Source: Candidatus Nomurabacteria bacterium (lineage in GTDB: Bacteria > Patescibacteriota > Minisyncoccia > Phycocordibacterales > UBA9973). From it: DNA of 64,000 nt. Of this stretch, positions 1 through 64,000 are shown one piece after another. Both the position numbers and the translations under genes were made by a program. A model generated the notes under the pieces. The model worked only from the letters and a program-made list of their open reading frames with translations. It was not told the origin of the DNA and ran no database searches. The stretch is taken from positions 30,754 through 94,753 of the forward strand of contig JARIGO010000022.1 in assembly GCA_029288805.1 (NCBI GenBank), written 5' to 3'. How positions within the stretch are numbered: position 1 is the stretch's first letter; each line of letters opens with the position of its first letter.

Positions 1-1418
1 CCTGATAAACTGGTACCCCGTTCCGATACGACAGTTTCCAAACCGTCCGGCAAGTTCTTGATAAGATCTTCGAGTTCAGCGGTATCAATAGCCTTCTGCA
101 GGTTTTCTTCCGTCACGGCAGAACTGAAGGCGATATTTTCCCGTATGGTCGTATTAAAGACGATACTATCCTGAAAGACAAAACCGACTTGCGCATGAAG
201 GGCGTGCTGATCATATTCAGTAATCATGTTGCCATCGTACAAAATGCGTCCTTCTGTCGGTATCAGCAATCCTGTCATTATATAGAGTAGCTGCGTCTTA
301 CCTGCCGCCGTAGGGCCGACAATGGCATTTCTGGTGCCTGGAGTGACACTAAATGAAATATCATCAAGCACTGATTTGTCTCCGTAGGTCATAGTAACTT
401 TTTCTACGGTTATTGCGCCTTTTAATGGAGTAGTAATGGTTCCGGTTTCTTCCGGTACAGGCGCAGACAATACCTTATAGAGACGCTGGTATGAAGCATT
501 GGCACGAGCAATAACATTACTCATAAAACCGATAATCAAAATTGGGAATATCAAGATAGCAATGTATGCATTGAATGCCGTAAAGTTACCAATGGACATG
601 TTACCAAAGATCACTGCGCGTCCTCCCACGTACACGACGATAACCACGGCCAAGTTTGCAACAAAACTTATGATAGGAATAAGAGCGGCAAAAAAGTTAA
701 CAATGTTCAAACCGTTATTCTTTGCTTCAGTATTTACAGTAAGAAATTTCTCATATTCATATTGCTGAGAATTCAATACTCGAATCAACGCAGAACCCAG
801 GATACTTTCATTAATGACCTTGTTGAGACGATCAATAATACCCTGCGTCTTTAAGAACAACGGCCTAACTCTGCCGAGCACCAAGAAGAACGTTCCGCCG
901 ATGATGGGAATAATGGCAAGAACGTACAATGCCAGCTTCCAATCAATAGTGATCAACAAGACGCTGACGCCAACAATGATAAATACTGAGGAAATAAGTG
1001 AGACGATTGCCTGAGAGACAAAGACCTTTATGGCATCGGAATCGGATGTAAGGTTTGTCAGCAAGACTGAAGGATTGGCTTCCTGGATATATGAAAAACC
1101 TTGCATGGAAATGGTCTTCATCAGTCTGTTGCGCAAGTCGCGTGCTACTCGCTCTGATGCGTAGGTTTGCATGATGTTCTGTGCGTAGGTAAAAATAAAA
1201 ATGCCGATAGCGGCAGCGCTGAATATCACAATGGTGCTATGAATGACGAGTGTGCCGGCCGTAAATTTATCCAGTGAGCTGGCGATGAGCTTTGGCACCA
1301 GCAAGGTAATACTGTTACTGACCAAAGCCAAGATGACAAGAACAATAAGCAAACCCCTGTACGGCTTCAGGAGTGAAAAGAGGCTCGGTGCGTGTTGTTG
1401 TTCAGGTTTAGTGCTCAT
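1..1418 (-). CDS. ABC transporter, fused permease/ATP-binding subunit (MsbA-like exporter); 3' end runs off window
   Basis: Minus-strand translation from the ATG at 1416-1418 gives MSTKPEQQHAPSLFSLLKPYRGLLIVLVILALV... with six TM helices, then a Walker A (AIVGPTAAGKT) encoded near 300-330. It overlaps the murG stop by 11 nt. It is absent from the ORF track because no stop lies inside the window. Confidence 0.85.
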   Translation of the reverse strand, partial: MSTKPEQQHAPSLFSLLKPYRGLLIVLVILALVSNSITLLVPKLIASSLDKFTAGTLVIHSTIVIFSAAAIGIFIFTYAQNIMQTYASERVARDLRNRLMKTISMQGFSYIQEANPSVLLTNLTSDSDAIKVFVSQAIVSLISSVFIIVGVSVLLITIDWKLALYVLAIIPIIGGTFFLVLGRVRPLFLKTQGIIDRLNKVINESILGSALIRVLNSQQYEYEKFLTVNTEAKNNGLNIVNFFAALIPIISFVANLAVVIVVYVGGRAVIFGNMSIGNFTAFNAYIAILIFPILIIGFMSNVIARANASYQRLYKVLSAPVPEETGTITTPLKGAITVEKVTMTYGDKSVLDDISFSVTPGTRNAIVGPTAAGKTQLLYIMTGLLIPTEGRILYDGNMITEYDQHALHAQVGFVFQDSIVFNTTIRENIAFSSAVTEENLQKAIDTAELEDLIKNLPDGLETVVSERGTSLS

Positions 1419-2541
1419 GTTCAAGTGCGATAGCAATGGCTTCTGCAGCTATTTCTCGTGCTGCCTCCGGCTTATAGAAACTTCTGGCTTTTTCTGCCAT
1501 AGCGTCATAGTAATCTTTACGTCCGAGGATCAAATCTATTTCGTTTTTTAATACTGATGGAGTGAGATTCGATTCTTCGATAACGACGCATGCCCCGGTA
1601 CGTGCATAGTGATAGGCATTCTTGCGCTGATGGTCCCCATGAAATACTGCGGCACTACCTGGAATGATAATAGACGGCTTGCCCCATGCTGCAATTTCAT
1701 AGATTGAAGATCCTGCACGAGAGATGATAACATCCGCCGCTCCGCCAAACATCTTGGTTTGCAAGTCGTTGAAGTATGGAAAGATCTTGTAGCGTGTGCG
1801 CTTTACGTCATCACCAAGCAAGACTTCCGCATCGGTTTTCACCTCCTCAAAATTCTTCGGACCTGTTTGATGAATGATCTGATAGTGTTGGACTAACTCA
1901 ACAACAAGTGACGTAATGCTGTCATTAATGATCTTTGCACCAAGCGAACCGCCGATAACGCCGATGGTTGGAATACTGTCATCAAGCTCAAAGAATGCCT
2001 TGGCACCTTCCTTGGCAGAAAAAGCGATAGTCTTGCGAACAGGCTGACCAGTAATAGAAACTTTCTTTTCATCGAAATACTGTGCGGCTTCTGGATATGA
2101 CAAAGCTACGCGTCGTGCGAACTTGCCTGACCATTTGTTTACGCGACCTGGCACGGTATCAGACTCATGAACGATAACTGGTATGCGCAAGATGCGAGCT
2201 GCAACAAGCACAGGAAAGGCTGCATATCCTCCCTTACTGATAATGACATCTGGATACAAACTAAATAGTTTGAAGATAGCGCCAACAACACCAAATGCTG
2301 TCTTAAAAATATCAACAAAGTTTTGCCATGAAAAGTAGATGCGGAGCTTACCGGCAGTGATGGGAATATAGGTGATGAACTGTTCGTCCAGCTCCTTTTG
2401 GTTGTATGGAGCGTTGGACATGTAATACAGCTTGAACTTGGCAAACTTTTCCTCGTCAGCAATGCGGTTCAATTCTTCCGCTATGGCAATAAGCGGATAA
2501 AAATGTCCTCCAGTCCCCCCTCCAATCAACAAGATTTTCAT
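1408..2541 (-). CDS. murG: UDP-N-acetylglucosamine--N-acetylmuramyl-(pentapeptide) pyrophosphoryl-undecaprenol GlcNAc transferase
   Basis: 377 aa. N-terminal MKILLIGGGTGGHFYPLIAIAEEL G-loop and C-terminal GT-B domain. Sits next to ftsW and mraY. Confidence 0.93.
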   Translation of the reverse strand: MKILLIGGGTGGHFYPLIAIAEELNRIADEEKFAKFKLYYMSNAPYNQKELDEQFITYIPITAGKLRIYFSWQNFVDIFKTAFGVVGAIFKLFSLYPDVIISKGGYAAFPVLVAARILRIPVIVHESDTVPGRVNKWSGKFARRVALSYPEAAQYFDEKKVSITGQPVRKTIAFSAKEGAKAFFELDDSIPTIGVIGGSLGAKIINDSITSLVVELVQHYQIIHQTGPKNFEEVKTDAEVLLGDDVKRTRYKIFPYFNDLQTKMFGGAADVIISRAGSSIYEIAAWGKPSIIIPGSAAVFHGDHQRKNAYHYARTGACVVIEESNLTPSVLKNEIDLILGRKDYYDAMAEKARSFYKPEAAREIAAEAIAIALEHEH

Positions 2542-2632
2542 ACGTCTGTATATTGTAGCGATTTTAAGGAGTTATAACAACATGAATTGACTTTTTATAA
2601 AATAAATGATGTAATCTTCAAAATTATTTGAA

Positions 2633-3205
2633 ATGGAAAATTTAAAACTTATAGGTGCAATTGTTGGCTTATTGGCTAACATCCCTCTTTTTATCGCTGT
2701 TTGGAAAGGATTAAAACAAAACTTTTCCACCTGGATGCTATGGACAATACTCGATATCATCACCACCGTCTCACTTATGAGGCAGCATGGAAATTATGAC
2801 CTATCAGGTATATACGTAGTAACTTCCTTTAGCATGAGCATGCTCTTATTGTTTAAAAAGGAAATATCATGGGAATTAACTGACACGTTAACTGTTGCTG
2901 GGGTTTTTATTTGTTTGGCTGTTTGGTATTTCTTGGGAGATGAAGCAACTACTATTGCAAGTACAGCAGCTGTGGTACTCTCAAGTTTTCCGCTGATAAA
3001 AGAGACATTCTGCAAGCCTGATGGCGGGGCAACAAAAATTTATTTTTATTTTTGTATTGCCAGTTTATTGGCACTTATCGGCGGTGATGATTTTAGCATA
3101 AAAGAATCATTATATCCTGCTGCTACATTAGGTTTTAGTTCGGTGTTGACCATACTGTCGTTAAGGAAAAATCCGACTCTAAAAGTTTTTAAAAGCCCTT
3201 CTTAG
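2633..3205 (+). CDS. hypothetical polytopic membrane protein
   Basis: 190 aa and very hydrophobic with about 5 TM segments. Diverges from murG and ends in a terminator hairpin. Confidence 0.5.
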   Translation: MENLKLIGAIVGLLANIPLFIAVWKGLKQNFSTWMLWTILDIITTVSLMRQHGNYDLSGIYVVTSFSMSMLLLFKKEISWELTDTLTVAGVFICLAVWYFLGDEATTIASTAAVVLSSFPLIKETFCKPDGGATKIYFYFCIASLLALIGGDDFSIKESLYPAATLGFSSVLTILSLRKNPTLKVFKSPS

Positions 3206-3218
3206 GGCTTTTTTCTTT
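3191..3218. terminator. bidirectional rho-independent terminator between the convergent 2633-3205 gene and ftsW
   Basis: AAGCCC-ttctta-GGGCTT hairpin followed by TTTTTTCTTT; the complement supplies A/T runs for the opposite direction. Confidence 0.6.
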
Positions 3219-4350
3219 ATGCGCTTTTTTGATATCTTGAAACATTTAAGACAATACCGGAAGCAAAGAGGGCGATGGCAAGAGAGGTTCCCCCTTGGGA
3301 GACGAAGACAAGTGGCACGCCGGTTAGTGGAAAGAGTCCGACAAGAGATGCCATATTGAGGAAGGATTGTGAGACGAGCACTGTCACGATACCGACGACA
3401 AGATATTGTCCAAACATGTCTCGAGAATTAATGGCAATTTTGTACCCTCTGATAGCCAGGAAAACATACAACACTACAAGCAATGCACTGCCGATAAAAC
3501 CGAACTCTTCACCAATAACGGCATAAATAGAGTCACCTTGCGGTTCAGGCAAGTAATTGAACTTCTGAACGCTTTGCCCCAGTCCTCTACCGAGTATTCC
3601 TCCGCTACCGATGGCAATAAGACCTTGCTGGAGCTGATATGAGGAGCCTTGTGCATCACTGGAAGGATTGATGTACGTTTTGATACGACTCATGAGGTAT
3701 GGGCGAACGAGTGCCAAAAGCAAAATACCGACAAGACCAACAACAACGATAGAAATAATCTTCTTCCATGACACCCCTGATACGAACAGCATGCTACATG
3801 CTGCGGCAGTGATCAAAATAAGACTTTTGGTATCAGGCTGAAGCAACAATGCTCCGGCAACCAATCCAAGCATGACTGTAAACGGCAAAAGCTTGTATTT
3901 AAATTCCTCTTTTTTCTTACTGGTCCATGCGAGCCATGCTGCAAAGTACGTTACGAATCCCAGCTTTAGTATTTCTGCGGGTTGAAATGATACGCCTGCA
4001 ATTGAAATCCAGCGCCGGGCACCGCCGTGCCTAAACCCTAAGTGCGGAACAAAGACTGACAGTGTTAGCAGTAGCGTAATAATGAAGATAACAAATGCAT
4101 TGTTACGCCAAAAGTGATAGGGGATTTTTATTGCCAACCACAACAACGCCATGCCACCCACGAAACCAAGGACGATCTGGGCAAATAGCACCCCGTAAAA
4201 TTTCGCGTCACTTTGCGCCAGGATACCGAGAGAGGCAGAGACAAAAGAAATAATTCCGATTACGGAAATCAGAATGACAAGGCCAAAAAAGTACGTATCA
4301 AATTGTTTTGGTTTGACGACGACTGACATATTACTTACTAATGATAACAA
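3217..4350 (-). CDS. ftsW: SEDS-family peptidoglycan glycosyltransferase (FtsW/RodA)
   Basis: 377 aa with about 10 TM helices and the conserved C-terminal SEDS block (GGILGRGLGQS...DSIYAVIGEEFGFIG). Lies between murG and mraY. Confidence 0.85.
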   Translation of the reverse strand: MLSLVSNMSVVVKPKQFDTYFFGLVILISVIGIISFVSASLGILAQSDAKFYGVLFAQIVLGFVGGMALLWLAIKIPYHFWRNNAFVIFIITLLLTLSVFVPHLGFRHGGARRWISIAGVSFQPAEILKLGFVTYFAAWLAWTSKKKEEFKYKLLPFTVMLGLVAGALLLQPDTKSLILITAAACSMLFVSGVSWKKIISIVVVGLVGILLLALVRPYLMSRIKTYINPSSDAQGSSYQLQQGLIAIGSGGILGRGLGQSVQKFNYLPEPQGDSIYAVIGEEFGFIGSALLVVLYVFLAIRGYKIAINSRDMFGQYLVVGIVTVLVSQSFLNMASLVGLFPLTGVPLVFVSQGGTSLAIALFASGIVLNVSRYQKSA

Positions 4351-5398
4351 TTACTACGCCAATGATAGCCGCTATGATGGAAACGATCCAGTAACGCATG
4401 ACAACCTTTTCCTTTGACCAGCCCAAGGCTCTGAAATGATGATGCAATGGTGCGATCTTAAAGACGCGTCGCTTGCCGCAATACTTGTATGCGCCGACTT
4501 GCAGTATCACTGAAACAGTCGTAGCGGTTAATGGCAGTGCAATGATTGGTAGTAGCAGTACTGTATTGGTAAGAAACGCTATAACGGTCAGTACTACGGT
4601 CAATCCAAGCATGCCGGTCTCACCCATATAAAAACGTGCCGGAGGAATGTTGAACCAGAGAAATGCCAAAATGCCTCCTGATATGACACCGCACAGTGCC
4701 GCAATATCAATCTGGTGCTGTACGGCGGCGATGACTGCGTATGCGGCAAAGATAATGGCCAAGACCCCGCCTGCCAAACCATCAAGCCCGTCTATGACTG
4801 AGGTGGAAAAAACAGCAAGCATCACGATGATAAAAAATGGAATGAAGAGCCATCCGAAACTAAAGATGATATGCGTAAACGGAATGAGAATGCCGGTAAC
4901 GCCAAGCTTGAAATAAAACCATGACCCAACGGCAATACCGATAGCAACAATCATACCGATCTTGACCCAGCGATTGCTCAAGACATCACTGGATTTGTCC
5001 TTCAATGCGCCTTTTACCTGCAGCAAGTCATCAGCAAGACCGATTAAAGATCCCAATAGTAATGCACCGATTGGCACTACTGTCTGACTTTTACTGAAGA
5101 AATCCATTTTTTGTGAAAGATCTGAAGGAAAGACTTTTGAAATAACCCAAATCAATGTCATGCAAATAAGTACGGATAACCAAATGATAACGCCACCGAC
5201 ACGAGGAGTAGCAAGCTCTGCGCTGCCGTCATGCACCTTTTTAAACTCATCATTAGTAATGTCATGTTCCTGGGCGCGATTATTCTTCTTCCACAGTTTG
5301 TACTTGTACATTTGTGTCGTCAGTGTTGGCGTTATGAAAATACCGATAACGAATGCGAGCGTGGTTGGTATGAAGATTTTAATGGCGTCGAGTAGCAT
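4331..5398 (-). CDS. mraY: phospho-N-acetylmuramoyl-pentapeptide transferase
   Basis: 355 aa polytopic protein. Has the DGLDGLAGG motif and the C-terminal APLHHHF signature. Confidence 0.93.
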   Translation of the reverse strand: MLLDAIKIFIPTTLAFVIGIFITPTLTTQMYKYKLWKKNNRAQEHDITNDEFKKVHDGSAELATPRVGGVIIWLSVLICMTLIWVISKVFPSDLSQKMDFFSKSQTVVPIGALLLGSLIGLADDLLQVKGALKDKSSDVLSNRWVKIGMIVAIGIAVGSWFYFKLGVTGILIPFTHIIFSFGWLFIPFFIIVMLAVFSTSVIDGLDGLAGGVLAIIFAAYAVIAAVQHQIDIAALCGVISGGILAFLWFNIPPARFYMGETGMLGLTVVLTVIAFLTNTVLLLPIIALPLTATTVSVILQVGAYKYCGKRRVFKIAPLHHHFRALGWSKEKVVMRYWIVSIIAAIIGVVIVIISK

Positions 5399-5399
5399 A

Positions 5400-5921
5400 C
5401 TATTCTTGATTTAAAAGCGTGGTTATCTTAGCTACAGTTTCGGCGTACTGAGGCAGCTGATCAGTTTGGGAAACACCAAAGTGTTCAAGCAATGCTAATG
5501 TCGGATGATATGTTATTGCACGACCGTTACCTTGAGTTTCAATCAGTCCTCTGATCTGTAATGCACGTAATGAATATGATGCATTAACACCACGGATCAA
5601 TTCTATTTCCGCCTTTGTGGCGCCTGGCTTATAGACGACAATAGCCAATGTTTCTGCACTGGCCTTGCTGAGCTCTTTTTGGAGCTCTTCCTTACGAATA
5701 GTCTCAAGCACCGCACTGAATTCTGGTCGAGTAGCCAAGGTTACACTGTCCCCTTGCCTGACAAGCATCATGGCATGGCCTTCGAAATGTTGTGAAAGTG
5801 TCGCAAGCGCTTCCTCAACAGCTTCCTGAGTAGCATCTAAAAGTTTTGCCAATCCTGAGACAGTATATGAATCAGCAGTTGCGAAAAGAATGCTTTCAAT
5901 TGTGGTTGATAGGTTATTCAT
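5400..5921 (-). CDS. scpB: segregation and condensation protein B
   Basis: Tandem winged-helix ScpB signature (IESILFATADSYTVSGLAKLL ... AIVVYKPGATKAEIELIRGVNASYSLRALQIRGLIE). Start set at the internal MNNLSTT methionine so the gene does not overlap scpA by 77 nt. Confidence 0.8.
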   Translation of the reverse strand: MNNLSTTIESILFATADSYTVSGLAKLLDATQEAVEEALATLSQHFEGHAMMLVRQGDSVTLATRPEFSAVLETIRKEELQKELSKASAETLAIVVYKPGATKAEIELIRGVNASYSLRALQIRGLIETQGNGRAITYHPTLALLEHFGVSQTDQLPQYAETVAKITTLLNQE

Positions 5922-6687
5922 AGGAAGCTTCTGCGGAACTAGTATCAATCGGCTGCGCATCAACATTCTTTTGAAGTGAAATATCCTCAAAGAGATTGTT
6001 TTGTTCAGCCGCTATTAGTCCGCGTCGTACCAACTCTAGCATACCAAGAAATGAGACAATCGTGTAGACCTTCACGCTGTGGTCATCCTGATCCGGCGAC
6101 ATGACACGAATGGCATTGAAGCTTGTTGTCATGGCGCGTTCGATGCGCTCTTGTAATGTATTCAAAACTTCACTGATGGAAATAGTTTTGTAGACGCGTG
6201 CCTCTGGTTTCTTTGGAGCAGGCGGCGGCACGCGGCCAACCATATCAAGCACCAAGCCTGGCAACTGATCGAGCAACAATTTTTCATCTGGCGCAAAGAC
6301 AACTCCGCTCAAGCGTCGTACGCCTTCGAATGACACTTTCTTGCCGTATTGTTTGGTAAGCTCACCGGCAACCTGCCCTACGATTTGATACAGTGCTACA
6401 CGACGCTCAAGGTCAGTGATGGATTCTGTTTCCTCGGGTGTCAACTCGAGGTTTGGCAACAGTGAGCGTGCTTTTATTAAAATAAGCGTCGCCGCTACGG
6501 CCAAAAAGTTTGCCACCTCTCCAGGCTGCATACCGGCTGTTTGCATGTAGGTAATGAAGTCATCCGTTACAGCGGCAAGCGAAACGTCATTCACGAACAA
6601 CTTTCGCTTTTCAATCAGTTCCAGAAGCACCTCAACCGGCCCCTCAAAGATCTCCTGCTTTATCTTAAACGTAGTGTCAGTTTCCAT
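5914..6687 (-). CDS. scpA: segregation and condensation protein A
   Basis: 257 aa. N-terminal FEGPVEVLLELIEKRKLFVNDVSLAAVTDDFITYMQ is typical of the ScpA kleisin. Lies upstream of scpB. Confidence 0.85.
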   Translation of the reverse strand: METDTTFKIKQEIFEGPVEVLLELIEKRKLFVNDVSLAAVTDDFITYMQTAGMQPGEVANFLAVAATLILIKARSLLPNLELTPEETESITDLERRVALYQIVGQVAGELTKQYGKKVSFEGVRRLSGVVFAPDEKLLLDQLPGLVLDMVGRVPPPAPKKPEARVYKTISISEVLNTLQERIERAMTTSFNAIRVMSPDQDDHSVKVYTIVSFLGMLELVRRGLIAAEQNNLFEDISLQKNVDAQPIDTSSAEASYE

Positions 6688-6726
6688 TTGCCTTCATAGT
6701 ATAACCTCTTTGTAAGGCTAAAGATA

Positions 6727-8151
6727 CTATTGTTTCGGCTTTTTTAGGACGATATGCAGTTCTTCTACCTGCTTTTCACTGATAGTGGACGGTGCGGACA
6801 TCATTGGATCCTTTCCTTCTCCAGTCTTTGGAAATGCCATGACTTCACGAATGTTTGGTTCATTCAAAAGCAGCATCATGAGACGGTCAAAGCCCCAGGC
6901 AATACCGCCGTGTGGAGGCGTGCCAAGCTTGAATGCCTGTAGCATGTGACCAAAGTCACTTTCAATAGTTTCAACTGAGTGGCCGAGCAATTCAAAAACC
7001 TTGGACAATGCTTCGAATGAGTGATTACGAATAGAACCTCCACCGATTTCAAAACCGTTCAAAACGATATCGTATTGCGTCGTAAGGATACTTCCTACGG
7101 CTTCCTTGTTCATGAGATTACTCATATGCTCTTCAATCGGTCGTGAAAATGGATTGTGCGTATACGTCCATTCACCTTGTGCGTCAGGGTTGTCACTCTT
7201 ACTGGTTGATTCGAAAAATGGAAAATCTATGACCCAGCAAAATGCGAGCGAGTTTGGATCTTCTTTGTCATTACGGATATCAGGACGGTCATTGCCATAC
7301 TGCTCCATGGCGTCTTTGTATGAAATACGAGGAAATGGAATCTCTTGGATTTTCTTTTCAGGAAAGAGCTTTTGCACAATGTTGATGAGCAATGCTTCGT
7401 TCATCTGCATCACGGCTTCGCGATCCACGAAACTCATTTCCATATCAAGCTGAGTGAATTCGGGCTGGCGATCTCCACGGCCGTCTTCATCACGCATGCA
7501 TTTTGCGAACTGGAAGTATCGTTCCACTCCACCAGTCATGAGCAGCTGCTTATACTGCTGCGGTGATTGCGGCAAGGCATAAAAATGATTTGGGTAGAGA
7601 CGTGAAGGAACAACATAGTCACGCGCACCTTCAGGGGTAGACTTTGTAAGAATAGGAGTTTCTACTTCGATGAACTTTTGGTCATGCAAAAAGTCACGTA
7701 CGTATTTTTGCACCTCATCGCGCTTTCGCATATTGCGCTGCATGCGGGCACTGCGAAGATCCAAGTAGCGGTGCTTCAAGCGAGATTCCTCACCTACTTC
7801 CTTGGTATCCACATTGATCTCAAACGGCAACGGTTCTGCTTTGTTTAAAATAGTAAGAGCAGTGATTTCCAATTCAATGTCACCATTCTGCTTGTCGGCC
7901 TGCACGTTGCGTTCTGGGCGCTTGTTGATGATACCCTCCACAGCTACGACAGATTCAGGACGGGCATCCTTTACAGCCTCAGCCATTTCAGCGGCGCGGT
8001 TTGGCAAAATAACACCCTGGATGTACCCAGTCATGTCACGGAAATCAAAAAAGACGAGCTTTCCCTGGTCGCGACGAACGTCGATCCAGCCTTTGAATAA
8101 AATAGTTTCTCCAACGTGCGCTCCCGCGTCACCAATATATGTGCGTTCCAT
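6727..8151 (-). CDS. aspS: aspartyl-tRNA synthetase, short archaeal/eukaryal-type (no GAD insertion)
   Basis: 474 aa. N-terminal OB anticodon-binding fold, class II motifs (FRDE, GGGSIRNH, GxDR). The length fits the non-bacterial type. Confidence 0.9.
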   Translation of the reverse strand: MERTYIGDAGAHVGETILFKGWIDVRRDQGKLVFFDFRDMTGYIQGVILPNRAAEMAEAVKDARPESVVAVEGIINKRPERNVQADKQNGDIELEITALTILNKAEPLPFEINVDTKEVGEESRLKHRYLDLRSARMQRNMRKRDEVQKYVRDFLHDQKFIEVETPILTKSTPEGARDYVVPSRLYPNHFYALPQSPQQYKQLLMTGGVERYFQFAKCMRDEDGRGDRQPEFTQLDMEMSFVDREAVMQMNEALLINIVQKLFPEKKIQEIPFPRISYKDAMEQYGNDRPDIRNDKEDPNSLAFCWVIDFPFFESTSKSDNPDAQGEWTYTHNPFSRPIEEHMSNLMNKEAVGSILTTQYDIVLNGFEIGGGSIRNHSFEALSKVFELLGHSVETIESDFGHMLQAFKLGTPPHGGIAWGFDRLMMLLLNEPNIREVMAFPKTGEGKDPMMSAPSTISEKQVEELHIVLKKPKQ

Positions 8152-8251
8152 AGTTCTCCCATTCTACCCGAAATAAGGCTTTTTTAAAAGCCTGGCCGCT
8201 TTGCAAGCATTGCATAGCACTGCCGAGATAAAGAAAAACTGAAGAGGAAAT

Positions 8252-8288
8252 AAAAAAGCCCTGGAACTATGTCCTAGGGCTTTTTGTT
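8252..8288. terminator. bidirectional terminator between the 8288-8758 gene and the aspS promoter region
   Basis: GCCCUGGAAC-uau-GUCCUAGGGC hairpin with 9 of 10 pairs, flanked by a T-run on the plus strand and an A-run that reads as a T-run on the minus strand. Confidence 0.5.
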
Positions 8289-8758
8289 CAACTAAACACC
8301 GATGCGTACATGGGGTTTAACGGAACACGATAGCTTGTTTGGCCTTCAAGAGGCATAAACGGCAGATCTTTTTTGGTAACGGTCAATGTTCGCATGGAGT
8401 ACATGGGATCATAAGCACGATGCTCTACAGGATCTTTTTTCTGAAAGTGTGTAAAATGAAGAAGATGGACAACGCCTTTTGGCTCCTCATACAGTAAATG
8501 ATCGAGGGTACGGTTGCATACGACGAAATCTATCGCGTATTTCTTTTCATCTATAAAGACCTTGTAATGAGAACGGCCACCTTTGATCCCGGCCACAACA
8601 ACACCCATAAAAATTGCCAGTCCGGAGAATGGTGTTGCACAAATAGCCATCTCGCCGTCAGTAAAGTGAGGCCATACCTCATTAAATTTGCTTCCACTAC
8701 CGTGAAGCAGGCACTGTTCGTGCAGAACCGCCTTGTTAAGTATCTCTGTATTGTTCAT
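8288..8758 (-). CDS. hypothetical protein, possibly a permuted papain-like (NlpC/LRAT-type) Cys/His hydrolase
   Basis: 156 aa and soluble. His-rich N-terminal segment followed by an AICATPFSG Cys segment. No confident family match from sequence alone. Confidence 0.45.
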   Translation of the reverse strand: MNNTEILNKAVLHEQCLLHGSGSKFNEVWPHFTDGEMAICATPFSGLAIFMGVVVAGIKGGRSHYKVFIDEKKYAIDFVVCNRTLDHLLYEEPKGVVHLLHFTHFQKKDPVEHRAYDPMYSMRTLTVTKKDLPFMPLEGQTSYRVPLNPMYASVFS

Positions 8759-8841
8759 GCTGTTAATTTTTTATCATTATGAATAATTATCACTATTTGT
8801 CAAATATATTGCTTTCTTTGCATTGATGATATTCTTACTAT

Positions 8842-9138
8842 ATGCAAATACCCGAAAATGGCTTTTATTACCATTACAAACACGATGAAGCGAAGGGGTT
8901 CAATGATCATGCGTATGAGGTTTTTGGAATAGCCCGCCATACGGAAGAAAAAGGATTCTTGGTGCTATACAAGCCTCTATATGAAAACGATTGGTTTATT
9001 CCTGCCAACTACCAAGCACGTCCTTTGGATATGTTTAATGAAGATGTGATTATTGACGGAAAATCAGTTCCACGGTTTACAAAGATTACTGACCTGGAAC
9101 TGATAGAAAAATTAAAATTAGTCAAAAACACAATATAA
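8842..9138 (+). CDS. DUF1653-family protein
   Basis: 98 aa. The GFYYHYKH ... YEVFGIARHTEEKGFLVLYKPLY ... WFIPANYQARPLDMF ... GKSVPRFTKI pattern matches the conserved DUF1653 core. Confidence 0.65.
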   Translation: MQIPENGFYYHYKHDEAKGFNDHAYEVFGIARHTEEKGFLVLYKPLYENDWFIPANYQARPLDMFNEDVIIDGKSVPRFTKITDLELIEKLKLVKNTI

Positions 9139-9139
9139 A

Positions 9140-9167
9140 AAGCCCAGAATATATCTGGACTTTTGTG
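9140..9167. terminator. putative bidirectional terminator between the DUF1653 gene and the ABC transporter
   Basis: Imperfect AGCCCAGA-atatat-CTGGACT hairpin followed by TTTTGTGTT. Confidence 0.3.
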
Positions 9168-10970
9168 TTAGTTCTGATTGATTGCAAATTCAGCAGCCTT
9201 ATAAAGCTTTCTAAATATGCCTCCTTCGATAACCATAAGATCACTCTTCTTTCCGTTCTCAACAATTTTGCCATTATGTAAAACAATAATGCGATCGACG
9301 ATTTTAAGTGACATGTAGCGATGTGAAATAATCAGCGCGGTCTTATCCTTAATGACAGTTTTATATTGCTCAACGATTTCTTTTTCTGCTTCAGGATCTA
9401 ATGCTGAAGTGAACTCATCGAGCAAAACTAATTTCGGATCTCTCAGCATCAAGCCAGCCAAACCAAGTTTTTGATTTTGACCGCCTGAAAGTTTTACTGA
9501 ATCCTTGAAAATCCTATCAACTTTCTGATGCAGCTGATTTGGGAGCTTTTCTGTGTATTCTTTCAAACCTACCCTCTCAAGTATTTGCCACACCTGAAAA
9601 TCACTGCACGGATATCCAGGTCGCGTTGCTAGAATAGCTGATCTAATTGTCGTCTTGAGGGTGGTAAAATCTTGAAATAATGCTCCAGTAATGTTGAGCA
9701 GGCTTTCCCGTTTCAATAACCTAAGATCAATACCGTTAACACGAATACTTCCTTTATCCGGATCGTAAAAACGCAACAACAGCATGCCAATAGTGGTCTT
9801 ACCTTCGCCGTTTTTAGCAATAAGCCCGATGGTTTCTCCCGGATTAATGACAAAACTTACACCTTGCAGTACGTAGTTTTTTGACCCAGGATACTTAAAG
9901 TACACGTCATCAAACTCAATGTGAGGAACAATAGTGTCATCAACATCAATCGCGCCGGAAACATCCTGAATAGCGGGAGCACTGTCAACGACCAGGAAAA
10001 AGTCCTCGGCTTTCTTGGATGCAATCTCCAAATCGATCAGTCCAGTTGTAGCCTGATCGAGGCTGTCAGACATTCGACTTATTGATCCAAACAGAATGAA
10101 CAATGTGCCAACTGTGGCTTCATGATGCTCAACTTTTGTGATCAAGGAAAATACCATAAACGCCAACAGAGTATAGAACCACATGTTTCCCCAGTAATTA
10201 ATAATTGCGAAGTGCTCATTGTTTCTATACTCAAAGAAATTTAACCTGCTTCGAATGCTGTCGAACATGCCGAGGAAATGACTGCGAGAGCTGTTTAATA
10301 TGGATTCTTTTGTACCGATGTAGCTAGAGAGCGTGTCCTTGTAGCGCTGCACTTCATTCAATCGTTTTTCCTGGGCATACCTTCGAACCTTACGCTTCCT
10401 TGAAAAATACATCCGAGGCGTGATCATGGCGATTACTACTATGAAATACCACCATTCAATGAATGAAAGCATGACCGCAGCCACAATCACAGTGAGTACC
10501 GAAAGTATCAAATTCCATTCAAGAAAAAATATTTCCTGGATAGCGCTTTGGTTACGATTGGCATTGTTTAATGCGTCCTGCATCTGAGGATTTTCCCTGT
10601 CTTGCAAGTCAAATTTTGCATATGACTGCCAGTAAAACCTTTGTGTTTGTTCTGTGCTGATTTCTCGAAAGCGCAATTCCAGCTTTCTCCTTGCAAATTG
10701 CAGACTTCCAGGAATGACGTCAACAAGAAAGTTAGCGATCACGGCAATGATCAGTGGTAATCCTGTAAATACAGACTTCTGACCGACAATCCTGTTGGTC
10801 AACTGTCCGAACATCCACGAATCAACTGTCCACATCTGCGTAATGATGCAGGACAAGACAAAACCGATAAGAAATAGTCTCTTATTGGCTTTGTTATTGG
10901 CAAATAAGAGCGTGTTAGTGCGCCAGATCATCCTGATACTGGAAAGCGCCTTCTGTTTTAATTTCTTCAT
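9168..10970 (-). CDS. ABC transporter, fused permease/ATP-binding subunit (MsbA-like exporter)
   Basis: 600 aa. Six N-terminal TM helices, then a C-terminal NBD with Walker A, the LSGGQNQKLGLAGLML signature and a Walker B LLDEFTSALD. Confidence 0.9.
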   Translation of the reverse strand: MKKLKQKALSSIRMIWRTNTLLFANNKANKRLFLIGFVLSCIITQMWTVDSWMFGQLTNRIVGQKSVFTGLPLIIAVIANFLVDVIPGSLQFARRKLELRFREISTEQTQRFYWQSYAKFDLQDRENPQMQDALNNANRNQSAIQEIFFLEWNLILSVLTVIVAAVMLSFIEWWYFIVVIAMITPRMYFSRKRKVRRYAQEKRLNEVQRYKDTLSSYIGTKESILNSSRSHFLGMFDSIRSRLNFFEYRNNEHFAIINYWGNMWFYTLLAFMVFSLITKVEHHEATVGTLFILFGSISRMSDSLDQATTGLIDLEIASKKAEDFFLVVDSAPAIQDVSGAIDVDDTIVPHIEFDDVYFKYPGSKNYVLQGVSFVINPGETIGLIAKNGEGKTTIGMLLLRFYDPDKGSIRVNGIDLRLLKRESLLNITGALFQDFTTLKTTIRSAILATRPGYPCSDFQVWQILERVGLKEYTEKLPNQLHQKVDRIFKDSVKLSGGQNQKLGLAGLMLRDPKLVLLDEFTSALDPEAEKEIVEQYKTVIKDKTALIISHRYMSLKIVDRIIVLHNGKIVENGKKSDLMVIEGGIFRKLYKAAEFAINQN

Positions 10971-11046
10971 CTATTAAGTTTTTAAAGTATTTTGTTTTTA
11001 TTATTATAACATATATTTAAATAATATCAATATACTTATTTCTCTA

Positions 11047-11083
11047 CAAAAAAGGTCTAGCGAATTATTCGCTAGACCTTTTG
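11047..11083. terminator. bidirectional terminator downstream of the 11086-11667 gene
   Basis: Perfect 12-bp stem GGTCTAGCGAAT-tat-TCGCTAGACC flanked by A-run and T-run. Confidence 0.65.
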
Positions 11084-11085
11084 GC

Positions 11086-11667
11086 TTATTTTGTTGCGGT
11101 GACAATAATATTTCTTGAGACACCGGAAGATAGTAGGCCATTTACTTTTTGTGGTTGATAATTTTTTAAAAACTTGATGGTAAAGCCGCTATGCTCATAT
11201 AAGTCTACAAGTTCTTTCTCTGTATAATGAACAGGACGAAACGTATCACCTGCGCCAGCCCATACTGCGGAAAATATGCCGCCTGATCGTAATGACCGCT
11301 GCAAACGATCCATTAATAACTCAATGGTTACCTTTGAATTGAATGCAATCGACTTGCCATATATAAAGTCAAAAAATGACTCCGGGGCATCATATTCATC
11401 AAATGATGAGACAATTCTTTCCAGGCGCTTATCGTCTAAAGAAATAATGTCATTATCAAGCAAGGATATGCTTGTATCGACATTTATTACACAAGAGAAG
11501 CCTGCTTCATTTAATAAATAATTTGAGTTTACCAAACAGGCATCTCCTAAAATCAATGCGTTTTGTTTTTGAGAGACAAGCCTTGAAGTATTGATCATCA
11601 TAGGTTGGACGCGGCCAGATTCACGCTCTTTAAGAATGGCCTTACGCCACGGATCTTTTGTTTCCAT
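11086..11667 (-). CDS. putative class I SAM-dependent methyltransferase-like protein with a degenerate G-loop
   Basis: 193 aa. ALILGDACLVNSN lies where motif I should be, VINVD looks like an acidic beta2 end, and LRSGGIF looks like post-motif II. The fold call is tentative. Confidence 0.4.
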   Translation of the reverse strand: METKDPWRKAILKERESGRVQPMMINTSRLVSQKQNALILGDACLVNSNYLLNEAGFSCVINVDTSISLLDNDIISLDDKRLERIVSSFDEYDAPESFFDFIYGKSIAFNSKVTIELLMDRLQRSLRSGGIFSAVWAGAGDTFRPVHYTEKELVDLYEHSGFTIKFLKNYQPQKVNGLLSSGVSRNIIVTATK

Positions 11668-11761
11668 TAGTATTTATTTAAGGTGGATTTTTATAAATTA
11701 TACTTAATTATATGAATAAGTCAATAGTTCTGTATTTTATCCTTTCATAAATTATCAAACG

Positions 11762-11790
11762 TAAAATTCCCGATTTCTCGGGAATTTAAT
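11762..11790. terminator. terminator downstream of the 11793-12296 gene
   Basis: AATTCCCGA-tttc-TCGGGAATT hairpin with flanking T-runs. Confidence 0.55.
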
Positions 11791-11792
11791 TT

Positions 11793-12296
11793 TTAAGTAG
11801 AAGTAGACAGAAGTGCTTCACAGCCCTTTTTCTTCTGCTGAAATTCTTTTACCTTATCTTCAACGTCAGCAATAAGTTTTACGGGTGATTGCTTAATTTG
11901 CTCAATCTTCCGCGGGGCATCCGTGATGTATTCTTCATATCGTTCTATTTCGCTTTGAAGAAATTTATCCTGCCATACAGGATCATTTGAAACACGTATC
12001 TCAGTCTCCTTCCTTCTTTTTCTGAATATTTTTATGTTAATAATTATACCCCATACAGGAAGAGATACTAATACCACATAACCCAGAGCTCTTGTTATAC
12101 CCTCCATTACTGAACGATTTTTCGTATCAAGAAACCCGTAAGAAAAGGTCAGATATGCCACTAGCAGCATCCACGCTATCGTGAGGACCAATAATTTCAC
12201 AGGGTCGACAGGAAAGGCAATATTTTGGCCTTCTTCTGAGCAATACATCTGATACGCTCCTTTTTTAAGCCATTCAGGCTTTTCTGTATTTTCCAT
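11793..12296 (-). CDS. hypothetical membrane protein (2 TM) with a charged C-terminal tail
   Basis: 167 aa with two adjacent TM helices and a Lys/Glu-rich C-terminus. Sits between two ABC exporter genes. Confidence 0.45.
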   Translation of the reverse strand: MENTEKPEWLKKGAYQMYCSEEGQNIAFPVDPVKLLVLTIAWMLLVAYLTFSYGFLDTKNRSVMEGITRALGYVVLVSLPVWGIIINIKIFRKRRKETEIRVSNDPVWQDKFLQSEIERYEEYITDAPRKIEQIKQSPVKLIADVEDKVKEFQQKKKGCEALLSTST

Positions 12297-12358
12297 TGTT
12301 GTTTAATTTAAAGGTTTTTATTACATTACCATTTAATATTAAATTGTCAATGGATTAT

Positions 12359-14164
12359 CTATGACATCAAGATCTGATTCTTAATTAGTTCTTTATAGTC
12401 TTCAGATGTTTTTTCTAATTCCTTATGTGTTCCCTGCGCTACAACTTTTCCTTTTGCTACTACAAAGATAATGTCTGCATCCATCACGGTTGAAAGACGG
12501 TGCGCGATGATAATAGTGGTTCTTCCTTGGGCACTGCGGTTTATGGCATCATGAATCAGCTTTTCATTGATTGAGTCCAGCGCAGATGTGGCTTCATCAA
12601 AGATCAAAATCTTCGGATCTTTAATCAATGCGCGTGCAATACCAATACGCTGGCGCTCACCGCCTGAAACCTTAATTCCCCCTTCACCAATAACAGTTTC
12701 CAAACCGTGATCCTTAAGCTTGGCAATAAAATCAGTAAGTGAGGCATCCTCAACAGCTTTTTGAAGCTTCTCTTCTGGAACTTCTGCATCTGCGGGTAAG
12801 CCGAACAAAATGTTTTCCTTAATACTGCGATCAAACAGGTCAATCTTTTGTTCAACATTTCCGATACGAGAACGCAACCAGTGCAGATTCATTTCCTTAA
12901 GCTGAACGTCATCAATCAAAATTTCTCCCTCGGTAGGATCATAAAAGCGACGCATGAGATTTACGATAGTGGATTTTCCTGAACCGGATACGCCGACAAA
13001 ACCAATTTTTGCACCGGCTGGTATGACAAAACTGACATTAGAAATAGTATGCTCTTCTTTCTTATCATCGGTTTCAGATTCTTCCTCTTCTTCTTTTGCG
13101 GACTTACGGTACGGATATGCAAAACTAACATTTTTAAATTCAATTTTTCCTTGTAGGTCATCAATTATTATCCCATTTTCATTCGTATCAATATCCGGCT
13201 TGATGGTAAAGAGGTCAAACATTTTTCTAATTTCAACAATCTGAAAGAGCATTTGGCGTTGGGTACTCATAATATTCTGCAGATTTCCAAAAATCGCCCC
13301 TGTCCATGAAAAGAGCGTAACGAACATGCCCGCTGAATGCTTTCCAATAAGAATCAGATACACGCCAAGACCAAGGGTTGCGTACTGACCAACAACTATC
13401 AGTATCCTGTGCAGGTAATAAGGTCTGAGGTAGCCCAGCCATCCGGAAGTGGCAAACTCGGTAACATCTTCAGCAAAGACATTGAAGTCATCAACCGTCT
13501 TAGCCTCCTGTCCTTCAGCGATAATTAACGTAGAGTTACGATATAACTCAGAAGATAACTTTGACTGCGACTGGTATTTCTTTCGAATCTGCTCTGCCTT
13601 TGGAAAGAATTTTTTATTACGACGAAGAGACACCCAGATATATACAGCCACAAAGACGGTTGCCACCGCAGCTACTTTCCAGTCAAAAATTGCCAATACT
13701 ACCAATGTAACCAGGGATTGCAAGCCTGCAGGAAGAACATTATAGAGAATCGCATACATCAAATTCTCAAGAGAACTTTGTCCCTTGCTTATGACACTTT
13801 GCTTTACGCCGGAGTGCTCATTTATATGCTGACCGATTGAATAAGCAAAATTCTTATGCAAAGAATCGACGGAAAAAGCCTTTTCAATATGGTCATCAAG
13901 GTGTTTTAGTTCAGTAGCTTCTTTTAACCACCATAGTCCGACTGACTGAAAAAGAGAAACAACAAAAGAGATGCCCAGGAATATAAATGTGAGGCGAATA
14001 TTGCCATGAATGACAGCATCTACGCCTTTACCAAACAAATATGGCGCTACAGTTCCGATTAACTGGATAAGAACAAGCATTCCTGTGATCACGAAAAGGT
14101 ATTTTCGAAATGGGCGAAAAAAGGCAAATACCCGTTTTAAAAATGTTATGTTTTCATTTTGCAT
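12359..14164 (-). CDS. ABC transporter, fused permease/ATP-binding subunit (MsbA-like exporter) with an acidic insert
   Basis: 601 aa. TM domain followed by an NBD with LSGGERQRIGIARALIKDPKILIFDEATSALD. Carries an unusual EEEEESETDDKKEE insert before the NBD beta-strand. Confidence 0.9.
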   Translation of the reverse strand: MQNENITFLKRVFAFFRPFRKYLFVITGMLVLIQLIGTVAPYLFGKGVDAVIHGNIRLTFIFLGISFVVSLFQSVGLWWLKEATELKHLDDHIEKAFSVDSLHKNFAYSIGQHINEHSGVKQSVISKGQSSLENLMYAILYNVLPAGLQSLVTLVVLAIFDWKVAAVATVFVAVYIWVSLRRNKKFFPKAEQIRKKYQSQSKLSSELYRNSTLIIAEGQEAKTVDDFNVFAEDVTEFATSGWLGYLRPYYLHRILIVVGQYATLGLGVYLILIGKHSAGMFVTLFSWTGAIFGNLQNIMSTQRQMLFQIVEIRKMFDLFTIKPDIDTNENGIIIDDLQGKIEFKNVSFAYPYRKSAKEEEEESETDDKKEEHTISNVSFVIPAGAKIGFVGVSGSGKSTIVNLMRRFYDPTEGEILIDDVQLKEMNLHWLRSRIGNVEQKIDLFDRSIKENILFGLPADAEVPEEKLQKAVEDASLTDFIAKLKDHGLETVIGEGGIKVSGGERQRIGIARALIKDPKILIFDEATSALDSINEKLIHDAINRSAQGRTTIIIAHRLSTVMDADIIFVVAKGKVVAQGTHKELEKTSEDYKELIKNQILMS

Positions 14165-14168
14165 ACTA

Positions 14169-15138
14169 TTACTGTGTTAGCCCTATCGCTTCATACACGT
14201 CAAAGATTTTTTTCATGGCGATGTCGTTGGCTTTCATGGCGCCTTCGACGAGGATTTGCTGAACGAGTTTTGGGTTGGCAGCAAAGTAGTCACGACGAGC
14301 ACGCATTGGCGTTACGAAGTCGATGATATCCTTGATGAGCATTTTTTTTGCATCACCATAGCCAAGACCTTTGGTATATTGGGCTTTTAATTCTTCTGAG
14401 CCATTAAAGAGCTTGTGAATCTGATAGATAACGAGTTCATCAGGATTCTTTTCCTCATCCTTACCACGAGAGTCAGTAGTGATACCCATGACTGCTTTCG
14501 TGATTTCTTCATCAGTACCAAATAACGGGATGATGTTGCCATAACTTTTTGACATCTTTTGCCCGTCAGTACCCGGAATGACTTCCACTTCTTCCAAGAT
14601 AAGTTCCTTCGGTAGCTTGAATAGTTCTCCGTACTGATTGTTGAACTTACCAGCGATATCACGTGCGTACTCAACATGCTGCTTCTGATCCTTTCCTACA
14701 GGAACAACATCAGTGTTATAAAGCAAAATATCTGATGCCATCAGTACAGGATAATCAAATGTACCGACATTTACTTCTGCTTTCTTTGCCTCAGCATCTT
14801 TGAAGGCATGGGCACGCATAAGATATGGCACTGTTACGAGATTGTTGAATACCCACGTGAGGTTAGCATGAGCCAAAACATCAGACTGTTTGAACAATGT
14901 CACTTTTTCTGGATCAAGACCTGCACCCAAGTAGTCAAGAATAAGATCATGAGTATCTTGCATAAGCTTGTCCTTTGCAGGAAGGCCGGTCAGCGCATGC
15001 AGGTTCGCAATGAAGATAAAACTATCGTGAGTATCCTGTAAATCAACGAATTGTTTCAATGCGCCGAAGTAATTACCGAAATGCAGACGACCAGTTGGCT
15101 TCATGCCAGAAAATAGACGAGGTTTTGTGGATTCCATG
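14169..15138 (-). CDS. trpS: tryptophanyl-tRNA synthetase
   Basis: Class I HIGH-like GRLHFGNYFG, VGKDQKQHVEYARDIA and KMSKS (GQKMSKSYGN). Start moved to the MESTKPRLFSG methionine, which is preceded by TATGAT-N6. Confidence 0.9.
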
Positions 15139-15144
15139 GGGATA

Positions 15145-15150
15145 TCATAC
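15145..15150 (-). promoter_or_regulatory. -10 box (TATGAT) 6 nt upstream of the trpS ATG, consistent with a leaderless transcript
   Basis: Minus-strand sequence tggTATGATatccccATG with no Shine-Dalgarno. Confidence 0.4.
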
Positions 15151-15216
15151 CAAAAAATAAGGGCTTTTGGAAATAAGGAGAAAAGAGATGAGTTTTTTAT
15201 CAAGAAGTAATGGTGA

Positions 15217-15222
15217 TACAAT
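15217..15222 (+). promoter_or_regulatory. -10 box (TACAAT) 6 nt upstream of the dnaB ATG
   Basis: gtgaTACAATaaaggcATG. The same geometry appears at the diverging trpS. Confidence 0.4.
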
Positions 15223-15228
15223 AAAGGC

Positions 15229-16614
15229 ATGTCTAAGTCTCCTATGGCCACTCACACACTTCGCATTCCTCCTCACGATCTTGAGGCTGAACAAGCGGTT
15301 CTTGGTGCCCTCATGCTTCGCCCGAGCGCTATTCACGATATTGTGGATTTGCTGACACCTGAAATGTTTTATGCCAAGAAGCACAGCATCCTGTACAAGA
15401 CCATTATTGAACTCTCCAACAAAAACGAACCAATAGACGTGCTGTCTGTAGCTGCAAAGCTCAAGGAAAAGAAATGCTTGGAAGAAATCGGCGGTAATGC
15501 CTACCTTAACGAGCTTATGGGCAACGTGCCTTCTACCGTGAACATTCGTCACTATGCTGAAATTGTCTACAAAAAGTACGTATTGCGCTCATTGATCGAT
15601 GCATCTGAAAACATTGCTACCATTGCCTACGATCAAAACGACATGGAAGTGACAGAAATATTGGATACTGCAGAAAAAAGCATCTTTCGTATTTCTTCTG
15701 GCATGAACACAAAGAATGCCTTTGTGTCTATTAAGAATTCCTTGATGGAAACAATGGAGCAGACCATTCGCCTCTCTGAATCAAAGGATGAAATTCGTGG
15801 TGTTCCTACAGGATATACGGATCTCGACGCATTGACTGCCGGCTTGCAAAAGTCCGACCTTATCATTCTTGCAGCACGTCCAAGTATGGGTAAGACAACG
15901 TTTGCCCTTGATATGGCACGTAACGTGGCATTGTCAGGCACTCCTGTCGGCATCTTTTCATTGGAAATGAGCGCGCAACAGCTCGTACAGCGTATGCTTT
16001 CAGCCGAAAGTCGCGTTGACGCCTGGAGTATTCGTACTGGTCACGGTCTTTCAACGCATCACTTCACCGCATTGCAGGAAGCGGCGAGCCGTTTGCAAAA
16101 GGCTCCTATCTACATTGATGACCAGGCTGGTAACTCTATCGTCAAAATGCGTTCCGTGGCACGCCGCCTCAAGAGTGAACACGGCCTCGGACTTATCGTT
16201 GTGGACTACTTGCAGCTCATGACTACCAGTAAGAGCTACGACAATATGGTGAACCAAGTGACAGAAATCTCTCGTTCATTGAAGCAATTGGCTCGTGAAC
16301 TTGATGTTCCAGTACTTGCATTGTCACAGCTTTCTCGTGCCGTTGAATCACGCGGCGGTCGTCCTCGTCTTTCTGACCTTCGTGACTCTGGTTCCATTGA
16401 GCAAGACGCCGACTTGGTTATGTTCATTCACCGTGAAGACCGCTACAAGGAACAGCACGAAAAGGACAACATTACTGAAATCCTGATTGAAAAACACCGT
16501 AACGGTGCGGTTGGTATGGTGCAACTGCTCTTTGATGGCAAGACTACGTCATTCTTGAACATGGACAAGACGCATGTGCCGGTACAAAAGGCCGCATCTC
16601 TTGATGACTTCTAA
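15229..16614 (+). CDS. dnaB: replicative DNA helicase
   Basis: 461 aa. N-terminal PPHDLEAEQAVLGALML, Walker A ARPSMGKTTFALD, and the RecA-like C-terminal domain. Confidence 0.95.
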   Translation: MSKSPMATHTLRIPPHDLEAEQAVLGALMLRPSAIHDIVDLLTPEMFYAKKHSILYKTIIELSNKNEPIDVLSVAAKLKEKKCLEEIGGNAYLNELMGNVPSTVNIRHYAEIVYKKYVLRSLIDASENIATIAYDQNDMEVTEILDTAEKSIFRISSGMNTKNAFVSIKNSLMETMEQTIRLSESKDEIRGVPTGYTDLDALTAGLQKSDLIILAARPSMGKTTFALDMARNVALSGTPVGIFSLEMSAQQLVQRMLSAESRVDAWSIRTGHGLSTHHFTALQEAASRLQKAPIYIDDQAGNSIVKMRSVARRLKSEHGLGLIVVDYLQLMTTSKSYDNMVNQVTEISRSLKQLARELDVPVLALSQLSRAVESRGGRPRLSDLRDSGSIEQDADLVMFIHREDRYKEQHEKDNITEILIEKHRNGAVGMVQLLFDGKTTSFLNMDKTHVPVQKAASLDDF

Positions 16615-17236
16615 TATGCATAACGACTCAGTCGATCGACTCGCAAAACTCTTTTTGAAATTTCCCGGGATTGGTGAACGCCAAGCCCGTCGTTTTGCAT
16701 ACTTTATCCTGACCCAGCAGGAAGGCTATGTGGATTCGCTTGCGAGAGCGCTTGTAGCAGCGCGCACCCATGCCAATACCTGCGCGCGCTGTCTCCGCAT
16801 CTTCGAAGGCTCTGTAGAATCTTCTGGTGGTCTCTGCAACATTTGTAGCGATGAACACCGCGACCAAAGCAGTATTGTTGTTGTAGAAAAAAGTCAGGAT
16901 ATCGAAAGTTTCAATCGCACTGACTATAACGGCCTCTTCTTCGTATTAAACGGCCTCATTCCTATCGTGCAAAAAGACATCATTGCCGGTACTAATGCCC
17001 AAAAACTTATTGATCGCGTACGAAAAGATACATCTGAGAATGTACTACAAGAAGTCATCCTGGCATTTCCTGTTACTCCAAACGGCGAACATACCGACAG
17101 CGCCATCCGCGAACTGCTCTCACCTATTTCCCTTGACCTAACCATTACCTCCCTCGGCCGCGGCCTCTCTACCGGCGCAGAACTCGAATACGCCGATCCG
17201 GCATCCCTTGAAGCGTCACTTAAAAAGCGAGAATAA
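16604..17236 (+). CDS. recR: recombination protein RecR
   Basis: HhH segment LAKLFLKFPGIGERQARRFAYFIL, C4 zinc finger CARC...CNIC, and a Toprim domain. The start overlaps the dnaB end. Confidence 0.9.
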   Translation: MTSNMHNDSVDRLAKLFLKFPGIGERQARRFAYFILTQQEGYVDSLARALVAARTHANTCARCLRIFEGSVESSGGLCNICSDEHRDQSSIVVVEKSQDIESFNRTDYNGLFFVLNGLIPIVQKDIIAGTNAQKLIDRVRKDTSENVLQEVILAFPVTPNGEHTDSAIRELLSPISLDLTITSLGRGLSTGAELEYADPASLEASLKKRE

Positions 17237-17271
17237 AAAAATCAGGAGGTCGGACCTCCTGATTTTTTTAT
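17234..17271. terminator. bidirectional rho-independent terminator shared by recR and rplU; copy 1 of a repeated palindromic terminator
   Basis: AAAAAAATCAGGAGGTCgGACCTCCTGATTTTTTT; a near-identical copy occurs at 33552-33590. Confidence 0.75.
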
Positions 17272-17628
17272 TTACGCGATAGCGTTAATCTTTACTTTGA
17301 TGTAAGGCTGGCGATGGCCATTCTTTTTCATGTAGCGGCTCTTTTGCTTGTACTTGATAACCGTTACCTTTGGAGCGCGGCCTACAACGACAACTTCACC
17401 ACTTACTACAACCCCTGATACGAGTGGAGTGCCGATAACAGTAGTAGCACCGTCATCTGTAAGCAAAACCTGGTCAAATGACACAGCGTCGCCTTTCTTA
17501 CTTTCTTCCTTAAACTTTTCAATAGTAATAGTGTCGCCTACTGCTACGCGGTACTGCTTGCCTCCAGTCTTAATGACTGCAAACCCTGCCGCTGAGGCCT
17601 TTTTAGTTGTCTTTTTTGTAGTTGCCAT
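17272..17628 (-). CDS. rplU: 50S ribosomal protein L21 with a basic N-terminal extension
   Basis: AVIKTGGKQYRVAVGDTI ... KKNGHRQPYIKVKI matches the L21 signature. Confidence 0.9.
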   Translation of the reverse strand: MATTKKTTKKASAAGFAVIKTGGKQYRVAVGDTITIEKFKEESKKGDAVSFDQVLLTDDGATTVIGTPLVSGVVVSGEVVVVGRAPKVTVIKYKQKSRYMKKNGHRQPYIKVKINAIA

Positions 17629-17682
17629 ATTGAGCCAATAGTATACCTAATTAAGGATATTTTGCAAGTATCCTAATAATGT

Positions 17683-17688
17683 TATACT
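17683..17688 (+). promoter_or_regulatory. promoter TTGCAA-N15-TATACT with the -10 box 7 nt before the ATG
   Basis: ttTTGCAAgtatcctaataatgtTATACTgaaaaccATG. Confidence 0.4.
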
Positions 17689-17695
17689 GAAAACC

Positions 17696-18505
17696 ATGAT
17701 TTCCCGCTATACATACCACGGTTTAACCTGGGTCGACCTTGAATCCCCAAGTCGGGAAGAAATCCTCCATATTAGCGAAGAATTTGGCCTTACCAAGCTG
17801 GTCGAAGAAGAGATGTTTTCCAGCACTCTGCGCTCAAAAGTGGACCTCTATGACAACTTTATTTACCTGATCCTACACTTCCCTGTTTTTAACAAAAACA
17901 ACAAAATGCGTAATGACCAGGAACTAGACTTCATCGTCGGCAAGAACTTTATCATTACTGTTCGATATGAACTCATTGATCATATCGGGCATTTTGCATC
18001 ACTCTTTGAAAACATTGAGAAGATCGACCAAAACAGAAAGATTACCGATACCGGCATCATGTTCATGGAAATGATGAAGCATTTGTACAAGGCTTCTGCC
18101 AAACAGCTGGAAGAAATTACGAACCGCATTCCTGAAATCGAGCACAATATTTTCAATGATCGCGAGGAAGCCATGGTTAAGATCATTTCCCAAACTAATC
18201 GCAAACTCCTGGACTTCAAGCAGGCTATCCGTTTTCATGAACACATCCTTAACTCATACGCTTCGGCAAGCAAGCGCTTCTTTGGCGACAACTATAGTTA
18301 CTATTCAGAAGTCATTATTTCTGAATTTAATAAAGTGAACTTCACCCTTGAAGGACATCATGACCTGCTCAAAGAATTGCAGCGTACCAACGACTCATTA
18401 CTCGCAACAAAATCAAATGCCATTCTTAAGCGCCTTACCATTGTCAGTGTCATAGCAACAGTACTTGCTGCCATAGCTGGTTTTGCCTTCTTACTGCATA
18501 AATAA
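17696..18505 (+). CDS. CorA-family Mg2+/Co2+ transporter homolog, truncated at TM1; lacks the GMN pore motif and TM2
   Basis: 269 aa. The CorA N-terminal cytoplasmic domain is conserved (HGLTWVDLESPSREEI...FGL..L.EEE...LRSKVDLYDNFIYLILHFP). The protein ends LTIVSVIATVLAAIAGFAFLLHK*, just before where YGMNF would sit. Confidence 0.6.
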   Translation: MISRYTYHGLTWVDLESPSREEILHISEEFGLTKLVEEEMFSSTLRSKVDLYDNFIYLILHFPVFNKNNKMRNDQELDFIVGKNFIITVRYELIDHIGHFASLFENIEKIDQNRKITDTGIMFMEMMKHLYKASAKQLEEITNRIPEIEHNIFNDREEAMVKIISQTNRKLLDFKQAIRFHEHILNSYASASKRFFGDNYSYYSEVIISEFNKVNFTLEGHHDLLKELQRTNDSLLATKSNAILKRLTIVSVIATVLAAIAGFAFLLHK

Positions 18506-18506
18506 T

Positions 18507-19877
18507 ATGAAACTCTATAACACCAAATCTCGTTCAATTGAAGAATTCACGCCGCTTACGGACGGTATTGTCACCATGTATGCCTGCGGTCCTACAGTCT
18601 ATGACTATACACACATTGGTCATATGAAGAAGTACATTGGCGATGATGTATTGCGTCGCACGCTGACGTTGCTCGGATATGACGTGAAGCATGTCATGAA
18701 TGTCACCGATGTGGGCCACCTCAGTGACGACGGAGACGAAGGTGAGGACAAGCTTGAAAAAGGAGCAAAAAAAGAAGGCAAGACCGTATGGGACATTGCA
18801 GCGTTTTATACTGACTATTTCCATAATACGATGAACGCCGTAAACGTTCTTCCTCCTACCATTGAAGCGAAGGCTACTGACCATATCACAGAAATGATTG
18901 CCTTGGTTGAAAAGCTTGTAGCTGAAGGCATTGCATACGAAACTGCGCATGCTATTTATTTTGATGTTACAAAGGATCCTCACTACGGTGAGCTGTCAGG
19001 TCAGAAGCTCAGTGAAAAGGAAACTGCGGCTCGTGACGATGTCGTTATCGATCCTGACAAGAAAAATCCTGCCGACTTTTCACTCTGGTTCAAGCGTGTT
19101 GGCAAGTTCGCTGACCATGCCATGTACTGGCCTTCTCCATGGGGTGACGGCTTTCCTGGTTGGCACATTGAATGTTCTGCAATGGCCATGCACTATCTTG
19201 GCGAGACTATTGATATTCACACTGGTGGTATTGATCACGTACCGGTGCACCATGAAAATGAAATCGCGCAAAGTGAATGTGCGACCCACAAGCAGTTTGT
19301 CCGATACTGGGTACATCACGACTTCCTAAACGTTGAAGGCGAAAAAATGTCGAAGAGTAAGCAGAACTTTTATACTATCGAAGACATCGTAGCACGAAAG
19401 ATCAATCCTCTTGCCACTCGTCTCATGTTCATGCAGACAAGCTACCGTAAGCCCATGAACTTCACCTGGGATTCATTGGATACCGTTAACCAGCAGTTTA
19501 AGAAGTTACAGAAATTTGCGGCCCATCATGACACTGTGGGCACTATTAGCGAGACATACAAAGCTGCCTTTATCGATGGACTGAGTGATGACCTAAATAC
19601 TGCTAAAGCCATTGCAACCATGTGGGAACTGCTTGGCGACAATACCATTTCGGAAGAAGACAAATGGGCAACACTTTTGATGTTTGATACCGTACTTGGC
19701 TTGCAGCTTGATCAAGTTGAGAAGTTCAGCATTTCCGAAGAAGCATCATTGCTTGTTGAAGCTCGCGACAAGGCTCGTGCAGAAAAAAACTACGCCGAGT
19801 CTGATGAATTCCGCAGACAGCTCGAAGGCTTAGGATATGAAGTCCTAGATACCGCCGAAGGTACAAAGCTACAATAA
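18507..19877 (+). CDS. cysS: cysteinyl-tRNA synthetase
   Basis: MYACGPTVYDYTHIGHMKKYI at the HIGH region, KMSKS, and a Zn-binding Cys. Start set at MKLYNT, directly after the preceding stop. Confidence 0.9.
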   Translation: MKLYNTKSRSIEEFTPLTDGIVTMYACGPTVYDYTHIGHMKKYIGDDVLRRTLTLLGYDVKHVMNVTDVGHLSDDGDEGEDKLEKGAKKEGKTVWDIAAFYTDYFHNTMNAVNVLPPTIEAKATDHITEMIALVEKLVAEGIAYETAHAIYFDVTKDPHYGELSGQKLSEKETAARDDVVIDPDKKNPADFSLWFKRVGKFADHAMYWPSPWGDGFPGWHIECSAMAMHYLGETIDIHTGGIDHVPVHHENEIAQSECATHKQFVRYWVHHDFLNVEGEKMSKSKQNFYTIEDIVARKINPLATRLMFMQTSYRKPMNFTWDSLDTVNQQFKKLQKFAAHHDTVGTISETYKAAFIDGLSDDLNTAKAIATMWELLGDNTISEEDKWATLLMFDTVLGLQLDQVEKFSISEEASLLVEARDKARAEKNYAESDEFRRQLEGLGYEVLDTAEGTKLQ

Positions 19878-19879
19878 GA

Positions 19880-19912
19880 AAAGACCCTCGTACAAAGTAC
19901 AGGGTCTTTTTG
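19880..19912. terminator. bidirectional terminator between cysS and the 19913-20479 gene
   Basis: AAGACCCT-cgtacaaagtac-AGGGTCTT hairpin followed by TTTTG. Confidence 0.65.
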
Positions 19913-20479
19913 TTAGGCAGCTATATGCCTTAATTCATCATAAATGTCCGGAGCAACCTCTTGAACAGCGGCTTCCCAGGCTTTTACCACTTCCGTTTCG
20001 GCGGCATAATGCTGTTTTGAAAAGTTAAACACCCTGAAAAAGTTATACTTCATATCTTCGGGATAGTTTCTCAAAGAGAGCATCGTGCGGCTGAACATTT
20101 TTTGAGTAGCAAATGCCTCAATGGCAGTTTGTGGATAGCCCATAAATGCTCCATACAAACGATGGTAATGGCTTTTAACAGAAGTTACCTTTGAACCTTC
20201 CTCAACAAGTTTGTAGAAATTTACCATGTTTTCGTAGGTATCGCTGATGCAAACGGTCGCCCTATAAGCGTCACTTACGTTCTTTTCCTTTTTTAGGCAA
20301 TCGCAATGCAACCCAATGGTTCTAAGGGTTCTGAGAACATGGAGCGCAGGATCGTTGTAGGAAAACAAATCAAGTTCCACGCCTGAGCGATATCCTAACA
20401 GCAGTAATACAATCATGGCTTTAGGCTGAGATCCAATGCTTAGGTTCTGCAATAGCTGAATTTTTTCTTTAGTTGTCAT
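19913..20479 (-). CDS. hypothetical protein
   Basis: 188 aa and soluble, with no recognisable motif. Wedged between cysS and lysS. Confidence 0.45.
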   Translation of the reverse strand: MTTKEKIQLLQNLSIGSQPKAMIVLLLLGYRSGVELDLFSYNDPALHVLRTLRTIGLHCDCLKKEKNVSDAYRATVCISDTYENMVNFYKLVEEGSKVTSVKSHYHRLYGAFMGYPQTAIEAFATQKMFSRTMLSLRNYPEDMKYNFFRVFNFSKQHYAAETEVVKAWEAAVQEVAPDIYDELRHIAA

Positions 20480-20521
20480 GGGATATAATTTTTCCCAATT
20501 TTACCTCATTTACACGATATG

Positions 20522-21991
20522 TCAATTATCTTGACGTGGCTTGAGTAGCGGAAAGAGCTGTGTCTCGCGAAGTGGCTTGTCCACCAAAAAAGCAAAGAAT
20601 CGTTCCCCGCCAATACCAAATCCAAAGGCTGGAGGCATGCCGTGTTCAAGCATCTCCACAAATTCATCATCTGACATCATGGCCTCTTCATCCCCTGACT
20701 CAATGAGTTGTTTTTGCAATGCAAAGCGTTCTGCCTGGTCCACTGGATCGTTTAATTCTGAGAAGCCATTGGTACATTCCGCACCCGCCAGGATAAGTTG
20801 TACACGTTCCGTAAGAAGTGGGTTTTCGGGCTTGGCTTTTGCCAATGGAGATACAAGCTTTGGCACGTCAATAAGCCATGCTGGTCCACTAATTTGCTTA
20901 CGGCAGTATTTCCATAATGTATCGGTTAGACGTTCTTTATTAGCTCCCTTATAGCTCACGCCAAGCTCTGCGAGTTTCGCCTTCATTTCATCTTCGGTCG
21001 CTTCAAGAACATTGATTCCAGTTTTTTCCAACACAATATCTACGTATGAAATGCGAGGCCATTCTGGAGCAGAAAGATCAAAAGAATGTCCGCGAGTATT
21101 GAATTGCAATGTACCGAATGTCTGTTCCACTACCGTCTTAAGCATACGCTCTGTAAACTCAATGCCTTTATTGTAATCCATGTACGCTGCATAAAATTCC
21201 ATGTTGGTGAATTCTTGCAAATGCTCTGGACTGGAACCTTCGTTACGGTAGACACGACCGATTTCAAACACTTTTGGAAAACCGGCTGCTAGTAAACGTT
21301 TCTGCCATAATTCACCTACTGAAATACGCATGTACACATCCATATCAAAGTCATTATGATGTGCTTGAAATGGTCGCGCTTCTGCCCCACCGGTTGTGAC
21401 TTCAAGCGTTGGTGTTTCTACTTCCAGGAAGTCTTCATTAATCAAAAAATTGCGAATGCTCTGCCAAAACTTTGCCTTCTTGATAAACATGTCACGCAAG
21501 TCAGTGTTTTGGAGAATATCCAAGTATCGCTTCCGGTAGCGCTCATCATCATCCTTCAGGCCATACCATGCATCAGGAATAGGACGAAGACTTTTTGTCA
21601 GCATCTTCCAATCCTGCACAAAGATACTTTGCGCGCCCCGCTGGGTGGTATATGCAGTACCGATCACTTCCACGAAGTCACCGATGTCTACAGTATCAAC
21701 AAATAAATCATAAATGGACTTATCCATTTCATCAGCCTTAAAGAATGCCTGGATTTTGCCAGTACCATCATAGATATCACAAAACGTAATGCCGCCCTGG
21801 CCACGCTTGCTCATGATACGTCCTGCCAATGTAACAATATCCTTGCCTGATTCATACAAGTTGAATCGGTCAATAAACAACGCAATGGTGTCAGTGCGAT
21901 GTGTTTCAGCTGGATATGGATTAATGCCCTGTTCTTCCAATAACGCTTTCTTTTTCAGACGATCTGCCCGGAGTTCTTCTAGTGATGCCAT
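20522..21991 (-). CDS. lysS: lysyl-tRNA synthetase, class II
   Basis: 489 aa. N-terminal OB fold (AGRIMSKRGQGGITFCDIYDGTGKIQ) and class II motifs including FEIGRVYRNEG. Confidence 0.92.
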   Translation of the reverse strand: MASLEELRADRLKKKALLEEQGINPYPAETHRTDTIALFIDRFNLYESGKDIVTLAGRIMSKRGQGGITFCDIYDGTGKIQAFFKADEMDKSIYDLFVDTVDIGDFVEVIGTAYTTQRGAQSIFVQDWKMLTKSLRPIPDAWYGLKDDDERYRKRYLDILQNTDLRDMFIKKAKFWQSIRNFLINEDFLEVETPTLEVTTGGAEARPFQAHHNDFDMDVYMRISVGELWQKRLLAAGFPKVFEIGRVYRNEGSSPEHLQEFTNMEFYAAYMDYNKGIEFTERMLKTVVEQTFGTLQFNTRGHSFDLSAPEWPRISYVDIVLEKTGINVLEATEDEMKAKLAELGVSYKGANKERLTDTLWKYCRKQISGPAWLIDVPKLVSPLAKAKPENPLLTERVQLILAGAECTNGFSELNDPVDQAERFALQKQLIESGDEEAMMSDDEFVEMLEHGMPPAFGFGIGGERFFAFLVDKPLRETQLFPLLKPRQDN

Positions 21992-22006
21992 ATGGTACTC
22001 AGTATA

Positions 22007-23074
22007 CTATATTCCTTCCTTTTTTAGTTCCTCTATCACCTCCTTGGCATGTTTGGAAAGTTTTTCCGGCAAGGTAATGTTCAACTTCACGATGAAGTTT
22101 CCTCGTTTTGAACCATGAGGTACGCCAAAATGTTTCAACACTACCGTGTCGCCAATCTTAGTACCAGCAGGTACGGCAACAGTCTGCTGACCATCTAATG
22201 TTTCAACTGCATAGGTTGCTCCCAGCAATGCGTCAGTAAGCTTAATAGAAAGCGTGCTGGTAAGGTCGTTTCCATTGCGAACAATTGTCTTATGAGGTGT
22301 CACTGAAACACGGACGTACAAATCTCCTGATGGGCCGCCTTTGATAGCCTCACCCATACCTTGCAAGCGAAGTGTCTCACCGTTTTGAATGCCGGCAGGT
22401 ACTGACACCTTGATAGTGCGAGGTTCATTTACGACACCCTTACCCTTACATGTCTGACATGCTTCATCGGGAATCTTTCCAGTACCGTCACACTTATTAC
22501 AAATCTGTGTAGTAGCAATAGAGCCGAGAATGGTACGCTGTACGCTTTTTACTACACCGTTACCATTACACTGATCACAGGTGTGAAGCTTGGTGCCAGG
22601 CTTTGCGCCATCACCATGACAGGTATTACACGTTGAGGGCTTGGTAATGCGAAGTTCCTTTTCAACGCCAAAGATGGACTCCTTGAAGTCGAGCGCAATG
22701 CTGGTTTGCAAATCCGCACCACGACGATTCTTGGCACGACGACTGCCGCCACCAAACATCTCTCCGAAAATATCGCCCATATCAAAACCGAATCCACCAT
22801 CCTGTGTGAACTGTGAGAAATCAAACCCATCAAAGCCGCCACTGTATCCGCCTCCACCCATTTGTGGTCCCGCGGATCCAAACTGGTCGTACTGAGCGCG
22901 CTTGTTGTCATCAGACAGTATCTGATACGCCTCATTCACTTCTTTGAATTTCTTGTCATCACCGCCATTTTTATCAGGGTGATGCTTATGAGCAAGCTTG
23001 TGAAAAGCCTTTTTGATCTCTTCTTTTGAAGCCTTTTTTTCCACTCCCAAAATATTGTAATAGTCTTTACCCAT
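22007..23074 (-). CDS. dnaJ: chaperone DnaJ
   Basis: J domain (DYYNILGV...HPDKN), G/F-rich linker, and four CxxCxGxG zinc-finger repeats. TATAAT sits 7 nt upstream of the ATG. Confidence 0.92.
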
Positions 23075-23245
23075 ATGTCTAATTATACCATGCAAAACAG
23101 CCGCTAAATGCGGCCGTTTTGCGAGATTTAGCTAATAAGTACGTATTATCGGTGTCGAAGAGAAACTGTCTTCCCTTCTGCCTTTCGCTTTTTCTTTGCA
23201 GCTACTTTGCGCTTCTTGTTCATAGTGCGAACACTATATCACAGA

Positions 23246-25132
23246 CTAGGCAGAAGCGGTAGTGTCTTCTGCGGCCGCATCCTTTGCTTCTCCCTCTGAA
23301 GCCTGCCCTTCCGCTGGCTGAGATTCAGCATTTTGCTTATTCATGTATTCACCGATCTTCTGCATTTCAGTTGAAAGCTCGTGAATCTTTGCCTCGATAG
23401 CCGCCTTGTCTGTACCGTCCTTTGTAGTGCGAAGCTCGGCGATTTTTGCATTCACGCCCGTCTTAATATCTTCAGGAATCTTGTCCGCATTATCCTGTAA
23501 TGCCTTTTCTGCAGTGAAGATATTCATGTCCGCAGTGTTCTTCACGTCAGCAAGCATTTTCTTTTCCTCATCTTCCTTGGCATGCAGTTCCGCATCCTTC
23601 TTCATGCGTTCGATATCATCCGGAGTAAGACCTGATGATGCTTCGATACGAATGGTCTGTTCCTTGCCGGAAGCCTTATCAAGTGCCTTCACGTTCAAGA
23701 TACCGTTAGCGTCAACATCGAATGACACTTCAATCTGTGGCATGCCGCGTGGTGCTGGTGGAATACCATCAAGCACAAAGCGTCCCAAGGACTTATTGTC
23801 AGCCGCCATCGGACGTTCACCCTGCACAATGTGAATTTCCACACTGGTTTGGTTGTCTGAAGCGGTTGAGAAGACCTGTGACTTTGATGACGGGATAGTT
23901 GTATTGCGTTCAATCAGTTTTGTCGCAACATTTCCCATGGTTTCAATACCGAGTGAAAGCGGAATAACATCCAAGAGCAAGACATCCTTCACGTCACCTT
24001 GCAATACACCGGCCTGAACAGCGGCACCGAGTGCTACCACTTCATCAGGGTTAATAGTGAGGTTTGGTTCCTTACCGAAGTACTTCTTCACTTCTTCAAC
24101 GATTTTTGGCATGCGAGTCTGGCCACCAACCAAAATTACTTCGTTGATGTCTGCAATCTTAAATCCAGACGCATCAAGTGCACGCTTTGTGATTTCGATA
24201 GAGCGAGTCACGAATTCTTCAGCCAATGATTCAAGCTGAGCGCGAGTCATTTTGATGAGCAAGTGCTGAGGTCCTGCATCAGTAGAAGTAATGAATGGAA
24301 TGTTGATTTCAGTTTCAAGCGTTGTTGAAAGTTCGATCTTTGCCTTTTCTGCCGCCTCATCAAGACGCTGCAATGCAAGCGGGTCACCCATGACATCAAT
24401 ACCGCTTTGCTTCTTGAATTCACCAGCGATCCAATTCATGATCTTCAAGTCGATATCACGACCGCCCATCATAGAGTCACCGTCAGTAGACTTCACTTCG
24501 ATGACATCATCAGACACTTCAAGAACGGATACGTCGAACGTACCTCCACCAAGGTCGAAGATCACGATCTTTTCATCCTTCTTTGTGTTCAGACCGTATG
24601 CGAGTGCAGCCGCTGTTGGTTCGTTGATGATACGCTTCACATCGAGACCGGCAATAGCTCCGGCATCCTTTGTTGCCTTACGCTGTGCATCGTCGAAGTA
24701 TGCAGGCACGGTGATGATAGCTTCGGTGATTTTCTCACCAAGCTTCGCTTCCACGTCTGCTTTGATCTTTTGCAGGATCATGGCAGATACTTCTTCGGGA
24801 CGGTAATTCTTATCGCCAAGCTTTACTAGAATGCCCCCATCAGGCCCTTTTGAAACCTGAAATGGAGAAGTCTTGATAACTTTATCCATGCCATGGTCGT
24901 CATACTTGTGACCCATGAAGCGCTTAATACCATAAATAGTATTCTGCGGATTGGTAATAGCCTGACGCTTTGCGAGCAAGCCAACAAGAATGTCGCCGTT
25001 CTTACCTTGCGCCACAATAGAAGGCGTTGTGCGTGCCCCTTCAATATTTTCAATAATTTTTGGCTGTCCACCTTCAATGATGGCAACAGCTGAGTTTGTA
25101 GTTCCTAAGTCAATTCCGATTATTTTAGCCAT
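23246..25132 (-). CDS. dnaK: chaperone DnaK (Hsp70)
   Basis: 628 aa. [18 protein letters not shown] and all Hsp70 signatures are present. Confidence 0.97.
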
Positions 25133-25218
25133 ATTATGTTTAAAGAATTACGTTATTAATTTCAGTTTAAATTCAGTACTAATCTGTATTTCCTAAGTCA
25201 GTCCTTTCTATTGAATTT

Positions 25219-25259
25219 ACAAGTATAACGTAGTTATACTTGTATTCCGCGATCGCGAA
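25219..25259. promoter_or_regulatory. two adjacent palindromic operator-like sites in the dnaK / PaaX-like divergent intergenic region
   Basis: A 25-bp perfect inverted repeat ACAAGTATAACGtAGTTATACTTGT at 25219-25243, then a CCGCGATCGCGG-like palindrome at 25246-25259. Neither matches CIRCE or HAIR consensus. Confidence 0.4.
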
Positions 25260-25303
25260 ATACATGTTGATAGTATACCAATCTTCTGATACTATGCAAG
25301 TAT

Positions 25304-25849
25304 ATGGAACAGAGAAAACCCAAACCAAACTATTCAAAGAGAATATTGGCTCTTTTGGGTAACAAACCTGCTATTTCTATAGCCGATTTAGAGGAAAATC
25401 TTATATCCTCGCTCACGCTATCTAATGCTAAGCATGCGCTAAAGCGCTCGCTTAGAGGCCTAGAAGAGGCAGGATTGATCGAAACCCACCATTCTGGACA
25501 GCAGACCTATTCCCGCCTGACGCGTGAAGGTAAACGCAAGGCATACAGCATTAGTCTGGATCATGAAAATACCGTTTTTAACCCGGCATGGGACGGCAAA
25601 TGGCGCATTGTCCTGCTCGACCTTTCCGAAGACCGCAAATCAGAACGCGAAGGCCTCCGTTATCTCCTCAAAAAAGCCGGCTTTATGTTGCTCAAAAATT
25701 CTGTTTGGATCTCCCCGTATCCGTTCGAGCATCTTTTTATGAACATCAAAAAAGACCTCGGGCTAACAACAGAACTAATGATCTTTGTGACAGATACATT
25801 AGACCCGGAAACAGAAGCAGCCTTTACTGAATTATTAAATCGTCTGTAA
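25304..25849 (+). CDS. compact PaaX-like winged-helix transcriptional regulator
   Basis: 181 aa. The N-terminal wHTH (RILALLGNKPAISIADL...LEEAGLIETHHSGQQTYSRLTREGKRKA) and the C-terminal WDGKWRIVLLDLSEDRKSEREGLRYLLKKAGFMLLKNSVWISPYP match the PaaX N- and C-domains. Confidence 0.5.
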   Translation: MEQRKPKPNYSKRILALLGNKPAISIADLEENLISSLTLSNAKHALKRSLRGLEEAGLIETHHSGQQTYSRLTREGKRKAYSISLDHENTVFNPAWDGKWRIVLLDLSEDRKSEREGLRYLLKKAGFMLLKNSVWISPYPFEHLFMNIKKDLGLTTELMIFVTDTLDPETEAAFTELLNRL

Positions 25850-25923
25850 CAAAAGCGCAACATATGGCGTATGTATCAATATGGGTATACACCCTGTTTT
25901 AGTACTTAATCCAACATACATCT

Positions 25924-26247
25924 ATGTCTACAATAGTAAATAATCCGAATGGAACGAGTGATAATGGAAACGGTCTTGGTGTCCTCTTGGTAATCATTGT
26001 AATTCTTATAGTAGGCTTTCTTATTTACCGATTTGGCTTTGCTTCAAGCAGAACATCAGCTACGCCGTCTACCATTAATGTCAGCGTTCCTGACAACTCT
26101 AGTGGCAACGGATCCGGCGGAAGCTCCCCTGCCCAGCCGCAGAGTAGTACCACTACCACACAGCAAACCAGCACTCAGCCTTCGACTTCAAATCCAGCAC
26201 AGCAGACCAACAGCACTTCAAGTAGCACAACTACCACTACGCACTAA
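25924..26247 (+). CDS. hypothetical membrane-anchored Ser/Thr/Gln/Pro-rich low-complexity protein
   Basis: 107 aa. One TM helix (LGVLLVIIVILIVGFLIY) followed by an S/T/Q-rich tail. Confidence 0.4.
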   Translation: MSTIVNNPNGTSDNGNGLGVLLVIIVILIVGFLIYRFGFASSRTSATPSTINVSVPDNSSGNGSGGSSPAQPQSSTTTTQQTSTQPSTSNPAQQTNSTSSSTTTTTH

Positions 26248-26257
26248 TCACCAGAAT

Positions 26258-26293
26258 AAAAATCTCCGAGAGTTTAACTCTCGGAGATTTTTA
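26258..26293. terminator. bidirectional terminator between the 25924-26247 gene and grpE
   Basis: ATCTCCGAGAGTT-taa-CTCTCGGAGAT hairpin followed by TTTTTAT. Confidence 0.7.
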
Positions 26294-26297
26294 TATG

Positions 26298-26918
26298 CTA
26301 TTTAACTTTATATACTGACACTCTCGCTGCTCGCAATACGGTATTGCCCAATTTGTACCCCTGCTGCAAGACTGCAGAGATTTTGTGTTCGAGTAATGCG
26401 TCAGTGGTTTCTGTTTCAGACACTGCTTCATGAAGCGCAGGATCAAAGGTTTCCCCTACCGCACCAAAGGCTGTGAAGTTACGATCCTTCAATACCGTCA
26501 TAAGCTGCTGATAGATGTATTCCACACCAGTGCGCCAGTTAGCATCAACTTTCTCCCATGCTTCCTTATTGCTCATAGCCATAGAGAAACTATCGACAAC
26601 CGGTATCAATTCCTCAATAAAATTTTCCTCTATCAAGCCGCGCATGCGCTTACGATCCTCTTCCTGGCTTTTCTGCAGGTTGGCATAGTCCGCACGTGAA
26701 CGCTGCCAGCCATCCAGGTACTCCTGCTTTTCTTTTGTAAGCAGAGCGATTTTTTCTCTGAGATCCTTCGTCTTCTTGGCACCTCCGAGGGCATTTCCCT
26801 CCTCATCGCTCGCCTCAAATACCATATCCGCATCCTGGTCAATTTCCGTATGGGTAGCCACGTTTGGCGCCTCAATCTCGTCTGATTGCACTACTGAATT
26901 GTATTCATCGTCTTTCAT
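26298..26918 (-). CDS. grpE: nucleotide exchange factor GrpE
   Basis: GrpE C-terminal signature (LIPVVDSF ... QQGYKLGNTVLRAARVSVYK). Start moved to MKDDEYN because a TATAAT box lies 7 nt upstream of that ATG, inside the longer caller ORF. Confidence 0.85.
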   Translation of the reverse strand: MKDDEYNSVVQSDEIEAPNVATHTEIDQDADMVFEASDEEGNALGGAKKTKDLREKIALLTKEKQEYLDGWQRSRADYANLQKSQEEDRKRMRGLIEENFIEELIPVVDSFSMAMSNKEAWEKVDANWRTGVEYIYQQLMTVLKDRNFTAFGAVGETFDPALHEAVSETETTDALLEHKISAVLQQGYKLGNTVLRAARVSVYKVK

Positions 26919-26925
26919 ATGGTTG

Positions 26926-26931
26926 ATTATA
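26926..26931 (-). promoter_or_regulatory. -10 box (TATAAT) 7 nt upstream of the grpE ATG
   Basis: Minus-strand sequence ttttgTATAATcaaccatATG. Confidence 0.4.
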
Positions 26932-26940
26932 CAAAAAAGC

Positions 26941-26990
26941 ACAAACAAAAACACCCCTTTCGGGATGTTGTTTGTTTTTAACGCTTTGAC
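26941..26990 (-). terminator. terminator of the rpsI-containing r-protein transcript
   Basis: Minus-strand RNA ACAUCCC-GAAA-GGGGUGU stem with a tetraloop, followed by UUUUUGUUUGU. Sits just upstream of the grpE promoter. Confidence 0.4.
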
Positions 26991-27376
26991 CACTGTGGGG
27001 CCTTGCGAGCTTTCTTGAGACCGAACTTGCGGCGTTCCTTTGAACGAGGATCGCGCTTGAGGAATCCTTCCTGCTTGAGCTTTGTCTTGTCAGACTCATC
27101 CTCTACAACGAGAGCACGAGCGAGACCGTGACGTACAGCTTCTGCTTGAGAGTGGATACCACTGCCCTTTACGTGTACAGATACAGCGTATGCCTTATCT
27201 GCAATCTTGAAAGGATCAGTAACGATCTTTTGCAATTCTTCTGTTGGGAAGTATGTAGCAAGATCCTTATCGTTGATCACATAGCTGGCCTTGGTAGCTG
27301 CACTGATGCGTACGCGTGCAGTTGCAGTCTTACGTCGTCCAATTGTTTCTGTATATTGTTTCTTTGTAGTAGCCAT
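26978..27376 (-). CDS. rpsI: 30S ribosomal protein S9
   Basis: 132 aa. The C-terminal ...KKARKAPQWSKR is the S9 hallmark. Confidence 0.93.
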   Translation of the reverse strand: MATTKKQYTETIGRRKTATARVRISAATKASYVINDKDLATYFPTEELQKIVTDPFKIADKAYAVSVHVKGSGIHSQAEAVRHGLARALVVEDESDKTKLKQEGFLKRDPRSKERRKFGLKKARKAPQWSKR

Positions 27377-27380
27377 AATG

Positions 27381-27725
27381 TTATTCAGTGATAGTGAGAG
27401 CTTTCATCATCCCATTCTTAAGCTTGTTATCAGGAAGCATACCCTTTACGGCAATACTGATTGCTTCTTTGTATCCTTTCTTTTCGACTGTGTGAGCCAT
27501 ACTCAACTGCTTCAAGCCACCTGGATAACCAGAGAATCGGTTATAAAACTTTTCCTGAAGTTTCTTTGGAGAAACCTTAAGCTTGCCTGCGTTGATAACG
27601 GTAACAGTGTTACCTGAAAGCGCATTGCGAGCGAAGTCAGTCTTGTCCTTGCCAATAAGCAAAGCAGCTACTTCTGAAGCGAGACGACCGAGTGATTTGT
27701 TTGTTGCATCAATAGTGTGGTTCAT
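27381..27725 (-). CDS. rplM: 50S ribosomal protein L13
   Basis: IDATNKSLGRLASEVAALL ... matches the L13 N-terminus. Start set at the internal methionine MNHTIDA. Confidence 0.9.
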   Translation of the reverse strand: MNHTIDATNKSLGRLASEVAALLIGKDKTDFARNALSGNTVTVINAGKLKVSPKKLQEKFYNRFSGYPGGLKQLSMAHTVEKKGYKEAISIAVKGMLPDNKLKNGMMKALTITE

Positions 27726-27729
27726 ATAA

Positions 27730-28083
27730 TTATAGGAGTTCAATTAGAGCCATTGGACTTGCATCTTCCTTGCGAGGAGCAAGCTTGACGATACGAGTGT
27801 ATCCACCTGCTCGTTCTGTGTAGCGAGGAGCAATGTCGCTGATAAGCTTACTAACAACAGTTTCGTTGTTGTAAAAACCAGCAAGCAACAAACGGCGAGC
27901 TGCAAGAGTAGGATTCTTGGCCTTAGTAATAAGCTTTTCAATATTTGGGCGGAGTTCCTTTGCCTTTGCTTCAGTAGTCACGATACGACCATGAAGAACA
28001 AGCGAAGCTGCTAGGCCCTTGAGAAGCGCGTGACGCTGATTGCTTGAGCGTCCGAATTTTCGATTGGCATTGTGATGTCTCAT
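27730..28083 (-). CDS. rplQ: 50S ribosomal protein L17
   Basis: MRHHNANRKFGRSSNQRHALLKGLA... is the L17 signature. Confidence 0.93.
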   Translation of the reverse strand: MRHHNANRKFGRSSNQRHALLKGLAASLVLHGRIVTTEAKAKELRPNIEKLITKAKNPTLAARRLLLAGFYNNETVVSKLISDIAPRYTERAGGYTRIVKLAPRKEDASPMALIELL

Positions 28084-28117
28084 AATGGTTTACGTTAAGT
28101 TCCGAGAGTATACGGTA

Positions 28118-29122
28118 TTAGTCCTTTAAAGACAAGTTGAACTGAGCAAGGGCTTCTTTGATTTCAGTAATACCTTTATCGCCGATACCGTCGATTTCAA
28201 GAAGGTCGTCTACACGCTTGCGTGCAATACCACCAACAGTACGAATGTTTGCAGCTGAAAGCGCATTCAATGTACGAGTTGAAAGTCCGATACTGTCGAT
28301 ACGATTTTTCAATACGTCAGTAACATCTACTGCTTCCTCATCAGATGCAGCTGTTTCTTCGTCTGAAATCATAGAATCCATTACTGGAGCCTTTGCAGTT
28401 GTCTGTGCTTGTATGTCAGCAATGATCTTTCCACTATCAACTGAGATGATAGCTGCAAGTTGTTCAATCATTGTCTGTACTGATGTTTCAAGAGCTTCTC
28501 GAGGAGAAAGTGTGCCATCAGTTTCGATTGTAAGTCGAAGGCGGTTAAAGTTAGTCTTATCCCCCACACGCATTTCCTCTACGTCATAGCTCACGCGACG
28601 AATTGGAGAGAAAATTGCATCCAAGAAAATAGTACCAATATCTGCCTTCTGCTTGTGATGTGCATCACGAGGCACGAAGCCAAGACCACGTTCGATAGTG
28701 ATCTCAACATTCAAAGCGGCCTTACCGGTGATTTCACAAATGTACTGGTCTGTATTTGATACAGTTACTGCACCCTTGGCATTGATGTCAGCGGCAGTAA
28801 CGATCTTTGGTCCTTTTACTGAAAAAGAAACTTTTGCTGGCTCATCACCAACAAGCTGGAAGCGAACGTTTTTTAGGTTTAGCAAAATAGTGATAACGTC
28901 TTCCTTCACGCCTTCGATAGTAGAAAATTCGTGTGATACGCCATCGATTTTGATAGCGGTAATAGCTGCACCTGGAAGTGAAGAAAGGATGATGCGTCGT
29001 AGAGAGTTACCGAGTGTGTAACCGTATCCTGGAACCAAGCCATCTATTTCAAAGATGCCTTTGTTACCCTCTTCAAGTATTGCTTTTGGTTTTGATGGAA
29101 GAATGATTTTTTGCTCGCTCAT
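28118..29122 (-). CDS. rpoA: DNA-directed RNA polymerase alpha subunit
   Basis: YGYTLGNSLRRIILSSLPGAAIT N-terminal domain and the C-terminal alpha-CTD. Start set at MSEQKIILP. Confidence 0.93.
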   Translation of the reverse strand: MSEQKIILPSKPKAILEEGNKGIFEIDGLVPGYGYTLGNSLRRIILSSLPGAAITAIKIDGVSHEFSTIEGVKEDVITILLNLKNVRFQLVGDEPAKVSFSVKGPKIVTAADINAKGAVTVSNTDQYICEITGKAALNVEITIERGLGFVPRDAHHKQKADIGTIFLDAIFSPIRRVSYDVEEMRVGDKTNFNRLRLTIETDGTLSPREALETSVQTMIEQLAAIISVDSGKIIADIQAQTTAKAPVMDSMISDEETAASDEEAVDVTDVLKNRIDSIGLSTRTLNALSAANIRTVGGIARKRVDDLLEIDGIGDKGITEIKEALAQFNLSLKD

Positions 29123-29173
29123 ATAGTGAAATATAGTACCATTATTTTGTAATTCGTGCAACTTTGTGTTCTA

Positions 29174-29785
29174 TTAACGACTGTAGAACTCAAGAACGGT
29201 TTCCAACTGAAGAAATGACTCTTCATTTTTTGGCTTAGCGACAACTTCTGCCTGAAGGGCTTCAGGGGTAAGCTTCAACCATTTTGGCCAAGTGTAATTT
29301 TTTACCTTAGTACTAAAATCCGTAAAGATTGGACTCTTGCGAGAACCTTCACGCACTGCAATAACATCTCCAACGTGTACGGCTTGTGACGCTACTGTAG
29401 ATTTCTTCCCATTGACGGTGAAGTGCCCATGAGAAACAAGCTGACGTGCGAAGCGACGAGTATGTGCAAAACCAAGACGGTATACAACGTTATCAAGACG
29501 ATTTTCTAGTTCTTCGAAGAGCTTGTCAGTTACAGGCATGCCCTTAACTGCAGTTGCACTTTTCACATAGTTTGAAAGCTGACGTTCACTGATACCATAT
29601 GAAAAACGCACCTTTTGCTTCTCAATAAGCTGGGTACCGAAACCAGACAATGCCTTTGGGCGCTTGCCTTTTCCTATCTTTGACTTCTTTGCTTCAGATA
29701 GGAGGTACTTTGGAGTCTGACACTTTTCGTACACACCAGCTCCAAGGCGACGACACATTTTGTATTTTGCTGCTACATTACTCAT
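29174..29785 (-). CDS. rpsD: 30S ribosomal protein S4
   Basis: 203 aa. S4 N-terminal and S4 RNA-binding domains. Canonical position after rpsK. Confidence 0.93.
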   Translation of the reverse strand: MSNVAAKYKMCRRLGAGVYEKCQTPKYLLSEAKKSKIGKGKRPKALSGFGTQLIEKQKVRFSYGISERQLSNYVKSATAVKGMPVTDKLFEELENRLDNVVYRLGFAHTRRFARQLVSHGHFTVNGKKSTVASQAVHVGDVIAVREGSRKSPIFTDFSTKVKNYTWPKWLKLTPEALQAEVVAKPKNEESFLQLETVLEFYSR

Positions 29786-29800
29786 ACGTTTATATAATTA

Positions 29801-30235
29801 CTATACTCTTCGAGGCTTCTTTGCCTTAGGACCATTGTGAGGAACCGGTGTACGGTCCTTGATTGATAATAGTTCGATACCAGGTGCAACGAAGGCACGA
29901 ACCAATGGTTCACGTCCACTACCTACACCCTTGATCACTGCGTGTACTTCCTTGATACCAGCAGTTACGGCCTTTTCAGCCAATACTTCACCTACCTTTG
30001 AGGCAGCGAATGGAGTACCCTTTTTAGCACCCTTGAAGCCAAGTGAGCCAGATGAAGACCAGAAAAGGATATTTCCCTTTACGTCACTAACAACTGCCTT
30101 TGTATTGTTGAATGTTGCTTCAATAGCCAACACTGCTGTAGTGAGTTTCTTTTTTGGAGTGCGTCCAACAGCGCGACCGCGCTTGTCTGCGTCCACCAAT
30201 TGTCCTTCTTGAGTTGCAATTCGTTTCTTTCCCAT
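29801..30235 (-). CDS. rpsK: 30S ribosomal protein S11
   Basis: 144 aa with the S11 signature. Confidence 0.93.
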   Translation of the reverse strand: MGKKRIATQEGQLVDADKRGRAVGRTPKKKLTTAVLAIEATFNNTKAVVSDVKGNILFWSSSGSLGFKGAKKGTPFAASKVGEVLAEKAVTAGIKEVHAVIKGVGSGREPLVRAFVAPGIELLSIKDRTPVPHNGPKAKKPRRV

Positions 30236-30240
30236 ACTAA

Positions 30241-30621
30241 TTATGTCTTACTTTCCTTACGGCGACCACTTCCCATAGTGTTGCGAACGTTACCGCGAAC
30301 AGTACGAGAGTTTGTTTTTGTGCGCTGGCCGTTTACTGGTAATTTGCGCATGTGACGAACGCCACGGTATGCCTTGATATCTTTCAAGCGCTTGATGTTT
30401 GCTGAGATTTCACGCTTGAGGTTTCCTTCAATTGTGCGGTCTTCAATATTCTTACGAATAGTGTTTTCCTGGTCAACAGTAAGATCTGTTGGTTTTGTTT
30501 CTGGAGCTACACCAGCATCAGTAAGTACTTTCACTGCTGTTGCGCGACCAATACCATACAAAGTGGTAAGACCAATATCAAGTCGCTTTTCATTTGGAAT
30601 GTTTATACCTAAAATACGCAT
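30241..30621 (-). CDS. rpsM: 30S ribosomal protein S13
   Basis: MRILGINIPNEKRLDIGLTTLYGIGRATA... Confidence 0.95.
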   Translation of the reverse strand: MRILGINIPNEKRLDIGLTTLYGIGRATAVKVLTDAGVAPETKPTDLTVDQENTIRKNIEDRTIEGNLKREISANIKRLKDIKAYRGVRHMRKLPVNGQRTKTNSRTVRGNVRNTMGSGRRKESKT

Positions 30622-30634
30622 ATAGTACTAAATT

Positions 30635-30745
30635 TTATTGTTTCTGCTTGTGCTTAGGGTTGTCGCAGATCACCACTAAGTGCCGATTGCGCTTCACAAT
30701 CTTACACTTATCACACATTTTTTTAACTGTTGATTTGATCTTCAT
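30635..30745 (-). CDS. rpmJ: 50S ribosomal protein L36
   Basis: 36 aa. [36 protein letters not shown] carries the C-x2-C-x12-C-x4-H zinc ribbon. It falls below the ORF track size cutoff and was found by reading the gap between infA and rpsM. Confidence 0.85.
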
Positions 30746-30795
30746 AAAATAAAAAATTGCAGCTCAATGAGTCAAGCGGGAGTAGTATATACTAT

Positions 30796-31017
30796 TTACC
30801 CTCTTCTGACAATACGTCCTTTTCCACCGTAGGGATCGAGCAAAACATCGACTGTATCGCCCACCAAAACCTTGATTCTGTGGAGTCGCATCTTCCCTGC
30901 GAGATAACAAACGAGAGTATCACCCGAATTATTTCCACCGACAAGTTCTACCCGAAACATAGTATTCGGAAGAGCTTCTTGGACGACACCTTTAACTGGT
31001 TCTTCTTGTGCTGACAT
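30796..31017 (-). CDS. infA: translation initiation factor IF-1
   Basis: 73 aa S1-like OB fold (VVQEALPNTMFRVELVGG...). Confidence 0.95.
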   Translation of the reverse strand: MSAQEEPVKGVVQEALPNTMFRVELVGGNNSGDTLVCYLAGKMRLHRIKVLVGDTVDVLLDPYGGKGRIVRRG

Positions 31018-31060
31018 TTGCAGATGACACTATACTAAATTTTCTTATACGGGTCAAGCA

Positions 31061-32347
31061 TTATTTCACTTCTACCGTTATGCGATCTGATTTATACGGG
31101 AAATACGGCGCCCAAAACGGAAATAATGAGTATTGTGCCGTGTCTATTTCTTGAATTCCGCTTAAGGCACCCATAAATGACCCGCGTGATATGCCCAAAA
31201 CGTCTTGTTTAACGGCATCAAGCGGTACGTTGGTAATGATGGTACCCGTTCCAGAAACATCAAGACTGATTGAGCTAGGAATGCCATTTGGATCTGTAGG
31301 CAACGCTGTCATTGGTGTCACATGAATGCCTCCAAGATCCGGAATGCTCACGTCGGGATAGACATGGTCACTGATAGCTTTTGCCGCTATTGCCTGCTCA
31401 AAACCGTCTCGAGGAACAAGGTATGACACCATAGTACCTTTCAAGGTAGCAGAAAACTGAATAGTATTTCCTTGCAAGACGGTGGCATTGTTATCGATGG
31501 CAGTAAACTGCAGACTTGGAAACGTTATAAGGTTGCTTGGAATCTGTGAACTGGTTTCTCGAGACAGTTTCTCTTCCAAGGCTGCCTGCAGTGTTGCCAA
31601 CGCTTGTTGTTTGTCAGCATCAGAAAGAGTATGCATTGCCCCGTTTTGTCCACCCGTGATGGCACCCGCAGAGCTAGCGTAAAAAGTTTTTGAATTAGCA
31701 CCTGTCCAACCGCTAATGGTAAATGTAGTGCCGTCGGAATTATACGCAGGGCCAACACCTGCGGCAGTGATGGCTACCGTTGCACTGCCGGCAGTTTTTT
31801 TGTTACCAGTTCCCGTGTACCCAGGAACACTGACCGTGGCAGTAGTCACATATTTCTCGCCATTGGCGCCAGTTAGCGTGGTGCCGCTGCGTACAGTCTG
31901 ACTCTTTGTGCTGTATTGATTGAAAATGACGGCCTGACCGGTAGCCTTTGTGGTACTAGTAGTCATGGCTGAACCAAAGACCTGACGCGTTACCGAGTCA
32001 GTTACTACCATAGTTTGGAATGACAGGCGGCCCGGATCTGCAATGTTTTGATTTTGCACGTCGACTTCGGTATCAAGCAGTGAGAATGGGATTTGGCGCT
32101 GAGTGACGATAACCTTGGCATGCACAAAAATCATGCCGCCAAGATAGAGCAAAACAATAAAAGCCAATGCTCCTCCTACGATAAAGATTTTCTTCCATCG
32201 AGAACGTGGAGACTCCTCTATATATGTCTTTTCTATAATGCGAGGACGGCGTGGTGGCTGAGCAGGCAATGTCGCCTCCTTGTCCAAGTCATGCTCGCCT
32301 TTGTCTTGGTGATCCTTGCGAATCACGTCATAGAGTTTCAATGCCAT
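31061..32347 (-). CDS. hypothetical bitopic membrane protein: basic cytoplasmic N-terminus, one TM, Thr/Gly/Ala-rich extracytoplasmic domain
   Basis: 428 aa. TM at about residues 55-77. The large T/G/S-rich region suggests a surface or stalk protein. No confident family match. Confidence 0.45.
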   Translation of the reverse strand: MALKLYDVIRKDHQDKGEHDLDKEATLPAQPPRRPRIIEKTYIEESPRSRWKKIFIVGGALAFIVLLYLGGMIFVHAKVIVTQRQIPFSLLDTEVDVQNQNIADPGRLSFQTMVVTDSVTRQVFGSAMTTSTTKATGQAVIFNQYSTKSQTVRSGTTLTGANGEKYVTTATVSVPGYTGTGNKKTAGSATVAITAAGVGPAYNSDGTTFTISGWTGANSKTFYASSAGAITGGQNGAMHTLSDADKQQALATLQAALEEKLSRETSSQIPSNLITFPSLQFTAIDNNATVLQGNTIQFSATLKGTMVSYLVPRDGFEQAIAAKAISDHVYPDVSIPDLGGIHVTPMTALPTDPNGIPSSISLDVSGTGTIITNVPLDAVKQDVLGISRGSFMGALSGIQEIDTAQYSLFPFWAPYFPYKSDRITVEVK

Positions 32348-32354
32348 ATCAGTA

Positions 32355-33512
32355 TTATATCAATCGTTCAATAAAAAGCGCGCCGAGTGCCAAGCCGGTA
32401 TCAGGTTGCTCCATGCTGATAACCTTTATAGAGGATGAAAGGTTAAGAATGTCCACAAAATGCACATCAATCTCTGAAACGGCTGCGCTATGCAGTAAGA
32501 ACGGATCGGTACTGATAGTTTGACTAAATACATTTTCAAAGCGATGGTCAGACACAACATAGCAATCCGAAGGAAATCGCACGCTGGTATTGCCTTGATC
32601 AACAAGCGCATGAAAACCTTTCTGCCAGGTAGCGGAAAAAGACTGTAATGCTTTTTCAATAACACGACCGTTATTTGGAGAAAGTTTCTTAAGGCGGTAT
32701 GCCTCCACCAATGTGCGGGCTTCCATAAGACTGCCAGTCACATTGCTCAATGTGCGATAGAGTTCATATGTACCAACTGGAAATGACTGTTGGGAAATAA
32801 CAGCACTGTTTTTTACAAATGCCACATCCGTCACTTCTTCACCAACATCAACGATGACGCAATCCTTGGCAATGCCGCCATTGTCACGAAGAGCCACGAA
32901 TGCAGCGTATGAGCCAGTGGTAACCTGTATCTTTCGATCACCATAGCTCCGGCGCAGGATACTGGTAAAGCGTTCTGCTACAACCTTTGGTATAAGCGTG
33001 ACATGGAGGACGATTTCAAGCGATTGCACTTTTTTGCCATACGGATCGGCAGTTTCATAGCCATTCAACAGCACATGCGAGAGTTGCTGTTCAGCCAACG
33101 CAAACGTATCTCCAAGCTTTTGATTGTCACCGTCAGGCTGTTTCAGCAAAAAGGCAATTTCCTTTTCAATAAGCGAGTCAACAAGACGCTGCGTGCATGA
33201 AAATGCCGTTGCTCTGTTGTATGTAATAGTGCGCGTGTAGGAGTTATACCACGGTGAACCCAATACTACCTGAATCATGGAAGGATGGTGCACATCCGCA
33301 GTGCGAACATGCTGTATGACGGTTTCCAATGTCTTGGCAGTGTCCTCAACAAAGCGCTCTATGGTTATTTCTTCCTCAAGACCGCTATCACGACGTTCTT
33401 GTACAAGGATAGTGACAGAATTTTTTCCATCGACGTGTTCAACCAATGCATGCGCACCACCAACACTACTCGAACTAATATCAAAGACAGCAACTGCAGT
33501 GCTTTTACTCAT
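32355..33512 (-). CDS. actin-like ATPase-fold protein (PilM/FtsA-like ASKHA family)
   Basis: 385 aa. The N-terminal VAVFDISSSSVGGA phosphate-1-like motif and CVIVDVGEEVTDVAFV phosphate-2-like motif are typical of the FtsA/PilM/MreB fold. Confidence 0.5.
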   Translation of the reverse strand: MSKSTAVAVFDISSSSVGGAHALVEHVDGKNSVTILVQERRDSGLEEEITIERFVEDTAKTLETVIQHVRTADVHHPSMIQVVLGSPWYNSYTRTITYNRATAFSCTQRLVDSLIEKEIAFLLKQPDGDNQKLGDTFALAEQQLSHVLLNGYETADPYGKKVQSLEIVLHVTLIPKVVAERFTSILRRSYGDRKIQVTTGSYAAFVALRDNGGIAKDCVIVDVGEEVTDVAFVKNSAVISQQSFPVGTYELYRTLSNVTGSLMEARTLVEAYRLKKLSPNNGRVIEKALQSFSATWQKGFHALVDQGNTSVRFPSDCYVVSDHRFENVFSQTISTDPFLLHSAAVSEIDVHFVDILNLSSSIKVISMEQPDTGLALGALFIERLI

Positions 33513-33551
33513 GCGTACAGTATAGCAGTAAAAAATATTTTTTTGTTGTTA

Positions 33552-33590
33552 ATAAAAAATCAGGAGGTCCGACCTCCTGATTTTTTATGA
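33552..33590. terminator. terminator after alaS; copy 2 of the repeated palindromic terminator
   Basis: AAAAAATCAGGAGGTCcGACCTCCTGATTTTTT; this is the reverse complement of the 17234-17271 copy. Confidence 0.75.
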
Positions 33591-35324
33591 AAGTGTTGCC
33601 TTGATGCGGCGCACGCCGGCAGCGACGGCTTCTTCTTTTTGAATCTTGAATGTTCCAAGATCGCCAGTGTGCTCAACGTGAGGGCCACCACAAAACTCTT
33701 TTGACACCGCATTTCCCTCTTTGTCTTCGATAAAGTACACACTGACAGTATCAGGATACTTCGTACCAAATTCCATTTCGGCACCGATCTTTTCCGCTTC
33801 ATCACGAGGCATTTCACGACGACAAACCTGATGGTCGGCCTTGATCCATTCATTCACCTGATCTTCAACTGCTTTCTTTTCCTCATCAGTCATCTTGCGA
33901 TCAAAGTTAAAGTCGATACGCAAACGCTCTTCAGTAATGTTACTTCCCCGCTGGTGTACTTCTGGACCGAGCACTTTTTGCAATGCGGCGAGCAATAAAT
34001 GGTGTGCGGTATGAAGCTTCACGGTTATTTCGGACGTATTAGCCAACCCACCTTTGAATTTTTGCTCTGCACCTTTGCGTGACGCTTCCTGATGAGCCTT
34101 CATTTGTTCGTGAAAACCAGCCACGTCTATTTCTTGCTGTTTTTCCTGAGCAAGCTCAACGGTTAATTCAATTGGGAAACCGTATGTTGTCGCCAATGTG
34201 AACGCATCAGTACCTTTTTCAAATTCCTTTAATCCTGATTCAAGAGTTTTTTGAAACTTGTCCTCTTCGTCAGATATTACTTTTGAAATAACTAGAATAT
34301 CTAAATCAGAATAAACGTTTTTATAGAGATCAACATAGTCAGTAACGGTATTTGAGACAAAGCGCGTAGGAAGTTTTAAGTTTCTAGCCTGCATAACAGC
34401 CCGACGAATCAATCGACGCAACACGTACCCCTGATCTTTATTAGAAGGAGTAACACCGTCACCGATAAGAAACATTGCGCTACGAGCATGGTCAGCAACA
34501 ATACGAGCAGATCTTTCATTGTAATCAGTAGAAGCGAGCTTTATTGCGCTCATGAATGGTGCGAACAAATCTGTCTCAAACACATTGGACTTCCCTTGCA
34601 CCATCATCGTAATGCGCTCAAGGCCACTTCCTGTGTCCACGTTCTTTTGAGCAAGCTTGCCGATTACCACGCCATCCTTCTTTTCATACTGCATGAACAC
34701 ATCATTCCAAATTTCCACGAGATCTCCACGGTCATCCGCTTCGACGTACTGTTCATGAGACAGATCACCCAAGCCATGAGGCGTAACATCATAAAACATT
34801 TCAGTATCCGGACCACACGGACCATTGTCTCCAGGACTCCACCAGTTGTTTTTTGCTGGCAGGAAATAAATGCGATGCTCTGGAATATATTGTTTCCAAC
34901 TTTCCACCGCTTCCATATCGCGAGGAGCATTATCATCACCTTCGAAAACAGTAATATAGAGACGAGACGGATCAAGCCCAAGACCTTCTTCCTTTGAAGT
35001 GAGGAATTCAAAACTCCACTTGATGGCGTCTTCCTTAAAGTAATCACCGAGTGACCAGTTGCCGAGCATTTCAAAAAATGTCAGGTGACGCGAATCGCCC
35101 ACATCATCAATATCGCCTGTGCGAACACATTTCTGTGCTGAGACAAGACGATTGCCCTGCGGATGAGACTCGCCCATGAGATATGGTACGAGTGGCTGCA
35201 TACCAGCAGTATTAAAGAGTACTGATGGGTCGTTCTTTGGCACCAGCGATGCAGACGGCAAAATGGCATGCCCGCGCTTGGCAAAAAAGTCCAGGAATCG
35301 TTGTCGGATTTCGTTTGAGTTCAT
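33585..35324 (-). CDS. alaS: alanyl-tRNA synthetase, short form (catalytic, tRNA-recognition and editing domains; no C-Ala/DHHA1 domain)
   Basis: N-terminal class II AlaRS core, editing HxxxH/CxxxH (HTAHHLLLAALQ ... GGPHVEHTGD). Ends about 280 aa before typical bacterial AlaRS. Start set at MNSNEIRQRF. Confidence 0.88.
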   Translation of the reverse strand: MNSNEIRQRFLDFFAKRGHAILPSASLVPKNDPSVLFNTAGMQPLVPYLMGESHPQGNRLVSAQKCVRTGDIDDVGDSRHLTFFEMLGNWSLGDYFKEDAIKWSFEFLTSKEEGLGLDPSRLYITVFEGDDNAPRDMEAVESWKQYIPEHRIYFLPAKNNWWSPGDNGPCGPDTEMFYDVTPHGLGDLSHEQYVEADDRGDLVEIWNDVFMQYEKKDGVVIGKLAQKNVDTGSGLERITMMVQGKSNVFETDLFAPFMSAIKLASTDYNERSARIVADHARSAMFLIGDGVTPSNKDQGYVLRRLIRRAVMQARNLKLPTRFVSNTVTDYVDLYKNVYSDLDILVISKVISDEEDKFQKTLESGLKEFEKGTDAFTLATTYGFPIELTVELAQEKQQEIDVAGFHEQMKAHQEASRKGAEQKFKGGLANTSEITVKLHTAHHLLLAALQKVLGPEVHQRGSNITEERLRIDFNFDRKMTDEEKKAVEDQVNEWIKADHQVCRREMPRDEAEKIGAEMEFGTKYPDTVSVYFIEDKEGNAVSKEFCGGPHVEHTGDLGTFKIQKEEAVAAGVRRIKATLS

Positions 35325-35359
35325 AATTAATACTTTATCAGAAAGACCACAAAAAGCCA

Positions 35360-37177
35360 TTAGGCACGCTTCTGAGTCTTAAGCCACGCCGCATACTTTT
35401 GGGACATATCTTCAAAACTTTTCTTGTTGTTTGCAATAACCTCCTTACCGCTGACAAGCGTGATATGAGCATCTAGGTTAATAGATTTCTTATAGTGAGG
35501 CTTTTTAGAAAGGGTTTCAATTCGTTCCTTTGCGGTTTTTAGAACAGAAGGAATGGAACGGGTTACATTTCTTATATAGGGCATAGCAGAAAGTTTTTTA
35601 CCAGTGGCAATTTTAACGAGTTCAGGAAAAGTTTTTGATGAACCATACTTCCAGACCTTTTTCATTTCCTTGGCTATGTGTGGATTGTCTACGATATATC
35701 CATACTTCTTAAAGAAGTATTCACGCCACTGCGAAAGCGCCAATTCCGCTAACGCATATCCCTGATATCCACACGCATTATCCCATGCATAAATATGAGG
35801 AACTCCCAGTACCCACAACGAATCAGCCGAGTAGTCGGAATACTTTTTCATTGCTTTCTTTGCAGCCGCAATAACCTTTTCTCCGGTAAGATTTTTTATT
35901 TCGTATACTTCTTTTTCAAAACCGCACACGCACATCAAACTCATCATGCCGAGCGGCTGTATAACGTGCAACGCCCTAACCCTCCGTTCAAAAAACGAAA
36001 ATGGGTATATTTCCCCTGCAGGATTTTTAGCATACCGAGATCTCCATTCTATGCTTGAGAAGACAGTATCGAGAAACATGCTTTGGGTTTCAGCCCACGC
36101 AGTTGAAGATGGTGGGTATTCATTATTAACACAAACATCTTTCATCTCCACGTTTAGCAAGTGAGCGGCATGTCCACCTTCATGAAAAAGCGTTTCAAGA
36201 CCCAAAGAAGATTGACCCGGTAAGCCGAGTACAACGTTGCATGTTAGCTGGGCCCTTCCAGGGATACGCTTCTTTCCCTCAAAGCGAATTGGTTCCGGCC
36301 AATGACAAAAGCCGTTGTCATATTTGCCCGCTCTGTCCAACAAATCAAACACCAACGCACTGCCTTGATATGTAATGCCAAGGGCAGCAAACGACTTACC
36401 CCATCGATCCAGGCTTTCTTCAAAAGGATAATATTGATCTTCCTCTTTCACAAAAGATCCAGCCATCATATAAGAAAAGTTCCACGGCTTGCGTAAGCCA
36501 GGCATGGTCTTTTCAAGCTTACGAATGTTTTCGAATCCATATTTTGTCTTTTCATAAATAGTGTCAAACAGCGTAAAGAGTTCCTTTTTGGTCATGCCTT
36601 CTTCAGTATCAAGCTTGAAAGCATAAAAATCCTCATAGCCCAATATCCTGGCATATTCATTACGCAACTGCACCAATGTTACATAGCGGTCTACACTTTC
36701 CAAGTTAAGCTTGGTCATGGCGTCAAAACACGCCTTGCGAACTGCTTCATCATCGGAGGTTCCTATTAATGACCTCATTGCATTTCTTGCTGCCTTTATA
36801 AATTTTCCAGTCTTGGGATCAATGTATCCTTCCTTGCGAGTAGCGTGCACCGTTTCAATTTTTGTTTCCAGTGCATTGATTTTTTCCTTAAGCGCACGAG
36901 CTTCTACGGGAACTTGGTATAGTGAAAAGAATCGCTGCCAGTATCCAAGTCGCTCTTTTGTTTCTCCGGTACTATGCTTGATATATTCATCAACTGCGTT
37001 TTTTAACATTTCATTAGCACGAAACTCATTGCGAGCTTTTGAGGCCAATTCTTTTTTGTCATTAACACTATGGTCACCCATAAAGCTGATCCAGAACAAG
37101 TCTTCAAATGTGGTGTGAATCTTTGAGTAAGTCGTATTGAGATAATGTAACAGCTCATCTGCGTTTTTCCATTTCAT
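35360..37177 (-). CDS. zinc metallopeptidase, M3 (oligoendopeptidase F-like) family
   Basis: 605 aa. HEGGHAAH zincin motif about 390 aa from the N-terminus. Length and helical architecture fit PepF/M3B; M32 is not excluded. Confidence 0.55.
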   Translation of the reverse strand: MKWKNADELLHYLNTTYSKIHTTFEDLFWISFMGDHSVNDKKELASKARNEFRANEMLKNAVDEYIKHSTGETKERLGYWQRFFSLYQVPVEARALKEKINALETKIETVHATRKEGYIDPKTGKFIKAARNAMRSLIGTSDDEAVRKACFDAMTKLNLESVDRYVTLVQLRNEYARILGYEDFYAFKLDTEEGMTKKELFTLFDTIYEKTKYGFENIRKLEKTMPGLRKPWNFSYMMAGSFVKEEDQYYPFEESLDRWGKSFAALGITYQGSALVFDLLDRAGKYDNGFCHWPEPIRFEGKKRIPGRAQLTCNVVLGLPGQSSLGLETLFHEGGHAAHLLNVEMKDVCVNNEYPPSSTAWAETQSMFLDTVFSSIEWRSRYAKNPAGEIYPFSFFERRVRALHVIQPLGMMSLMCVCGFEKEVYEIKNLTGEKVIAAAKKAMKKYSDYSADSLWVLGVPHIYAWDNACGYQGYALAELALSQWREYFFKKYGYIVDNPHIAKEMKKVWKYGSSKTFPELVKIATGKKLSAMPYIRNVTRSIPSVLKTAKERIETLSKKPHYKKSINLDAHITLVSGKEVIANNKKSFEDMSQKYAAWLKTQKRA

Positions 37178-37183
37178 GCCGGT

Positions 37184-37189
37184 ATTATA
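37184..37189 (-). promoter_or_regulatory. -10 box (TATAAT) 6 nt upstream of the peptidase ATG
   Basis: Minus-strand sequence gtgtTATAATaccggcATG. Confidence 0.35.
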
Positions 37190-37208
37190 ACACTACGATT
37201 CTGAAACA

Positions 37209-37250
37209 GAAAAAAGCGTGCCACTATGTGACACGCTTCGGTTATTTGTT
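37209..37250. terminator. terminator downstream of the 37258-37479 small gene
   Basis: AAGCGTG-ccactatgtga-CACGCTT hairpin with T-runs on both strands. Confidence 0.5.
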
Positions 37251-37257
37251 TGGGATT

Positions 37258-37479
37258 TTAGTATCCGCCAAGGCCGCTTGAGATCGCGCACTGGGTGCTG
37301 CGAGGGTCGCCTCCGCGAGTTTCAACATGCGCGTTATAAGGTAATTGACCAGGGCTATAATAGACCCGCTCACGACATGAAGTGGTAGCGTATGGATCAC
37401 AAGAAGAATATACGACACAACTCGACAGGCATGGCACGATGATAGCTGCTATCATCGCCACCAGGATAATTTTTCTCAT
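37258..37479 (-). CDS. small putative lipoprotein, Cys-rich
   Basis: 73 aa. Signal peptide with an LSSC lipobox. The gene has its own TATAAT about 25 nt upstream and its own terminator. Confidence 0.35.
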   Translation of the reverse strand: MRKIILVAMIAAIIVPCLSSCVVYSSCDPYATTSCRERVYYSPGQLPYNAHVETRGGDPRSTQCAISSGLGGY

Positions 37480-37514
37480 CTATATGTTATTTTTAAACTG
37501 TCTATATTATAGCA

Positions 37515-38576
37515 CTAGTTTATTAAAAAGTCAATAACAGCACCGCCAATGACTTTTTCTCCTTTATACATAACGATAGACTGACCGAGCGGTATGGCTT
37601 CCGTAGTTTCCAATCTGACAGTCGCAGTATCAACAACCTGAAGTGGCAATAGTGACCCGTGATATCGGATCTGCGCCGTGTACTGCCTCCCCGCTTCTGC
37701 TTCGATAAACCAGTTAGTGTCTCGTAATGCGATAGTGACAACATCTCCGTGGGCTTCGGTATTCTTGGGAGACTGCGAAACCGTCAGAATGTTTTTTTCA
37801 ATATCCTTGGCAATAATATAGTACGGCGTTCGTTCAGTGCTTTTTTCCGTAATGCGAAAACCGTGACGCTCGCCCATGGTATAGAACCATACACCATCGT
37901 GCTCGCCTACTGTTTCTCCCTTTTCATTTACCACTATTCCCGGCTTCTCATCAATGTAATGCCGCAAGAAATCCTTCATATCAATATCACCAAGGAAACA
38001 AATGCCCTGACTGTCTTTTTTTGTAGCGGTAAACAACCCTGCCTTCTCCGCAATGACTCGAACGTCCTTTTTTTGTAAGTGACCTATGGGAAATTGAATA
38101 ACCGATAGTAATTCTTTTGCAATCATCCATAAGAAGTAGGATTGGTCTTTTGCAGGGTCAGCTGCCTTAAGAAGCGTGTCACCGTCGGTGACACGTGCAT
38201 AATGCCCCGTAGCAATACCATCAGCTCCATGAGTCCTGGCATAGTCCCACATGGCACCAAACTTAATGATCTTATTGCACAGCACGTCAGGGTTTGGCGT
38301 ACGACCAACTTTGTATTCGCTGATCATATAGTCAGCCACGCCTTGCTTGTATTCCTGCTCCGCATCCAAAAAATGAAACGGTATGTCCAGGACCGCGCAA
38401 ATGCGCATGGCATCGCGTTTTTCGTCCACCCACGTACATGGCACCCAGTCCGGCGCCCAGGTCTTCACGAAAATTCCATGCACGTCATATCCCTGTTCTT
38501 TCAGCAAAAAAGCCGCGACCGAGCTGTCCACTCCGCCTGATATGCCAACAAAGATTTTCTTGCCGTTCTTATTCAC
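37515..38576 (-). CDS. mnmA: tRNA-specific 2-thiouridylase
   Basis: PP-loop IFVGISGGVDSSVAA and conserved catalytic cysteines. 353 aa. Confidence 0.9.
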   Translation of the reverse strand: MNKNGKKIFVGISGGVDSSVAAFLLKEQGYDVHGIFVKTWAPDWVPCTWVDEKRDAMRICAVLDIPFHFLDAEQEYKQGVADYMISEYKVGRTPNPDVLCNKIIKFGAMWDYARTHGADGIATGHYARVTDGDTLLKAADPAKDQSYFLWMIAKELLSVIQFPIGHLQKKDVRVIAEKAGLFTATKKDSQGICFLGDIDMKDFLRHYIDEKPGIVVNEKGETVGEHDGVWFYTMGERHGFRITEKSTERTPYYIIAKDIEKNILTVSQSPKNTEAHGDVVTIALRDTNWFIEAEAGRQYTAQIRYHGSLLPLQVVDTATVRLETTEAIPLGQSIVMYKGEKVIGGAVIDFLIN

Positions 38577-38607
38577 AAGACGATACTACCATACGTTATT
38601 AAAAAAG

Positions 38608-39291
38608 TTATCGTCCTCTCCTTTTGAGCTTGGAAATGAACTTTGCATACAGAACGGCATCCTTATGAAGCGAGCGCTGGGATGCGAATAGCATTGAGAA
38701 TATTCCGAGAAAGGCAATAAGAATGGCAGACAGCTTATTAACAAGAACCATCTTCTCAGGATCCATGTCCTTCTTCAAAAATCCGATACCAATAGTCAGA
38801 ATAGACCACCAAATAACTGCGCCGATAAACATACCCAGGACAATGAATCGAGCCTGCGTAAACGTAGCATTGTTAACGACTCCTAATTCTTCAAAGATCA
38901 AAATAAATGTCAGGATGGTGGTAGGGTTTGTAATGTTTAACAGAAAGGTTGTTGCGTATGAAGAAATCAGTGATGCCCCTCGTTTTGGTTGAACTACTTT
39001 TGTTGTTTCCTGCGGAGTACTGAAAAAAATCTTGTAGGCTATATAGAGCAAGAACAGCCCTCCTATCAGACGGATGGCTGTCTCATACTTAATGAGAAAA
39101 AATGACAGTGCAGTAAAGCCAAAAGCCGACACAATCCCATAAAGGGTATCAGCGGTTGCAGCACCAAGTCCTGCCATAAATCCGGACAGCCTACCTTCCT
39201 GTAAGGTCTTGCGAATGCAGTACAAAGCTACCGGTCCAATGGGAGCAGCGATTGATATGCCGAGCACTACACCTTTTAAGAAGAAATTCAT
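38608..39291 (-). CDS. LysE/RhtB-type amino-acid exporter family membrane protein
   Basis: 227 aa with 6 TM helices. The N-terminal GPVALYCIRKTLQEG fits the LysE family pattern. Confidence 0.5.
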   Translation of the reverse strand: MNFFLKGVVLGISIAAPIGPVALYCIRKTLQEGRLSGFMAGLGAATADTLYGIVSAFGFTALSFFLIKYETAIRLIGGLFLLYIAYKIFFSTPQETTKVVQPKRGASLISSYATTFLLNITNPTTILTFILIFEELGVVNNATFTQARFIVLGMFIGAVIWWSILTIGIGFLKKDMDPEKMVLVNKLSAILIAFLGIFSMLFASQRSLHKDAVLYAKFISKLKRRGR

Positions 39292-39292
39292 G

Positions 39293-39835
39293 CTATTTCA
39301 AGTTCAACATTTTCTTGAACAGTTCGTACAGCGCATACGTATCAGCGAAGGCAGAGTGGGCTTTTTTGTTTTCGATACCGTAGTGTTCGGTCAGTGCCTT
39401 GAGAGAAAGCTTGTTCATCTCGTCATTATCTTTCATAACAGTAAACGCAATGCTGATGGTATCAAGCTTTTGGTAATGCATCTTGTTTTCAACACCAGTC
39501 TTCTTGAAAGCCTGGGTAATAAAGCCGTAATCAAATGCCATGTTATGCGCCACAAAGATAGCGCCTTCGGTTTTTTCCGCAAACAGTTTCATCGCGTCTC
39601 CGAGTGATACAGCAAAGAGCCAATCGGCTTCGTTGTATCCATTGACGCGCAATGCCGCAGGATCAGCGTCTTCTATATGTTCAGGGCGAATCTTGAGATC
39701 AAGTTGGTCAGTCACGACCAGTTCTCCGTCCTTGTACTTGGCAATGACAGCTGCCAATTCAATAATCTCCGCCACTTCAGGATCGAAGCCGGTAGTTTCT
39801 ACGTCTATAAATGCGAGGGGTTGTGGAAGAATCAT
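39293..39835 (-). CDS. DEDDh 3'-5' exonuclease (DnaQ/epsilon-like)
   Basis: Exo I FIDVETTG, Exo II AHNMAFD, Exo III HSAFADT. Confidence 0.8.
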   Translation of the reverse strand: MILPQPLAFIDVETTGFDPEVAEIIELAAVIAKYKDGELVVTDQLDLKIRPEHIEDADPAALRVNGYNEADWLFAVSLGDAMKLFAEKTEGAIFVAHNMAFDYGFITQAFKKTGVENKMHYQKLDTISIAFTVMKDNDEMNKLSLKALTEHYGIENKKAHSAFADTYALYELFKKMLNLK

Positions 39836-39836
39836 A

Positions 39837-40736
39837 TTATTTTAAAAACTTTTGAATGTTTTGTTCATGCTGACTAAAGGTAGACGCATAGTGTATGCCG
39901 CCAGATGAATCGTGTAAATAGTAGAGGTATGGCGAAGCAACCGGATTCAATGCCGCCGTGATAGCCGCAAGACCTGGATTGGAAATTGGAGCCGGAGGCA
40001 AGCCTGCCTTTTGGTACGTGATAGGAGCAGCATCCACCTGCAGACGAATGCCGTCATTGATACGCTTCCATAGAATGCCTGAGATAATGCCTCTGTCATT
40101 ATCTCCATGTGCTTCCTTTTCTATGATAGATGCCATGATGATAATCTGTTCTTCGCTATGGCCAGACTGAGCAATGGTAGAGCGCAATGGCGCCACTTTC
40201 CTTTCATATGTTTGCTGCATGGTTGCAATAACTTCCTGCGGCGTTGGCGTGGGGTAAAAGCCGTACGTATCAGGAAAGAGCTTGCCTTGATCGTCTTTTG
40301 TCAGCATGAGAAACGTTGCGGTATCAAATGAAGGAAAAACCTCCTTCAGGTGATCTGACATTTGTCCGGTGGTAAACCCTTCAGGAAATGTCACCTTTGT
40401 CCTATTAATGCCAAAATTCTTACCCGAGAATCGCAATGCGATATCAAGAGTCGACAACGGTTGGTCAAAGACATACTCACCTTCACTGATACGGGTATCG
40501 CCACCAAAGACATGCATAAAGATTTCAAACACGCGTGCGGAGTGAATGACACCGTCATGCTGCATTTCCACCGCAATATTAGGAACTGTTTCCCCTGACG
40601 TAACAACGATATGGTACGGCGCTGGAAATTTTGCCGGCGCTGAAATGAATGCCTTGTACATCGCTACTACGAAAACAACACCAAGAAATATTGTTAACAA
40701 TGCCTGCGTTACAAAACCACGTTGAAGGGACTGCAT
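39837..40736 (-). CDS. mltG: endolytic murein transglycosylase MltG/YceG family
   Basis: N-terminal TM. The C-terminal ...YQKAGLPPAPISNPGLAAITAALNP...YLYYLHD is the YceG signature. Start set at MQSLQRG to avoid a 52-nt overlap with the upstream gene. Confidence 0.8.
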   Translation of the reverse strand: MQSLQRGFVTQALLTIFLGVVFVVAMYKAFISAPAKFPAPYHIVVTSGETVPNIAVEMQHDGVIHSARVFEIFMHVFGGDTRISEGEYVFDQPLSTLDIALRFSGKNFGINRTKVTFPEGFTTGQMSDHLKEVFPSFDTATFLMLTKDDQGKLFPDTYGFYPTPTPQEVIATMQQTYERKVAPLRSTIAQSGHSEEQIIIMASIIEKEAHGDNDRGIISGILWKRINDGIRLQVDAAPITYQKAGLPPAPISNPGLAAITAALNPVASPYLYYLHDSSGGIHYASTFSQHEQNIQKFLK

Positions 40737-40737
40737 A

Positions 40738-42006
40738 CTATATAGGAAGATTTGATGGAGGCTGCGCCTTAGTTGCCTCAATACGCACAAAGCTTGAAGT
40801 CTCTGCTACTCGACCCGGTAGGTGGAACAATGTTGCCAACTCTTCGGTTGAAAGAATGTATGCCTTGCCTCCGTTGATTTCAGGATAGGTAGTGTATGTC
40901 TTTGGATTTTTAAGATCAAACCCTCCATAGAAAAATGCGCGCGCCTTGTATGCTCCCAACAAGTCTTTCTTCTTTTTGATAATCTTGCTGCCAGTCAGAT
41001 CCTGCCATGGGAAATCAAATGCGGTAGCACCGTCAGGCTTGAAACCGTTATAGTCAGAAGCCCCGTACTGACGCACCATGCCAGTCACTCCTGCAATGCG
41101 ATTGGCATCAAACTTGTCTTTCTGAGTGATATATATAGTACGAATACCCGCATCAAAACCGATCTTGCTTGCATTGCGCTCAATGGCTTCAATGACCATT
41201 TGTTCACCCTTCGTGGCACGACGCGTTGCAATGGTTTTTCCCTCTTTGTCTTTTTCCGTCAGGCTGGCATTAAAATCTCTGATGACCTGCTTAACCTTGT
41301 CGGTCCACGCCTTGTTTGACTCTTCTTCACCCTTGCTGTTCTTAACAGTAAACCGATTGGTGGCTCCACGTACCAAAATTTGAAACCAGATCTGTTCTCC
41401 CACGCCAATGGAGCCCATGAATTCTAGCATCGGCGTAATAGGATCGATACGCTGCTCTTCATCCAATGAGCCGACGGCGCGATCAAGTCCGTATTCAATA
41501 TATGTCTTGATCGGATACACTTCCTCTTTGTTGGTAAGCGCAAAGTTACAACCCCACAACTGGATGGGACCATCCTTGGTAAAGTCCGGCACTGACTCGG
41601 TGTAATCCTCGACTTCTGTCACCTCTGCTTGTGGATACTGGGCGTAAACTTGTGATTGGATAATGCTCTTGAACTTTACTGACGTACGAATATAAAAATG
41701 AATGGATCCTTCAATGGAAACGATTTCAAGCGAGAACCAGTTGCGCACCGCTCCGCCCCAGTATTTTTGCAGCCAGTTGCCGTGTCCTCCTGTTTGGTAC
41801 AAGGAGTTCAGCACAAGTTCCATAGCCAATGGTGATTTGAAAACTTCCTTTGGCGGCTTAACTTCAAGCAGAGTCCACTTTATGGAACGTAAAAAAAGCG
41901 TCTGAATGTAACTCATCCAGAGATGCCACGCCAAGTATGAAAGAAGGGGTATGGCAATGATCAGCTCGATACATTGAACAATGAACGAGGAGCTCGGGTT
42001 TTGCAT
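40738..42006 (-). CDS. hypothetical N-terminally membrane-anchored protein of unknown function
   Basis: 422 aa. One N-terminal TM, then a mixed alpha/beta domain with no recognisable catalytic motif. Lies immediately downstream of the pilin-like gene. Confidence 0.45.
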   Translation of the reverse strand: MQNPSSSFIVQCIELIIAIPLLSYLAWHLWMSYIQTLFLRSIKWTLLEVKPPKEVFKSPLAMELVLNSLYQTGGHGNWLQKYWGGAVRNWFSLEIVSIEGSIHFYIRTSVKFKSIIQSQVYAQYPQAEVTEVEDYTESVPDFTKDGPIQLWGCNFALTNKEEVYPIKTYIEYGLDRAVGSLDEEQRIDPITPMLEFMGSIGVGEQIWFQILVRGATNRFTVKNSKGEEESNKAWTDKVKQVIRDFNASLTEKDKEGKTIATRRATKGEQMVIEAIERNASKIGFDAGIRTIYITQKDKFDANRIAGVTGMVRQYGASDYNGFKPDGATAFDFPWQDLTGSKIIKKKKDLLGAYKARAFFYGGFDLKNPKTYTTYPEINGGKAYILSTEELATLFHLPGRVAETSSFVRIEATKAQPPSNLPI

Positions 42007-42029
42007 GCTACTAGTATAGCATTGAGTAT

Positions 42030-42587
42030 TTAAAAAGTGGTACCACTTCCACCGGAAACAGTTGTTTGATTGGTGATAACCGTAGTGTTACCGGGCAAAA
42101 GCTGAAGTTGAATGCGAGCACTGAGGGACGTACCGTTTGTCGCGGCAGGACTGCTAATCACGAGGTACGCAGTGGTGCTGTGCGCCACGCCCTGAAGCGG
42201 AATGACAGAAGAAAATGTGTCATCGCCAAAGAAACTCTTGTTGATTGGAATAGTGGTGTAGGCAGATAGCACTGAACCTGTGCTGTCTACAACGTATGCA
42301 TTGAGTGCATCAGGCACGGCACTGACGTTAAGACATTGTGCAACATATCCGTTGACCGTAACGGCATTTGAAATCTGCTCTTTTTTTGTTGGAAGGCTCA
42401 CGATAAGACCGCAGCCAGGGTTGGCAGTAACAACCTTTGTTGTTTTGGTAGCGGAACCTTTTGCAGGACCGATGACGGAACCAAGTGGAGTGTTAGTAAT
42501 GGTTGTTATTAATCCAATAGCCAAGACAATGGCCAAGATTATTTCAAGTGCTCCCCATCCGCCTCCTCCAGCTGGTGCATCCGCCAT
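42030..42587 (-). CDS. type IV pilin-like protein (class III signal: G|WGALE with Glu+5)
   Basis: The N-terminus MADAPAGGGG|WGALEIILAIVLAIGLITTI has a Gly-rich leader, Glu at +5 and a roughly 20-aa hydrophobic helix. Two Cys could form a disulfide loop. The C-terminus is Thr/Ser-rich. Confidence 0.4.
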   Translation of the reverse strand: MADAPAGGGGWGALEIILAIVLAIGLITTITNTPLGSVIGPAKGSATKTTKVVTANPGCGLIVSLPTKKEQISNAVTVNGYVAQCLNVSAVPDALNAYVVDSTGSVLSAYTTIPINKSFFGDDTFSSVIPLQGVAHSTTAYLVISSPAATNGTSLSARIQLQLLPGNTTVITNQTTVSGGSGTTF

Positions 42588-42590
42588 ATA

Positions 42591-43625
42591 TTATTTCTTT
42601 GCAACCGTATAGGTGCCGTTATCGAGCTTGGTAAAGTATTTTGCGTTCTGAAGATTTACAAGAATTGTATTCTTCTTGAGGAAACGTTCCTTAAGTACGC
42701 GATCAACAACTTCTTCCTTTGTCATTGGGCCTTCCTTAACCAAAATTTCCTTGATGACGTCACGAACCACACCTGGTTTGTAACCCCATTCAGCCAAGGC
42801 ATAGTAGCCGCGACCAACAAGCACGAAGCGAGGGTCTTTGATCAATTCATTGTGAGTAGTTGCAATGTGAGTCTTGCGACCGAATGTATCAACGATAGCC
42901 TTTGCCACTTCACGGAAGTGCATTGGAGAGCCATGCTTACGCATCATGAGGAATGCATAGTCCTTGATACCGCGAGTCTTGATATTTTGTGACTGAGCAG
43001 GACCCCATTCGCCCAGGGGGTTAACGCCGATCTTCTTTGAGATATTCAACCAACGACGAGCAATTTCCTCGTTTTTGTACTGAGCAGCTACGCCTTTCAA
43101 TTCATCAAGAAAACGAGTTACGAGGTCATCCTGACTGAGCAATTCCTTGTCATCAAGACTCTTGTATACGCGATGAAGGGCACTGTGAATAACTTCTGAC
43201 AATTCCTCATCAACAGTCCAGCGAGTTTGGAAGTGGTCGTCTTCCTTGAGCTTTTTGAACTCGTCACCGAGTACCATATAAAAACGAATGTGGTTTTGCA
43301 CTGACTTATCCTTAGACACATAAGAAAGGAAGTCGTCTTCATGGACCATGGCGCCCATAGCTTCTACCAAGCCTTTGAGTTCAGTAAATACCTTGTGTTC
43401 AGCCTTAAACGCATCGCTTTTGCGAATGGCAGCAAGAGCCGCGTTTTCGATTTGACGAACGCGTTCACGAGTAATGCCATATTTCTTTCCGATTGCCTCA
43501 AGCGTCTTTGAATCCGCATTGTCTTCAAGACCATAGCGGTTGACGATGATGTCATGCGCGCGGTCCTGCAAATTTGAGAGCAGGCGCTTGCTGACTTGTT
43601 TAGGTTTAAAACTGATAGTTGCCAT
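42591..43625 (-). CDS. two-HTH protein: N-terminal sigma-70 region-4-like domain fused to a C-terminal HARE-HTH winged helix
   Basis: Residues about 14-68, RAHDIIVNRYGLEDNADSKTLEAIGKKYGITRERVRQIENAALAAIRK, follow the sigma70_r4 consensus. Residues about 225-300, GSPMHFREVAKAIV...IATTHNELIKDPRFVLVGRGYYALAEWGY, follow the HARE-HTH consensus found in RNAP delta. Confidence 0.5.
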   Translation of the reverse strand: MATISFKPKQVSKRLLSNLQDRAHDIIVNRYGLEDNADSKTLEAIGKKYGITRERVRQIENAALAAIRKSDAFKAEHKVFTELKGLVEAMGAMVHEDDFLSYVSKDKSVQNHIRFYMVLGDEFKKLKEDDHFQTRWTVDEELSEVIHSALHRVYKSLDDKELLSQDDLVTRFLDELKGVAAQYKNEEIARRWLNISKKIGVNPLGEWGPAQSQNIKTRGIKDYAFLMMRKHGSPMHFREVAKAIVDTFGRKTHIATTHNELIKDPRFVLVGRGYYALAEWGYKPGVVRDVIKEILVKEGPMTKEEVVDRVLKERFLKKNTILVNLQNAKYFTKLDNGTYTVAKK

Positions 43626-43714
43626 GTGTCTTTATTGTTATTTTTATATAATTATCTCTATACTTTATCATGGATATAAAAAAAGTCAAACTCTTGTCAA
43701 GTATCGCTTTGGGA

Positions 43715-44767
43715 CTAGAACAGCCGTCTAATGTCCCCTATTGTCAGAATTACCATTAACAATAAAAGCAGTAAAAATCCAATAGCGTGAATGATATTAA
43801 CGGTATTCTTGGAAAACTTCCTGCGGGTGATAGCTTCCAGCAACACTACTACCAACCGTCCGCCATCGAGGGCCGGAAATGGCATAATGTTGATAACTGC
43901 CAAGTTTACGGATATCGCAGCCGTAAATGCCAACAGGTAGGTGAATCCAATGCTTGCGGCACTACCCACTTCCTGAGCCAAACCAACCGGTCCGACCAGA
44001 CTGCTTGCTGCGCTATTGTGATGGAAGATACCCGCAAAGAGACTTGCGAGCGTAGTGAATATTTCCCCACTTGTTGTATAGGTTTCGCTTACGGCAGTCT
44101 TGAATGATTGCCATAGAGACAGCCGTTGCTGCACTACTGGCTCAATAGCGAGACCGATAATACGGGTAATCTTGTTTCCGGTTGGGGTAATGGAAGTAGT
44201 GTGAAGTGAACCAAGGTGCTTGTACTGCACTGTCACCGGTCCTGCATTCTTAACGATTGCCTCATGAAGCGCCTCAGTTGTGATATCAGAAGTCAGTGTA
44301 GTGGCACCGACTGATACGCTACTAATAGTGTCTCCTACTGCCAAGCCACTTTTTGCAGATGGTGAATTAGCAACGACACTCACTACTGTCGCCGTACCAT
44401 GATCGCTGGCTACTGGCATGCCGATGGCATATGCGGCGGTAAACAAGACGATGGCAAGCAAAATATTGCAGATCACTCCCGCTACGAGTACTGCGCTTTT
44501 GAGATACCATGGTTTTGATTCAAACTGCTTTTCTACCGGAGCGGTCTGTTCCAAACCATCTTCACCGGCTATTTTTACAAAGCCGCCGATGGGCAACGCA
44601 TTGATAGAGTATGTTGTCTCCCCTTTCTTCCATGAAAAAATGCGCGGAGGAATACCGAAACCAAATTCATCAACGATCATGCCGCTCTTGCGGGCAATGA
44701 AAAAGTGACCCCATTCGTGTACGAGTACGGTTACCAACAGCACCAAGATGAAAATGAGTATGGTCAT
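43715..44767 (-). CDS. rseP: site-2 protease, M50 family (RseP-like) with a PDZ domain
   Basis: HEWGHFFIARK HExxH in TM1, a central PDZ domain, and a C-terminal LDGG motif. Confidence 0.85.
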   Translation of the reverse strand: MTILIFILVLLVTVLVHEWGHFFIARKSGMIVDEFGFGIPPRIFSWKKGETTYSINALPIGGFVKIAGEDGLEQTAPVEKQFESKPWYLKSAVLVAGVICNILLAIVLFTAAYAIGMPVASDHGTATVVSVVANSPSAKSGLAVGDTISSVSVGATTLTSDITTEALHEAIVKNAGPVTVQYKHLGSLHTTSITPTGNKITRIIGLAIEPVVQQRLSLWQSFKTAVSETYTTSGEIFTTLASLFAGIFHHNSAASSLVGPVGLAQEVGSAASIGFTYLLAFTAAISVNLAVINIMPFPALDGGRLVVVLLEAITRRKFSKNTVNIIHAIGFLLLLLLMVILTIGDIRRLF

Positions 44768-44770
44768 ATA

Positions 44771-45307
44771 TTAGCTTAAAATTTCAGCTTCCTTCTTTTT
44801 GAATAGTGATTCGAGATCATTGTTGCCTGTATCAGTAATTGCCTGTGCGTCATCCTTGGCATTGCGAGTCACGTCTTCCGGTAGCTTTTGATCCTTAACA
44901 GCGTTGAGAAAGTTTTCACGAGCCTTGCGAATAGTAATACGAGCGTCTTCAAGACGTTCCTTGGCGATCTTGGCAAGCTTTTGGCGAGTCTCACTGGTAA
45001 GTGCAGGAATAATGACACGGATACCGCTATCATCCACTGCGATAGAAAAACCAAGATCAGACGTATGCAATGCGCGCTCGATATCCTTGATCTGTCCCTT
45101 GTCCCATGGCACTACGCGAAGGGTCTTTGGATCCTCAATGGTAGTAGACGCCACGTTCTTTAACGGCTGCAATGAACCATATGCTTCAACCATGACACCA
45201 TCAAGCAATGCCGGTGCGGCACGTCCTGTATGAATCTGTGAATATTCTTTTGCAAGCCATTCCTGTGCTTGCTTAACTTCTTGTTTGAAAGGATTTAAAT
45301 CGTACAT
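44771..45307 (-). CDS. frr: ribosome recycling factor
   Basis: ...IHTGRAAPALLDGVMVEAYG... matches RRF. Start set at MYDLNP, with TATACT 8 nt upstream, rather than the upstream GTG. Confidence 0.93.
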   Translation of the reverse strand: MYDLNPFKQEVKQAQEWLAKEYSQIHTGRAAPALLDGVMVEAYGSLQPLKNVASTTIEDPKTLRVVPWDKGQIKDIERALHTSDLGFSIAVDDSGIRVIIPALTSETRQKLAKIAKERLEDARITIRKARENFLNAVKDQKLPEDVTRNAKDDAQAITDTGNNDLESLFKKKEAEILS

Positions 45308-45325
45308 AGGATTGCAGTATAACAC

Positions 45326-45361
45326 ATGAGAGCTGCTGAGCAGCTCTCATCGTTTTTTTTT
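45326..45361 (+). terminator. strong palindromic hairpin with a T9 tract on the plus strand, located between two minus-strand genes
   Basis: ATGAGAGCTGCT-g-AGCAGCTCTCAT followed by CGTTTTTTTTT. Confidence 0.4.
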
Positions 45362-45989
45362 ACAAGACCATACTGGCTGCGTATTCCAGTACGTACTTTG
45401 TTGGAAGATTGCCGGCAAAGAGCATACCCTTGGCTTTGTAGATGATATCCGCTTTCTGGGGCGTCTTACGCACGTAGGCTTCGAGCATGTCGAGCATTTC
45501 TACGGCTTTGGCACGACGCGTTGCAGCATCGTCTTCAGCATCACTGGCAAATTCTTCCTTGATCTGTGCTAGCAGCCCCTCTCTACTCAGGGGTCGAACC
45601 CCCAAGTCAGGAGATCCGACCTCCTGAGTGGCGGTGTGCAAAAGCATGACGCGAGAACGAATAGTGATCGGTACGAGATATGGATACGGCGTCATTAAAA
45701 CAATAGTCGTATCCAGATCTGGTTCTTCGAGTGCTTTCAAAATAATCTGTGCGGCATCCGGAGAAAAGACGGAAAAGAAAATAATGTACAAACGATCAGT
45801 GCCAGTGCCTTCATTGACGAACTCTACCAATGCTCGAGCATGATCTGTCGTAAATCGTGGTACTGACAACGCGCTCGTGAACGGATTCTGAATCATGGCA
45901 GTCGCCAAAAAACTATCAAAGTCCTTTTCGCTGCTTTGTATGAGAAATGTTTTTTGCGGAGCGAGTATTGCAACGTCATCAATAGTCAT
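45360..45989 (-). CDS. DNA polymerase III delta-prime-like (HolB-like) clamp-loader subunit, short and without a P-loop
   Basis: 209 aa. LKALEEPDLDTTIVLMT resembles the box VII region and IRSRV resembles sensor 2. No Walker A is present. Confidence 0.45.
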   Translation of the reverse strand: MTIDDVAILAPQKTFLIQSSEKDFDSFLATAMIQNPFTSALSVPRFTTDHARALVEFVNEGTGTDRLYIIFFSVFSPDAAQIILKALEEPDLDTTIVLMTPYPYLVPITIRSRVMLLHTATQEVGSPDLGVRPLSREGLLAQIKEEFASDAEDDAATRRAKAVEMLDMLEAYVRKTPQKADIIYKAKGMLFAGNLPTKYVLEYAASMVL

Positions 45990-46001
45990 ATCACTATTGT
46001 A

Positions 46002-47021
46002 CTACCGCTTTGCAAGAATGGAACGCTTATAGTCATCAAGGTGTCCAAGCAAGATACCAGTACCTTTCGCAACGCAGTACAGAGGATCATCAGACAGGCG
46101 AACCTTTACGCCGGTTTGCTCCTGAATGAGTTCAGCCAAATTTTTCAATGAAGACGTTCCTCCGGTCATAACGATACCGTAGTCGATAATATCTGATGCA
46201 AGCTCAGGTGGAGTATTTTCCAATACAGTCTTGATAGCCTTGATAATAATTTCCAATTCATACTGAATGGCCTTTACCAATTCATTGGTAGTGATAGTAA
46301 GCGTTTTTGGGAGACCGGTAACAATATCTCGTCCTTTGACCTCTCCGCTAACGTCGGGGCTAACAGGCAATGCGGAACACAATGTCTTCTTTACTTCTTC
46401 TGCTGTTTGGTCACCAATAGCGACATTGTACGTATGACGAATGTAGTCGATGATGGCTTGGTCAAACTTATTACCAGCGCATTTCACTGATGTTGAAGCG
46501 ATGATACCGCCAAGTGAAATTACGGCCACGTCAGTAGTACCTCCACCAATATCGATGACCATGCATCCGCGAGGTTCATTAATAGCAATACCTGCACCAA
46601 GCGCTGCAAGGATTGGTTCCTTTACAATGATGGCAGTACGCGCGCCAGCTTTCATGGTTGCCTCAATGACAGCGCGACGCTCTGTGGAAGTGATGCCAAC
46701 AGGTACAGACACAAGTACATCAGGCTTGAAGAGCGATGTTCGACCCAAGGCTTTGTTGATGAAGTGATGCAGCATGGCATACGTCACGGTGTAGTTGGCG
46801 ATGGCGCCATCCTGCATAGGGCGGTGTACAGAAACAGAGTCAGGATTCTTCCCCAACATGTCCTTGGCATCGTTACCGATAGCCTCAATAGTGCGAGTGG
46901 TACGGTTCACGGCCACCACGGTCGGCTCATTGAGCACAATGCCCTCACCTGCCATAAATACCAAGGTATTGGCAGTACCCAGGTCGATACCAAGCTTCTT
47001 TTTTCCAGGAAGTTTCCACAT
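46002..47021 (-). CDS. mreB: rod shape-determining actin homolog MreB
   Basis: KKLGIDLGTANTLVF and the full MreB signature set. 339 aa. Confidence 0.95.
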   Translation of the reverse strand: MWKLPGKKKLGIDLGTANTLVFMAGEGIVLNEPTVVAVNRTTRTIEAIGNDAKDMLGKNPDSVSVHRPMQDGAIANYTVTYAMLHHFINKALGRTSLFKPDVLVSVPVGITSTERRAVIEATMKAGARTAIIVKEPILAALGAGIAINEPRGCMVIDIGGGTTDVAVISLGGIIASTSVKCAGNKFDQAIIDYIRHTYNVAIGDQTAEEVKKTLCSALPVSPDVSGEVKGRDIVTGLPKTLTITTNELVKAIQYELEIIIKAIKTVLENTPPELASDIIDYGIVMTGGTSSLKNLAELIQEQTGVKVRLSDDPLYCVAKGTGILLGHLDDYKRSILAKR

Positions 47022-48926
47022 ATGAATGACTATAGTATAGTGGCGTTAATGTTTATTGCAACAGTCATTCCTATCAGCAAAGGCATTCCTTTTGACACTC
47101 TGAGTTATTTCAGCGGTGAGCAGCTTGCTGTCGGTACCATTGTGTCTGTGCCATTTGGCAAGCAAAAGATCAATGCCATCGTTGCAGAGTGCCAAAATCT
47201 GTCCGAAGCCAAGACTGCCGTCAAGCAAGCCTCCTTTTCCATGAAAAAAATTTCCGCGACGGTCGGTCACGTGCCACTGCTTGGGGCCGTCATCGACGGT
47301 TTGCAGGACACTGCAGCCCGAACACTGACCCCGCTCGGCGCCATTGCGGGAGCTGTCATGCCGCAAAGTCTTTTTGAATACGTTACGCCCGAAAAAATAG
47401 TAACCGCGTCAGACGCGGCTTCTCTTGAAAGTGAAAAGCAGAAGTTTACCGAGACAAGTGTTGCCGGAACTATCGATACTCGTGCTGACTACTACAAGCG
47501 ATTGATTCGCACGAGCTTTGCCGCAAAGAAAAGCATTCTCTTTATTGCGCCAACCATTAAAAACTTGGAACAATGGAAGACAACATTACAAAAAGGCATC
47601 CCGAAGCATGTAGTCAGCGTGCATAGCAAGACTACAAAAAAGGAATTGCGCAGCGCGTTTGCATTGATTAAGCAAAGTGACCGGCCGTTGATCATTTTTG
47701 CAACACCAGGATTCAGCGTCCTGCCTCGACATGATATTGGCTCCATCATAGTGGAAGACGAGAGCAGCAGTCTCTTCAAAACCAGCGACCGTTTCAAAAC
47801 TGATCTTCGCATTTTCTTGGGAGCATTTGCCAAGGCTGCAGAAATGCAGCTGTACTGGGGAGACACCATTCCTCGCTTCGAGACATTGGAGCGTACCAAG
47901 AACACGCACATGCCTCGCACCTTTATTCCTGACAAGCTGACCGTCGTGCCAGTAGAGCCATACCGCACCGTACTGCCAACAGAAGTGGTAGAGATCATTC
48001 GCCATGCTGAAAAGAAAAAGAAACGCCTCTATATATATGCCAACAGAAAAGGCGTGGCGCCACTGTCTCGCTGTAGCGATTGCGGCACCATCGTGACCTG
48101 TGAAGTCTGCGGCTTGCCGATGGTATTGAGAAATAGACGAAATGCTGAAGGGCAAGAGGAACGGTACTTCGTGTGCTCGCACTGTACTGCCACCTTACCA
48201 GCGACACACACCTGTAGTTATTGCGGCAGTTGGAATATCACGCCGATATCAATCGGTACGGAAAGCATCCGAGATGCTGTTGCCGCATTGGTAGGAACAG
48301 ACGTCATTACCACTATCGACGATGACCTGACACCAGACGGCACGACCATCGCTTCACTACTCGCGCAAAGTGAAAAGCAAAAGTTCACCATCATCATTGG
48401 CACTATCAAGGTATTGCCATTTCTCAAAAATATTAACTACTGTCTCTTTCCGTTTTTTGACCGACTGCTTTCTACACCATCACTCTATACGACAGAAAAT
48501 ACACTTCGCTTAGTAATGGAGTGCAATGAAAAAGCCGAAGACGGCGTGCTGCTCTTCACACGTCAGGCAGACTTTCCATTGATCAAGCAGTTGGAAACGC
48601 AAAAGCTCAACGCCATCATTCATGATGAACTGCAACTGCGCGAAGAAATCGGCTATCCACCGTACGGCAGCATCATAAAAATCAGCCTGACTATTCCTGA
48701 GGGATACAGACTCGCTGTCATAGAAAAAGTGCAACGCTTTGTAGAAAATATGGAAGCGACAATGATGCCACCACGCCGCATCAGCGCCGGCAGCATGAAA
48801 GTCCTCCTGACCTGGATTATCAAAACTACGGCCAACTACATAGAAGAGGAAGGTCCAACTCTCGGCGCATTTCTTTCCACCCTGCACTTCCCTTACCTAA
48901 TCGAAGAAAACCCTGAAAGACTATAA
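47022..48926 (+). CDS. primosomal protein N' (PriA) homolog with degenerate helicase motifs
   Basis: 3'-DNA-binding-domain-like N-terminus (VSVPFGKQKINAIVAEC) and the PriA Cys-rich zinc-binding region (CSDCG..CEVCG...CSHC...CSYCG). Where Walker A GxGKT should be, the sequence reads VAGTIDTRADYYKRL. The start codon abuts the mreB start codon. Confidence 0.65.
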   Translation: MNDYSIVALMFIATVIPISKGIPFDTLSYFSGEQLAVGTIVSVPFGKQKINAIVAECQNLSEAKTAVKQASFSMKKISATVGHVPLLGAVIDGLQDTAARTLTPLGAIAGAVMPQSLFEYVTPEKIVTASDAASLESEKQKFTETSVAGTIDTRADYYKRLIRTSFAAKKSILFIAPTIKNLEQWKTTLQKGIPKHVVSVHSKTTKKELRSAFALIKQSDRPLIIFATPGFSVLPRHDIGSIIVEDESSSLFKTSDRFKTDLRIFLGAFAKAAEMQLYWGDTIPRFETLERTKNTHMPRTFIPDKLTVVPVEPYRTVLPTEVVEIIRHAEKKKKRLYIYANRKGVAPLSRCSDCGTIVTCEVCGLPMVLRNRRNAEGQEERYFVCSHCTATLPATHTCSYCGSWNITPISIGTESIRDAVAALVGTDVITTIDDDLTPDGTTIASLLAQSEKQKFTIIIGTIKVLPFLKNINYCLFPFFDRLLSTPSLYTTENTLRLVMECNEKAEDGVLLFTRQADFPLIKQLETQKLNAIIHDELQLREEIGYPPYGSIIKISLTIPEGYRLAVIEKVQRFVENMEATMMPPRRISAGSMKVLLTWIIKTTANYIEEEGPTLGAFLSTLHFPYLIEENPERL

Positions 48927-48952
48927 GTATTGCGCAATATAAGAGCGCGTGT

Positions 48953-48958
48953 TATTAT
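48953..48958 (+). promoter_or_regulatory. -10 box (TATTAT) 7 nt upstream of the rpsU-like ATG
   Basis: gtgtTATTATctgacccATG. Confidence 0.35.
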
Positions 48959-48965
48959 CTGACCC

Positions 48966-49190
48966 ATGTCAATGACCAATGTAGAAATCAAGAGAAACGG
49001 GACCGAAAACGCTTTGGGTGTTATTCGTCGTTTTACTCGCAAGATGCAGGAATCACAAATCATTCCTAAAGTGAAAGGCCAGCGCTATGCAGTTCGCCCA
49101 ATCTCAAAGCTTGCGGAAAAGAACATGAAAGTAAAGCGCCTTGCACGACGCGTAGAAGTTGAAAAACTCAAAAAGCTCGGCAAAATGTAA
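48966..49190 (+). CDS. rpsU: 30S ribosomal protein S21-like
   Basis: 74 aa and very basic. GVIRRFTRKMQESQI...RYAVRPISKLAEKNMKVKRLARR resembles S21. Confidence 0.55.
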   Translation: MSMTNVEIKRNGTENALGVIRRFTRKMQESQIIPKVKGQRYAVRPISKLAEKNMKVKRLARRVEVEKLKKLGKM

Positions 49191-49192
49191 TT

Positions 49193-49576
49193 ATGATACT
49201 CGATACTGACACAATGACAGTATCCACCAAGGGCACGCTTCCACGCGTGCCTTTTTTGGCGATTAAGGAAAAGATCCTGGGAAAGAAATATGAGCTCTCC
49301 ATTCGCTTCGTTGCTCCCGCTGAAGCGCAAGCGCTCAATCAAGCGCATCGCGGTAAGGATTATATTCCCAACACATTGTCATTCCCTCTTTCAGAGACAA
49401 GCGGAGAAATCATTCTTTGTCGTTCTGCCATGCGTCGCGAGTACAAGTCATTCGACATGGATTACGATACGTATCTCATTTTTATTGTCATCCACAGCAT
49501 GCTGCATTTGAAAGGATACGAACACGGTAGTACAATGGAACGTAAGGAGCGAGATTTACTCGCGCTTTTCACTTAA
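49193..49576 (+). CDS. ybeY: rRNA maturation endoribonuclease YbeY
   Basis: HSMLHLKGYEH zinc-binding H-x3-H-x5-H motif. Confidence 0.85.
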   Translation: MILDTDTMTVSTKGTLPRVPFLAIKEKILGKKYELSIRFVAPAEAQALNQAHRGKDYIPNTLSFPLSETSGEIILCRSAMRREYKSFDMDYDTYLIFIVIHSMLHLKGYEHGSTMERKERDLLALFT

Positions 49577-49594
49577 AACATTTTTACAGAAAAG

Positions 49595-50815
49595 ATGAAG
49601 CAACAACTACGCATAGGTATAGATATCGGAACGTCCATGACCCGAGTGGTGGCATGTGTTGATGACAGCGCTGGGGGTTTACCAAAAATCGCAGCAAGCA
49701 GTTCCGTAGAAAATACCGGCATGCGTCATGGATATATCACCAACCGTGATGAAGTAGCCCTAAGCCTGAGGCATGCATTGCAGGAAGTAGAAAAGGAGCT
49801 TGGCACAAAGATCAAAACTGCTGCCATTGCCATCGGTGGCGTTGGTATCTCTTCCGAGTATGCAATCGGCAACAGTATCTCTACTCGAGCGGACGGCATC
49901 ATCAGCAAGTTTGATATTGAAAAAGCCATTCAGGATGCCGAGGGTCACATTGATCTCAAAAACAAAACTATCCTTCAGGCCTTCCCCGTCATGTTCAAGG
50001 TTGATGGCAAGGAAATTCCTGCTCGCCCCGAAGGTATTGCCGGCAGCAAGCTTGAAGTAAAGACCCTTTTTATCACCTGTTACCAACAGCATCTTGATGA
50101 CCTTCTCGCAGTAGCACAAGAATGTGGTGTTCGTATCACTGGCTTCACTCCGACCCCCCTTGCTACGCAGAAATTATTGCTGACCGACCTGCAGCGCAAT
50201 TTTGGTTGTACCCTGATCGACATCGGCGCAGAGACTGTATCAGTATCTGTTTTTGAAAATAATGACCTGACATCCCTCTTTGTCTTTGGCATCGGCTCGC
50301 TTGATATTACAAAAGACATTGCCCTTGGTTTGCGCGTCACACCGGAAGAAGCGGAGAGTATCAAGCTTGGTACCGTATCATTCCAGAACACCCCAAAGAA
50401 AAAACTTGACGAGATCATCGAGGCACGCTTGTCTGACATCTTTGAGCTGGTAGACAAATATTTTAGAAAAATTGGACGCAGCGGATTGCTTCCTGCCGGA
50501 GCCATCATCATCGGCGGTGGTAGTCGCATGCAGCTCGTTGAGACCGTAGCAAAGAACATGCTTCGCACACCGGTAAAAGTAGCGCACGTAGACCTTCCTG
50601 GTACCAAAGGCCCAGTCAAAGACAATCGTCTCCTTGTTGCGTACAGTATCGCAACTTCCAATGAAGAACCACAGCAGAGCAGTACTAAGAACAGCAACAA
50701 AGGCAGCACAACTGGCAGCATTCGCCGCTCACTGAGCCATCTCACCATCAAGTCTCCCGAAGGTGACGGCATCATCGACAGCATCAAGGCATTTTTCAAA
50801 CAACTGATTCCATAG
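49595..50815 (+). CDS. ftsA: cell division protein FtsA
   Basis: RIGIDIGTSMTRVVA N-terminus, actin fold, and a position immediately upstream of ftsZ. Confidence 0.9.
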   Translation: MKQQLRIGIDIGTSMTRVVACVDDSAGGLPKIAASSSVENTGMRHGYITNRDEVALSLRHALQEVEKELGTKIKTAAIAIGGVGISSEYAIGNSISTRADGIISKFDIEKAIQDAEGHIDLKNKTILQAFPVMFKVDGKEIPARPEGIAGSKLEVKTLFITCYQQHLDDLLAVAQECGVRITGFTPTPLATQKLLLTDLQRNFGCTLIDIGAETVSVSVFENNDLTSLFVFGIGSLDITKDIALGLRVTPEEAESIKLGTVSFQNTPKKKLDEIIEARLSDIFELVDKYFRKIGRSGLLPAGAIIIGGGSRMQLVETVAKNMLRTPVKVAHVDLPGTKGPVKDNRLLVAYSIATSNEEPQQSSTKNSNKGSTTGSIRRSLSHLTIKSPEGDGIIDSIKAFFKQLIP

Positions 50816-50816
50816 A

Positions 50817-50847
50817 AAAACCTCCGAATTAATCGGAGGTTTTTTAA
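50817..50847 (+). terminator. ftsA terminator
   Basis: AACCTCCGA-ttaa-TCGGAGGTT hairpin followed by TTTTTAATTT. Confidence 0.7.
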
Positions 50848-50861
50848 TTTGGTTTTTCGTA

Positions 50862-50887
50862 AGGCGTAAGACGCCGTGTTTTTTTGA
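50862..50887 (+). terminator. second hairpin + T8 in the ftsA-ftsZ spacer
   Basis: GGCGT-aag-ACGCC hairpin followed by GTGTTTTTTTT. Confidence 0.4.
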
Positions 50888-51135
50888 ATAACCTTTTTAA
50901 GGGTCTTACAGTTTTTGTAATATGACCACCTCCAGATGTTAGAAGTGATATTGGGGTTGGATTACCGCATAGCTCAGATTCGTTAATCCCATAAGGTCTA
51001 AGAATGCTCATAGCTTTTTAATTAGTTTAAATAAAAAATACCACTTTTATTGCCTATCGTCAATGTAATTGCCCTTTTGAAAGCATGTGGTACTATTCTG
51101 GGTATATAAATAGCCCGTGGAAGGGAGAGTGAAAT

Positions 51136-52347
51136 ATGCCAAAATTAAGCCCAGAAATTGAAACTGCCGCGCGCATCAAAGTTATTGGTGTCGGAGGCTC
51201 AGGCGGAAATGCCGTTAACCACATGATCGGAGGACGAGTTCGTTCCGTGGAATTTATCGTAATGAACACTGATGTGCAGGATTTGCATAAGTCATCAGCG
51301 GAAAAGAAGATTCACCTTGGTAAGAACCTTACGAAGGGTCTTGGTGCTGGAATGAATCCAGAAGTTGGTATGCGTGCTGCTGAGGAAACAAAGGCAGAGA
51401 TCCAAGACGCAGTAAAAGGTGCTGACATGGTCTTTATTGCTTGCGGTATGGGTGGTGGTACTGGTACTGGCGCCGCTCCAGTCGTAGCTCGCGCTGCAAA
51501 GGAACAAGGCATTCTCACTGTGGCTGTTGTTACCAAGCCATTCTTCTTCGAAGGCAATCAGCGCATGAAAATCGCTGAACGCGGCATTGAAGAACTTGAA
51601 TCTGAAGTAGACGCTATCATCGTTATTCCTAACGACCGTCTTTTGGCTATCGCCGGCAAGGACACTACATTCAAGGATGCATTCGCAAAGTGTGATGAAG
51701 TGCTTCGTCAGGCTGTTGAAGGCATCTCTGACCTTATCGCCTCTCCAGGTATCATCAACGTCGACTTCGCCGACATGAAGTCAGTGCTCACTGATGCTGG
51801 TACAGCATTGATGGGTGTTGGTTTTGCAAATGGTGACGGACGTGCAGAAAAGGCAGCTATTCAGGCTATCAACTCTCCGCTTCTTGATATCTCTATCAAC
51901 GGTGCTCGCGGCGTGCTCTTCGCCATCTCTTCCAACGACGACCTCACCATGCAGGAATTCCAGGATTCTGCGAAAGTTATCACTGAGTCTATCGACAAGG
52001 ACGCTCGCGTCATCATCGGTACCATCATGGACGACCGCATGAAGAAGGGTGAAATGAAGATCACCGTTATCGCTACTGGCTTTCCTACCGAAGGTACAAA
52101 GAAGCAAAACCTCTTTGGTACTAGTGCCCAGCAGATCTTCCAGCGTACCGCTGAAGCTCAGCCAACAGCGCAAGCTCCATTGCCACAACAGCAGGCAGCT
52201 CCTATGATTGAGCGCGAACAGCCGATTGTAAAACCAATGGTTCAAAAAGCTGATGTTCGTCCAGAACCTGAAACACTGGAACCAGAAATTGGTGACGAAG
52301 AAGATTGGGGTGCAATTCCGGCCTTCCTCCGAAGAAATAAGAAATAA
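51136..52347 (+). CDS. ftsZ: cell division GTPase FtsZ
   Basis: GGGTGTG tubulin signature, T7 loop, and a C-terminal conserved peptide DIPAFLRR. Confidence 0.97.
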
Positions 52348-52349
52348 GA

Positions 52350-52380
52350 AAAAGCCATTCCTGACGGAATGGCTTTTTTG
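52350..52380. terminator. bidirectional terminator between ftsZ and the 52391-52798 lipoprotein gene
   Basis: AAGCCATTCC-tgac-GGAATGGCTT hairpin followed by TTTTTG. Confidence 0.7.
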
Positions 52381-52390
52381 TTTGGTTGTC

Positions 52391-52798
52391 TTACCAAGGA
52401 TTTCCACAGCGTTTAAGCATTTCATTGTAATACTCCGCTGCTTCGGCTGCAGTATGACCTTCACTAATATCCGTGATCAAATCATTGGGATAAATTGAGA
52501 AGTTCCACAACTCCTCGTATTCAGAATCATTGTCTGCAGGATCCCAAAAGAACACCATCACTTCAATGCAGTCAGGATCTCCCGTCTTAAAGACGGAATA
52601 TACTCTAAGACCGTTCGACAACGCTCTATCTCGGTACAACGCATTGGATATGTTTTGCCTTATAAGACGGTCTCGTAACAATGAGTAGTCCTTGCTTTCA
52701 ATCGGCACGTGCTGATTGGCAGGTTGGATGATTTTTTGAGAACAGGATGTGGCTATAATACAAACTAGTACCAAAACCACGATTGTACTTTTTTTCAT
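52391..52798 (-). CDS. hypothetical lipoprotein
   Basis: 135 aa. Signal peptide with IATSC lipobox, a strong GGAGGG SD 9 nt upstream, and an upstream terminator hairpin at about 52878-52905. Confidence 0.5.
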   Translation of the reverse strand: MKKSTIVVLVLVCIIATSCSQKIIQPANQHVPIESKDYSLLRDRLIRQNISNALYRDRALSNGLRVYSVFKTGDPDCIEVMVFFWDPADNDSEYEELWNFSIYPNDLITDISEGHTAAEAAEYYNEMLKRCGNPW

Positions 52799-53121
52799 GG
52801 ACGGATACCCTCCTTCGGTATGGTTTTACTTTTTATCATTGTGCCATATTTTATTTTTTATGAAAAATATAAAAAGCCGACACGCGTACGTATCGGCTTT
52901 TCGTAGGCCTAACACTGAAAACCATAGAGCCTGAGTTCTTTGGCACCGCTGACGTCCCTGGTTGATTTAAACTTCTTCGCAGGTTTTGGTTGTTTCCCGT
53001 TAATTTTAACTGTGGGTTGTGGCTGATTGGGAATGTATTTCTTGTCCATAATAAAAGGTTTTTATTACTTTACTGCTACTACAAAAAAGTGTCAATTATT
53101 CCTACTTCTGGACAGGTGGAG

Positions 53122-53127
53122 TATAAT
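53122..53127 (+). promoter_or_regulatory. -10 box (TATAAT) 6 nt upstream of the trxB ATG
   Basis: gtggagTATAATgaatccATG. Confidence 0.4.
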
Positions 53128-53133
53128 GAATCC

Positions 53134-54063
53134 ATGAATTACGATCTGATTATTATTGGGGGCGCGCCGGCAGGTGTGGCTGGAGCTGTATATGCCGCTC
53201 GAAAACGCTTGAACACATTGGTTATTGCAGAGGAAATTGGCGGACAGTCAGCGGTGTCTGACACTATTTATAACTGGATCGGTACGCCTGAGATCAGTGG
53301 CCAGGGCCTGGCTGACAGTTTGAAGGCTCATTTGGAATACTACACAAAAAATGACAACACTCTTACCCTATCATTGGGTCATCGTGCTACAGCCGTTGCA
53401 AAAATTGACGGTGGATTTTCTGTGACCACAGACAAGGAAACGCACACGGCCAAAAGCGTGCTTATCGCTACCGGTTCTCGTCATCGTCACCTTGAAGTGC
53501 CGGGTGCCGCGGATTTTGAACACAAGGGTATTTTGTACTGTGCTACGTGTGACGGCCCGCTCTTTTCCGGCCAGCCTGTTGCCGTTGTTGGCGGTGGCAA
53601 CGCCGCACTTGAAGCAGTGCTACAGCTTTCTGAATACGCCTCCCATGTGACACTGCTGCATCGCCGCAATGAGTTTCGCGCAGACGCTATTACCGTAGAA
53701 AAAGTGCAGCAGCTTTCCAATGCCACTATCCTTACCAATGTCACACTGACCCACGTTACCGGCTCAGCCTTTGTTGGTGGATTGAAATACAAAAACAATG
53801 GAGACGACACCGAGCAAGAACTCGCCGTTAATGCGGTCTTCGTAGAAATCGGACAATTGCCAAATACCGACATTGTGAAGGATGTCGTTACCCTTGATGA
53901 ATACAACAAGGTCGTGGTTGACCCTACCAATCAGCGCAGTAGCGTTCTTGGCATTTGGGCGGCTGGTGATTGTACAAACGGCCTGTACCACCAAAATAAC
54001 ATTGCTGCCGGTGATGCAGTGAAGGCTATTGAGGATCTGTATATCTGGCTAAAGAAAAACTAA
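53134..54063 (+). CDS. trxB: thioredoxin-disulfide reductase
   Basis: FAD GxGxxG (IIIGGAPAG), redox CATC (ILYCATCDGPLF), and NADPH GxGxxA. Start set at MNYDLIIIGG. Confidence 0.9.
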   Translation: MNYDLIIIGGAPAGVAGAVYAARKRLNTLVIAEEIGGQSAVSDTIYNWIGTPEISGQGLADSLKAHLEYYTKNDNTLTLSLGHRATAVAKIDGGFSVTTDKETHTAKSVLIATGSRHRHLEVPGAADFEHKGILYCATCDGPLFSGQPVAVVGGGNAALEAVLQLSEYASHVTLLHRRNEFRADAITVEKVQQLSNATILTNVTLTHVTGSAFVGGLKYKNNGDDTEQELAVNAVFVEIGQLPNTDIVKDVVTLDEYNKVVVDPTNQRSSVLGIWAAGDCTNGLYHQNNIAAGDAVKAIEDLYIWLKKN

Positions 54064-54064
54064 C

Positions 54065-54676
54065 ATGTCGGCATCGCTGATCCATTTCATAACAGCGTAC
54101 GGGTATTGGGCAATTTTTTGGCTTATCTTTCTGCAGGAAATCGGCGTACCAAACCCTGTATCAAATGAATTCGTCTTGCTCTTTTCTGGATCATTGGCCT
54201 TCACCGGCTTGCTATCATTCCCTTTTATTTTTTTGACTGCAGTATTTGCGGATGTCCTTGGCGCTGCAGTGCTGTACGTAGTATTTTATTTCTTTGGCTC
54301 AGCCATCGTCAGGCATAAGCCGAAATGGCTGCCCATATCAGAAAAAAATATTGAACAACTGAAAAAGCCTCTCTCCAAATATGGCATGGGCGGTATTTTC
54401 CTCGGAAGAATGCTTCCTTTTGCACGTGGCTATGCCGCAGTGGCTGCAGGATTGTTAAACATCAAGCCGGTGAAGTTTGCCATGGCAGTCGTTGCTTCGG
54501 CACTGGTGTGGAGTGGAGGCTTCGTAACGCTTGGAGCCATTTTTGGTAAGTACTGGATACGGGTGGCAAATACAGCAGGAGGCATTGAGAAGGTATTTTT
54601 GGCCGCAATACTGCTCACTGTACTATTATTTATAATAAGGTATGCTGTAGCCAAATATAGATCTAGAAAGAAATAG
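54065..54676 (+). CDS. DedA/VTT-family membrane protein
   Basis: 203 aa with multiple TM helices and the DedA core pattern (G.P.P...F..L..G). Confidence 0.75.
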   Translation: MSASLIHFITAYGYWAIFWLIFLQEIGVPNPVSNEFVLLFSGSLAFTGLLSFPFIFLTAVFADVLGAAVLYVVFYFFGSAIVRHKPKWLPISEKNIEQLKKPLSKYGMGGIFLGRMLPFARGYAAVAAGLLNIKPVKFAMAVVASALVWSGGFVTLGAIFGKYWIRVANTAGGIEKVFLAAILLTVLLFIIRYAVAKYRSRKK

Positions 54677-54679
54677 CAT

Positions 54680-55447
54680 ATGAAATTTTCAATCATTATT
54701 CCTGCTCTAAACGAAGAAAAGATGATAGGACAAGCTCTTCAGGCCATTTTGACCCAAACGCACCAAGACTATGAAATCATAGTGGTAGATAACAACTCTA
54801 CCGATAACACTGCGTCCATTGTGGCATCATATGCGCAACAACATCAAAAAGTACGCCTCATTCCCTGTCCTTTGCAAGGACTGCTGAATGCCAGAAATGC
54901 CGGCTTGCAGGCCGCTACCGGTGACATTATCGCTCAGCTTGATGCCGATAATGTCCCTCACTCTTATTGGTTGGAACATGCTCACCGTCATTTTGTGGAC
55001 AACAGCCACATCGCTGCAGCCATTGGCGCATATGACTACGCTGACGCAATACAACGTCTGGGTGTGTTTCAAGGCATAGCGTTACGGTACGTAGGCTTTC
55101 TATCACAATCTCTCTTTTTTACCGTCGGTAATTACTACGTTCAAAAAAGAAAGTACGGTGCACTCATGCTAGGAGGAAATGCCTTTATTAAAAAAGAAGC
55201 ACTCCAAGCTGTTGGCGGATACAATACCAGCCATACCTTCTACAACGAAGACTTGGTCACCGCTAGTGCTATTGCAACAGTTGGGTATGTGAAATTCTTT
55301 TTTGACCTGACAGTCAAGACATCAGCTCGAAGGCATGCGGAAGTAGGGTTTTGGAAACTGCAAAAGCGCTACAACGTCGGAACGTTTGATGTCCTGAGAG
55401 GCAGAACTATCACGAACCAAGAGGAGGAACACTATCATCCTCACTAA
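54680..55447 (+). CDS. family 2 glycosyltransferase
   Basis: FSIIIPALNEE...YEIIVVDNNSTDNT...DADN are GT-A/GT2 hallmarks. Confidence 0.8.
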   Translation: MKFSIIIPALNEEKMIGQALQAILTQTHQDYEIIVVDNNSTDNTASIVASYAQQHQKVRLIPCPLQGLLNARNAGLQAATGDIIAQLDADNVPHSYWLEHAHRHFVDNSHIAAAIGAYDYADAIQRLGVFQGIALRYVGFLSQSLFFTVGNYYVQKRKYGALMLGGNAFIKKEALQAVGGYNTSHTFYNEDLVTASAIATVGYVKFFFDLTVKTSARRHAEVGFWKLQKRYNVGTFDVLRGRTITNQEEEHYHPH

Positions 55448-55473
55448 TCTCCACACTGTGGAGATTTTTTTAT
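55446..55473. terminator. bidirectional terminator between the GT2 gene and folD
   Basis: ATCTCCACA-c-TGTGGAGAT hairpin followed by TTTTTTTAT. Confidence 0.7.
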
Positions 55474-56273
55474 ATAAAAAATATATTTCGTAACAGTGAC
55501 ACTACGGTCAATGGACCGACACCGCCAGGCACCGGTGTGTACAAGAACGCCTTGTCAGCGCATGCAGGGTCTATATCCCCAACCAATTTTCCTGATTGCT
55601 CACTGGTTCCCGCATCAATAAGCACTACGCCCTCCTTTACCATGTCGGGAGTAATGCCATGAGGCACTCCGGTACCGGAAATGACAACGTCTGCCCCAAG
55701 CAGTGCGGCGCGTTTTTTGTCTTCAGGAGTTTCCATATCGATCCACGTATAACGAAGCTCCTGTCGATCAAGCATCATGGCAATTGGCTCTCCTACCAGT
55801 CTGCCCTTGCCAAGCACAACGATGTTCTTGCCAATCAGTATCACTTTGTGATGCCATAGTATTTCCTGTACCGCAGCGGCAACCGGGGGCGTACGTTCGG
55901 TCGTGGCATTACGATAATGCACTTTTGCATCCTCGCTGAGCATATCAATGTCATATGAAGTATCGATGCTATCAATGACCAAGTCGGTATCGATACCAGC
56001 AGGTAACGGCAACTGCACGACGATACCGTCGTACTGCTGTTCCATAGCTTCTGCCACTACAGCCAAAGCCTCAACGGTATCAGAACTGTCCTTTTGTACA
56101 TGTACCGCTTCAATGCCCACCTGCCGAGCAAGCTTCATTTTCATGCCAACAAAGCTCGTACTGGCGGCATCAGTACCAAACTGAATAAAACACACACGCT
56201 TGCTGTTTTTCTGAGCAAGCGCTGTTAGCTCCTTCACTATTGCCTCTTTTATTTCTGCGGTATTAGTTGTCAT
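55470..56273 (-). CDS. folD: bifunctional methylenetetrahydrofolate dehydrogenase/cyclohydrolase
   Basis: C-terminal TPVPGGVGPLTVVSLLRN and the NAD(P)-binding GxSxxxG region. Confidence 0.9.
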   Translation of the reverse strand: MTTNTAEIKEAIVKELTALAQKNSKRVCFIQFGTDAASTSFVGMKMKLARQVGIEAVHVQKDSSDTVEALAVVAEAMEQQYDGIVVQLPLPAGIDTDLVIDSIDTSYDIDMLSEDAKVHYRNATTERTPPVAAAVQEILWHHKVILIGKNIVVLGKGRLVGEPIAMMLDRQELRYTWIDMETPEDKKRAALLGADVVISGTGVPHGITPDMVKEGVVLIDAGTSEQSGKLVGDIDPACADKAFLYTPVPGGVGPLTVVSLLRNIFFI

Positions 56274-57435
56274 GAATATTCTTTCTTAAAATGCTATCAA
56301 TGCGCTCGGCCAAGGCCAGCATATCATCAGTCGTCTTGCCTCGTGTCGTTTCCGCTGCAGTACCAATGCGAATGCCTGAAGGGTCATTGGGTGTTTTGGT
56401 ATCAAATGGAATGGTGTTTTTATTTACAATGACCCCCTCCTTTTCCAATGCATCGCTTGCGTCCTTGCCTGATATGCCACCAATCCAGGTATCGACGAGG
56501 AATAAGTGCGTATCTGTTCCTCCTGAAATGATACGCCAGCCTTTTTCCTGCAAAGCCTGAGACAGTGTCTGGGCATTATTAATAACCTGTTGGGCATACA
56601 CACCAAACTCTGGCTGAGCTGCTTCATAGAGCGCCACGGCGATGCCAGCGATGGTATTCATGTGAGGACCGCCCTGTAAGCCTGGAAAGACTGCCTTGTT
56701 GATTTTTTCACTGTATGCCTTACGAGAAAAAATCAGCGCTCCACGCGGACCACGCAAGGTCTTGTGCGTAGTCATCATCACCGTATCCGCATACGCAAAT
56801 GGACTTGGATACACCCCACCAGCAATCAGTCCCGCTATGTGTGAAGCATCGACGTGCAGCAACGCTCCACTTTCATCTGCAATGGCACGCAAGGCATCCC
56901 AATCAATGATACGTGAGTATGCGGTATATCCGGCTACAATGACATTTGGTTTTTCCTGCAATGCAATGGCACGCAACGCATCATGATCAAGCACTTCCGT
57001 TTCCTGGTCTACTTCATACGCAATCTGCTTCCACCATTTCCCTGTTTGTGACACTTTGTGGCCGTGCGTAAGGTGTCCACCATGATCGAGCCGTAGGCCC
57101 ATAATGCTTCCTCCTTCAGGTACCAGTGCCGCATAGACAGCGAGATTGGCAGGTGATCCGGACAATGCCTGAACGTTAACTGACCATTCATCAGGAGAAA
57201 GGCTAAAGAGTTTCAATGCCCGCTGCTGCGCCAAGACTTCCAACGTATCCATGTGCTCATTACCGCCATAGTATCGCGCACCAGGATAGCCTTCCGCATA
57301 TTTGTTGGTCAACGTACTTCCCAGTGCCGTCATGACATCCTCCGAAACGTAATTCTCAGACGCAATCAAATTGACGTCTTGTTCCTGACGCTTGGCTTCG
57401 TACTGTAGCAATAGTTGTACGTCTGTATCCTTCAT
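56263..57435 (-). CDS. glyA: serine hydroxymethyltransferase
   Basis: LIASENYVSEDVMTALGS... and the PLP-lysine region TTHKTLRGPRGA. Confidence 0.95.
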   Translation of the reverse strand: MKDTDVQLLLQYEAKRQEQDVNLIASENYVSEDVMTALGSTLTNKYAEGYPGARYYGGNEHMDTLEVLAQQRALKLFSLSPDEWSVNVQALSGSPANLAVYAALVPEGGSIMGLRLDHGGHLTHGHKVSQTGKWWKQIAYEVDQETEVLDHDALRAIALQEKPNVIVAGYTAYSRIIDWDALRAIADESGALLHVDASHIAGLIAGGVYPSPFAYADTVMMTTHKTLRGPRGALIFSRKAYSEKINKAVFPGLQGGPHMNTIAGIAVALYEAAQPEFGVYAQQVINNAQTLSQALQEKGWRIISGGTDTHLFLVDTWIGGISGKDASDALEKEGVIVNKNTIPFDTKTPNDPSGIRIGTAAETTRGKTTDDMLALAERIDSILRKNIHDN

Positions 57436-57447
57436 TGGAGTAATGAT

Positions 57448-58335
57448 TTATCGAGGGAAAATATCGAGCAATTCGTTTGACTGGTAGAACAATGTACCAA
57501 GCTCGCCAAAGGCATATTGCTGACCACCGAGCGTAATGGTAGAACCCGCAACCTTAGGATTGGCATTTGGGTGTGAGGCACCAAATCCAATATTAAAGAG
57601 CGTTACCACGACATCCGGACGAGCGGTAACGTCATATCCAGACGCAGCCCATTGCGCTTCAATTTCCTTGATGAAGACCGCCGTATACAAATATGAGTAA
57701 TAGTGGTTGTGTGCATCAGTAAGACGGTTGTACAAGGTACTGTCATGATCTGCACCTGCAGGATATGCCAAGAGCGGTGCAATATTTGGACCAGGATAAA
57801 ACGGTGAGCTTGGATCGTTGGCATAGTTTTCGATCTGCGTAGCAGTATCCTGCTTGATGCCGGACACTCCCAATGAGAACTTGGACAATGAGGAAAGAAT
57901 CTTTAACGGTTCAAAATATTTCTTGAAACTTTCGCGGTTGGAAGTGAAATATCGCAATTGCTCCGGTATGACTGCAGCGGCAATCATGCGCTCTGGCACG
58001 CCCGTCTGACTTGAAACCTGCTCCAAGACACTGCCGTCTTTTGTGAGCGCATTCTGCAAGACATTCCATTCCTCGGTCTGATCCCAGTCACATGTCTTTG
58101 GCGTCTTGCCATTCACTGCCTGACAGGTGCTCGTCACTGTTGTGTTGGGCACAGCACCAAGAGAAACATTACGAACAGCGCTGGAGCCACGAACATTAAA
58201 GAGTCCGTACTGCATTGCCACAAAGACACCGGCAAAGACCAAACCGATGAACGCGAATAGCAGGATGATGATAAATACATAGCGGCGGATGCCAAACTTA
58301 GTATTGAGCCAGGAGAATGGGCGGAATTTTTTCAT
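57448..58335 (-). CDS. hypothetical N-terminally anchored extracytoplasmic protein
   Basis: 295 aa. One TM near the N-terminus, then a Cys-containing globular domain. No family assigned. Confidence 0.45.
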   Translation of the reverse strand: MKKFRPFSWLNTKFGIRRYVFIIILLFAFIGLVFAGVFVAMQYGLFNVRGSSAVRNVSLGAVPNTTVTSTCQAVNGKTPKTCDWDQTEEWNVLQNALTKDGSVLEQVSSQTGVPERMIAAAVIPEQLRYFTSNRESFKKYFEPLKILSSLSKFSLGVSGIKQDTATQIENYANDPSSPFYPGPNIAPLLAYPAGADHDSTLYNRLTDAHNHYYSYLYTAVFIKEIEAQWAASGYDVTARPDVVVTLFNIGFGASHPNANPKVAGSTITLGGQQYAFGELGTLFYQSNELLDIFPR

Positions 58336-58367
58336 GCAGACACTATACCAAAGATACCCGTATAAAA

Positions 58368-58400
58368 AAAGAAAAGCCTTTCCAAAGGAAAGGCTTTTTA
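58368..58400. terminator. bidirectional terminator bounding the housekeeping block
   Basis: AAAAGCCTTTCC-aaa-GGAAAGGCTTTT hairpin with T-runs on both strands. Confidence 0.65.
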
Positions 58401-58566
58401 ATATAACTATATAGTGAAGGTATTCAATCCGAAGAGTGAATACCGTGATTGCGAAAAGAACAGATTAAAGAACTTTTATATCTATAATGTATCAGATAGA
58501 ATGCAATTTGTCAAGGGCATTTTTAGGCAAAGGAAATGGCCCGGTTACTACGTAACCGGGCCGTGC

Positions 58567-58920
58567 TCACGACAACACTTCCCACACGCCGAAGATCGTG
58601 GAGAGCTTGTTTAGAATTGTCAGGTGGTGTTTTTGAACAAACCGTTTTATGTGTGGTTCCGCTTGGGCCACATACACAATGAACTTGCCGCGGTAGGTCT
58701 TATGAATTTCTGCATAGAATTCTTCCAAAGAAGGATTGCTATCATCAAATTCTACTTCAAACATGACAGACGTAACGTTCACGGCGGACAACACTGCCTC
58801 CGCTTCCCTAACTGTAGAAACGACGTGAATGTCATCGTTTGGCATGTACCTACGCAGGTCAGCTACAAACTTTTCAAACGGGGTCTTGCTAAAAAACAGG
58901 ACAACTTTTTTCTTTTGCAT
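58567..58920 (-). CDS. hypothetical protein with a receiver/flavodoxin-like alpha/beta pattern but no conserved phospho-acceptor Asp
   Basis: 117 aa. The VVLFF / IHVV / SVMFEVEF / FIVYVA beta-strand periodicity resembles a CheY fold. The acidic pocket residues are not conserved. Confidence 0.35.
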   Translation of the reverse strand: MQKKKVVLFFSKTPFEKFVADLRRYMPNDDIHVVSTVREAEAVLSAVNVTSVMFEVEFDDSNPSLEEFYAEIHKTYRGKFIVYVAQAEPHIKRFVQKHHLTILNKLSTIFGVWEVLS

Positions 58921-58999
58921 AATATAAAAACTTTTCTTTAGTATATATCAGATTTATTGACAAGTCAATATAGTGTGTTAAAGTAAGAAAAACATTCAA

Positions 59000-59536
59000 A
59001 TGATGAAAAAGAAAGATCTGTTGCTCGAGCAAATTCTTGGTCAGTGTTACATGGGATCCAGTACAAACTACTGGGTACCGTTGACAATCTATAACCCTGA
59101 GGCTCACTCGTACCAAACTCGTTATTTCAACGCCACGGATGTCTACCGCATGCGACAGGCGGGCATAGAGTGGCTGGTGCAAATGTGCAATCACGCTTTA
59201 GCGGAAAGATCCGAGCCATGGTGGCACCATGCATGGAACATTCGAGAACACCTTGAAGTTGACCCTGCAAAGTATATCTTTCCTGAGACGGACAAAATTG
59301 GAAGTGACGTCGAGAAAGAAAAAATTCTGCAGGCACTGTTTTGGTTTGCTAAGCAACTGTACGTTTGCAAGCGCTACAAATGGCGCCAGCCCCTCCTTTG
59401 GGAGGACATGAGAAAAGATTATCTCTCTTCAAGAAAATTTTTTGGCGCAGCTTCACCGTTCCACATACGCCTTCTGATGCTTCATATTGCCGCACAGATC
59501 GGCTACAACGAACTAGGAAATGTTGCGGGTGACTAA
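59000..59536 (+). CDS. hypothetical protein; C-terminal R-x4-H (RLLMLH) hints at a HEPN-like fold
   Basis: 178 aa, Trp-rich and helical. The call is speculative. Confidence 0.35.
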   Translation: MMKKKDLLLEQILGQCYMGSSTNYWVPLTIYNPEAHSYQTRYFNATDVYRMRQAGIEWLVQMCNHALAERSEPWWHHAWNIREHLEVDPAKYIFPETDKIGSDVEKEKILQALFWFAKQLYVCKRYKWRQPLLWEDMRKDYLSSRKFFGAASPFHIRLLMLHIAAQIGYNELGNVAGD

Positions 59537-59702
59537 ATGACCTAAGTCCTTCTTTAATACGGAGGGACTTTTTTATTTGTGAACTTGCGGCTTGCAGGAA
59601 ATAACACCCAGTTGACTACCGCTTTTACTTCCCTCTCCAAAAATCTCTTGGGAACAAAGGAGTTTTGGGAAAAAATCAGACATGATCTGGTAAACCTTAA
59701 AT

Positions 59703-60290
59703 CTATATCAAACGAAATACTGCGACAATAAACAATATCAGACCAAGAATAAACGAGGAGATGAAGGCGTAATAAATTATATTCAAAAAAAGTGCAGAGG
59801 AAGGCTTCATATTATTAGCAAACCTTTTGTTCTCCTCAATACTGTCTTCATTATACTGATCTATTTCTTCCGTAGTGAGAGTATTATCGTTCGCACTCAT
59901 TAGTATCGGCTTTATTAAGTCCAGTTGTTTCCCAAGCGACTTCATTTGTATGTCAGCGATCTTATTTAAATCCTTCCTGTCTTTTATTGGAGCATAAATA
60001 CTTAGAATAAATCCAAGTATGAACGTCAGTATAAATACATACATATCTGATCGAAGAATGATGTGGCTGAAATGTAGTGAAGACTGAAGAGCTAATGGGA
60101 TTACCACACCAACCACAACTATGCTGGCACTGATCAAAGCTAAATTTAGATTGTATTGTTTATCAGAAGTATTACGAAGTCCCTCTTGAATAAATTCAAC
60201 TTGAGAGTGATAAATGTCAGTTATTCTGTCTCTTGACCGTGAATATTCTTGCTTCGCGAGTTCCATTTGTTTTACAGAAAGTTGTGACAT
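59703..60290 (-). CDS. hypothetical membrane protein (AT-rich gene)
   Basis: 195 aa. N-terminal charged coiled segment and 3-4 TM helices. GC is noticeably lower than in the core genes. Confidence 0.45.
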   Translation of the reverse strand: MSQLSVKQMELAKQEYSRSRDRITDIYHSQVEFIQEGLRNTSDKQYNLNLALISASIVVVGVVIPLALQSSLHFSHIILRSDMYVFILTFILGFILSIYAPIKDRKDLNKIADIQMKSLGKQLDLIKPILMSANDNTLTTEEIDQYNEDSIEENKRFANNMKPSSALFLNIIYYAFISSFILGLILFIVAVFRLI

Positions 60291-60413
60291 TAATGTATTA
60301 TATCATTTTTGAGTTCGATTCCCCGTAACGTCTTAGGTTATTTTCAGAGAAATGAATTTGAAAACGGCCTTATAAATCAATGTTTATAAGTGTTTGAGGC
60401 TGTGAGCCGCGAG

Positions 60414-60485
60414 TGACCCTACGGGGAATCGAACCCCGATTAACGGCTTGAAAAGCCGGCGTCCTAACCGTTAGACGATAGGGCC
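60414..60485 (-). tRNA. tRNA-Glu (anticodon UUC)
   Basis: Manual cloverleaf: acceptor GGCCCTA/TAGGGTC, D-arm GTCT-AACGGTTA-GGAC, anticodon arm CCGGC-TTTTCAA-GCCG(T), 4-nt variable loop, T-arm CGGGG-TTCGATT-CCCCG, discriminator A, no encoded CCA. Confidence 0.85.
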
Positions 60486-60519
60486 AAATGAGCATTAGAA
60501 TAATGCCAACGTATTATAA

Positions 60520-60570
60520 ATAAAAATAGAAAAAAGTAAACCGCGCTTATGCTTCCATAAGCGCGGTCTT
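60520..60570 (-). terminator. terminator of the 60547-61080 gene; stem overlaps the stop codon
   Basis: ACCGCGCTTATG-gaag-CATAAGCGCGGT 12-bp stem on the minus strand, followed by TTTACTTTTTTCTATTTTT. Confidence 0.6.
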
Positions 60571-61080
60571 GCAAAGTAAGGGTGCGGTCTCATACCTAAA
60601 TGAATACAATTCGGCAAATACACATCCTTGATTGCTAAAAGAGACATAATAGACTTCATCCGCACGCGGTGGGTTTAGAGGAAACACCGTGCAGATAATA
60701 GGTCGTGGAGGGATACATAATGATGATTCGTCCTTCCTTGTACCGCTAAACTCAGGCTCAATTGCCTCAATGACATCACCGGAAGCAAAAACGATAAGCT
60801 TTTTCCCAGTTTCCTTCAGGAGCTTTAGAAAATGAAGCTTGCACATTTTGGGAAAACTCCTTGGCGGTAAGTGCCCGTACGTTTCCTCAATTTGTGGAGC
60901 GTCGAGATACAGGGTCCTGTGCGGATCGTTATCGTCCTCAATCATTTCCATCAGTCGTCCGGGAATTGAAATCTTGCAGATTTCAGGTTCGATACTGCTG
61001 TTCATTGGGCTCTTACACCTGGGTAATAAGCTCTTGCCATACTCAATGAATATGATCTCTGTTTCTTTAAGAAATCGCAT
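60547..61080 (-). CDS. hypothetical protein located between two divergent tRNA genes
   Basis: 177 aa and soluble, with several Cys. No recognisable family. Confidence 0.45.
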   Translation of the reverse strand: MRFLKETEIIFIEYGKSLLPRCKSPMNSSIEPEICKISIPGRLMEMIEDDNDPHRTLYLDAPQIEETYGHLPPRSFPKMCKLHFLKLLKETGKKLIVFASGDVIEAIEPEFSGTRKDESSLCIPPRPIICTVFPLNPPRADEVYYVSFSNQGCVFAELYSFRYETAPLLCKTALMEA

Positions 61081-61162
61081 AGTTAGTAAATTAAGGTATT
61101 TCTTCCAGTTTGCCTAAAATGCATTTTTTTGTCAAACTAGTCCGGTACCACTTCCCAACCCC

Positions 61163-61236
61163 GCGCGGTTAGCTCATATGGTTAGAGCGCAGCATTGACA
61201 TTGCTGAGGTGACAGGTTCGATCCCTGTATCGCGCA
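61163..61236 (+). tRNA. tRNA-Val (anticodon GAC)
   Basis: Manual cloverleaf: acceptor GCGCGGT/ATCGCGC, U8A9, D-arm GCTC-ATATGGTTA-GAGC, anticodon arm CAGCA-TTGACAT-TGCTG, variable AGGTG, T-arm ACAGG-TTCGATC-CCTGT, discriminator A. Confidence 0.9.
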
Positions 61237-61266
61237 CAGTATTAGACTGTAATTCGAAAAAGTAAA

Positions 61267-61307
61267 AAGCCTTATAACGTAAGGCTTTTTACTTTTCAAA
61301 AAGATTA
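61267..61307. terminator. long bidirectional hairpin between tRNA-Val and the GC-rich ORF
   Basis: AAAAGTAAAAAGCCTTA-taacg-TAAGGCTTTTTACTTTT, a stem of about 17 bp. Confidence 0.6.
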
Positions 61308-61325
61308 ACAATTTATAAAATATGC

Positions 61326-61607
61326 CTACACCTTGTAATGGCTGGAACCCCTGCGGAACAGCCTGTCCAGGAACCTCTTCTCAACCCTGGACTGCAGCTC
61401 CTCCCGTGACAGTGGCCTGCTGAGGTACACAAGCCGGTACAGCTGCGCCAGCCTAAAGAGCTCGTCGCGCGCCTGCTCGTCGCTCAGCACCCTTCCGTAC
61501 GCCTTCTCGTACAGCCCTTGGAACGTTTTCAAATTTTCTGGTGTCATGTCCATGCCCGCATGATGACACGCGGTGCCAGCCTTGGCCAGGGCTGAGTCGG
61601 CGGGCAA
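61326..61607 (-). CDS. hypothetical protein encoded in a GC-rich (about 60%) segment; likely horizontally acquired fragment
   Basis: 93-aa ORF. Local composition differs sharply from the flanks (runs like ctgcgccagcc, gtcgcgcgcctgctcgtcgctcag). It lies 90 nt downstream of the tRNA-Val 3' end. Confidence 0.35.
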   Translation of the reverse strand: MPADSALAKAGTACHHAGMDMTPENLKTFQGLYEKAYGRVLSDEQARDELFRLAQLYRLVYLSRPLSREELQSRVEKRFLDRLFRRGSSHYKV

Positions 61608-61658
61608 TTTACCTTACATAACTTTATTATTACTTTAAGATACAGATGCTATGATCTA

Positions 61659-62396
61659 TTGATGAAAGAAAGTATTCCATTAATAGACCCAATTTGGTAT
61701 TCCCCCGTTGTGGTGTTAAACCATGTTACAAGACTGACAAATTCACTATCTGAAAAAGACAGGAAGAGTAAGGAGTTTAGGAAGGTTGTTGAGGCACGAG
61801 CAGCCGCAATTACGCTTTTGGGTTTGATGAAGATTAACGGTACTCAATATTGGATGCAGATTGTGGATGATAAAGAGAGAAGCCCCGACATAAGAACTAT
61901 TTCCTATGCGACGGAGCAGCCGGAAAAATTTGACAACATGGAGCAGCAAGATGTCGAGGTAGTTGAATATGAGCAACATTCAGAAGGGGCCATTCCGGAG
62001 TTCTTAGCCTCGACCAAGTTTGGGCCCGGAAAGAGTTACGACGAGCAAACCCATATTCTTTGCCACCTGGGAGAAGGGACTGTCATAAATTTACCTGATA
62101 TTACTGAGATGAAAAACCAAATGGCCATAATCAATACAAAATCACCGATAGTATTATTAGGGGCAACTTCTCAGGAAGCCACTGACTATCAAATTATTCA
62201 ATTGAATCCCGGTGTTGGTATTTTGGTTGAATTCAACGTTGAGGATGAGGAGCGCATTTTATTCGGAAGGCCCGACTATAAAGGTATCATGTATTTTAAA
62301 AGGGGCTCAAGAAAACCCAGTGTGCATGATCCTAACGATAAGCATTATCCATTTGAAAATATAGGATATGTTCCTGATAAAAATGGCAATTATTGA
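61659..62396 (+). CDS. hypothetical protein
   Basis: 245 aa, soluble and acidic, in an AT-rich context. No motif assigned. Confidence 0.45.
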   Translation: MMKESIPLIDPIWYSPVVVLNHVTRLTNSLSEKDRKSKEFRKVVEARAAAITLLGLMKINGTQYWMQIVDDKERSPDIRTISYATEQPEKFDNMEQQDVEVVEYEQHSEGAIPEFLASTKFGPGKSYDEQTHILCHLGEGTVINLPDITEMKNQMAIINTKSPIVLLGATSQEATDYQIIQLNPGVGILVEFNVEDEERILFGRPDYKGIMYFKRGSRKPSVHDPNDKHYPFENIGYVPDKNGNY

Positions 62397-62523
62397 TATT
62401 ATGTTCTCCCCCACTTATTAACAATAGAGAAGTATTGTTTATCAGAATTTCTCACAAAGAAGTTCCTGACTTCGTACAATAGAGAGCACCAAGACGATAT
62501 TGACGATGTTTTTTGAAATAAAA

Positions 62524-62555
62524 AAGCCTGCAATATTTAAATAACAGGCTTCGGT
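62524..62555. terminator. bidirectional terminator between the convergent 61659-62396 and 62568-62873 genes
   Basis: AAGCCTG-caatatttaaataa-CAGGCTT hairpin with flanking A/T runs. Confidence 0.4.
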
Positions 62556-62567
62556 AGTTGAATTGGT

Positions 62568-62873
62568 TTACATCTTATGTTCCCATCCAGCTTTGGTTAA
62601 TATTTCAATTATTTGATCTTCTTTTAATTCACAGACATCTTTTTGCTGTGCATCAAAGTATTTTGCTTGACCACTTGCATAAAATGACCATGCCGGCACA
62701 CCTACTATGGTTGCGGCACTCGGACTAAAACCTATGCATGCAGAAAAGGTATCTCCTGGAGAAAATCCGAGCTCTCCTTCGAAAGTCATTCTGAACATGA
62801 GTATGTTCTCAGAATTATTTTTATCCGGAAAAACCTTTAGGTCAATTATTGTCATGACATTAACTTTATTCAT
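62568..62873 (-). CDS. hypothetical small protein (cassette gene preceded by repeat copy A)
   Basis: 101 aa. Has the same upstream repeat arrangement as the 63135-63563 gene. Confidence 0.4.
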   Translation of the reverse strand: MNKVNVMTIIDLKVFPDKNNSENILMFRMTFEGELGFSPGDTFSACIGFSPSAATIVGVPAWSFYASGQAKYFDAQQKDVCELKEDQIIEILTKAGWEHKM

Positions 62874-63011
62874 CGCTATATAAGTTTAATTGTTTACCGC
62901 AAATTCCATAAGAATTTCTGGTAAACACTTAAACCATTACAAAGAACTTTACGTTAATATAATATCACGTTTTATATTAAAAGTCAATAGATCCGTATCG
63001 GTTCAATGTCC

Positions 63012-63062
63012 TTAAATACCCTATTCCACTTCAAAATAATACCTTGCACCGTGTTCCATTAC
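63012..63062 (-). repeat. repeat copy A: diverged coding remnant (…WNTVQGIILKWNRVFKD…) homologous to copy B
   Basis: About 75% nt identity over 51 nt with 63620-63670. The minus-strand translation aligns with copy B at the protein level, but is bounded by stop codons on both sides. Confidence 0.6.
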
Positions 63063-63097
63063 TAACTCGTGACCGAACCTTTATCGCTCACAAATTG

Positions 63098-63128
63098 AAA
63101 AGGCTTCTATAAAATAGAAGCCTTTTTA
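63098..63128. terminator. terminator downstream of the 63135-63563 gene
   Basis: AAAAGGCTTCTAT-aaaa-TAGAAGCCTTTTT hairpin. Confidence 0.6.
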
Positions 63129-63134
63129 AGGAAT

Positions 63135-63563
63135 TTAAACAAAATGGAGTTCTCTGGCAGTAGTAACTTGACTGTACTCAAACAAGTCGAGCGTATGGTC
63201 GTTTAGTCGAACAGAATGGTGGAACCAAAAATTTATTCCTTTCTGAACTTCGTGGCCAGTAACCTCACAATATGCAGGGTACTGAATTGCATTAATAAAG
63301 TTTTCGATAGTCTCTTTAATGGTCGTACCACGTATCTTATCTTCAAGGGTTTTTCCATTAACATCCTTGAAGACAATGTAGCCCTCGCCAACAACGTTTA
63401 TGTAATATCCATCACCAGTAGTGGAAACGCACAATATGTTGTGGTCTTTTAAATGATAGTAACCACTTTTCCCATACGTAAATTTAAAAATTTCTTGCAT
63501 GCCTTTTAGGTATGCAAGCGGCTCCTTTTCTGTTGGAAGCAGTATTTGTTTTCTATAGTCCAT
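63135..63563 (-). CDS. hypothetical small protein, possibly SMI1/KNR4 (SUKH)-like immunity-type protein
   Basis: 142 aa. ILCVSTTGDGYYINVVGEGYIVFKD and the overall beta-rich pattern weakly resemble SUKH-1 immunity proteins. A toxin-remnant-like ORF ends 17 nt upstream. Confidence 0.35.
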   Translation of the reverse strand: MDYRKQILLPTEKEPLAYLKGMQEIFKFTYGKSGYYHLKDHNILCVSTTGDGYYINVVGEGYIVFKDVNGKTLEDKIRGTTIKETIENFINAIQYPAYCEVTGHEVQKGINFWFHHSVRLNDHTLDLFEYSQVTTARELHFV

Positions 63564-63579
63564 TTTTTTAAAGTTTTAC

Positions 63580-63726
63580 TCATATTGCCTTATGCAGAGA
63601 ATAAGTCAACCCTCTTTGTTTAAAGACCTTATTCCATTTGATAACAATATTCTGCACGGTGTCCCATTCCAGGCCGCTAACGCGCACAAATTTGACATTT
63701 CTTCCACGTAAGGTAAGGTAAAGAAA
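63580..63726 (-). pseudogene. short ORF/remnant containing repeat copy B (…RVSGLEWDTVQNIVIKWNKVFKQRGLTYSLHKAI*) ending 17 nt upstream of the 63135-63563 gene
   Basis: Open minus-strand frame of about 48 codons bounded upstream by TAA, with only TTG/GTG possible starts. It is homologous to copy A, which points to the C-terminal fragment of a larger gene family. Confidence 0.4.
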
Positions 63727-63751
63727 ATTCAAACTTTAAAAAAATACTCAT

Positions 63752-64000
63752 TATGGACCTTAAAGAAAAAACCATAAAAGACTGGCGAGAAGAGTACTTG
63801 AATGACTTCCTTCCTTCAAAGAAAAGAATGCTCCAACAAATTAACCTTCAGGAAGTGGAAATAATGACAGGGCTCATTAAGGCTATTAAAGAAGCCATCC
63901 CTGCAGGAAAATGGAAAACATATTTTGACGAACATCTTGATTACTCACTTCCGTGGGAAAGAACGGTTATTTCAAACAGCGAAGGTGCTAAGGGTCATCT
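63752..64000 (+). CDS. hypothetical protein, 5' part (continues beyond window)
   Basis: Open frame from ATG 63752 (MDLKEKTIKDWREEYLNDFLPSKKRML...) to the window edge. Confidence 0.4.

Follow-up and report, generated by a model that had tools for sequence, protein, structure and literature searches.

The window (the whole stretch of 64,000 nucleotides analysed here) carries up to position 58400 a train of housekeeping genes, including those for DnaK, MreB, aminoacyl-tRNA synthetases, SHMT, DnaB, FtsZ/FtsA/FtsW, RRF and ribosomal proteins. This train stops at a hairpin at 58372-58398, where conserved synteny also ends and a first variable segment begins, and tblastx similarity to the closest relatives (loci L001 and L002) ceases at about 58375. 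In the last 5.6 kb, two tRNA genes of this CPR bacterium with a tiny genome are surrounded by accessory DNA that changes fast. A total of nine ORFs of 50-245 aa were identified within this region, plus one running off the window end. The features from the hairpin up to tRNA-Val are as follows.

58372-58398 (no strand assigned): bidirectional terminator hairpin, 12-bp stem (-15.9 kcal/mol, z -4.2)
58567-58920 (-): o117, 117 aa, without family match, absent from the 46 related loci
59000-59536 (+): o178, 178 aa, with its own terminator at 59544-59570, without family match, absent from the relatives
59703-60290 (-): o195, 195 aa, AT-rich (GC 0.35), absent from the relatives
60313-60332 (+): inverted duplicate, 20 nt long, of the tRNA-Glu T-arm and 3' acceptor end (15 nt exact, 18/20 match)
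60413-60485 (-): tRNA-Glu(UUC), member of the conserved core
60547-61080 (-): o177, fast-evolving, between the two tRNAs, member of the conserved core
61163-61237 (+): tRNA-Val(GAC), its last 10 nt (TATCGCGCAC at 61228-61237) forming the att-like 10-mer

Much of this layout had been described in the initial annotation and was confirmed. The housekeeping block ends abruptly at about 58.4 kb, the two divergent tRNA genes are both real, and the inverted 15-nt duplicate of the tRNA-Glu 3' end was located within 60313-60332. The GC-rich block of about 280 bp reported after tRNA-Val lies at 61326-61607 (GC 0.56-0.60), beginning about 90 nt downstream of the tRNA, behind a 17-bp hairpin. The count of nine short ORFs, most of them described as lacking recognisable motifs, also held, as did the AT-richness of several (o195, o101, and o142, with 35-38% GC vs 44% for the window) and the strong terminator assigned to each small gene (the o101 and o142 hairpins, z about -4 to -5). 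The profile searches proposed there, against Pfam, NCBIfam, PADLOC, and PHROGs, gave zero significant matches for the island ORFs; for o195 the family searches returned sub-threshold matches only. Since o195 contains three hydrophobic stretches, it is probably a membrane protein, as predicted from its sequence.

For the comparison of synteny, also proposed in the initial annotation, a set of 46 related Nomurabacteria/Paceibacterota loci was used (individual relatives are labelled L001, L002, and so on). The gene content at the locus differs between genomes, and the two positions flanking the tRNA unit hold different genes in each relative. The pair of tRNA-Val and tRNA-Glu with an intervening gene recurs in L001, L002, L006, L008, L009, and L058, and the whole unit is inverted in L003, L012, and L055. 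The slot between the tRNAs is also filled by ORFs in L001, L002, L008, and L058, with tblastn matches to o177 in L008 (E 1e-8) and L006; o177 is the only island ORF with relatives in the 46 loci. The closest relatives share the flanking 295-aa protein at 73-80% identity, while the DNA on either side of the unit of tRNA-Glu, the 177-aa gene, and tRNA-Val differs in every genome. The variable content and the duplicates of tRNA 3' ends support the accessory island first proposed, located at a hot spot for integration into tRNA genes, with one correction: the tRNA-Glu/o177/tRNA-Val core is conserved in the relatives and is therefore not part of the island.

The tRNA-Val side was divided into two cassettes, cassette 1 at 61238-63091 (o93, o245, o101, and the junction copy c1) and cassette 2 at 63092-63687 (o142 and the junction copy c2), followed by the right edge.

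61258-61296 (no strand assigned): perfect 17-bp hairpin terminator, between tRNA-Val and the cargo of cassette 1 (-20.7 kcal/mol, z -5.3)
61326-61607 (-): o93, the GC-rich block, a coding fragment of 75-93 aa whose codon usage is foreign
61662-62396 (+): o245, member of a 13-protein family
62516-62546 (-): o101 terminator hairpin (-12.5 kcal/mol, z -4.0)
62568-62873 (-): o101, 101-aa orphan, with a promoter-like site at 62987-62959
62987-63091 (-): c1, degraded junction copy, with the 10-mer copy TATCGCTCAC at 63082-63091 (+); closes cassette 1
63095-63129 (-): o142 terminator hairpin (-15.7 kcal/mol, z -5.0)
63135-63563 (-): o142, 142-aa near-orphan under purifying selection, cargo of cassette 2
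63580-63687 (-): c2, intact junction copy, 35 codons from GTG, with the 10-mer copy TAACGCGCAC at 63678-63687 (+); closes cassette 2
63688-63735 (-): conserved right arm past the c2 10-mer, AAATTTGACATTTCTTCC...GTAAGGTAAGGTAAAG on the + strand, common to the L058 and L059 junctions
63753-64000 (+): ORF of at least 82 aa running off the window end, without relatives in any locus

Within cassette 1, o93 is, as judged by composition, a foreign fragment (GC 0.60 and third-codon-position GC, GC3, 0.80 vs 0.3-0.5 in neighbour genes); no relatives of it were found in the related loci, plasmids, IMG/VR or PDB. The o245 protein is probably a nuclease of the PD-(D/E)xK (restriction-endonuclease-like) fold, as predicted from a moderate fold match. 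The label of a defence-type island was not substantiated, with PADLOC detecting nothing on the island and this fold match being the only functional hint. Elsewhere the o245 family is found in mobile or defence-island surroundings, its homologs adjoining large serine recombinases, Toprim and helicase genes, type I restriction-modification genes or IS200 transposases. In L053, where a recombinase gene overlaps the 3' end of a tRNA-Glu(CUC), a copy of the small junction ORF described below stands directly after the o245 homolog. Upon exhaustive phmmer search of 1.84 billion representatives, o101 retrieved itself and three weak matches, which were short stretches of long multi-stretch proteins and were read as spurious.

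These surroundings of the o245 homologs, with large serine recombinases, primase, and helicase genes, the L053 element in which an o245 homolog is accompanied by a small-ORF copy, and the foreign composition of o93 would all suit a single decayed prophage or integrative element, for instance of the serine-recombinase type, the repeats being its internal paralogous genes. Such an origin is rather improbable, given that no phage, plasmid or IMG/VR match was obtained for the region, o245 or the repeat, that PHROGs gave no matches, that arrays with the same junction and different cargo are present in several genomes, and that the o142 cassette recurs with a different neighbour on one side.

For o142, one homolog was found among 5.8 billion proteins (86% identical), and pN/pS against the L059 copy was 0.16. 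The L059 cassette is mosaic: its o142 cargo shares 87% nucleotide identity with the window, while its small ORF is 92% identical to the L058d copy and only 69% to c2. The flank of c2 in turn matches L058 (11080-11119) with 92.5% identity over 40 nt. The ORF at 63753-64000 is unrelated to the gene at the equivalent position in L059; as it runs off the end, the variable region continues past 64000, where further cassettes probably follow. The abrupt shift of content and composition at 58.4 kb and the very different GC3 of o93 could raise the suspicion that foreign DNA was fused to a CPR contig at the tRNAs by an error of assembly or binning. This is hardly credible, because the same tRNA pair stands beside the same 295-aa gene in many independent assemblies, and independent data sets of the same lineage again contain the junction ORF and the o142 cassette.

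The minus strand carries the two copies of the repeat that closes the cassettes, one at 62987-63101 and one at 63580-63735, each upstream of a same-strand gene, o101 or o142. The two copies match in translation within the window (E = 1e-4), and a cross-genome profile recovered them by nhmmer with E 1e-18 and 1e-20. Two diverged copies of a coding remnant had been described here; both exist, but c2 is an intact ORF of 35 codons, its stop lying 16 nt ahead of the o142 ATG, and only c1 has decayed, having gained a 12-nt insertion and two stops in frame. The L059 equivalent of c1 is intact over about 30 nt up to the contig end. In the 15 DNA copies collected from 10 loci, the repeats form a family of ORFs of 31-45 aa, and members of 31-42 aa are predicted by gene callers. 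The third codon position showed an entropy of 1.04, compared with 0.59 for the first two (permutation p = 0.007), and the pooled pN/pS was 0.35. The small ORF is inferred to be a real, translated gene. This small 35-codon gene family is undescribed; about 20 copies are known, from a narrow lineage.

Each small ORF begins with a GTG or TTG start right after terminators or T-runs, its first codons imitating a tRNA T-arm, and consists of about 26 conserved residues followed by 6-17 variable ones. Up to four or five copies are arrayed next to tRNA-Val; the L058 array contains four copies and a partial one, all pointing at tRNA-Val and spaced by 0.37-1.4 kb. In related genomes, what comes after about one-third of the copies is a terminator and a convergent gene, and not a downstream partner. 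No conserved hairpin was found at the small-ORF junction. As a best guess, the product may be a short helical cassette-borne factor, or the ORF may serve as a coupling leader for the cargo. Its codon-level constraint is not explained by a role as an att site.

In orphan toxin-tip/immunity arrays (CdiA-CT/CdiI, Rhs), each conserved repeat leads into variable sequence, after which a small gene stands, and the same order of conserved repeat, variable part, and small gene is seen here. The initial annotation had accordingly read the locus as a polymorphic-toxin/immunity array, in which the repeats are displaced C-terminal tips, each followed by its immunity gene; two diverged coding-like copies, each preceding a small same-strand orphan with a terminator, and the distance of only 16 nt between c2 and o142 agree with this layout. 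It was nevertheless rejected as extremely improbable. The full-length gene with the motif at its C-terminus, for which a search had been suggested, was absent from both the window and 5.8 billion proteins, among which the profile search for a long relative returned ORFs of 31-77 aa only. Unlike the known arrays, which have a parent toxin gene, the conserved part here is a free-standing small ORF with its own start, not a segment within a longer frame, and a variable tail of 6-17 residues is too short for a toxin domain. In addition, several copies lack a partner, and no toxin, immunity or secretion family was matched.

The relation of the small ORFs to tRNA-Val was apparent at their starts. 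Read in the sense of the tRNA, most of them end in TATCGCGCAC, identical to the tRNA-Val end, or in a variant with one or two changes; those of L001, L053, and L055 are more diverged. In the window, the two copies of this 10-nt core match at 9/10 positions. All array copies are oriented so that their core repeats the tRNA end in direct orientation. In L002, the sequence 3' of tRNA-Val agrees at 59/63 positions with the flank past the small-ORF start in L057b, while across the core the two loci are unrelated, with the tRNA body in one and the small ORF in the other. The same flank of about 65 nt is thus joined at the 10-mer to tRNA-Val or to a small ORF in related genomes, which identifies an att-type junction. 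In L008, a 0.5-kb cassette bracketed by TGCGCGATAC separates tRNA-Val from a gene of the ORF125 family; the ORF125 homolog directly abuts tRNA-Val in L058 and is its 3' neighbour gene in L003. It is the related genomes, and not the genome of the window, that supply the decisive evidence on the junctions.

Single matches to the tRNA are weak: each pairwise alignment of element to tRNA gave p of about 0.03, and 12-mers with at most two mismatches have about eight further chance occurrences in the window. The region could then be an ordinary lineage-specific and fast-evolving one with no dedicated insertion mechanism, in which the small ORFs are old tandem paralogs, the genomes differ by duplication, loss, and general homologous recombination, and the 10-nt tRNA-Val match is a coincidence or a shared regulatory signal. 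The lack of a recombinase nearby, cargo present on both strands and equipped with promoters and terminators of its own, and small-ORF tail classes common to several genomes, as with old paralogs, fit this explanation, which is unlikely but deserves some weight. It is opposed by the break between shared and unshared sequence exactly at the 10-mer in L002 vs L057, by the bracketing of the L008 cassette beside tRNA-Val, by the direct-repeat orientation kept by all array copies, and by a chance of about 1e-3 for ten consecutive matches at both feature boundaries (own estimate, with offsets, ends, and strands allowed for).

The preferred reading, with an overall probability of roughly 0.6, is that a bacterium resembling Nomurabacteria (Paceibacterota, CPR) has a hot spot of its flexible genome at this locus and that its tRNA-Val side has grown by tandem accretion of very small integrase-less cassettes beside the conserved core. 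Two segments would flank this core, their gene content being replaced from genome to genome. Each cassette would end in a junction module, composed of the 10-nt tRNA-Val copy and then, away from the tRNA, the ORF of 31-45 codons. Cassettes would be brought in by site-specific recombination at the tRNA-Val 3' end, with a recombinase supplied in trans, encoded elsewhere or on a helper element, and recombination or gene conversion between junction copies may shuffle the cargo. The cargo in the window would comprise accessory genes, including two near-orphans, the o93 fragment, and the probable nuclease o245. No recombinase was identified in the island, among the 57 ORFs of 110 aa or more that surround the arrays in six related loci, or among the 25 listed of the 74 Pfam families matched by the 58 ORFs on the housekeeping side of the window. 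The cargo genes occur on both strands, some with promoters of their own.

Several known systems resemble this organization in part. Integron arrays likewise hold short cassettes of mostly unknown-function genes with a recurring junction element, and small upstream ORFs aiding cassette translation are reported there. Here, in contrast, no intI adjoins the array, the junction is coding sequence without a conserved hairpin and not attC, the cassettes lie in both orientations with their own terminators and some promoters, and the array is anchored on a tRNA gene and not on attI. The Xer-dif modules of Acinetobacter plasmids (e.g. PMC6449649) are also small, accessory and in either orientation, with short recombination sites and the recombinase encoded elsewhere; the array here is instead chromosomal and tRNA-anchored, and its sites are not dif-like, having no XerD-type arm or palindromic pair by our own inspection.

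CIMEs are closer, sharing the site at a tRNA 3' end, tandem units separated by direct repeats of the tRNA end, units without recombination genes, and the same flank on either the tRNA or the element arm. The units here are far smaller (0.4-1.9 kb, one to three genes), their element-side arm encodes a conserved ORF of 31-45 aa, and no cognate integrase-bearing element was found; to our knowledge, no conjugative partner is known for a CPR host, in contrast to CIMEs. CIMEs are cis-mobilizable elements that have kept attL/attR and lost the integrase (reviewed in PMC5704250), and tandem accretion at tRNA/tmRNA 3' ends is documented, including units without integrase (PMC5704250, PMC3146451). The ssrA islands of Dehalococcoides, bounded by a 20 bp direct repeat of the RNA gene 3' end (PMC3146451), differ in size (about 12 kb), and many contain a serine recombinase (DsiB) module beside attL, whereas the repeat here is 10 nt and the units, all below 2 kb, include none with a recombinase. 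As in the present locus, multiple tandem units lie downstream of a small RNA gene in a streamlined host, units occur without an integration module (about half of them there), and extra conserved sequence that does not align with the RNA gene stands beside each repeat (PMC3146451).

The first 58,400 nucleotides of the window are densely occupied by housekeeping genes (DnaK, MreB, several aminoacyl-tRNA synthetases, SHMT, DnaB, FtsZ, FtsA and FtsW, RRF and ribosomal proteins), and a hairpin closes this run, confirming the end of the block at about 58.4 kb as placed by the initial annotation. The rest of the region contains the two divergent tRNA genes described there, nine ORFs of 50-245 aa (those discussed here are named by length, such as o245), and one further ORF that leaves the window end. 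A total of four collections, Pfam, PADLOC, PHROGs and NCBIfam, gave no significant match for any island ORF, in agreement with the description of these ORFs as short and mostly without recognisable motifs. The defence character proposed for the island was not demonstrated, no ORF having a significant PADLOC match, and the locus is not yet evidence of a defence system. The features of the region are as follows.

58372-58398, hairpin with a 12-bp stem, closing the housekeeping run
60313-60332, inverted duplicate of the 3' end of tRNA-Glu (18/20 positions identical, 15 nt of them exact)
60413-60485, minus strand, tRNA-Glu(UUC), called concordantly by ARAGORN and Rfam
61163-61237, plus strand, tRNA-Val(GAC), called concordantly by ARAGORN and Rfam
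61326-61607, GC-rich block (o93), with a clear coding signature and foreign codon usage
62987-63091, minus strand, small ORF copy c1
63580-63687, minus strand, small ORF copy c2

The inverted tRNA-Glu duplicate and the GC-rich block near tRNA-Val, both reported before, are real. The latter corresponds to o93 (75-93 aa), of which the GC content at third codon positions is 0.80 as compared with 0.3-0.5 in neighbouring genes, and from this composition o93 seems to be a fragment that a high-GC donor contributed recently; none of the collections searched contained a relative, the PDB matches being at chance level. The strong terminators assigned to the small genes were also observed, the hairpins behind o101, o142 and tRNA-Val having energies of -12.5, -15.7 and -20.7 kcal/mol, respectively, with z between -4 and -5.3.

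For comparison of gene order, the 295-aa protein adjoining the region at the housekeeping edge (57448-58335) was used as query, and 46 loci were retrieved in species-representative genomes, all from Nomurabacteria, Paceibacterota or other Patescibacteria, with 38-80% identity to the query. This protein, conserved across many Paceibacterota, carries an N-terminal membrane anchor and has only a weak Pfam match below threshold; it is thus one of the conserved but uncharacterised proteins of CPR bacteria. In the closest relatives, the similarity spans the housekeeping genes and ends at about 58375. Each relative then has genes of its own on either side of the tRNAs, in the stretch from the 295-aa gene to tRNA-Glu as well as past tRNA-Val, so that the region consists of a conserved tRNA core with a hypervariable segment on each side. 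This presence/absence polymorphism bears out the claim of an accessory island at a tRNA hot spot. Since the ORF at 63753 runs past the window end, position 64000 is not the boundary of the island.

The island had been described as straddling both tRNA genes, and this holds for the variable flanks but not for the tRNA unit itself. The divergent tRNA-Val/tRNA-Glu pair with a gene of about 0.6 kb in between is also present in six related loci (L001, L002, L006, L008, L009 and L058), and the pair with its intervening gene is flipped as a block in three others (L003, L012 and L055). The sole island ORF with relatives among the 46 loci is o177, of which the relatives, weak but significant, occupy the same inter-tRNA slot. 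The tRNA/o177/tRNA unit is therefore a conserved core and not part of the island. The positions of the inter-tRNA gene, and of the inverted units as compared with L001, L002 and L008, are listed below.

60547-61080 (window), inter-tRNA gene
L001 5181-5720, inter-tRNA gene
L002 4105-4560, inter-tRNA gene
L008 3977-4558, inter-tRNA gene
L058 11890-12402, inter-tRNA gene
L003 5852-7158, inverted tRNA unit
L012 174-1001, inverted tRNA unit
L055 7846-8730, inverted tRNA unit

The inter-tRNA gene product is fast-evolving (150-190 aa), without family match, and has an N-terminal motif like (I/V)(I/V)FIEY..S.LPRC.SP in common; in this lineage its gene always lies between tRNA-Val and tRNA-Glu, which is an unusual setting for a conserved gene, enclosed as it is by two divergent tRNAs. 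In L003, an inverted tRNA-Val fragment of 13 nt lies about 100 nt beyond tRNA-Val; this fragment, that at 60313-60332 in the window and the inverted units may be traces of recombination between inverted copies of tRNA ends. The inverted tRNA-Glu fragment and the inversions of the tRNA pair suggest that recombination at a tRNA end may take place on the other side of the core as well.

Beyond tRNA-Val, the initial annotation recognised two diverged copies of a coding remnant. The two copies are indeed related beyond chance (tblastn E = 1e-4 within the window; nhmmer against the cross-genome profile of the repeat, E = 1e-18 and 1e-20), but c2 is not a remnant: it is an intact ORF with its stop 16 nt ahead of o142. 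Copy c1 carries a 12-nt insertion and two stops, and its counterpart in L059 is intact over the approximately 30 nt available up to the contig end. Conserved copies of the repeat occur at the matching relative place and in the matching orientation in L001, L002 and L008, and further members, in L053 and L055-L059 together with five called proteins, were identified when metagenome contigs were scanned with a degenerate pattern and proteins were searched with a profile. The members are free-standing ORFs of 31-45 codons starting with GTG, TTG or ATG, with the consensus [V/M]RDSCLEWNT[V/L]QxIVxKWNxVF[K/R]DI; the conserved 26 residues are followed by a tail of 6-17 variable residues, which falls into a few classes that recur between genomes.

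An RNA element was rejected as the nature of the repeat: it has no Rfam match (within the region Rfam recognised the tRNAs only), RNAalifold gave -4.4 kcal/mol with almost no conserved structure, and the gap-free alignment of 14 copies showed coding periodicity, the entropy being 1.04 at codon position 3 versus 0.59 at positions 1 and 2 (permutation p = 0.007). Pooled pN/pS of these 14 copies was 0.35. A template/variable pair of a diversity-generating retroelement was likewise rejected by inspection, since the differences extend beyond adenines and no reverse transcriptase is present. No relative of the repeat was detected in Pfam or PDB, and no description of the family or of such arrays in CPR was found in the literature. 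The family is real and previously undescribed, with a narrow known distribution, and is tractable as a model of gene flux in genomes of reduced size. In the tail class ..KTSS[IVL]SS.. a nucleotide repeat ATCGTC-N3-TATCGTCA, with the serine codon invariably TCG, was noticed (L001, around 3750-3780; L057, around 2215-2245; L058, 8650-8680 and 10455-10480), which may represent a DNA site overlapping the coding tail.

The repeat in front of small genes had been taken for displaced toxin tips followed by immunity genes, and a same-strand gene does lie directly behind the small ORF in c2 (o142), L058b, L058d, L002 and L001. Behind the copies L058a, L058c, L008 and L053 there is instead a terminator, a convergent gene, or both. 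The repeat is not the tip of a larger gene, since no larger paralog was found in the window and a profile search of 5.8 billion proteins gave only ORFs of 31-77 aa. The tail of 6-17 residues is far from the variable domain of about 100 aa or more that a toxin tip would show, and the polymorphic toxin/immunity layout was therefore abandoned.

The small ORFs form arrays, and those of the window, L001, L002, L008 and L058 begin where tRNA-Val ends; in L058, four copies and one partial copy lie on a single strand, 0.37-1.4 kb apart, and end at tRNA-Val. When read in the tRNA sense, most small-ORF starts end in TATCGCGCAC, or this sequence with 1-2 changes, which is the last 10 nt of tRNA-Val (hereafter the core); the starts in L001, L053 and L055 are more diverged. 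The core matches at 10/10 in seven copies elsewhere and at 9/10 in both window copies.

61228-61237, core at the end of tRNA-Val
63082-63091, core copy at the start of c1 (9/10), end of cassette 1 (61238-63091; o93, o245, o101 and c1)
63678-63687, core copy at the start of c2 (9/10), end of cassette 2 (63092-63687; o142 and c2)

Every small-ORF copy adjoining a tRNA-Val carries the core in direct orientation. The codons next to the core, which encode EWN, have the sequence GTTCCATTCC when read in the tRNA sense and occupy the place where the tRNA has its T-arm GGTTCGATCC. Within the window alone the matches to the tRNA end are weak and the 10-nt repeat is short. The case for att-type junctions rests on comparison across genomes. 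In L002, the 63 nt behind tRNA-Val match the flank beyond the small-ORF start of L057b at 59/63 positions, and on the other side of the 10-mer the tRNA body and the small ORF are unrelated. This is the decisive comparison, showing the relation expected of a putative attL-type versus attP-type junction. A second flank class is made up of window c2, L058d and L059a (92.5% identity over 40 nt), and the tRNA-Val flank of L008 has the same beginning. A 0.5-kb unit of L008 (small ORF and a 103-aa gene), bracketed by TGCGCGATAC, lies between a gene of the ORF125 family and tRNA-Val; the ORF125 homolog directly abuts tRNA-Val in L058 and is its 3'-side neighbour in L003.

The junction contains two motifs in inverted orientation, of which GTGTTCCATT lies within the small ORF and AATGGAACAC some 58 nt past the core (L057; L002, around 3895-3905); they are candidate protein-binding sites flanking the putative crossover point. 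The core resembles the XerC arm of E. coli dif, and a dif/Xer-like site was rejected because no XerD-type arm is present. An integrase gene split by integration as in SSV was also rejected: the small ORF starts at the core without read-through.

The cassette that comprises small ORF, o142 and terminator is found again in L059, with 87% identity at the nucleotide level; there its neighbours are an unrelated gene and, on the opposite side, a further small-ORF copy. The small ORF of this L059 cassette, however, is 92% identical to L058d, which has different cargo, and only 69% identical to c2 of the window, and this conflict indicates that junction and cargo differ in history, which points to probable recombination or gene conversion at the junctions. 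Small-ORF copies of one genome are mostly not each other's closest relatives. For o142, which is under purifying selection (pN/pS 0.16), one relative was found, and the structure model of o142 (pLDDT 40) was unusable.

The region is best read as a row of very small cassettes without integrase that accreted one behind another at the 3' end of tRNA-Val; the junction module would be retained at every cassette boundary and the cargo shuffled afterwards. Accretion of elements in tandem at tRNA genes, decayed CIMEs included, is a known pattern (PMC5704250), and the tRNA 3'-end position, bounding direct repeats, att-type junctions and presence/absence polymorphism of CIME-like accretion are all found here. 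The main weakness is that neither the island ORFs nor the 57 ORFs around related arrays include an integrase or other recombinase, although CIME-like accretion would call for one acting in cis or in trans. In the tandem ssrA islands of Dehalococcoides, extra conserved sequence lies beside each direct repeat, and half of these islands are without integration module (PMC3146451). As compared with both systems, the small units of 0.4-1.9 kb, the CPR host and the protein-coding junction arm are new. Integrons differ in that an intI tyrosine recombinase and attI adjoin the array, neither of which is present here, and in that attC sites are structured imperfect palindromes, whereas the junction here is coding and almost unstructured, the hairpins being unrelated terminators.

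A bolder proposal, which we consider rather unlikely, is that Nomurabacteria-like CPR possess a dedicated gene-capture platform at tRNA-Val, taking up integrase-less mini-cassettes of 0.4-2 kb, each with an attP-like junction. The element-side junction arm would then imitate the tRNA T-arm and at the same time encode the conserved 31-45-aa protein, which might take part in the reaction, for instance as a factor for the targeting or directionality of a recombinase whose gene lies elsewhere, or might alternatively couple expression of the captured gene. If true, this would be an integron-like system with a tRNA gene and a junction that encodes a protein as its basis.

CPR genomes are very small and streamlined, and little is known of how accessory genes are gained and exchanged in them. 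The locus provides a concrete, recurrent site of such exchange, at which a recognisable junction marks each inserted unit, and the junction could be used as a search handle for the flexible gene pool of this lineage, mostly genes without known relatives, and in the hunt for the missing recombinase.

Among the cargo genes of the window, o245 belongs to a family of 13 proteins. Its relatives, often the last gene behind large proteins without known family, have as neighbours large serine recombinases accompanied by Toprim and helicase genes (L047-L050 and L053), genes of type I restriction-modification together with NERD (L051), or transposases of the IS200 type along with a Dam methylase (L054). 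Directly behind the o245 homolog of L053 there is a small-ORF copy, and the recombinase gene of this locus overlaps the 3' end of a tRNA-Glu(CUC); a search for att repeats of this serine-recombinase element found none. Among the 13 homologs, E44, D70, P75-D76, E99, E104 and K119 are invariant and E102 nearly so, and in the alignment the classical (D/E)xK triplet of PD-(D/E)xK nucleases is not obvious.

L053 4589-8738, operon with o245 homolog
L047 4999-8726, operon with o245 homolog
L054 6374-7763, operon with o245 homolog

The o245 homolog closes each of these operons, and its partners there (1135 aa, or 806 and 187 aa, or 221 aa) have no significant Pfam or PADLOC match; in L047 a SNF2/ResIII helicase adjoins the operon, and the whole lies inside serine-recombinase elements. 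These operons may form an undescribed mobile-element or defence module. The new small-protein family and the new nuclease-like family of o245, which is associated with mobile elements, with its large uncharacterised operon partners are candidates for conflict functions. For o101, no credible relative was detected among 1.84 billion representative proteins, and phage, plasmid and IMG/VR collections contained no match to the repeat, to o93, to o245 or to the segment as a whole.

The cargo of related arrays (L001, L002, L008, L055 and L058) includes no integrase or transposase and is rich in nucleotide-handling enzymes, namely adenylate, guanylate and cytidylate kinase-like proteins, NT5C 5'-nucleotidase, Ham1, NUDIX and histidine phosphatase, in addition to one Mrr-type endonuclease and many unknowns. 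An ORF of 236-237 aa stands at the far end of the arrays in two loci only (L002, 744-1454; L008, 1488-2201; 46% identical), and by eye its C-terminal part resembles a helix-turn-helix of the DnaA domain IV type; a DnaA-type family was absent from all 22 families of the Pfam run on these ORFs at an E cut-off of 1e-4. A 156-aa cargo gene behind the small ORF of L001 (3788-4258) has a 28%-identical paralog at 8288-8758 of the window, within the housekeeping block.

Follow-up and report, generated by a model that had tools for sequence, protein, structure and literature searches.

Large serine recombinases (LSRs) build up the SCCmec composite islands by accretion at the 3' end of a target gene, rlmH. 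In Prochlorococcus, tycheposon islands lie adjacent to tRNA genes, undergo repeated integration and contain fragmented integrases as well as partial tRNAs (bioRxiv 10.1101/2020.12.28.424599). The directionality factors (RDFs) known for LSRs share no common sequence or structural homology, some of them being all-helical, and the criterion for an RDF is binding to its cognate LSR where the second DNA-binding domain (DBD2) meets the coiled coil (PMC12286644). An RDF is further expected to switch its LSR to excisive recombination, attL x attR. Since RDFs are themselves unrelated in sequence and structure, the lack of similarity to known RDFs does not count as evidence against a candidate. The locus analysed here belongs to a stretch of 64,000 nucleotides, hereafter called the window, and consists of a short GC-rich block, with one small gene, near a tRNA-Val gene. 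The reading that we favour, at a probability of about 0.6, is that this block is a small-gene module of LSR-type integrative elements, present as a solo copy in a decayed tRNA-adjacent island.

The GC-rich block (61326-61610, assigned to no strand) is 285 nt long and comprises the coding sequence of the small gene together with a GC-rich 5' leader of about 54 nt. The sequence-only reading had estimated by eye that this segment, at around 60%, is GC-richer than a window in the mid-40s, and the measurements agree with it: the block has 59.6% GC against 44.2% for the 64-kb window, a value reached by just 0.02% of all 285-nt windows (mean GC 0.442, sd 0.044). A windowed GC computation, set beforehand as a check, found a strong deviation with the block at the peak of the 64 kb, where the 285-nt scan has its maximum of 0.604 (start at 61321). 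In a two-state likelihood segmentation the GC-rich segment ran from 61340 to 61605 and had 62% GC, compared with 41% for the surroundings. The block is flanked by two direct copies of the 7-nt sequence CAATTTA (61309-61315 and 61604-61610); as such a repeat would arise at random with an estimated chance of about 5%, it makes a weak case for a target-site duplication.

The block contains an ORF of 93 aa on the minus strand (61326-61607, TTG start), as had been reported earlier, and the same report of no local homologues holds in that no paralogue was found in the 64-kb window. Because 27% of block shuffles have at least 93 open codons, an open frame of this length is no evidence alone. The composition of the frame is foreign: GC at codon positions 1/2/3 is 0.60/0.42/0.79, and the third-position value (GC3) lies 6.4 sd above that of the 66 long ORFs of the window (0.435 +/- 0.055, maximum 0.539). 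Two synonymous-codon models were compared, one derived from LSR-element loci of 59-64% GC and one from the window's own genes. The 93-aa ORF has a codon log2 likelihood of -154.3 under the first and -183.7 under the second, and is thus 29 bits better described by the loci of about 60% GC, while its native neighbours have the opposite preference, for the window model; the deviation in codon usage that was to be checked is therefore present in both measures. In Rfam searches of the window in gathering mode only tRNAs passed and the block was unmatched, and a permissive search (E <= 10) returned nothing in the block except a 16-bit miRNA match. Folding of the block against shuffles gave z-scores of -0.95 and -1.44 for the two strands, with no notable structure. 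From the codon-position signal and the lack of both an Rfam match and a folding signal it follows that the block is intact protein-coding sequence, not RNA, and that it evolved in a GC-rich genome.

The most likely coding sequence is 75 aa long and runs on the minus strand from the ATG at 61553 to 61326 (MDMTPENLKTFQGLYEKAYG...), since most homologues begin at query residue 19, which is an ATG. The segment 61554-61607 (minus strand) would then be the GC-rich leader, or else an 18-codon N-terminal extension if the TTG at 61607 is the start. This alternative start, giving 93 aa, has AAGG 4 nt upstream, and native genes of the window are mostly devoid of clear ribosome-binding sites. AlphaFold2, run with the family alignment, predicted three helices (residues 5-19, 25-44 and 50-69; mean pLDDT 81.5), of which the first two are very confident and the third less so. 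The ORF is missing from a collection of 15 billion proteins in which the neighbouring 245-aa protein is found at 100% identity, and for this reason the small gene was probably not called in the source annotation.

A search of the single ORF against word-indexed proteins gave no match, and Pfam, PHROGs and PADLOC returned nothing significant for the ORF and eight neighbours. When 1.84 billion representatives were searched exhaustively with phmmer, 14 small proteins of 47-146 aa were recovered (E 3e-7 to 1e-3). The best match is 45% identical (E = 3e-7), and one of these proteins, P0006 (146 aa, internally repetitive), was excluded from the alignments. With a profile search the family grows to 39 clusters, which have no Pfam domain, no organism labels and, as their sole source name, one 'hypothetical protein' of JGI. 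PF24406 matched two members below threshold (19.5 bits against a cut-off of 27), and the PDB, searched by sequence and by fold, gave nothing informative for the family. These are unannotated helical proteins of about 50-75 aa, known from metagenomes only, with the consensus M.LSPEEL..F...Y.K.FG..L...EA.....L..LY. The near-invariant residues F11, Y15, K17, L23, A28, L35, L38 and Y39 are all kept in the window's copy, which on the strength of this similarity is a member of an unnamed family of small, predicted helical proteins. No relative more than 55% identical to it was found in any collection searched. DNA and protein searches of 72,556 plasmids and 50,697 phage records gave no family match; neither did profile, DNA word and neighbour-gene searches of viral contigs, nor a protein query against JGI metagenome contigs. 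A DNA pattern search of JGI returned one true locus and two chance matches in contigs of 70% GC. The GC content of family members ranges from 34 to 64%, and in most carriers the small gene has the same GC as its genome. A second member that is GC-richer than its surroundings is found in L089 (5969-6190; 57% GC and GC3 of 0.74 in a contig of 49%).

The family is associated with LSRs. Eleven distinct contexts were read, and nine are informative in the sense of having enough flanking DNA (the contig of L089 stops 141 nt past the gene). In each of the nine informative contexts, which are all outside the window, the family gene is no more than 5.5 kb from an LSR gene or from the 3' fragment of one. 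The LSR gene is 0.1-5.4 kb away in L081, L087, L088, L093, L094 and L095-097. The main subclade (L081, L093, L094 and L095-097; 59-64% GC; consensus MGLSPEELQTFKDAYRKAFGEDLDD...) has a common layout: after the small gene come between one and three variable genes (CHAP, DEAD/ResIII helicases, an Mrr-like nuclease or unknowns), next a convergent LSR and last a ParB_N protein. In L088 (46% GC) the small gene is 113 nt upstream of the LSR on the same strand, and in L087 (34% GC) it is also upstream of a same-strand LSR, with one overlapping 427-aa gene between them. Pairwise identity among the three LSR types is 32-47%. Four of the LSR-bearing contexts represent a single type of element, with recombinases 80-89% identical, so that the independent support for the association amounts to about three lineages and, in addition, the contexts with LSR fragments. 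The latter are L082, L083 and L092 (52-54% GC), further copies of the main subclade, where the small gene is found 0.14-1.7 kb downstream of a tRNA-Ser and is followed each time by a stand-alone copy, of about 200 nt, of the last ~52 LSR codons. Within the main subclade, DNA similarity between copies extends from about -62 to +140 relative to the ATG, so that the conserved unit is a short leader plus the core coding sequence. The leader in the window aligns loosely with the conserved leader of about 60 nt of this subclade. A resemblance of the 5' end of the block (TTGCCCGCCGACTCAG) to the att boundary of the subclade, a post-hoc and gapped match, was dropped because the ungapped leader match is better and because no att-like core of the subclade type is present in the 64-kb window.

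The related loci have further features of their own. Two to four copies of the LSR 3' segment occur per locus, at cassette boundaries; they lie in L081 (1102-1312, 2423-2639, 3621-3841 and 7183-7384), L093 (3891-4110, 5663-5890 and 11304-11525), L094 (5679-5891 and 7889-8098), L082 (6894-7080), L083 (6486-6683) and L092 (reverse strand, 1463-1660 and 2271-2458). These copies finish at the boundary with a constant end, ...TTCGAACGTCATCTACCTGCCCCCGC, similar to the tRNA-Ser 3' end (...GTTCGAATCTCTCCGCCTCCGC). The DNA past the boundary, TAAC TGACTCAG.G.GAGTCA AAG, is common to the stand-alone copies and to the tRNA-Ser flank of L082, and contains a 6-bp inverted repeat. A candidate mimic of the tRNA-Ser 3' end occurs inside the LSR coding end, reading ...CCTGCCCCCGC up to the boundary and TAACTGACTCAG.G.GAGTCA from there on. 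The leader of the small gene begins 50-110 nt past the boundary. Cargo of the cassettes includes CBASS-like SMODS/SLATT, helicases, Mrr, CHAP and Fic, and some cassettes are without a recombinase of their own; in L081, two copies of the small gene flank a DUF3892 gene and a CBASS-like SMODS/SLATT pair. As judged from these repeats, the arrangement suggests serial insertion of cassettes at a site in the recombinase's own coding end and at tRNA-Ser, in which each cassette may bring a replacement recombinase end, in these related loci and not in the window.

In the window, the small gene is convergent with a tRNA-Val gene (anticodon GAC; 61163-61237, plus strand) that was identified by ARAGORN and by Rfam (RF00005, 61.3 bits). 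The distance from the tRNA 3' end to the block, put earlier at about 90 nt, was measured as 88 nt. Between the two genes lies a perfect hairpin with a 17-bp stem (61258-61296, no strand assigned; arms 61258-61274 and 61280-61296) and T-runs on both strands, whose folding energies on the two strands are -21.6 and -22.6 kcal/mol (z -5.0 and -5.2, with no shuffle as good). Flanked by the 3' ends of two convergent genes and carrying T-runs on either strand, this hairpin is best read as a bidirectional intrinsic terminator, common to tRNA-Val (plus) and the small gene (minus). The hairpin that had been thought to bound the block is therefore real, but it would be a terminator between convergent genes and not the border of an element.

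Divergent from the small gene is an ORF of 245 aa (61659-62396, plus strand, ATG at 61662; 40.7% GC), with 24 homologues (clusters) at 41-58% identity in an unannotated family of Candidatus Paceibacterota MAGs; one cluster of this family was found on 45 contigs, and P0048, which is encoded on an NCBI contig of 105,370 bp, presumably the window's source, is 100% identical to the ORF of the window. It is either a native-lineage gene or old cargo. Next to it, in a 44-aa ORF of 36% GC (62399-62533, minus strand), is a relic of an LSR C-terminus of the L088 type, covering residues 13-41 (62411-62497) and thus about 30 codons, at 0.8 kb from the small gene. It was detected by tblastn against the window (E 0.017). 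Aligned with the C-terminal end of the L088 LSR, it shows 48% identity and 79% positives across 29 aa (pairwise E 1e-10), up to a few residues from either stop codon; it scores 42.7 bits, and 60 shuffled versions of the window gave at most 24.6. At the DNA level, 30 of 36 nt are identical to L088 over AAGTTCCTGAC.TCGT..AATA.AGAGCAC. Nucleotide identity so far above the expectation from protein identity suggests that this 36-nt core may hold a conserved DNA site. Beyond the relic, an ORF of 101 aa (62568-62873, minus strand) has a weak match (E 8e-4) to phrog_12319, a phage family of unknown function. Its terminator hairpin (62524-62551) resembles the tRNA-Val terminator and is the source of a spurious 31-nt inverted repeat (61282-61312 and 62499-62529), which was discarded as merely two terminators alike.

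The local order is thus tRNA-Val (plus), hairpin, small gene (minus), 245-aa gene (plus), LSR 3' relic (minus) and the terminator that belongs to the next gene. A tblastn search of the 64 kb with four LSRs found no intact recombinase, and no homologue of ParB or of the cargo was found there either; the window stops at 64000, 2.4 kb past the small gene. The 24-nt 3' end of tRNA-Val has no second copy in the window with up to 3 mismatches allowed, hence no such repeat pair, and no tRNA-Val mimic was found in the L088 recombinase. Unlike in the tRNA-Ser cases, it is the 3' end of the small gene that faces the tRNA. The small gene and the relic share a strand, with the small gene downstream, unlike the layout of the main subclade or the order in L087 and L088. 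The idea of an integrative element at the tRNA 3' end has accordingly held up in part: the foreign codon usage, the LSR-linked family, the three copies after tRNA-Ser and the relic at 0.8 kb speak for it, while the lack of an intact integrase and of a tRNA-Val 3'-end repeat in the window, and the different gene orientation, speak against it. These searches of the window give no support to an insertion targeted to tRNA-Val itself.

Signs of mobile DNA extend over a wider stretch. From 57400 to 64000, beyond SHMT, the window has orphan ORFs with a GC content that varies from 31% to 56% in 300-nt windows and reaches 60% in the 285-nt scan, and its last 2 kb are, at 36.5% GC, under the window average. 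An inverted copy of the 3' end of tRNA-Glu (60313-60332, plus strand; 20 nt, 18 of them matching; GTTCGATTCCCCGTAACGTC), covering the T-arm and the acceptor 3' end, lies tail-to-tail with tRNA-Glu(TTC) (60413-60485, minus strand), 80 nt beyond it; an integration or rearrangement long ago may have left it there as a partial tRNA. No counterpart of the 57.4-64 kb stretch was found in 16 related Patescibacteria loci (SHMT 60-68% identical), which have SHMT-FolD alone in common with the window and no tRNA-Val nearby. Given the recombinase relic, the partial tRNA-Glu, the orphan ORFs of mixed GC and the lack of a counterpart in these relatives, the best reading of the stretch around tRNA-Val is a decayed, repeatedly used tRNA-adjacent island.

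By the identity of its SHMT, which is 60-68% to Paceibacterota-like MAGs and about 50-54% to other phyla, the host is a Patescibacterium near Paceibacterota. The order FtsA-FtsZ-TrxB (window 51133-54060) is also found in L083 (9484-11750; MAG GCA_022842945.1), with 55% identity in FtsZ and 57% in TrxB, and there a family member is located a few kb from FtsZ-TrxB, near tRNA-Glu(TTC) and tRNA-Ser. In the carrier L082, GroEL scores higher against Thermus GroEL than against GroEL2 of M. tuberculosis. Neither of these two carriers, the ones that were judged taxonomically, looks actinobacterial. The earlier comparison with Saccharibacteria as epibionts does not fit a Paceibacterota-like Patescibacterium. 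A genome or element of about 60% GC was the source of the small gene, and the arrival is regarded as recent since the gene stands 16 GC points above its host whereas most carriers match the GC of their own genome. We infer from the difference of 24 GC points between the small gene and the relic of 36% GC that the two arrived separately.

We propose that the small gene, with its own short GC-rich leader, would have been imported as a unit from the source of about 60% GC into the Patescibacterium of 44% GC, and that a module which elsewhere is the gene nearest to the attachment junction, or just upstream of the recombinase, would have reached a tRNA-adjacent hotspot through the traffic of LSR elements, where it would now persist as a solo copy without its recombinase. 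The main rival to this proposal is untargeted uptake of a stray fragment, that is, a foreign gene acquired by plain DNA uptake and illegitimate recombination at an insertion-tolerant spot, with the relic unrelated and the proximity to tRNA-Val incidental. Uptake of this kind would agree with the lack of att repeats and of a recombinase in the window, with the GC distance between relic and gene, with the mere 285 bp and one gene unit of the block, and with the flanking CAATTTA repeat. We nevertheless regard it as rather unlikely, given that an LSR gene or fragment adjoins the family in nine of nine informative contexts and that a relic less than 0.8 kb away would then be a coincidence. The sequence-only reading had raised, for the case that the organism is an epibiont of high-GC hosts, a direct transfer from host to symbiont, with Saccharibacteria on Actinobacteria as the example. 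Some Patescibacteria live on Actinobacteria, and a gene of 60% GC with a GC3 of 0.79 would suit such a donor. This transfer is unsupported, however, and we consider it improbable, because the host is Paceibacterota-like, none of the 39 family members has an informative name or organism label, the family spans 34-64% GC, and the plasmid and phage collections gave no match. The two carriers judged taxonomically point away from Actinobacteria too, one (L083) through the gene order FtsA-FtsZ-TrxB and the FtsZ identity that it shares with the window genome and the other (L082) through its Thermus-leaning GroEL.

Three further explanations carry still less weight. The source is a metagenome-assembled contig and the ORF is missing from the protein collection, as would be the case for an assembly chimera or a small contaminant insertion; since the block is contig-internal, holds in its 285 bp exactly one intact gene unit of leader and coding sequence, has its terminator in common with the tRNA and adjoins the relic of a matching element type, such an artefact is very improbable. 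An old native gene, with a composition shaped by selection or amino-acid content, could be argued from the member in L083, whose neighbourhood with FtsZ-TrxB and tRNA-Glu(TTC) is loosely similar to that of the window, but the intervening genes in L083 are not homologous and its copy is only about 45% identical. As GC3 is a synonymous-site signal that amino-acid content does not explain, and as in other carriers the small gene has the GC of its genome, a native origin is hardly credible. The least probable alternative, with almost no weight in our assessment, is a GC-rich structured non-coding RNA, even though a local GC peak in an intergenic-looking spot by a tRNA is where one would be looked for, such RNAs often being conspicuous in AT-rich genomes. 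The block has strong codon periodicity and protein-level homologues with synonymous divergence, besides having no Rfam match or unusual folding.

With regard to function, the small, predicted helical protein is encoded attachment-proximally in LSR elements or directly upstream of the LSR, which makes it a candidate accessory protein that would act on the recombinase as a directionality factor or as a regulator. We put this forward tentatively, as an analogy to be held well below even odds. Doubtful, by a further small step, is the analogy with integrons, in which the protein would be a dedicated accessory factor of an undescribed integron-like cassette system driven by LSRs. In such a system, and with as little assurance, attachment would take place at the tRNA-Ser 3' end and at its mimic in the last ~52 codons of the recombinase, and each cassette would consist of leader and small gene, defence-type cargo and a replacement 3' end of the recombinase. 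If this were true, the block in the window would be the head of a cassette that had entered a Patescibacterium despite a difference of 16 GC points.

The feature in the window is a fairly ordinary horizontally acquired gene, and the family is the more interesting lead. The block marks the tRNA-Glu/tRNA-Val stretch as a landing zone for mobile DNA and adds a small gene that was apparently missed in the source annotation. It also reveals an unnamed family of small proteins that is a consistent companion of LSRs in uncultured bacteria. If the family were a directionality factor, its members would provide new pairs of recombinase and partner, of the kind sought for genome engineering, and a means to follow how cassettes enter and leave the reduced genomes of Patescibacteria.

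The described systems resemble different parts of this picture. Like the tycheposon islands, the region is a variable tRNA-adjacent patch of mixed composition in which orphan genes occur along with pieces of a recombinase and of a tRNA. It differs from them in its Patescibacterium host and in having no intact element or tRNA-Val repeat visible in the window, and nothing like the recurring small-gene module is among the features described for tycheposon islands (bioRxiv 10.1101/2020.12.28.424599). Like the RDFs of LSRs, the family comprises small proteins encoded in the same elements as the LSR, directly upstream of it and co-oriented in L087 and L088, and adjacent to the junction in the main subclade. 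Unlike the situation of an RDF, the cognate LSR is gone from the window, and the candidate function would be idle here. The cassettes of the related loci are arranged in series as in SCCmec, each closing with a repeated target 3' end and some having no recombinase; unlike in SCCmec, the array belongs to the related loci and not to the window, and its target is the tRNA-Ser-like 3' end of the LSR gene itself in place of rlmH.

Follow-up and report, generated by a model that had tools for sequence, protein, structure and literature searches.

Heads of small gene cassettes recur in a variable island next to a tRNA-Val gene of a Candidatus Nomurabacteria bacterium

The window, a 64,000-nucleotide stretch of DNA from a Candidatus Nomurabacteria bacterium, contains two repeats, A and B, each of them the head of a small gene cassette; the cassettes form a stack within a variable island, which starts at the 3′ end of a tRNA-Val(GAC) gene (Table 1). 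The heads are probably att-type junctions of tiny cassettes lacking an integrase, which a recombinase acting in trans has stacked at tRNA-Val. A head comprises three parts. The first is a core of ~33 nt, with the initial 10-13 nt corresponding to the 3′ acceptor strand of the tRNA and the rest resembling the T-arm, which is conserved as DNA. The second is an ORF of 33-41 codons, with a GTG or ATG start inside the core and an amphipathic segment that is conserved as protein. The third is a variable tail, which contains either a promoter and leader for the next gene or a Ser-rich motif of ATCGTC repeats. The fusion of the junction to a selected 35-aa ORF is the unusual feature of the array.

Table 1 Features of the cassette array and its tRNA border in the 64,000-nt window
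Feature	Position	Strand	Description
tRNA-Val(GAC)	61163..61237	+	Detected by ARAGORN and Rfam; 3′ end is the proximal border of the island
Variable AT-richer island	61238..64000	.	GC 0.39 versus 0.44 in the rest of the window; runs off the window end
Remnant C	62493..62514	-	Head tail motif AAAAAACATCGTCAATATCGTC only; just past the hairpin and T-tract of the 101-aa gene
101-aa cargo gene	62568..62873	-	Orphan; sole database match is itself
Promoter-like TTGACT-17-TATTAT for the 101-aa gene	62959..62987	-	10/12 matches, TG-extended; overlaps the stop codon of head A
Head A	62984..~63091-63097	-	Decayed copy; 12-nt insertion after codon 9 with TAG and TAA
Hairpin and T-tract	63095..63129	.	16-nt arms, 94% complementary; closes the 142-aa cassette and abuts the core of head A
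142-aa cargo gene	63135..63563	-	Putative protein; not SUKH-like
Head B	63580..63687	-	Intact micro-ORF, GTG start, 35 aa, VRVSGLEWDTVQNIVIKWNKVFKQRGLTYSLHKAI and stop
Promoter-like TTGACT-16-CAATAT in the tail of head B	63582..63609	-	Read by eye; absent from the output of the scan tool
Core of head B (codons 1-11)	63655..63687	-	Reverse complement of the diverged tRNA-Val 3′ end; acceptor strand and T-arm-like sequence
Left arm of head B	63688..63752	+	Outward TTGACA-16-TAAGGT promoter-like site toward the divergent gene
Divergent cargo gene, 5′ part	63753..64000	+	Cut by the window end; weak DUF3102 match only

An earlier note on this DNA had described two similar copies at 63012-63062 and 63620-63670, with ~75% identity and homologous peptides encoded on the minus strand. 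The similarity is real, the translations confirm the peptides, and the copies are longer than had been described. The sequences at 63012-63060 and 63620-63668 share 78% identity across 49 nt, and when an in-frame indel of 12 nt, equal to four codons, is allowed, the similarity runs on to 63082-63096 and 63678-63692. Therefore, each copy spans ~108 nt. A degenerate pattern that fits both copies has only these two sites in the 64 kb, with zero expected from 100 shuffles. Copy A had been described as broken by stops, and its translation reads VSDKGSVTS, two stops, the still recognizable body WNTVQGIILKWNRVFKDIEPIRIY, and a terminal stop. The interrupting TAG and TAA codons are located in the 12-nt insertion; therefore, copy A is a decayed copy. 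Along the minus strand, head B is followed by a gap of 16 nt (not 17 nt, as previously counted) between its stop codon and the ATG of the 142-aa gene, then by the 142-aa gene, the hairpin with its T-tract, head A, a promoter-like site, and the 101-aa gene; the distance of ~110 nt that had been given from copy A to the 101-aa gene is correct. Remnant C, which had escaped notice together with the link to tRNA-Val, is a third, truncated head, most of which has been deleted. Its motif occurs elsewhere only in the tails of three heads, e1-e3, of the related contig L072.

Four Patescibacteria contigs were found to carry the element: that of the window, an NCBI contig of 105 kb (105,370 bp), and the contigs L001, L004, and L072. 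Nine head copies from these four contigs were compared. The 1.5-kb Logan contig L001 contains three heads and a homologue of the 142-aa protein with 86% identity; two of the heads flank the 142-aa gene, the first lying upstream of it and the second past its terminator, whereas the third head precedes a convergent 223-aa gene. L004, which belongs to Ca. Nomurabacteria UBA5155 and was identified with a looser DNA pattern, has one head between a terminator and a 157-aa gene. L072 has five heads in a single orientation, four of them full and one reduced to the core, followed by tRNA-Val. The most decayed copies are nearest to the tRNA in the window, the most decayed head of L072 is the farthest from it, and there is no simple order in which older heads are more distal.

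Searches for further copies covered both DNA and protein collections. The strict back-translated pattern TGGRAYACNGTNCAR-N12-AARTGGAAYARRGTNTTYAA had zero matches in genome, metagenome, and viral collections, which did not include the source contig. The looser pattern CTGGRATGGRACACNGTGCA matched 65 loci in the genome and metagenome collections, of which L004 is the only genuine one. The remaining loci match the core pattern only, and many of them are Actinobacteria coding sequences reading IHSAKGLEWDTV. This conserved coding motif, which we read as helicase-like, is present in L002, L011-L013, and ~20 further Actinobacteria loci that are not related to the element. Scans of the viral collection for the head returned chance matches only. 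The profile of the head peptide had a sole match among 5.8 billion proteins, the 33-aa protein MRDTCLEWNTVQDIVLKWNKVFSGLEKISSIAS encoded on L072.

The pattern of substitutions in the nine copies supports the conclusion that the head sequence is or was protein-coding in the reading frame proposed earlier. In this frame, codons 12-24 have a pS of 0.72 and a pN/pS of 0.30, versus pS values of 0.19 and 0.32 and pN/pS values of 1.71 and 0.97 in the other two frames. The conservation at the protein level that had been claimed from two copies is thus borne out. The Thr, Ile, Val, and Phe codons of the segment differ at third positions only. Codons 1-11 have a pS of ~0.21 and a pN/pS of ~0.8, which are alike in all three frames. 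Judged from these values, constraint acts at the DNA level on codons 1-11 and at the protein level on codons 12-24. It had been noted that the frame has no ATG, which is true for copies A and B; however, an in-frame GTG at 63687-63685 acts as a conserved start position. GTG is present in every copy that reaches the equivalent position, at all loci, and is replaced by ATG in head e2 of L072. The micro-ORFs are 33-41 codons long, and, leaving aside ORFs antisense to other genes, no copy extends upstream into a longer in-frame ORF. An alternative 12-codon ATG ORF shared by A and B (MEHGARYYFEVE and MGHRAEYCYQME) corresponds to frame 1, with the pN/pS of 1.71, and was rejected because the substitutions would fall mainly on codon positions 1 and 2. 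Antisense coding was rejected as well, since it would need radical codon changes.

The conserved amphipathic segment of the micro-ORF, LEWNTVQxI[VI]xxWNxVF, is followed by variable C-terminal tails of 8-18 residues, such as EKISSIAS, EKISSISSIPYFH, and TKTSSLSSTMSFK. Two types of tail were distinguished. In head B, L001 c2, and L072 e4, the tail consists of a TTGACA or TTGACT promoter-like site and an A-rich leader that reaches the ATG of the cargo gene. In L072 e1-e3, it contains the motif AAAAAYATCGTC-N3/4-ATCGTC, which is Ser-rich and read as K[IT]SS[IL]SS. An N-terminal part that is invariant in the alignment, joined to a variable C-terminal part, is the arrangement expected if the micro-ORFs encode precursor peptides of the RiPP type, with a conserved leader of ~24 aa and a hypervariable, often Ser/Thr-rich core peptide. 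Such a system would resemble the prochlorosins, which have many precursor genes. However, the island genes include no maturase, protease, or dedicated transporter domains, the peptides are poor in Cys and lack a conserved cleavage motif, some of the tails are simply promoters for the next gene, and the tRNA-like core would be left unexplained. We consider this interpretation very improbable.

The tails and their surroundings contain signals that could also belong to a regulatory element. A 16-nt A-rich leader joins the tail of head B to the 142-aa gene, and the module of the TTGACT-16-CAATAT type together with its leader is conserved in L001 c2 and L072 e4. These three heads also have a left arm in common, in which a TTGACA promoter-like site faces outward, toward a different divergent gene in each case. 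It is nevertheless very unlikely that the repeats are purely regulatory, non-coding promoter or 5′UTR modules. The promoter-like hexamers in or beside the tails, and the recurrence of the leader AAAGAAAACTTAAAAA before different genes, would fit such modules, but the low pN/pS and the restriction of changes to third positions are specific to one frame, the start codon is swapped from GTG to ATG in place, and what comes next after L072 e1-e3 and L001 c1 is a terminator or a convergent gene rather than a same-strand gene. At heads located downstream of a terminator, neither a promoter nor a ribosome-binding site can be seen. When seven heads were folded as single-stranded DNA, the z-scores ranged from -1.8 to +1.8, and the heads had no structure in common. 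In the Rfam search, two tRNAs alone pass the gathering threshold, and nothing relevant was found at E<=1 in 62400-63800. Several other candidates were rejected: a sigma-54 promoter, the GG-to-GC spacing of which is off by 2 nt; an ECF-type promoter, for which there is no fitting -10; a TR/VR pair of a diversity-generating retroelement, as the differences are not limited to adenines; and a tmRNA-like unit, as the ORF and the tRNA-like part sit on opposite strands.

The genes next to the heads are small, and their products have few relatives. The earlier note attributed a weak SUKH/SMI1-like character to the 142-aa product; however, the fold of the protein is not SUKH-like, and it has no match in Pfam, NCBIfam, or PHROG. 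Its few distant homologues are not linked to heads, and neither heads nor tRNA-Val are present on the contigs that encode them (L070, L071, L073-L075). The contigs L073, L074, and L075 all end at most ~60 nt past the terminator of the 142-aa homologue, a sign that the assembly may break on a repeat at that point. The single-sequence structure model of the 101-aa protein has a pLDDT of 49 and is unusable. Exact look-ups of the 142-, 101-, and 177-aa proteins of the window found none on record. A 23-nt inverted repeat with 87% complementarity and a 5-nt loop (62884-62934) is located in the leader of the 101-aa gene, between the promoter-like site and the ATG; it could be an operator or attenuator hairpin.

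The earlier note had suggested that the repeats could be orphan C-terminal tips of toxins, produced by recombination of the 3′ end of a larger gene and paired with immunity genes. A sequence that is conserved as protein, lacks an ATG, and precedes small genes agrees with this model, and orphan tip/immunity modules of Rhs and CdiA likewise have a conserved coding segment repeated before small variable genes. Unlike those modules, the heads have no parent gene, no variable region of the size of a toxin, and no neighbour with an immunity-family fold. They are complete ORFs rather than truncated 3′ ends, and a full-length parent, proposed earlier as a target for homology searches, was not found in any copy or collection searched: single-sequence and profile searches of the 5.8 billion proteins revealed no homologue of the head peptide other than the 33-aa ORF, and tblastn against phage and plasmid collections had no match. 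The variable tails are too short for a toxin domain. The neighbouring genes are mostly unrelated and lie in both orientations, with several heads preceding convergent genes, and no large toxin-like gene is present within the window. The toxin-tip explanation can hardly be correct.

The core connects the heads to the tRNA gene. These 33 nt at the start of a head repeat the tRNA-Val(GAC) 3′ end in direct orientation, though in diverged form. The core starts with GTGCGCGATA, which is the reverse complement of ...TATCGCGCAC, the sequence at the 3′ end of tRNA-Val that forms the acceptor strand. The first 10-13 nt are identical to the tRNA, and the remainder resembles the T-arm but is diverged. Local alignments extend into the T-arm-like stretch and into the 3′ flank of the tRNA as found in L004. 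When six copies were aligned to the tRNA of L004 and its flank, five scored above all 2000 shuffles, and the copy L1c1 reached p = 0.012. In all three contigs that are long enough (the window, L004, and L072), the copies are positioned downstream of the tRNA-Val 3′ end, always on that side and in the orientation of the tRNA; the distance in the window is 1.8-2.4 kb. The T-tract of a hairpin abuts GTGCGCGATA at the heads, and that of the last cassette's terminator does likewise at the genuine tRNA in L072. The cores diverge from the real tRNA past ~13 nt and have a consensus of their own. They are copies of one another rather than tRNA ends displaced in independent events.

Synteny, too, breaks at the 3′ end of tRNA-Val. 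The window aligns with L004 and L072 across tRNA-Glu, the spacer, and tRNA-Val, and the blastn alignments end at 61238. The islands of L004 and L072 extend from tsaD to tRNA-Val and contain one and five heads, respectively. They have a tRNA synthetase gene, tsaD, tRNA-Val, and the heads in common, and almost nothing else from tsaD to the tRNA. The islands are AT-richer than their flanks, and within them the heads separate mostly unrelated small genes, which are present in either orientation. The repeats do mark a cassette-like array of small genes, as the cassette signature proposed in the earlier note implied. The cargo proteins are unrelated, save for the 142-aa gene and two weak pairs, and their repertoire includes Ham1, NT5C, a histidine-phosphatase-like protein, P-loop proteins, and many orphans.

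Additional features were observed within and next to the islands. The order tRNA-Glu, one gene, tRNA-Val is common to the window (60413-61237) and L072 (11661-12496); the genes between the two tRNAs encode proteins of 177 aa and 170 aa, respectively, without similarity to each other. Beginning 20 nt downstream of tRNA-Val in the window is a perfect 17-nt inverted repeat with a 5-nt loop (61258-61296), probably a bidirectional terminator. Right after tRNA-Val, within the AT-richer island (GC ~0.37), there is also a 282-nt segment (61326-61607) with a GC content of 0.60, which encodes a 93-aa minus-strand ORF without a family match and, by its composition, looks like a foreign insert. Two genes of the L072 island (5660-6007 and 11243-11623) encode paralogues of 115 aa and 126 aa with 29% identity. 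Related P-loop proteins are encoded near the tsaD side of both complete islands (L004 3559-4197 and L072 4597-5229).

A comparison of L004 and L072 reveals a swap of arms at the core. In L004, an arm of ~65 nt (7813-7875) adjoins the genuine tRNA-Val; in L072, the same arm (9935-10000) adjoins the core of head e2. The homology comprises L004 7813-7887 and L072 9939-10012, and the switch occurs directly after GCGCGATACA, past which one sequence continues into the body of the tRNA and the other into the body of the micro-ORF. This is the relation predicted for site-specific exchange, in which the two sequences would represent an attL junction and an element-element, attP-like junction. In L072, the AATGGAACACCGTG of head e2 and the sequence that follows it recur as inverted copies in the left arm of that head (9935-9948 with 10020-10033, and 9966-9980 with 10032-10046). 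This arm, of the CACAGTGTTCCATT type, also flanks the real tRNA in L004. The inverted repeats of the e2 arm could be recombinase-binding repeats.

The main rival to site-specific exchange is homologous recombination between paralogous micro-ORF genes. In that case, the heads would be genes of micro-proteins, the 75-110 nt of similarity would merely anchor recombination after DNA uptake without a dedicated recombinase, and the resemblance to the tRNA would be historical or incidental. Such an origin fits the strong purifying selection on the peptide, the absence of a recombinase from two complete islands, the conservation of promoter and leader modules on both sides of some heads, and the joining of the same head to different cargo with a switch near the cargo start codon. 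However, the sequences exchanged between the real tRNA and the head share just 10-13 nt, which is too short for RecA-type recombination, and the break in synteny falls exactly at the end of the tRNA. Furthermore, the synonymous divergence of the core is three-fold lower than that of the rest of the ORF, which fits a site conserved as DNA, although gene conversion could mimic this effect. Homologous recombination is an unlikely explanation for the array.

Site-specific stacking would require a recombinase encoded elsewhere. No recombinase domains were found in the complete islands of L004 and L072. In the window, the island of which is cut at position 64000, none were found by Pfam in the 20 mid-size ORFs and the island genes scanned, and a rough check for recombinase motifs was negative. 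This result counts against site-specific stacking, as do the cores being copies of one another, the lack of a simple order of decay, the heads with no promoter in view, and the restriction of the element to four contigs; circular junctions and empty sites were not seen either. The recombinase acting in trans would link the short core carried by a circular cassette with the stretch of the same sequence at the tRNA end, or with another head. Each integration would restore the tRNA and push the older cassettes along. If the exchange is site-specific, the crossover would take place within the core at GCGCGATA(C/G), where the breakpoints of cassette gain and loss would fall. The heads would then be junctions of the attR/attP type, and the cassettes integrase-less, cis-mobilizable mini-elements of 0.4-2.5 kb. 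The micro-ORF may be expressed and have a role. As a guess, it may encode a cassette-borne factor, the upstream context of which would differ between the integrated and excised states.

Stacking at a tRNA gene relates the array to islands seeded by tRNAs, which contain repeats of partial tRNAs from serial integration, for example the tycheposon islands of Prochlorococcus (bioRxiv 10.1101/2020.12.28.424599). The islands analysed here show three characteristics of that class: a border tRNA with a synteny break at its 3′ end, internal direct repeats of the tRNA 3′ segment, and an arm that is joined to the tRNA in one genome and to an element junction in another. As in tycheposon islands, the border tRNA is intact, its partial copies inside the island are in direct orientation, the cargo varies among relatives, and older material is degraded. 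By contrast, the two complete islands contain no integrase or fragment of one, the units are only 0.4-2.5 kb long with one to three genes, and the partial tRNA copies, which have a derived consensus in common, are joined to a micro-ORF under selection. The array also resembles CIMEs, which are integrase-less elements that accrete at the 3′ end of a target gene (PMC5704250). In both cases, att sites are kept, integration genes are absent, units are stacked in tandem, and the recombinase is presumed to act in trans. However, CIMEs originate by decay from ICEs or IMEs, measure several kb, and have a known parent element, whereas no parent or integrase is known for the units described here, every one of which retains the same small ORF. 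In SSV-type integration, attP is located inside the integrase ORF, which is split upon integration. The heads are similar in that a tRNA-derived core is read as codons of an ORF, but their 35-aa ORF merely starts in the core.

In its form, though not in the structure of its sites, the array is comparable to integron cassettes. Like integrons and CALINs, it consists of short, mostly single-gene, unrelated cassettes with one type of repeated site and a fixed docking site. Unlike in integrons and CALINs, the heads have no hairpin of the attC type (z ~0), there is no IntI, docking occurs at a tRNA end, the cassettes have their own promoter-like sites and terminators and are present in either orientation, and the repeated site encodes a peptide. 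Neither an integron integrase nor a tyrosine recombinase was found in the scanned genes of the window or in the islands of L004 and L072. It is conceivable, though doubtful, that the array represents an integron-like mode of gene capture in Patescibacteria, with docking at the 3′ end of tRNA-Val, cassettes of one to three genes, heads of ~100 nt as sites, a conserved 35-aa peptide whose start lies within the crossover core, and a recombinase located elsewhere. The peptide may then take part in recombination or in the maintenance of the cassettes.

Patescibacteria have tiny genomes, from which, to our knowledge, few mobile elements have been reported, and the routes by which they gain strain-specific genes are poorly understood. 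The array identifies one fixed chromosomal site, between tsaD and tRNA-Val, where relatives swap small unrelated genes. Every unit carries the same tRNA-derived junction and micro-ORF, and the genes bring promoter-like sites and terminators with them. The micro-ORF clearly exemplifies a selected protein shorter than 40 aa, and it is mostly missed by gene callers, as indicated by the single homologue among 5.8 billion proteins. The sequence GTGCGCGATAGCnGyCTGGAATGGAACAC... provides a signature for spotting such islands in metagenomes. If the junctions are active recombination sites, the array would be a compact device for gene capture without a resident integrase.
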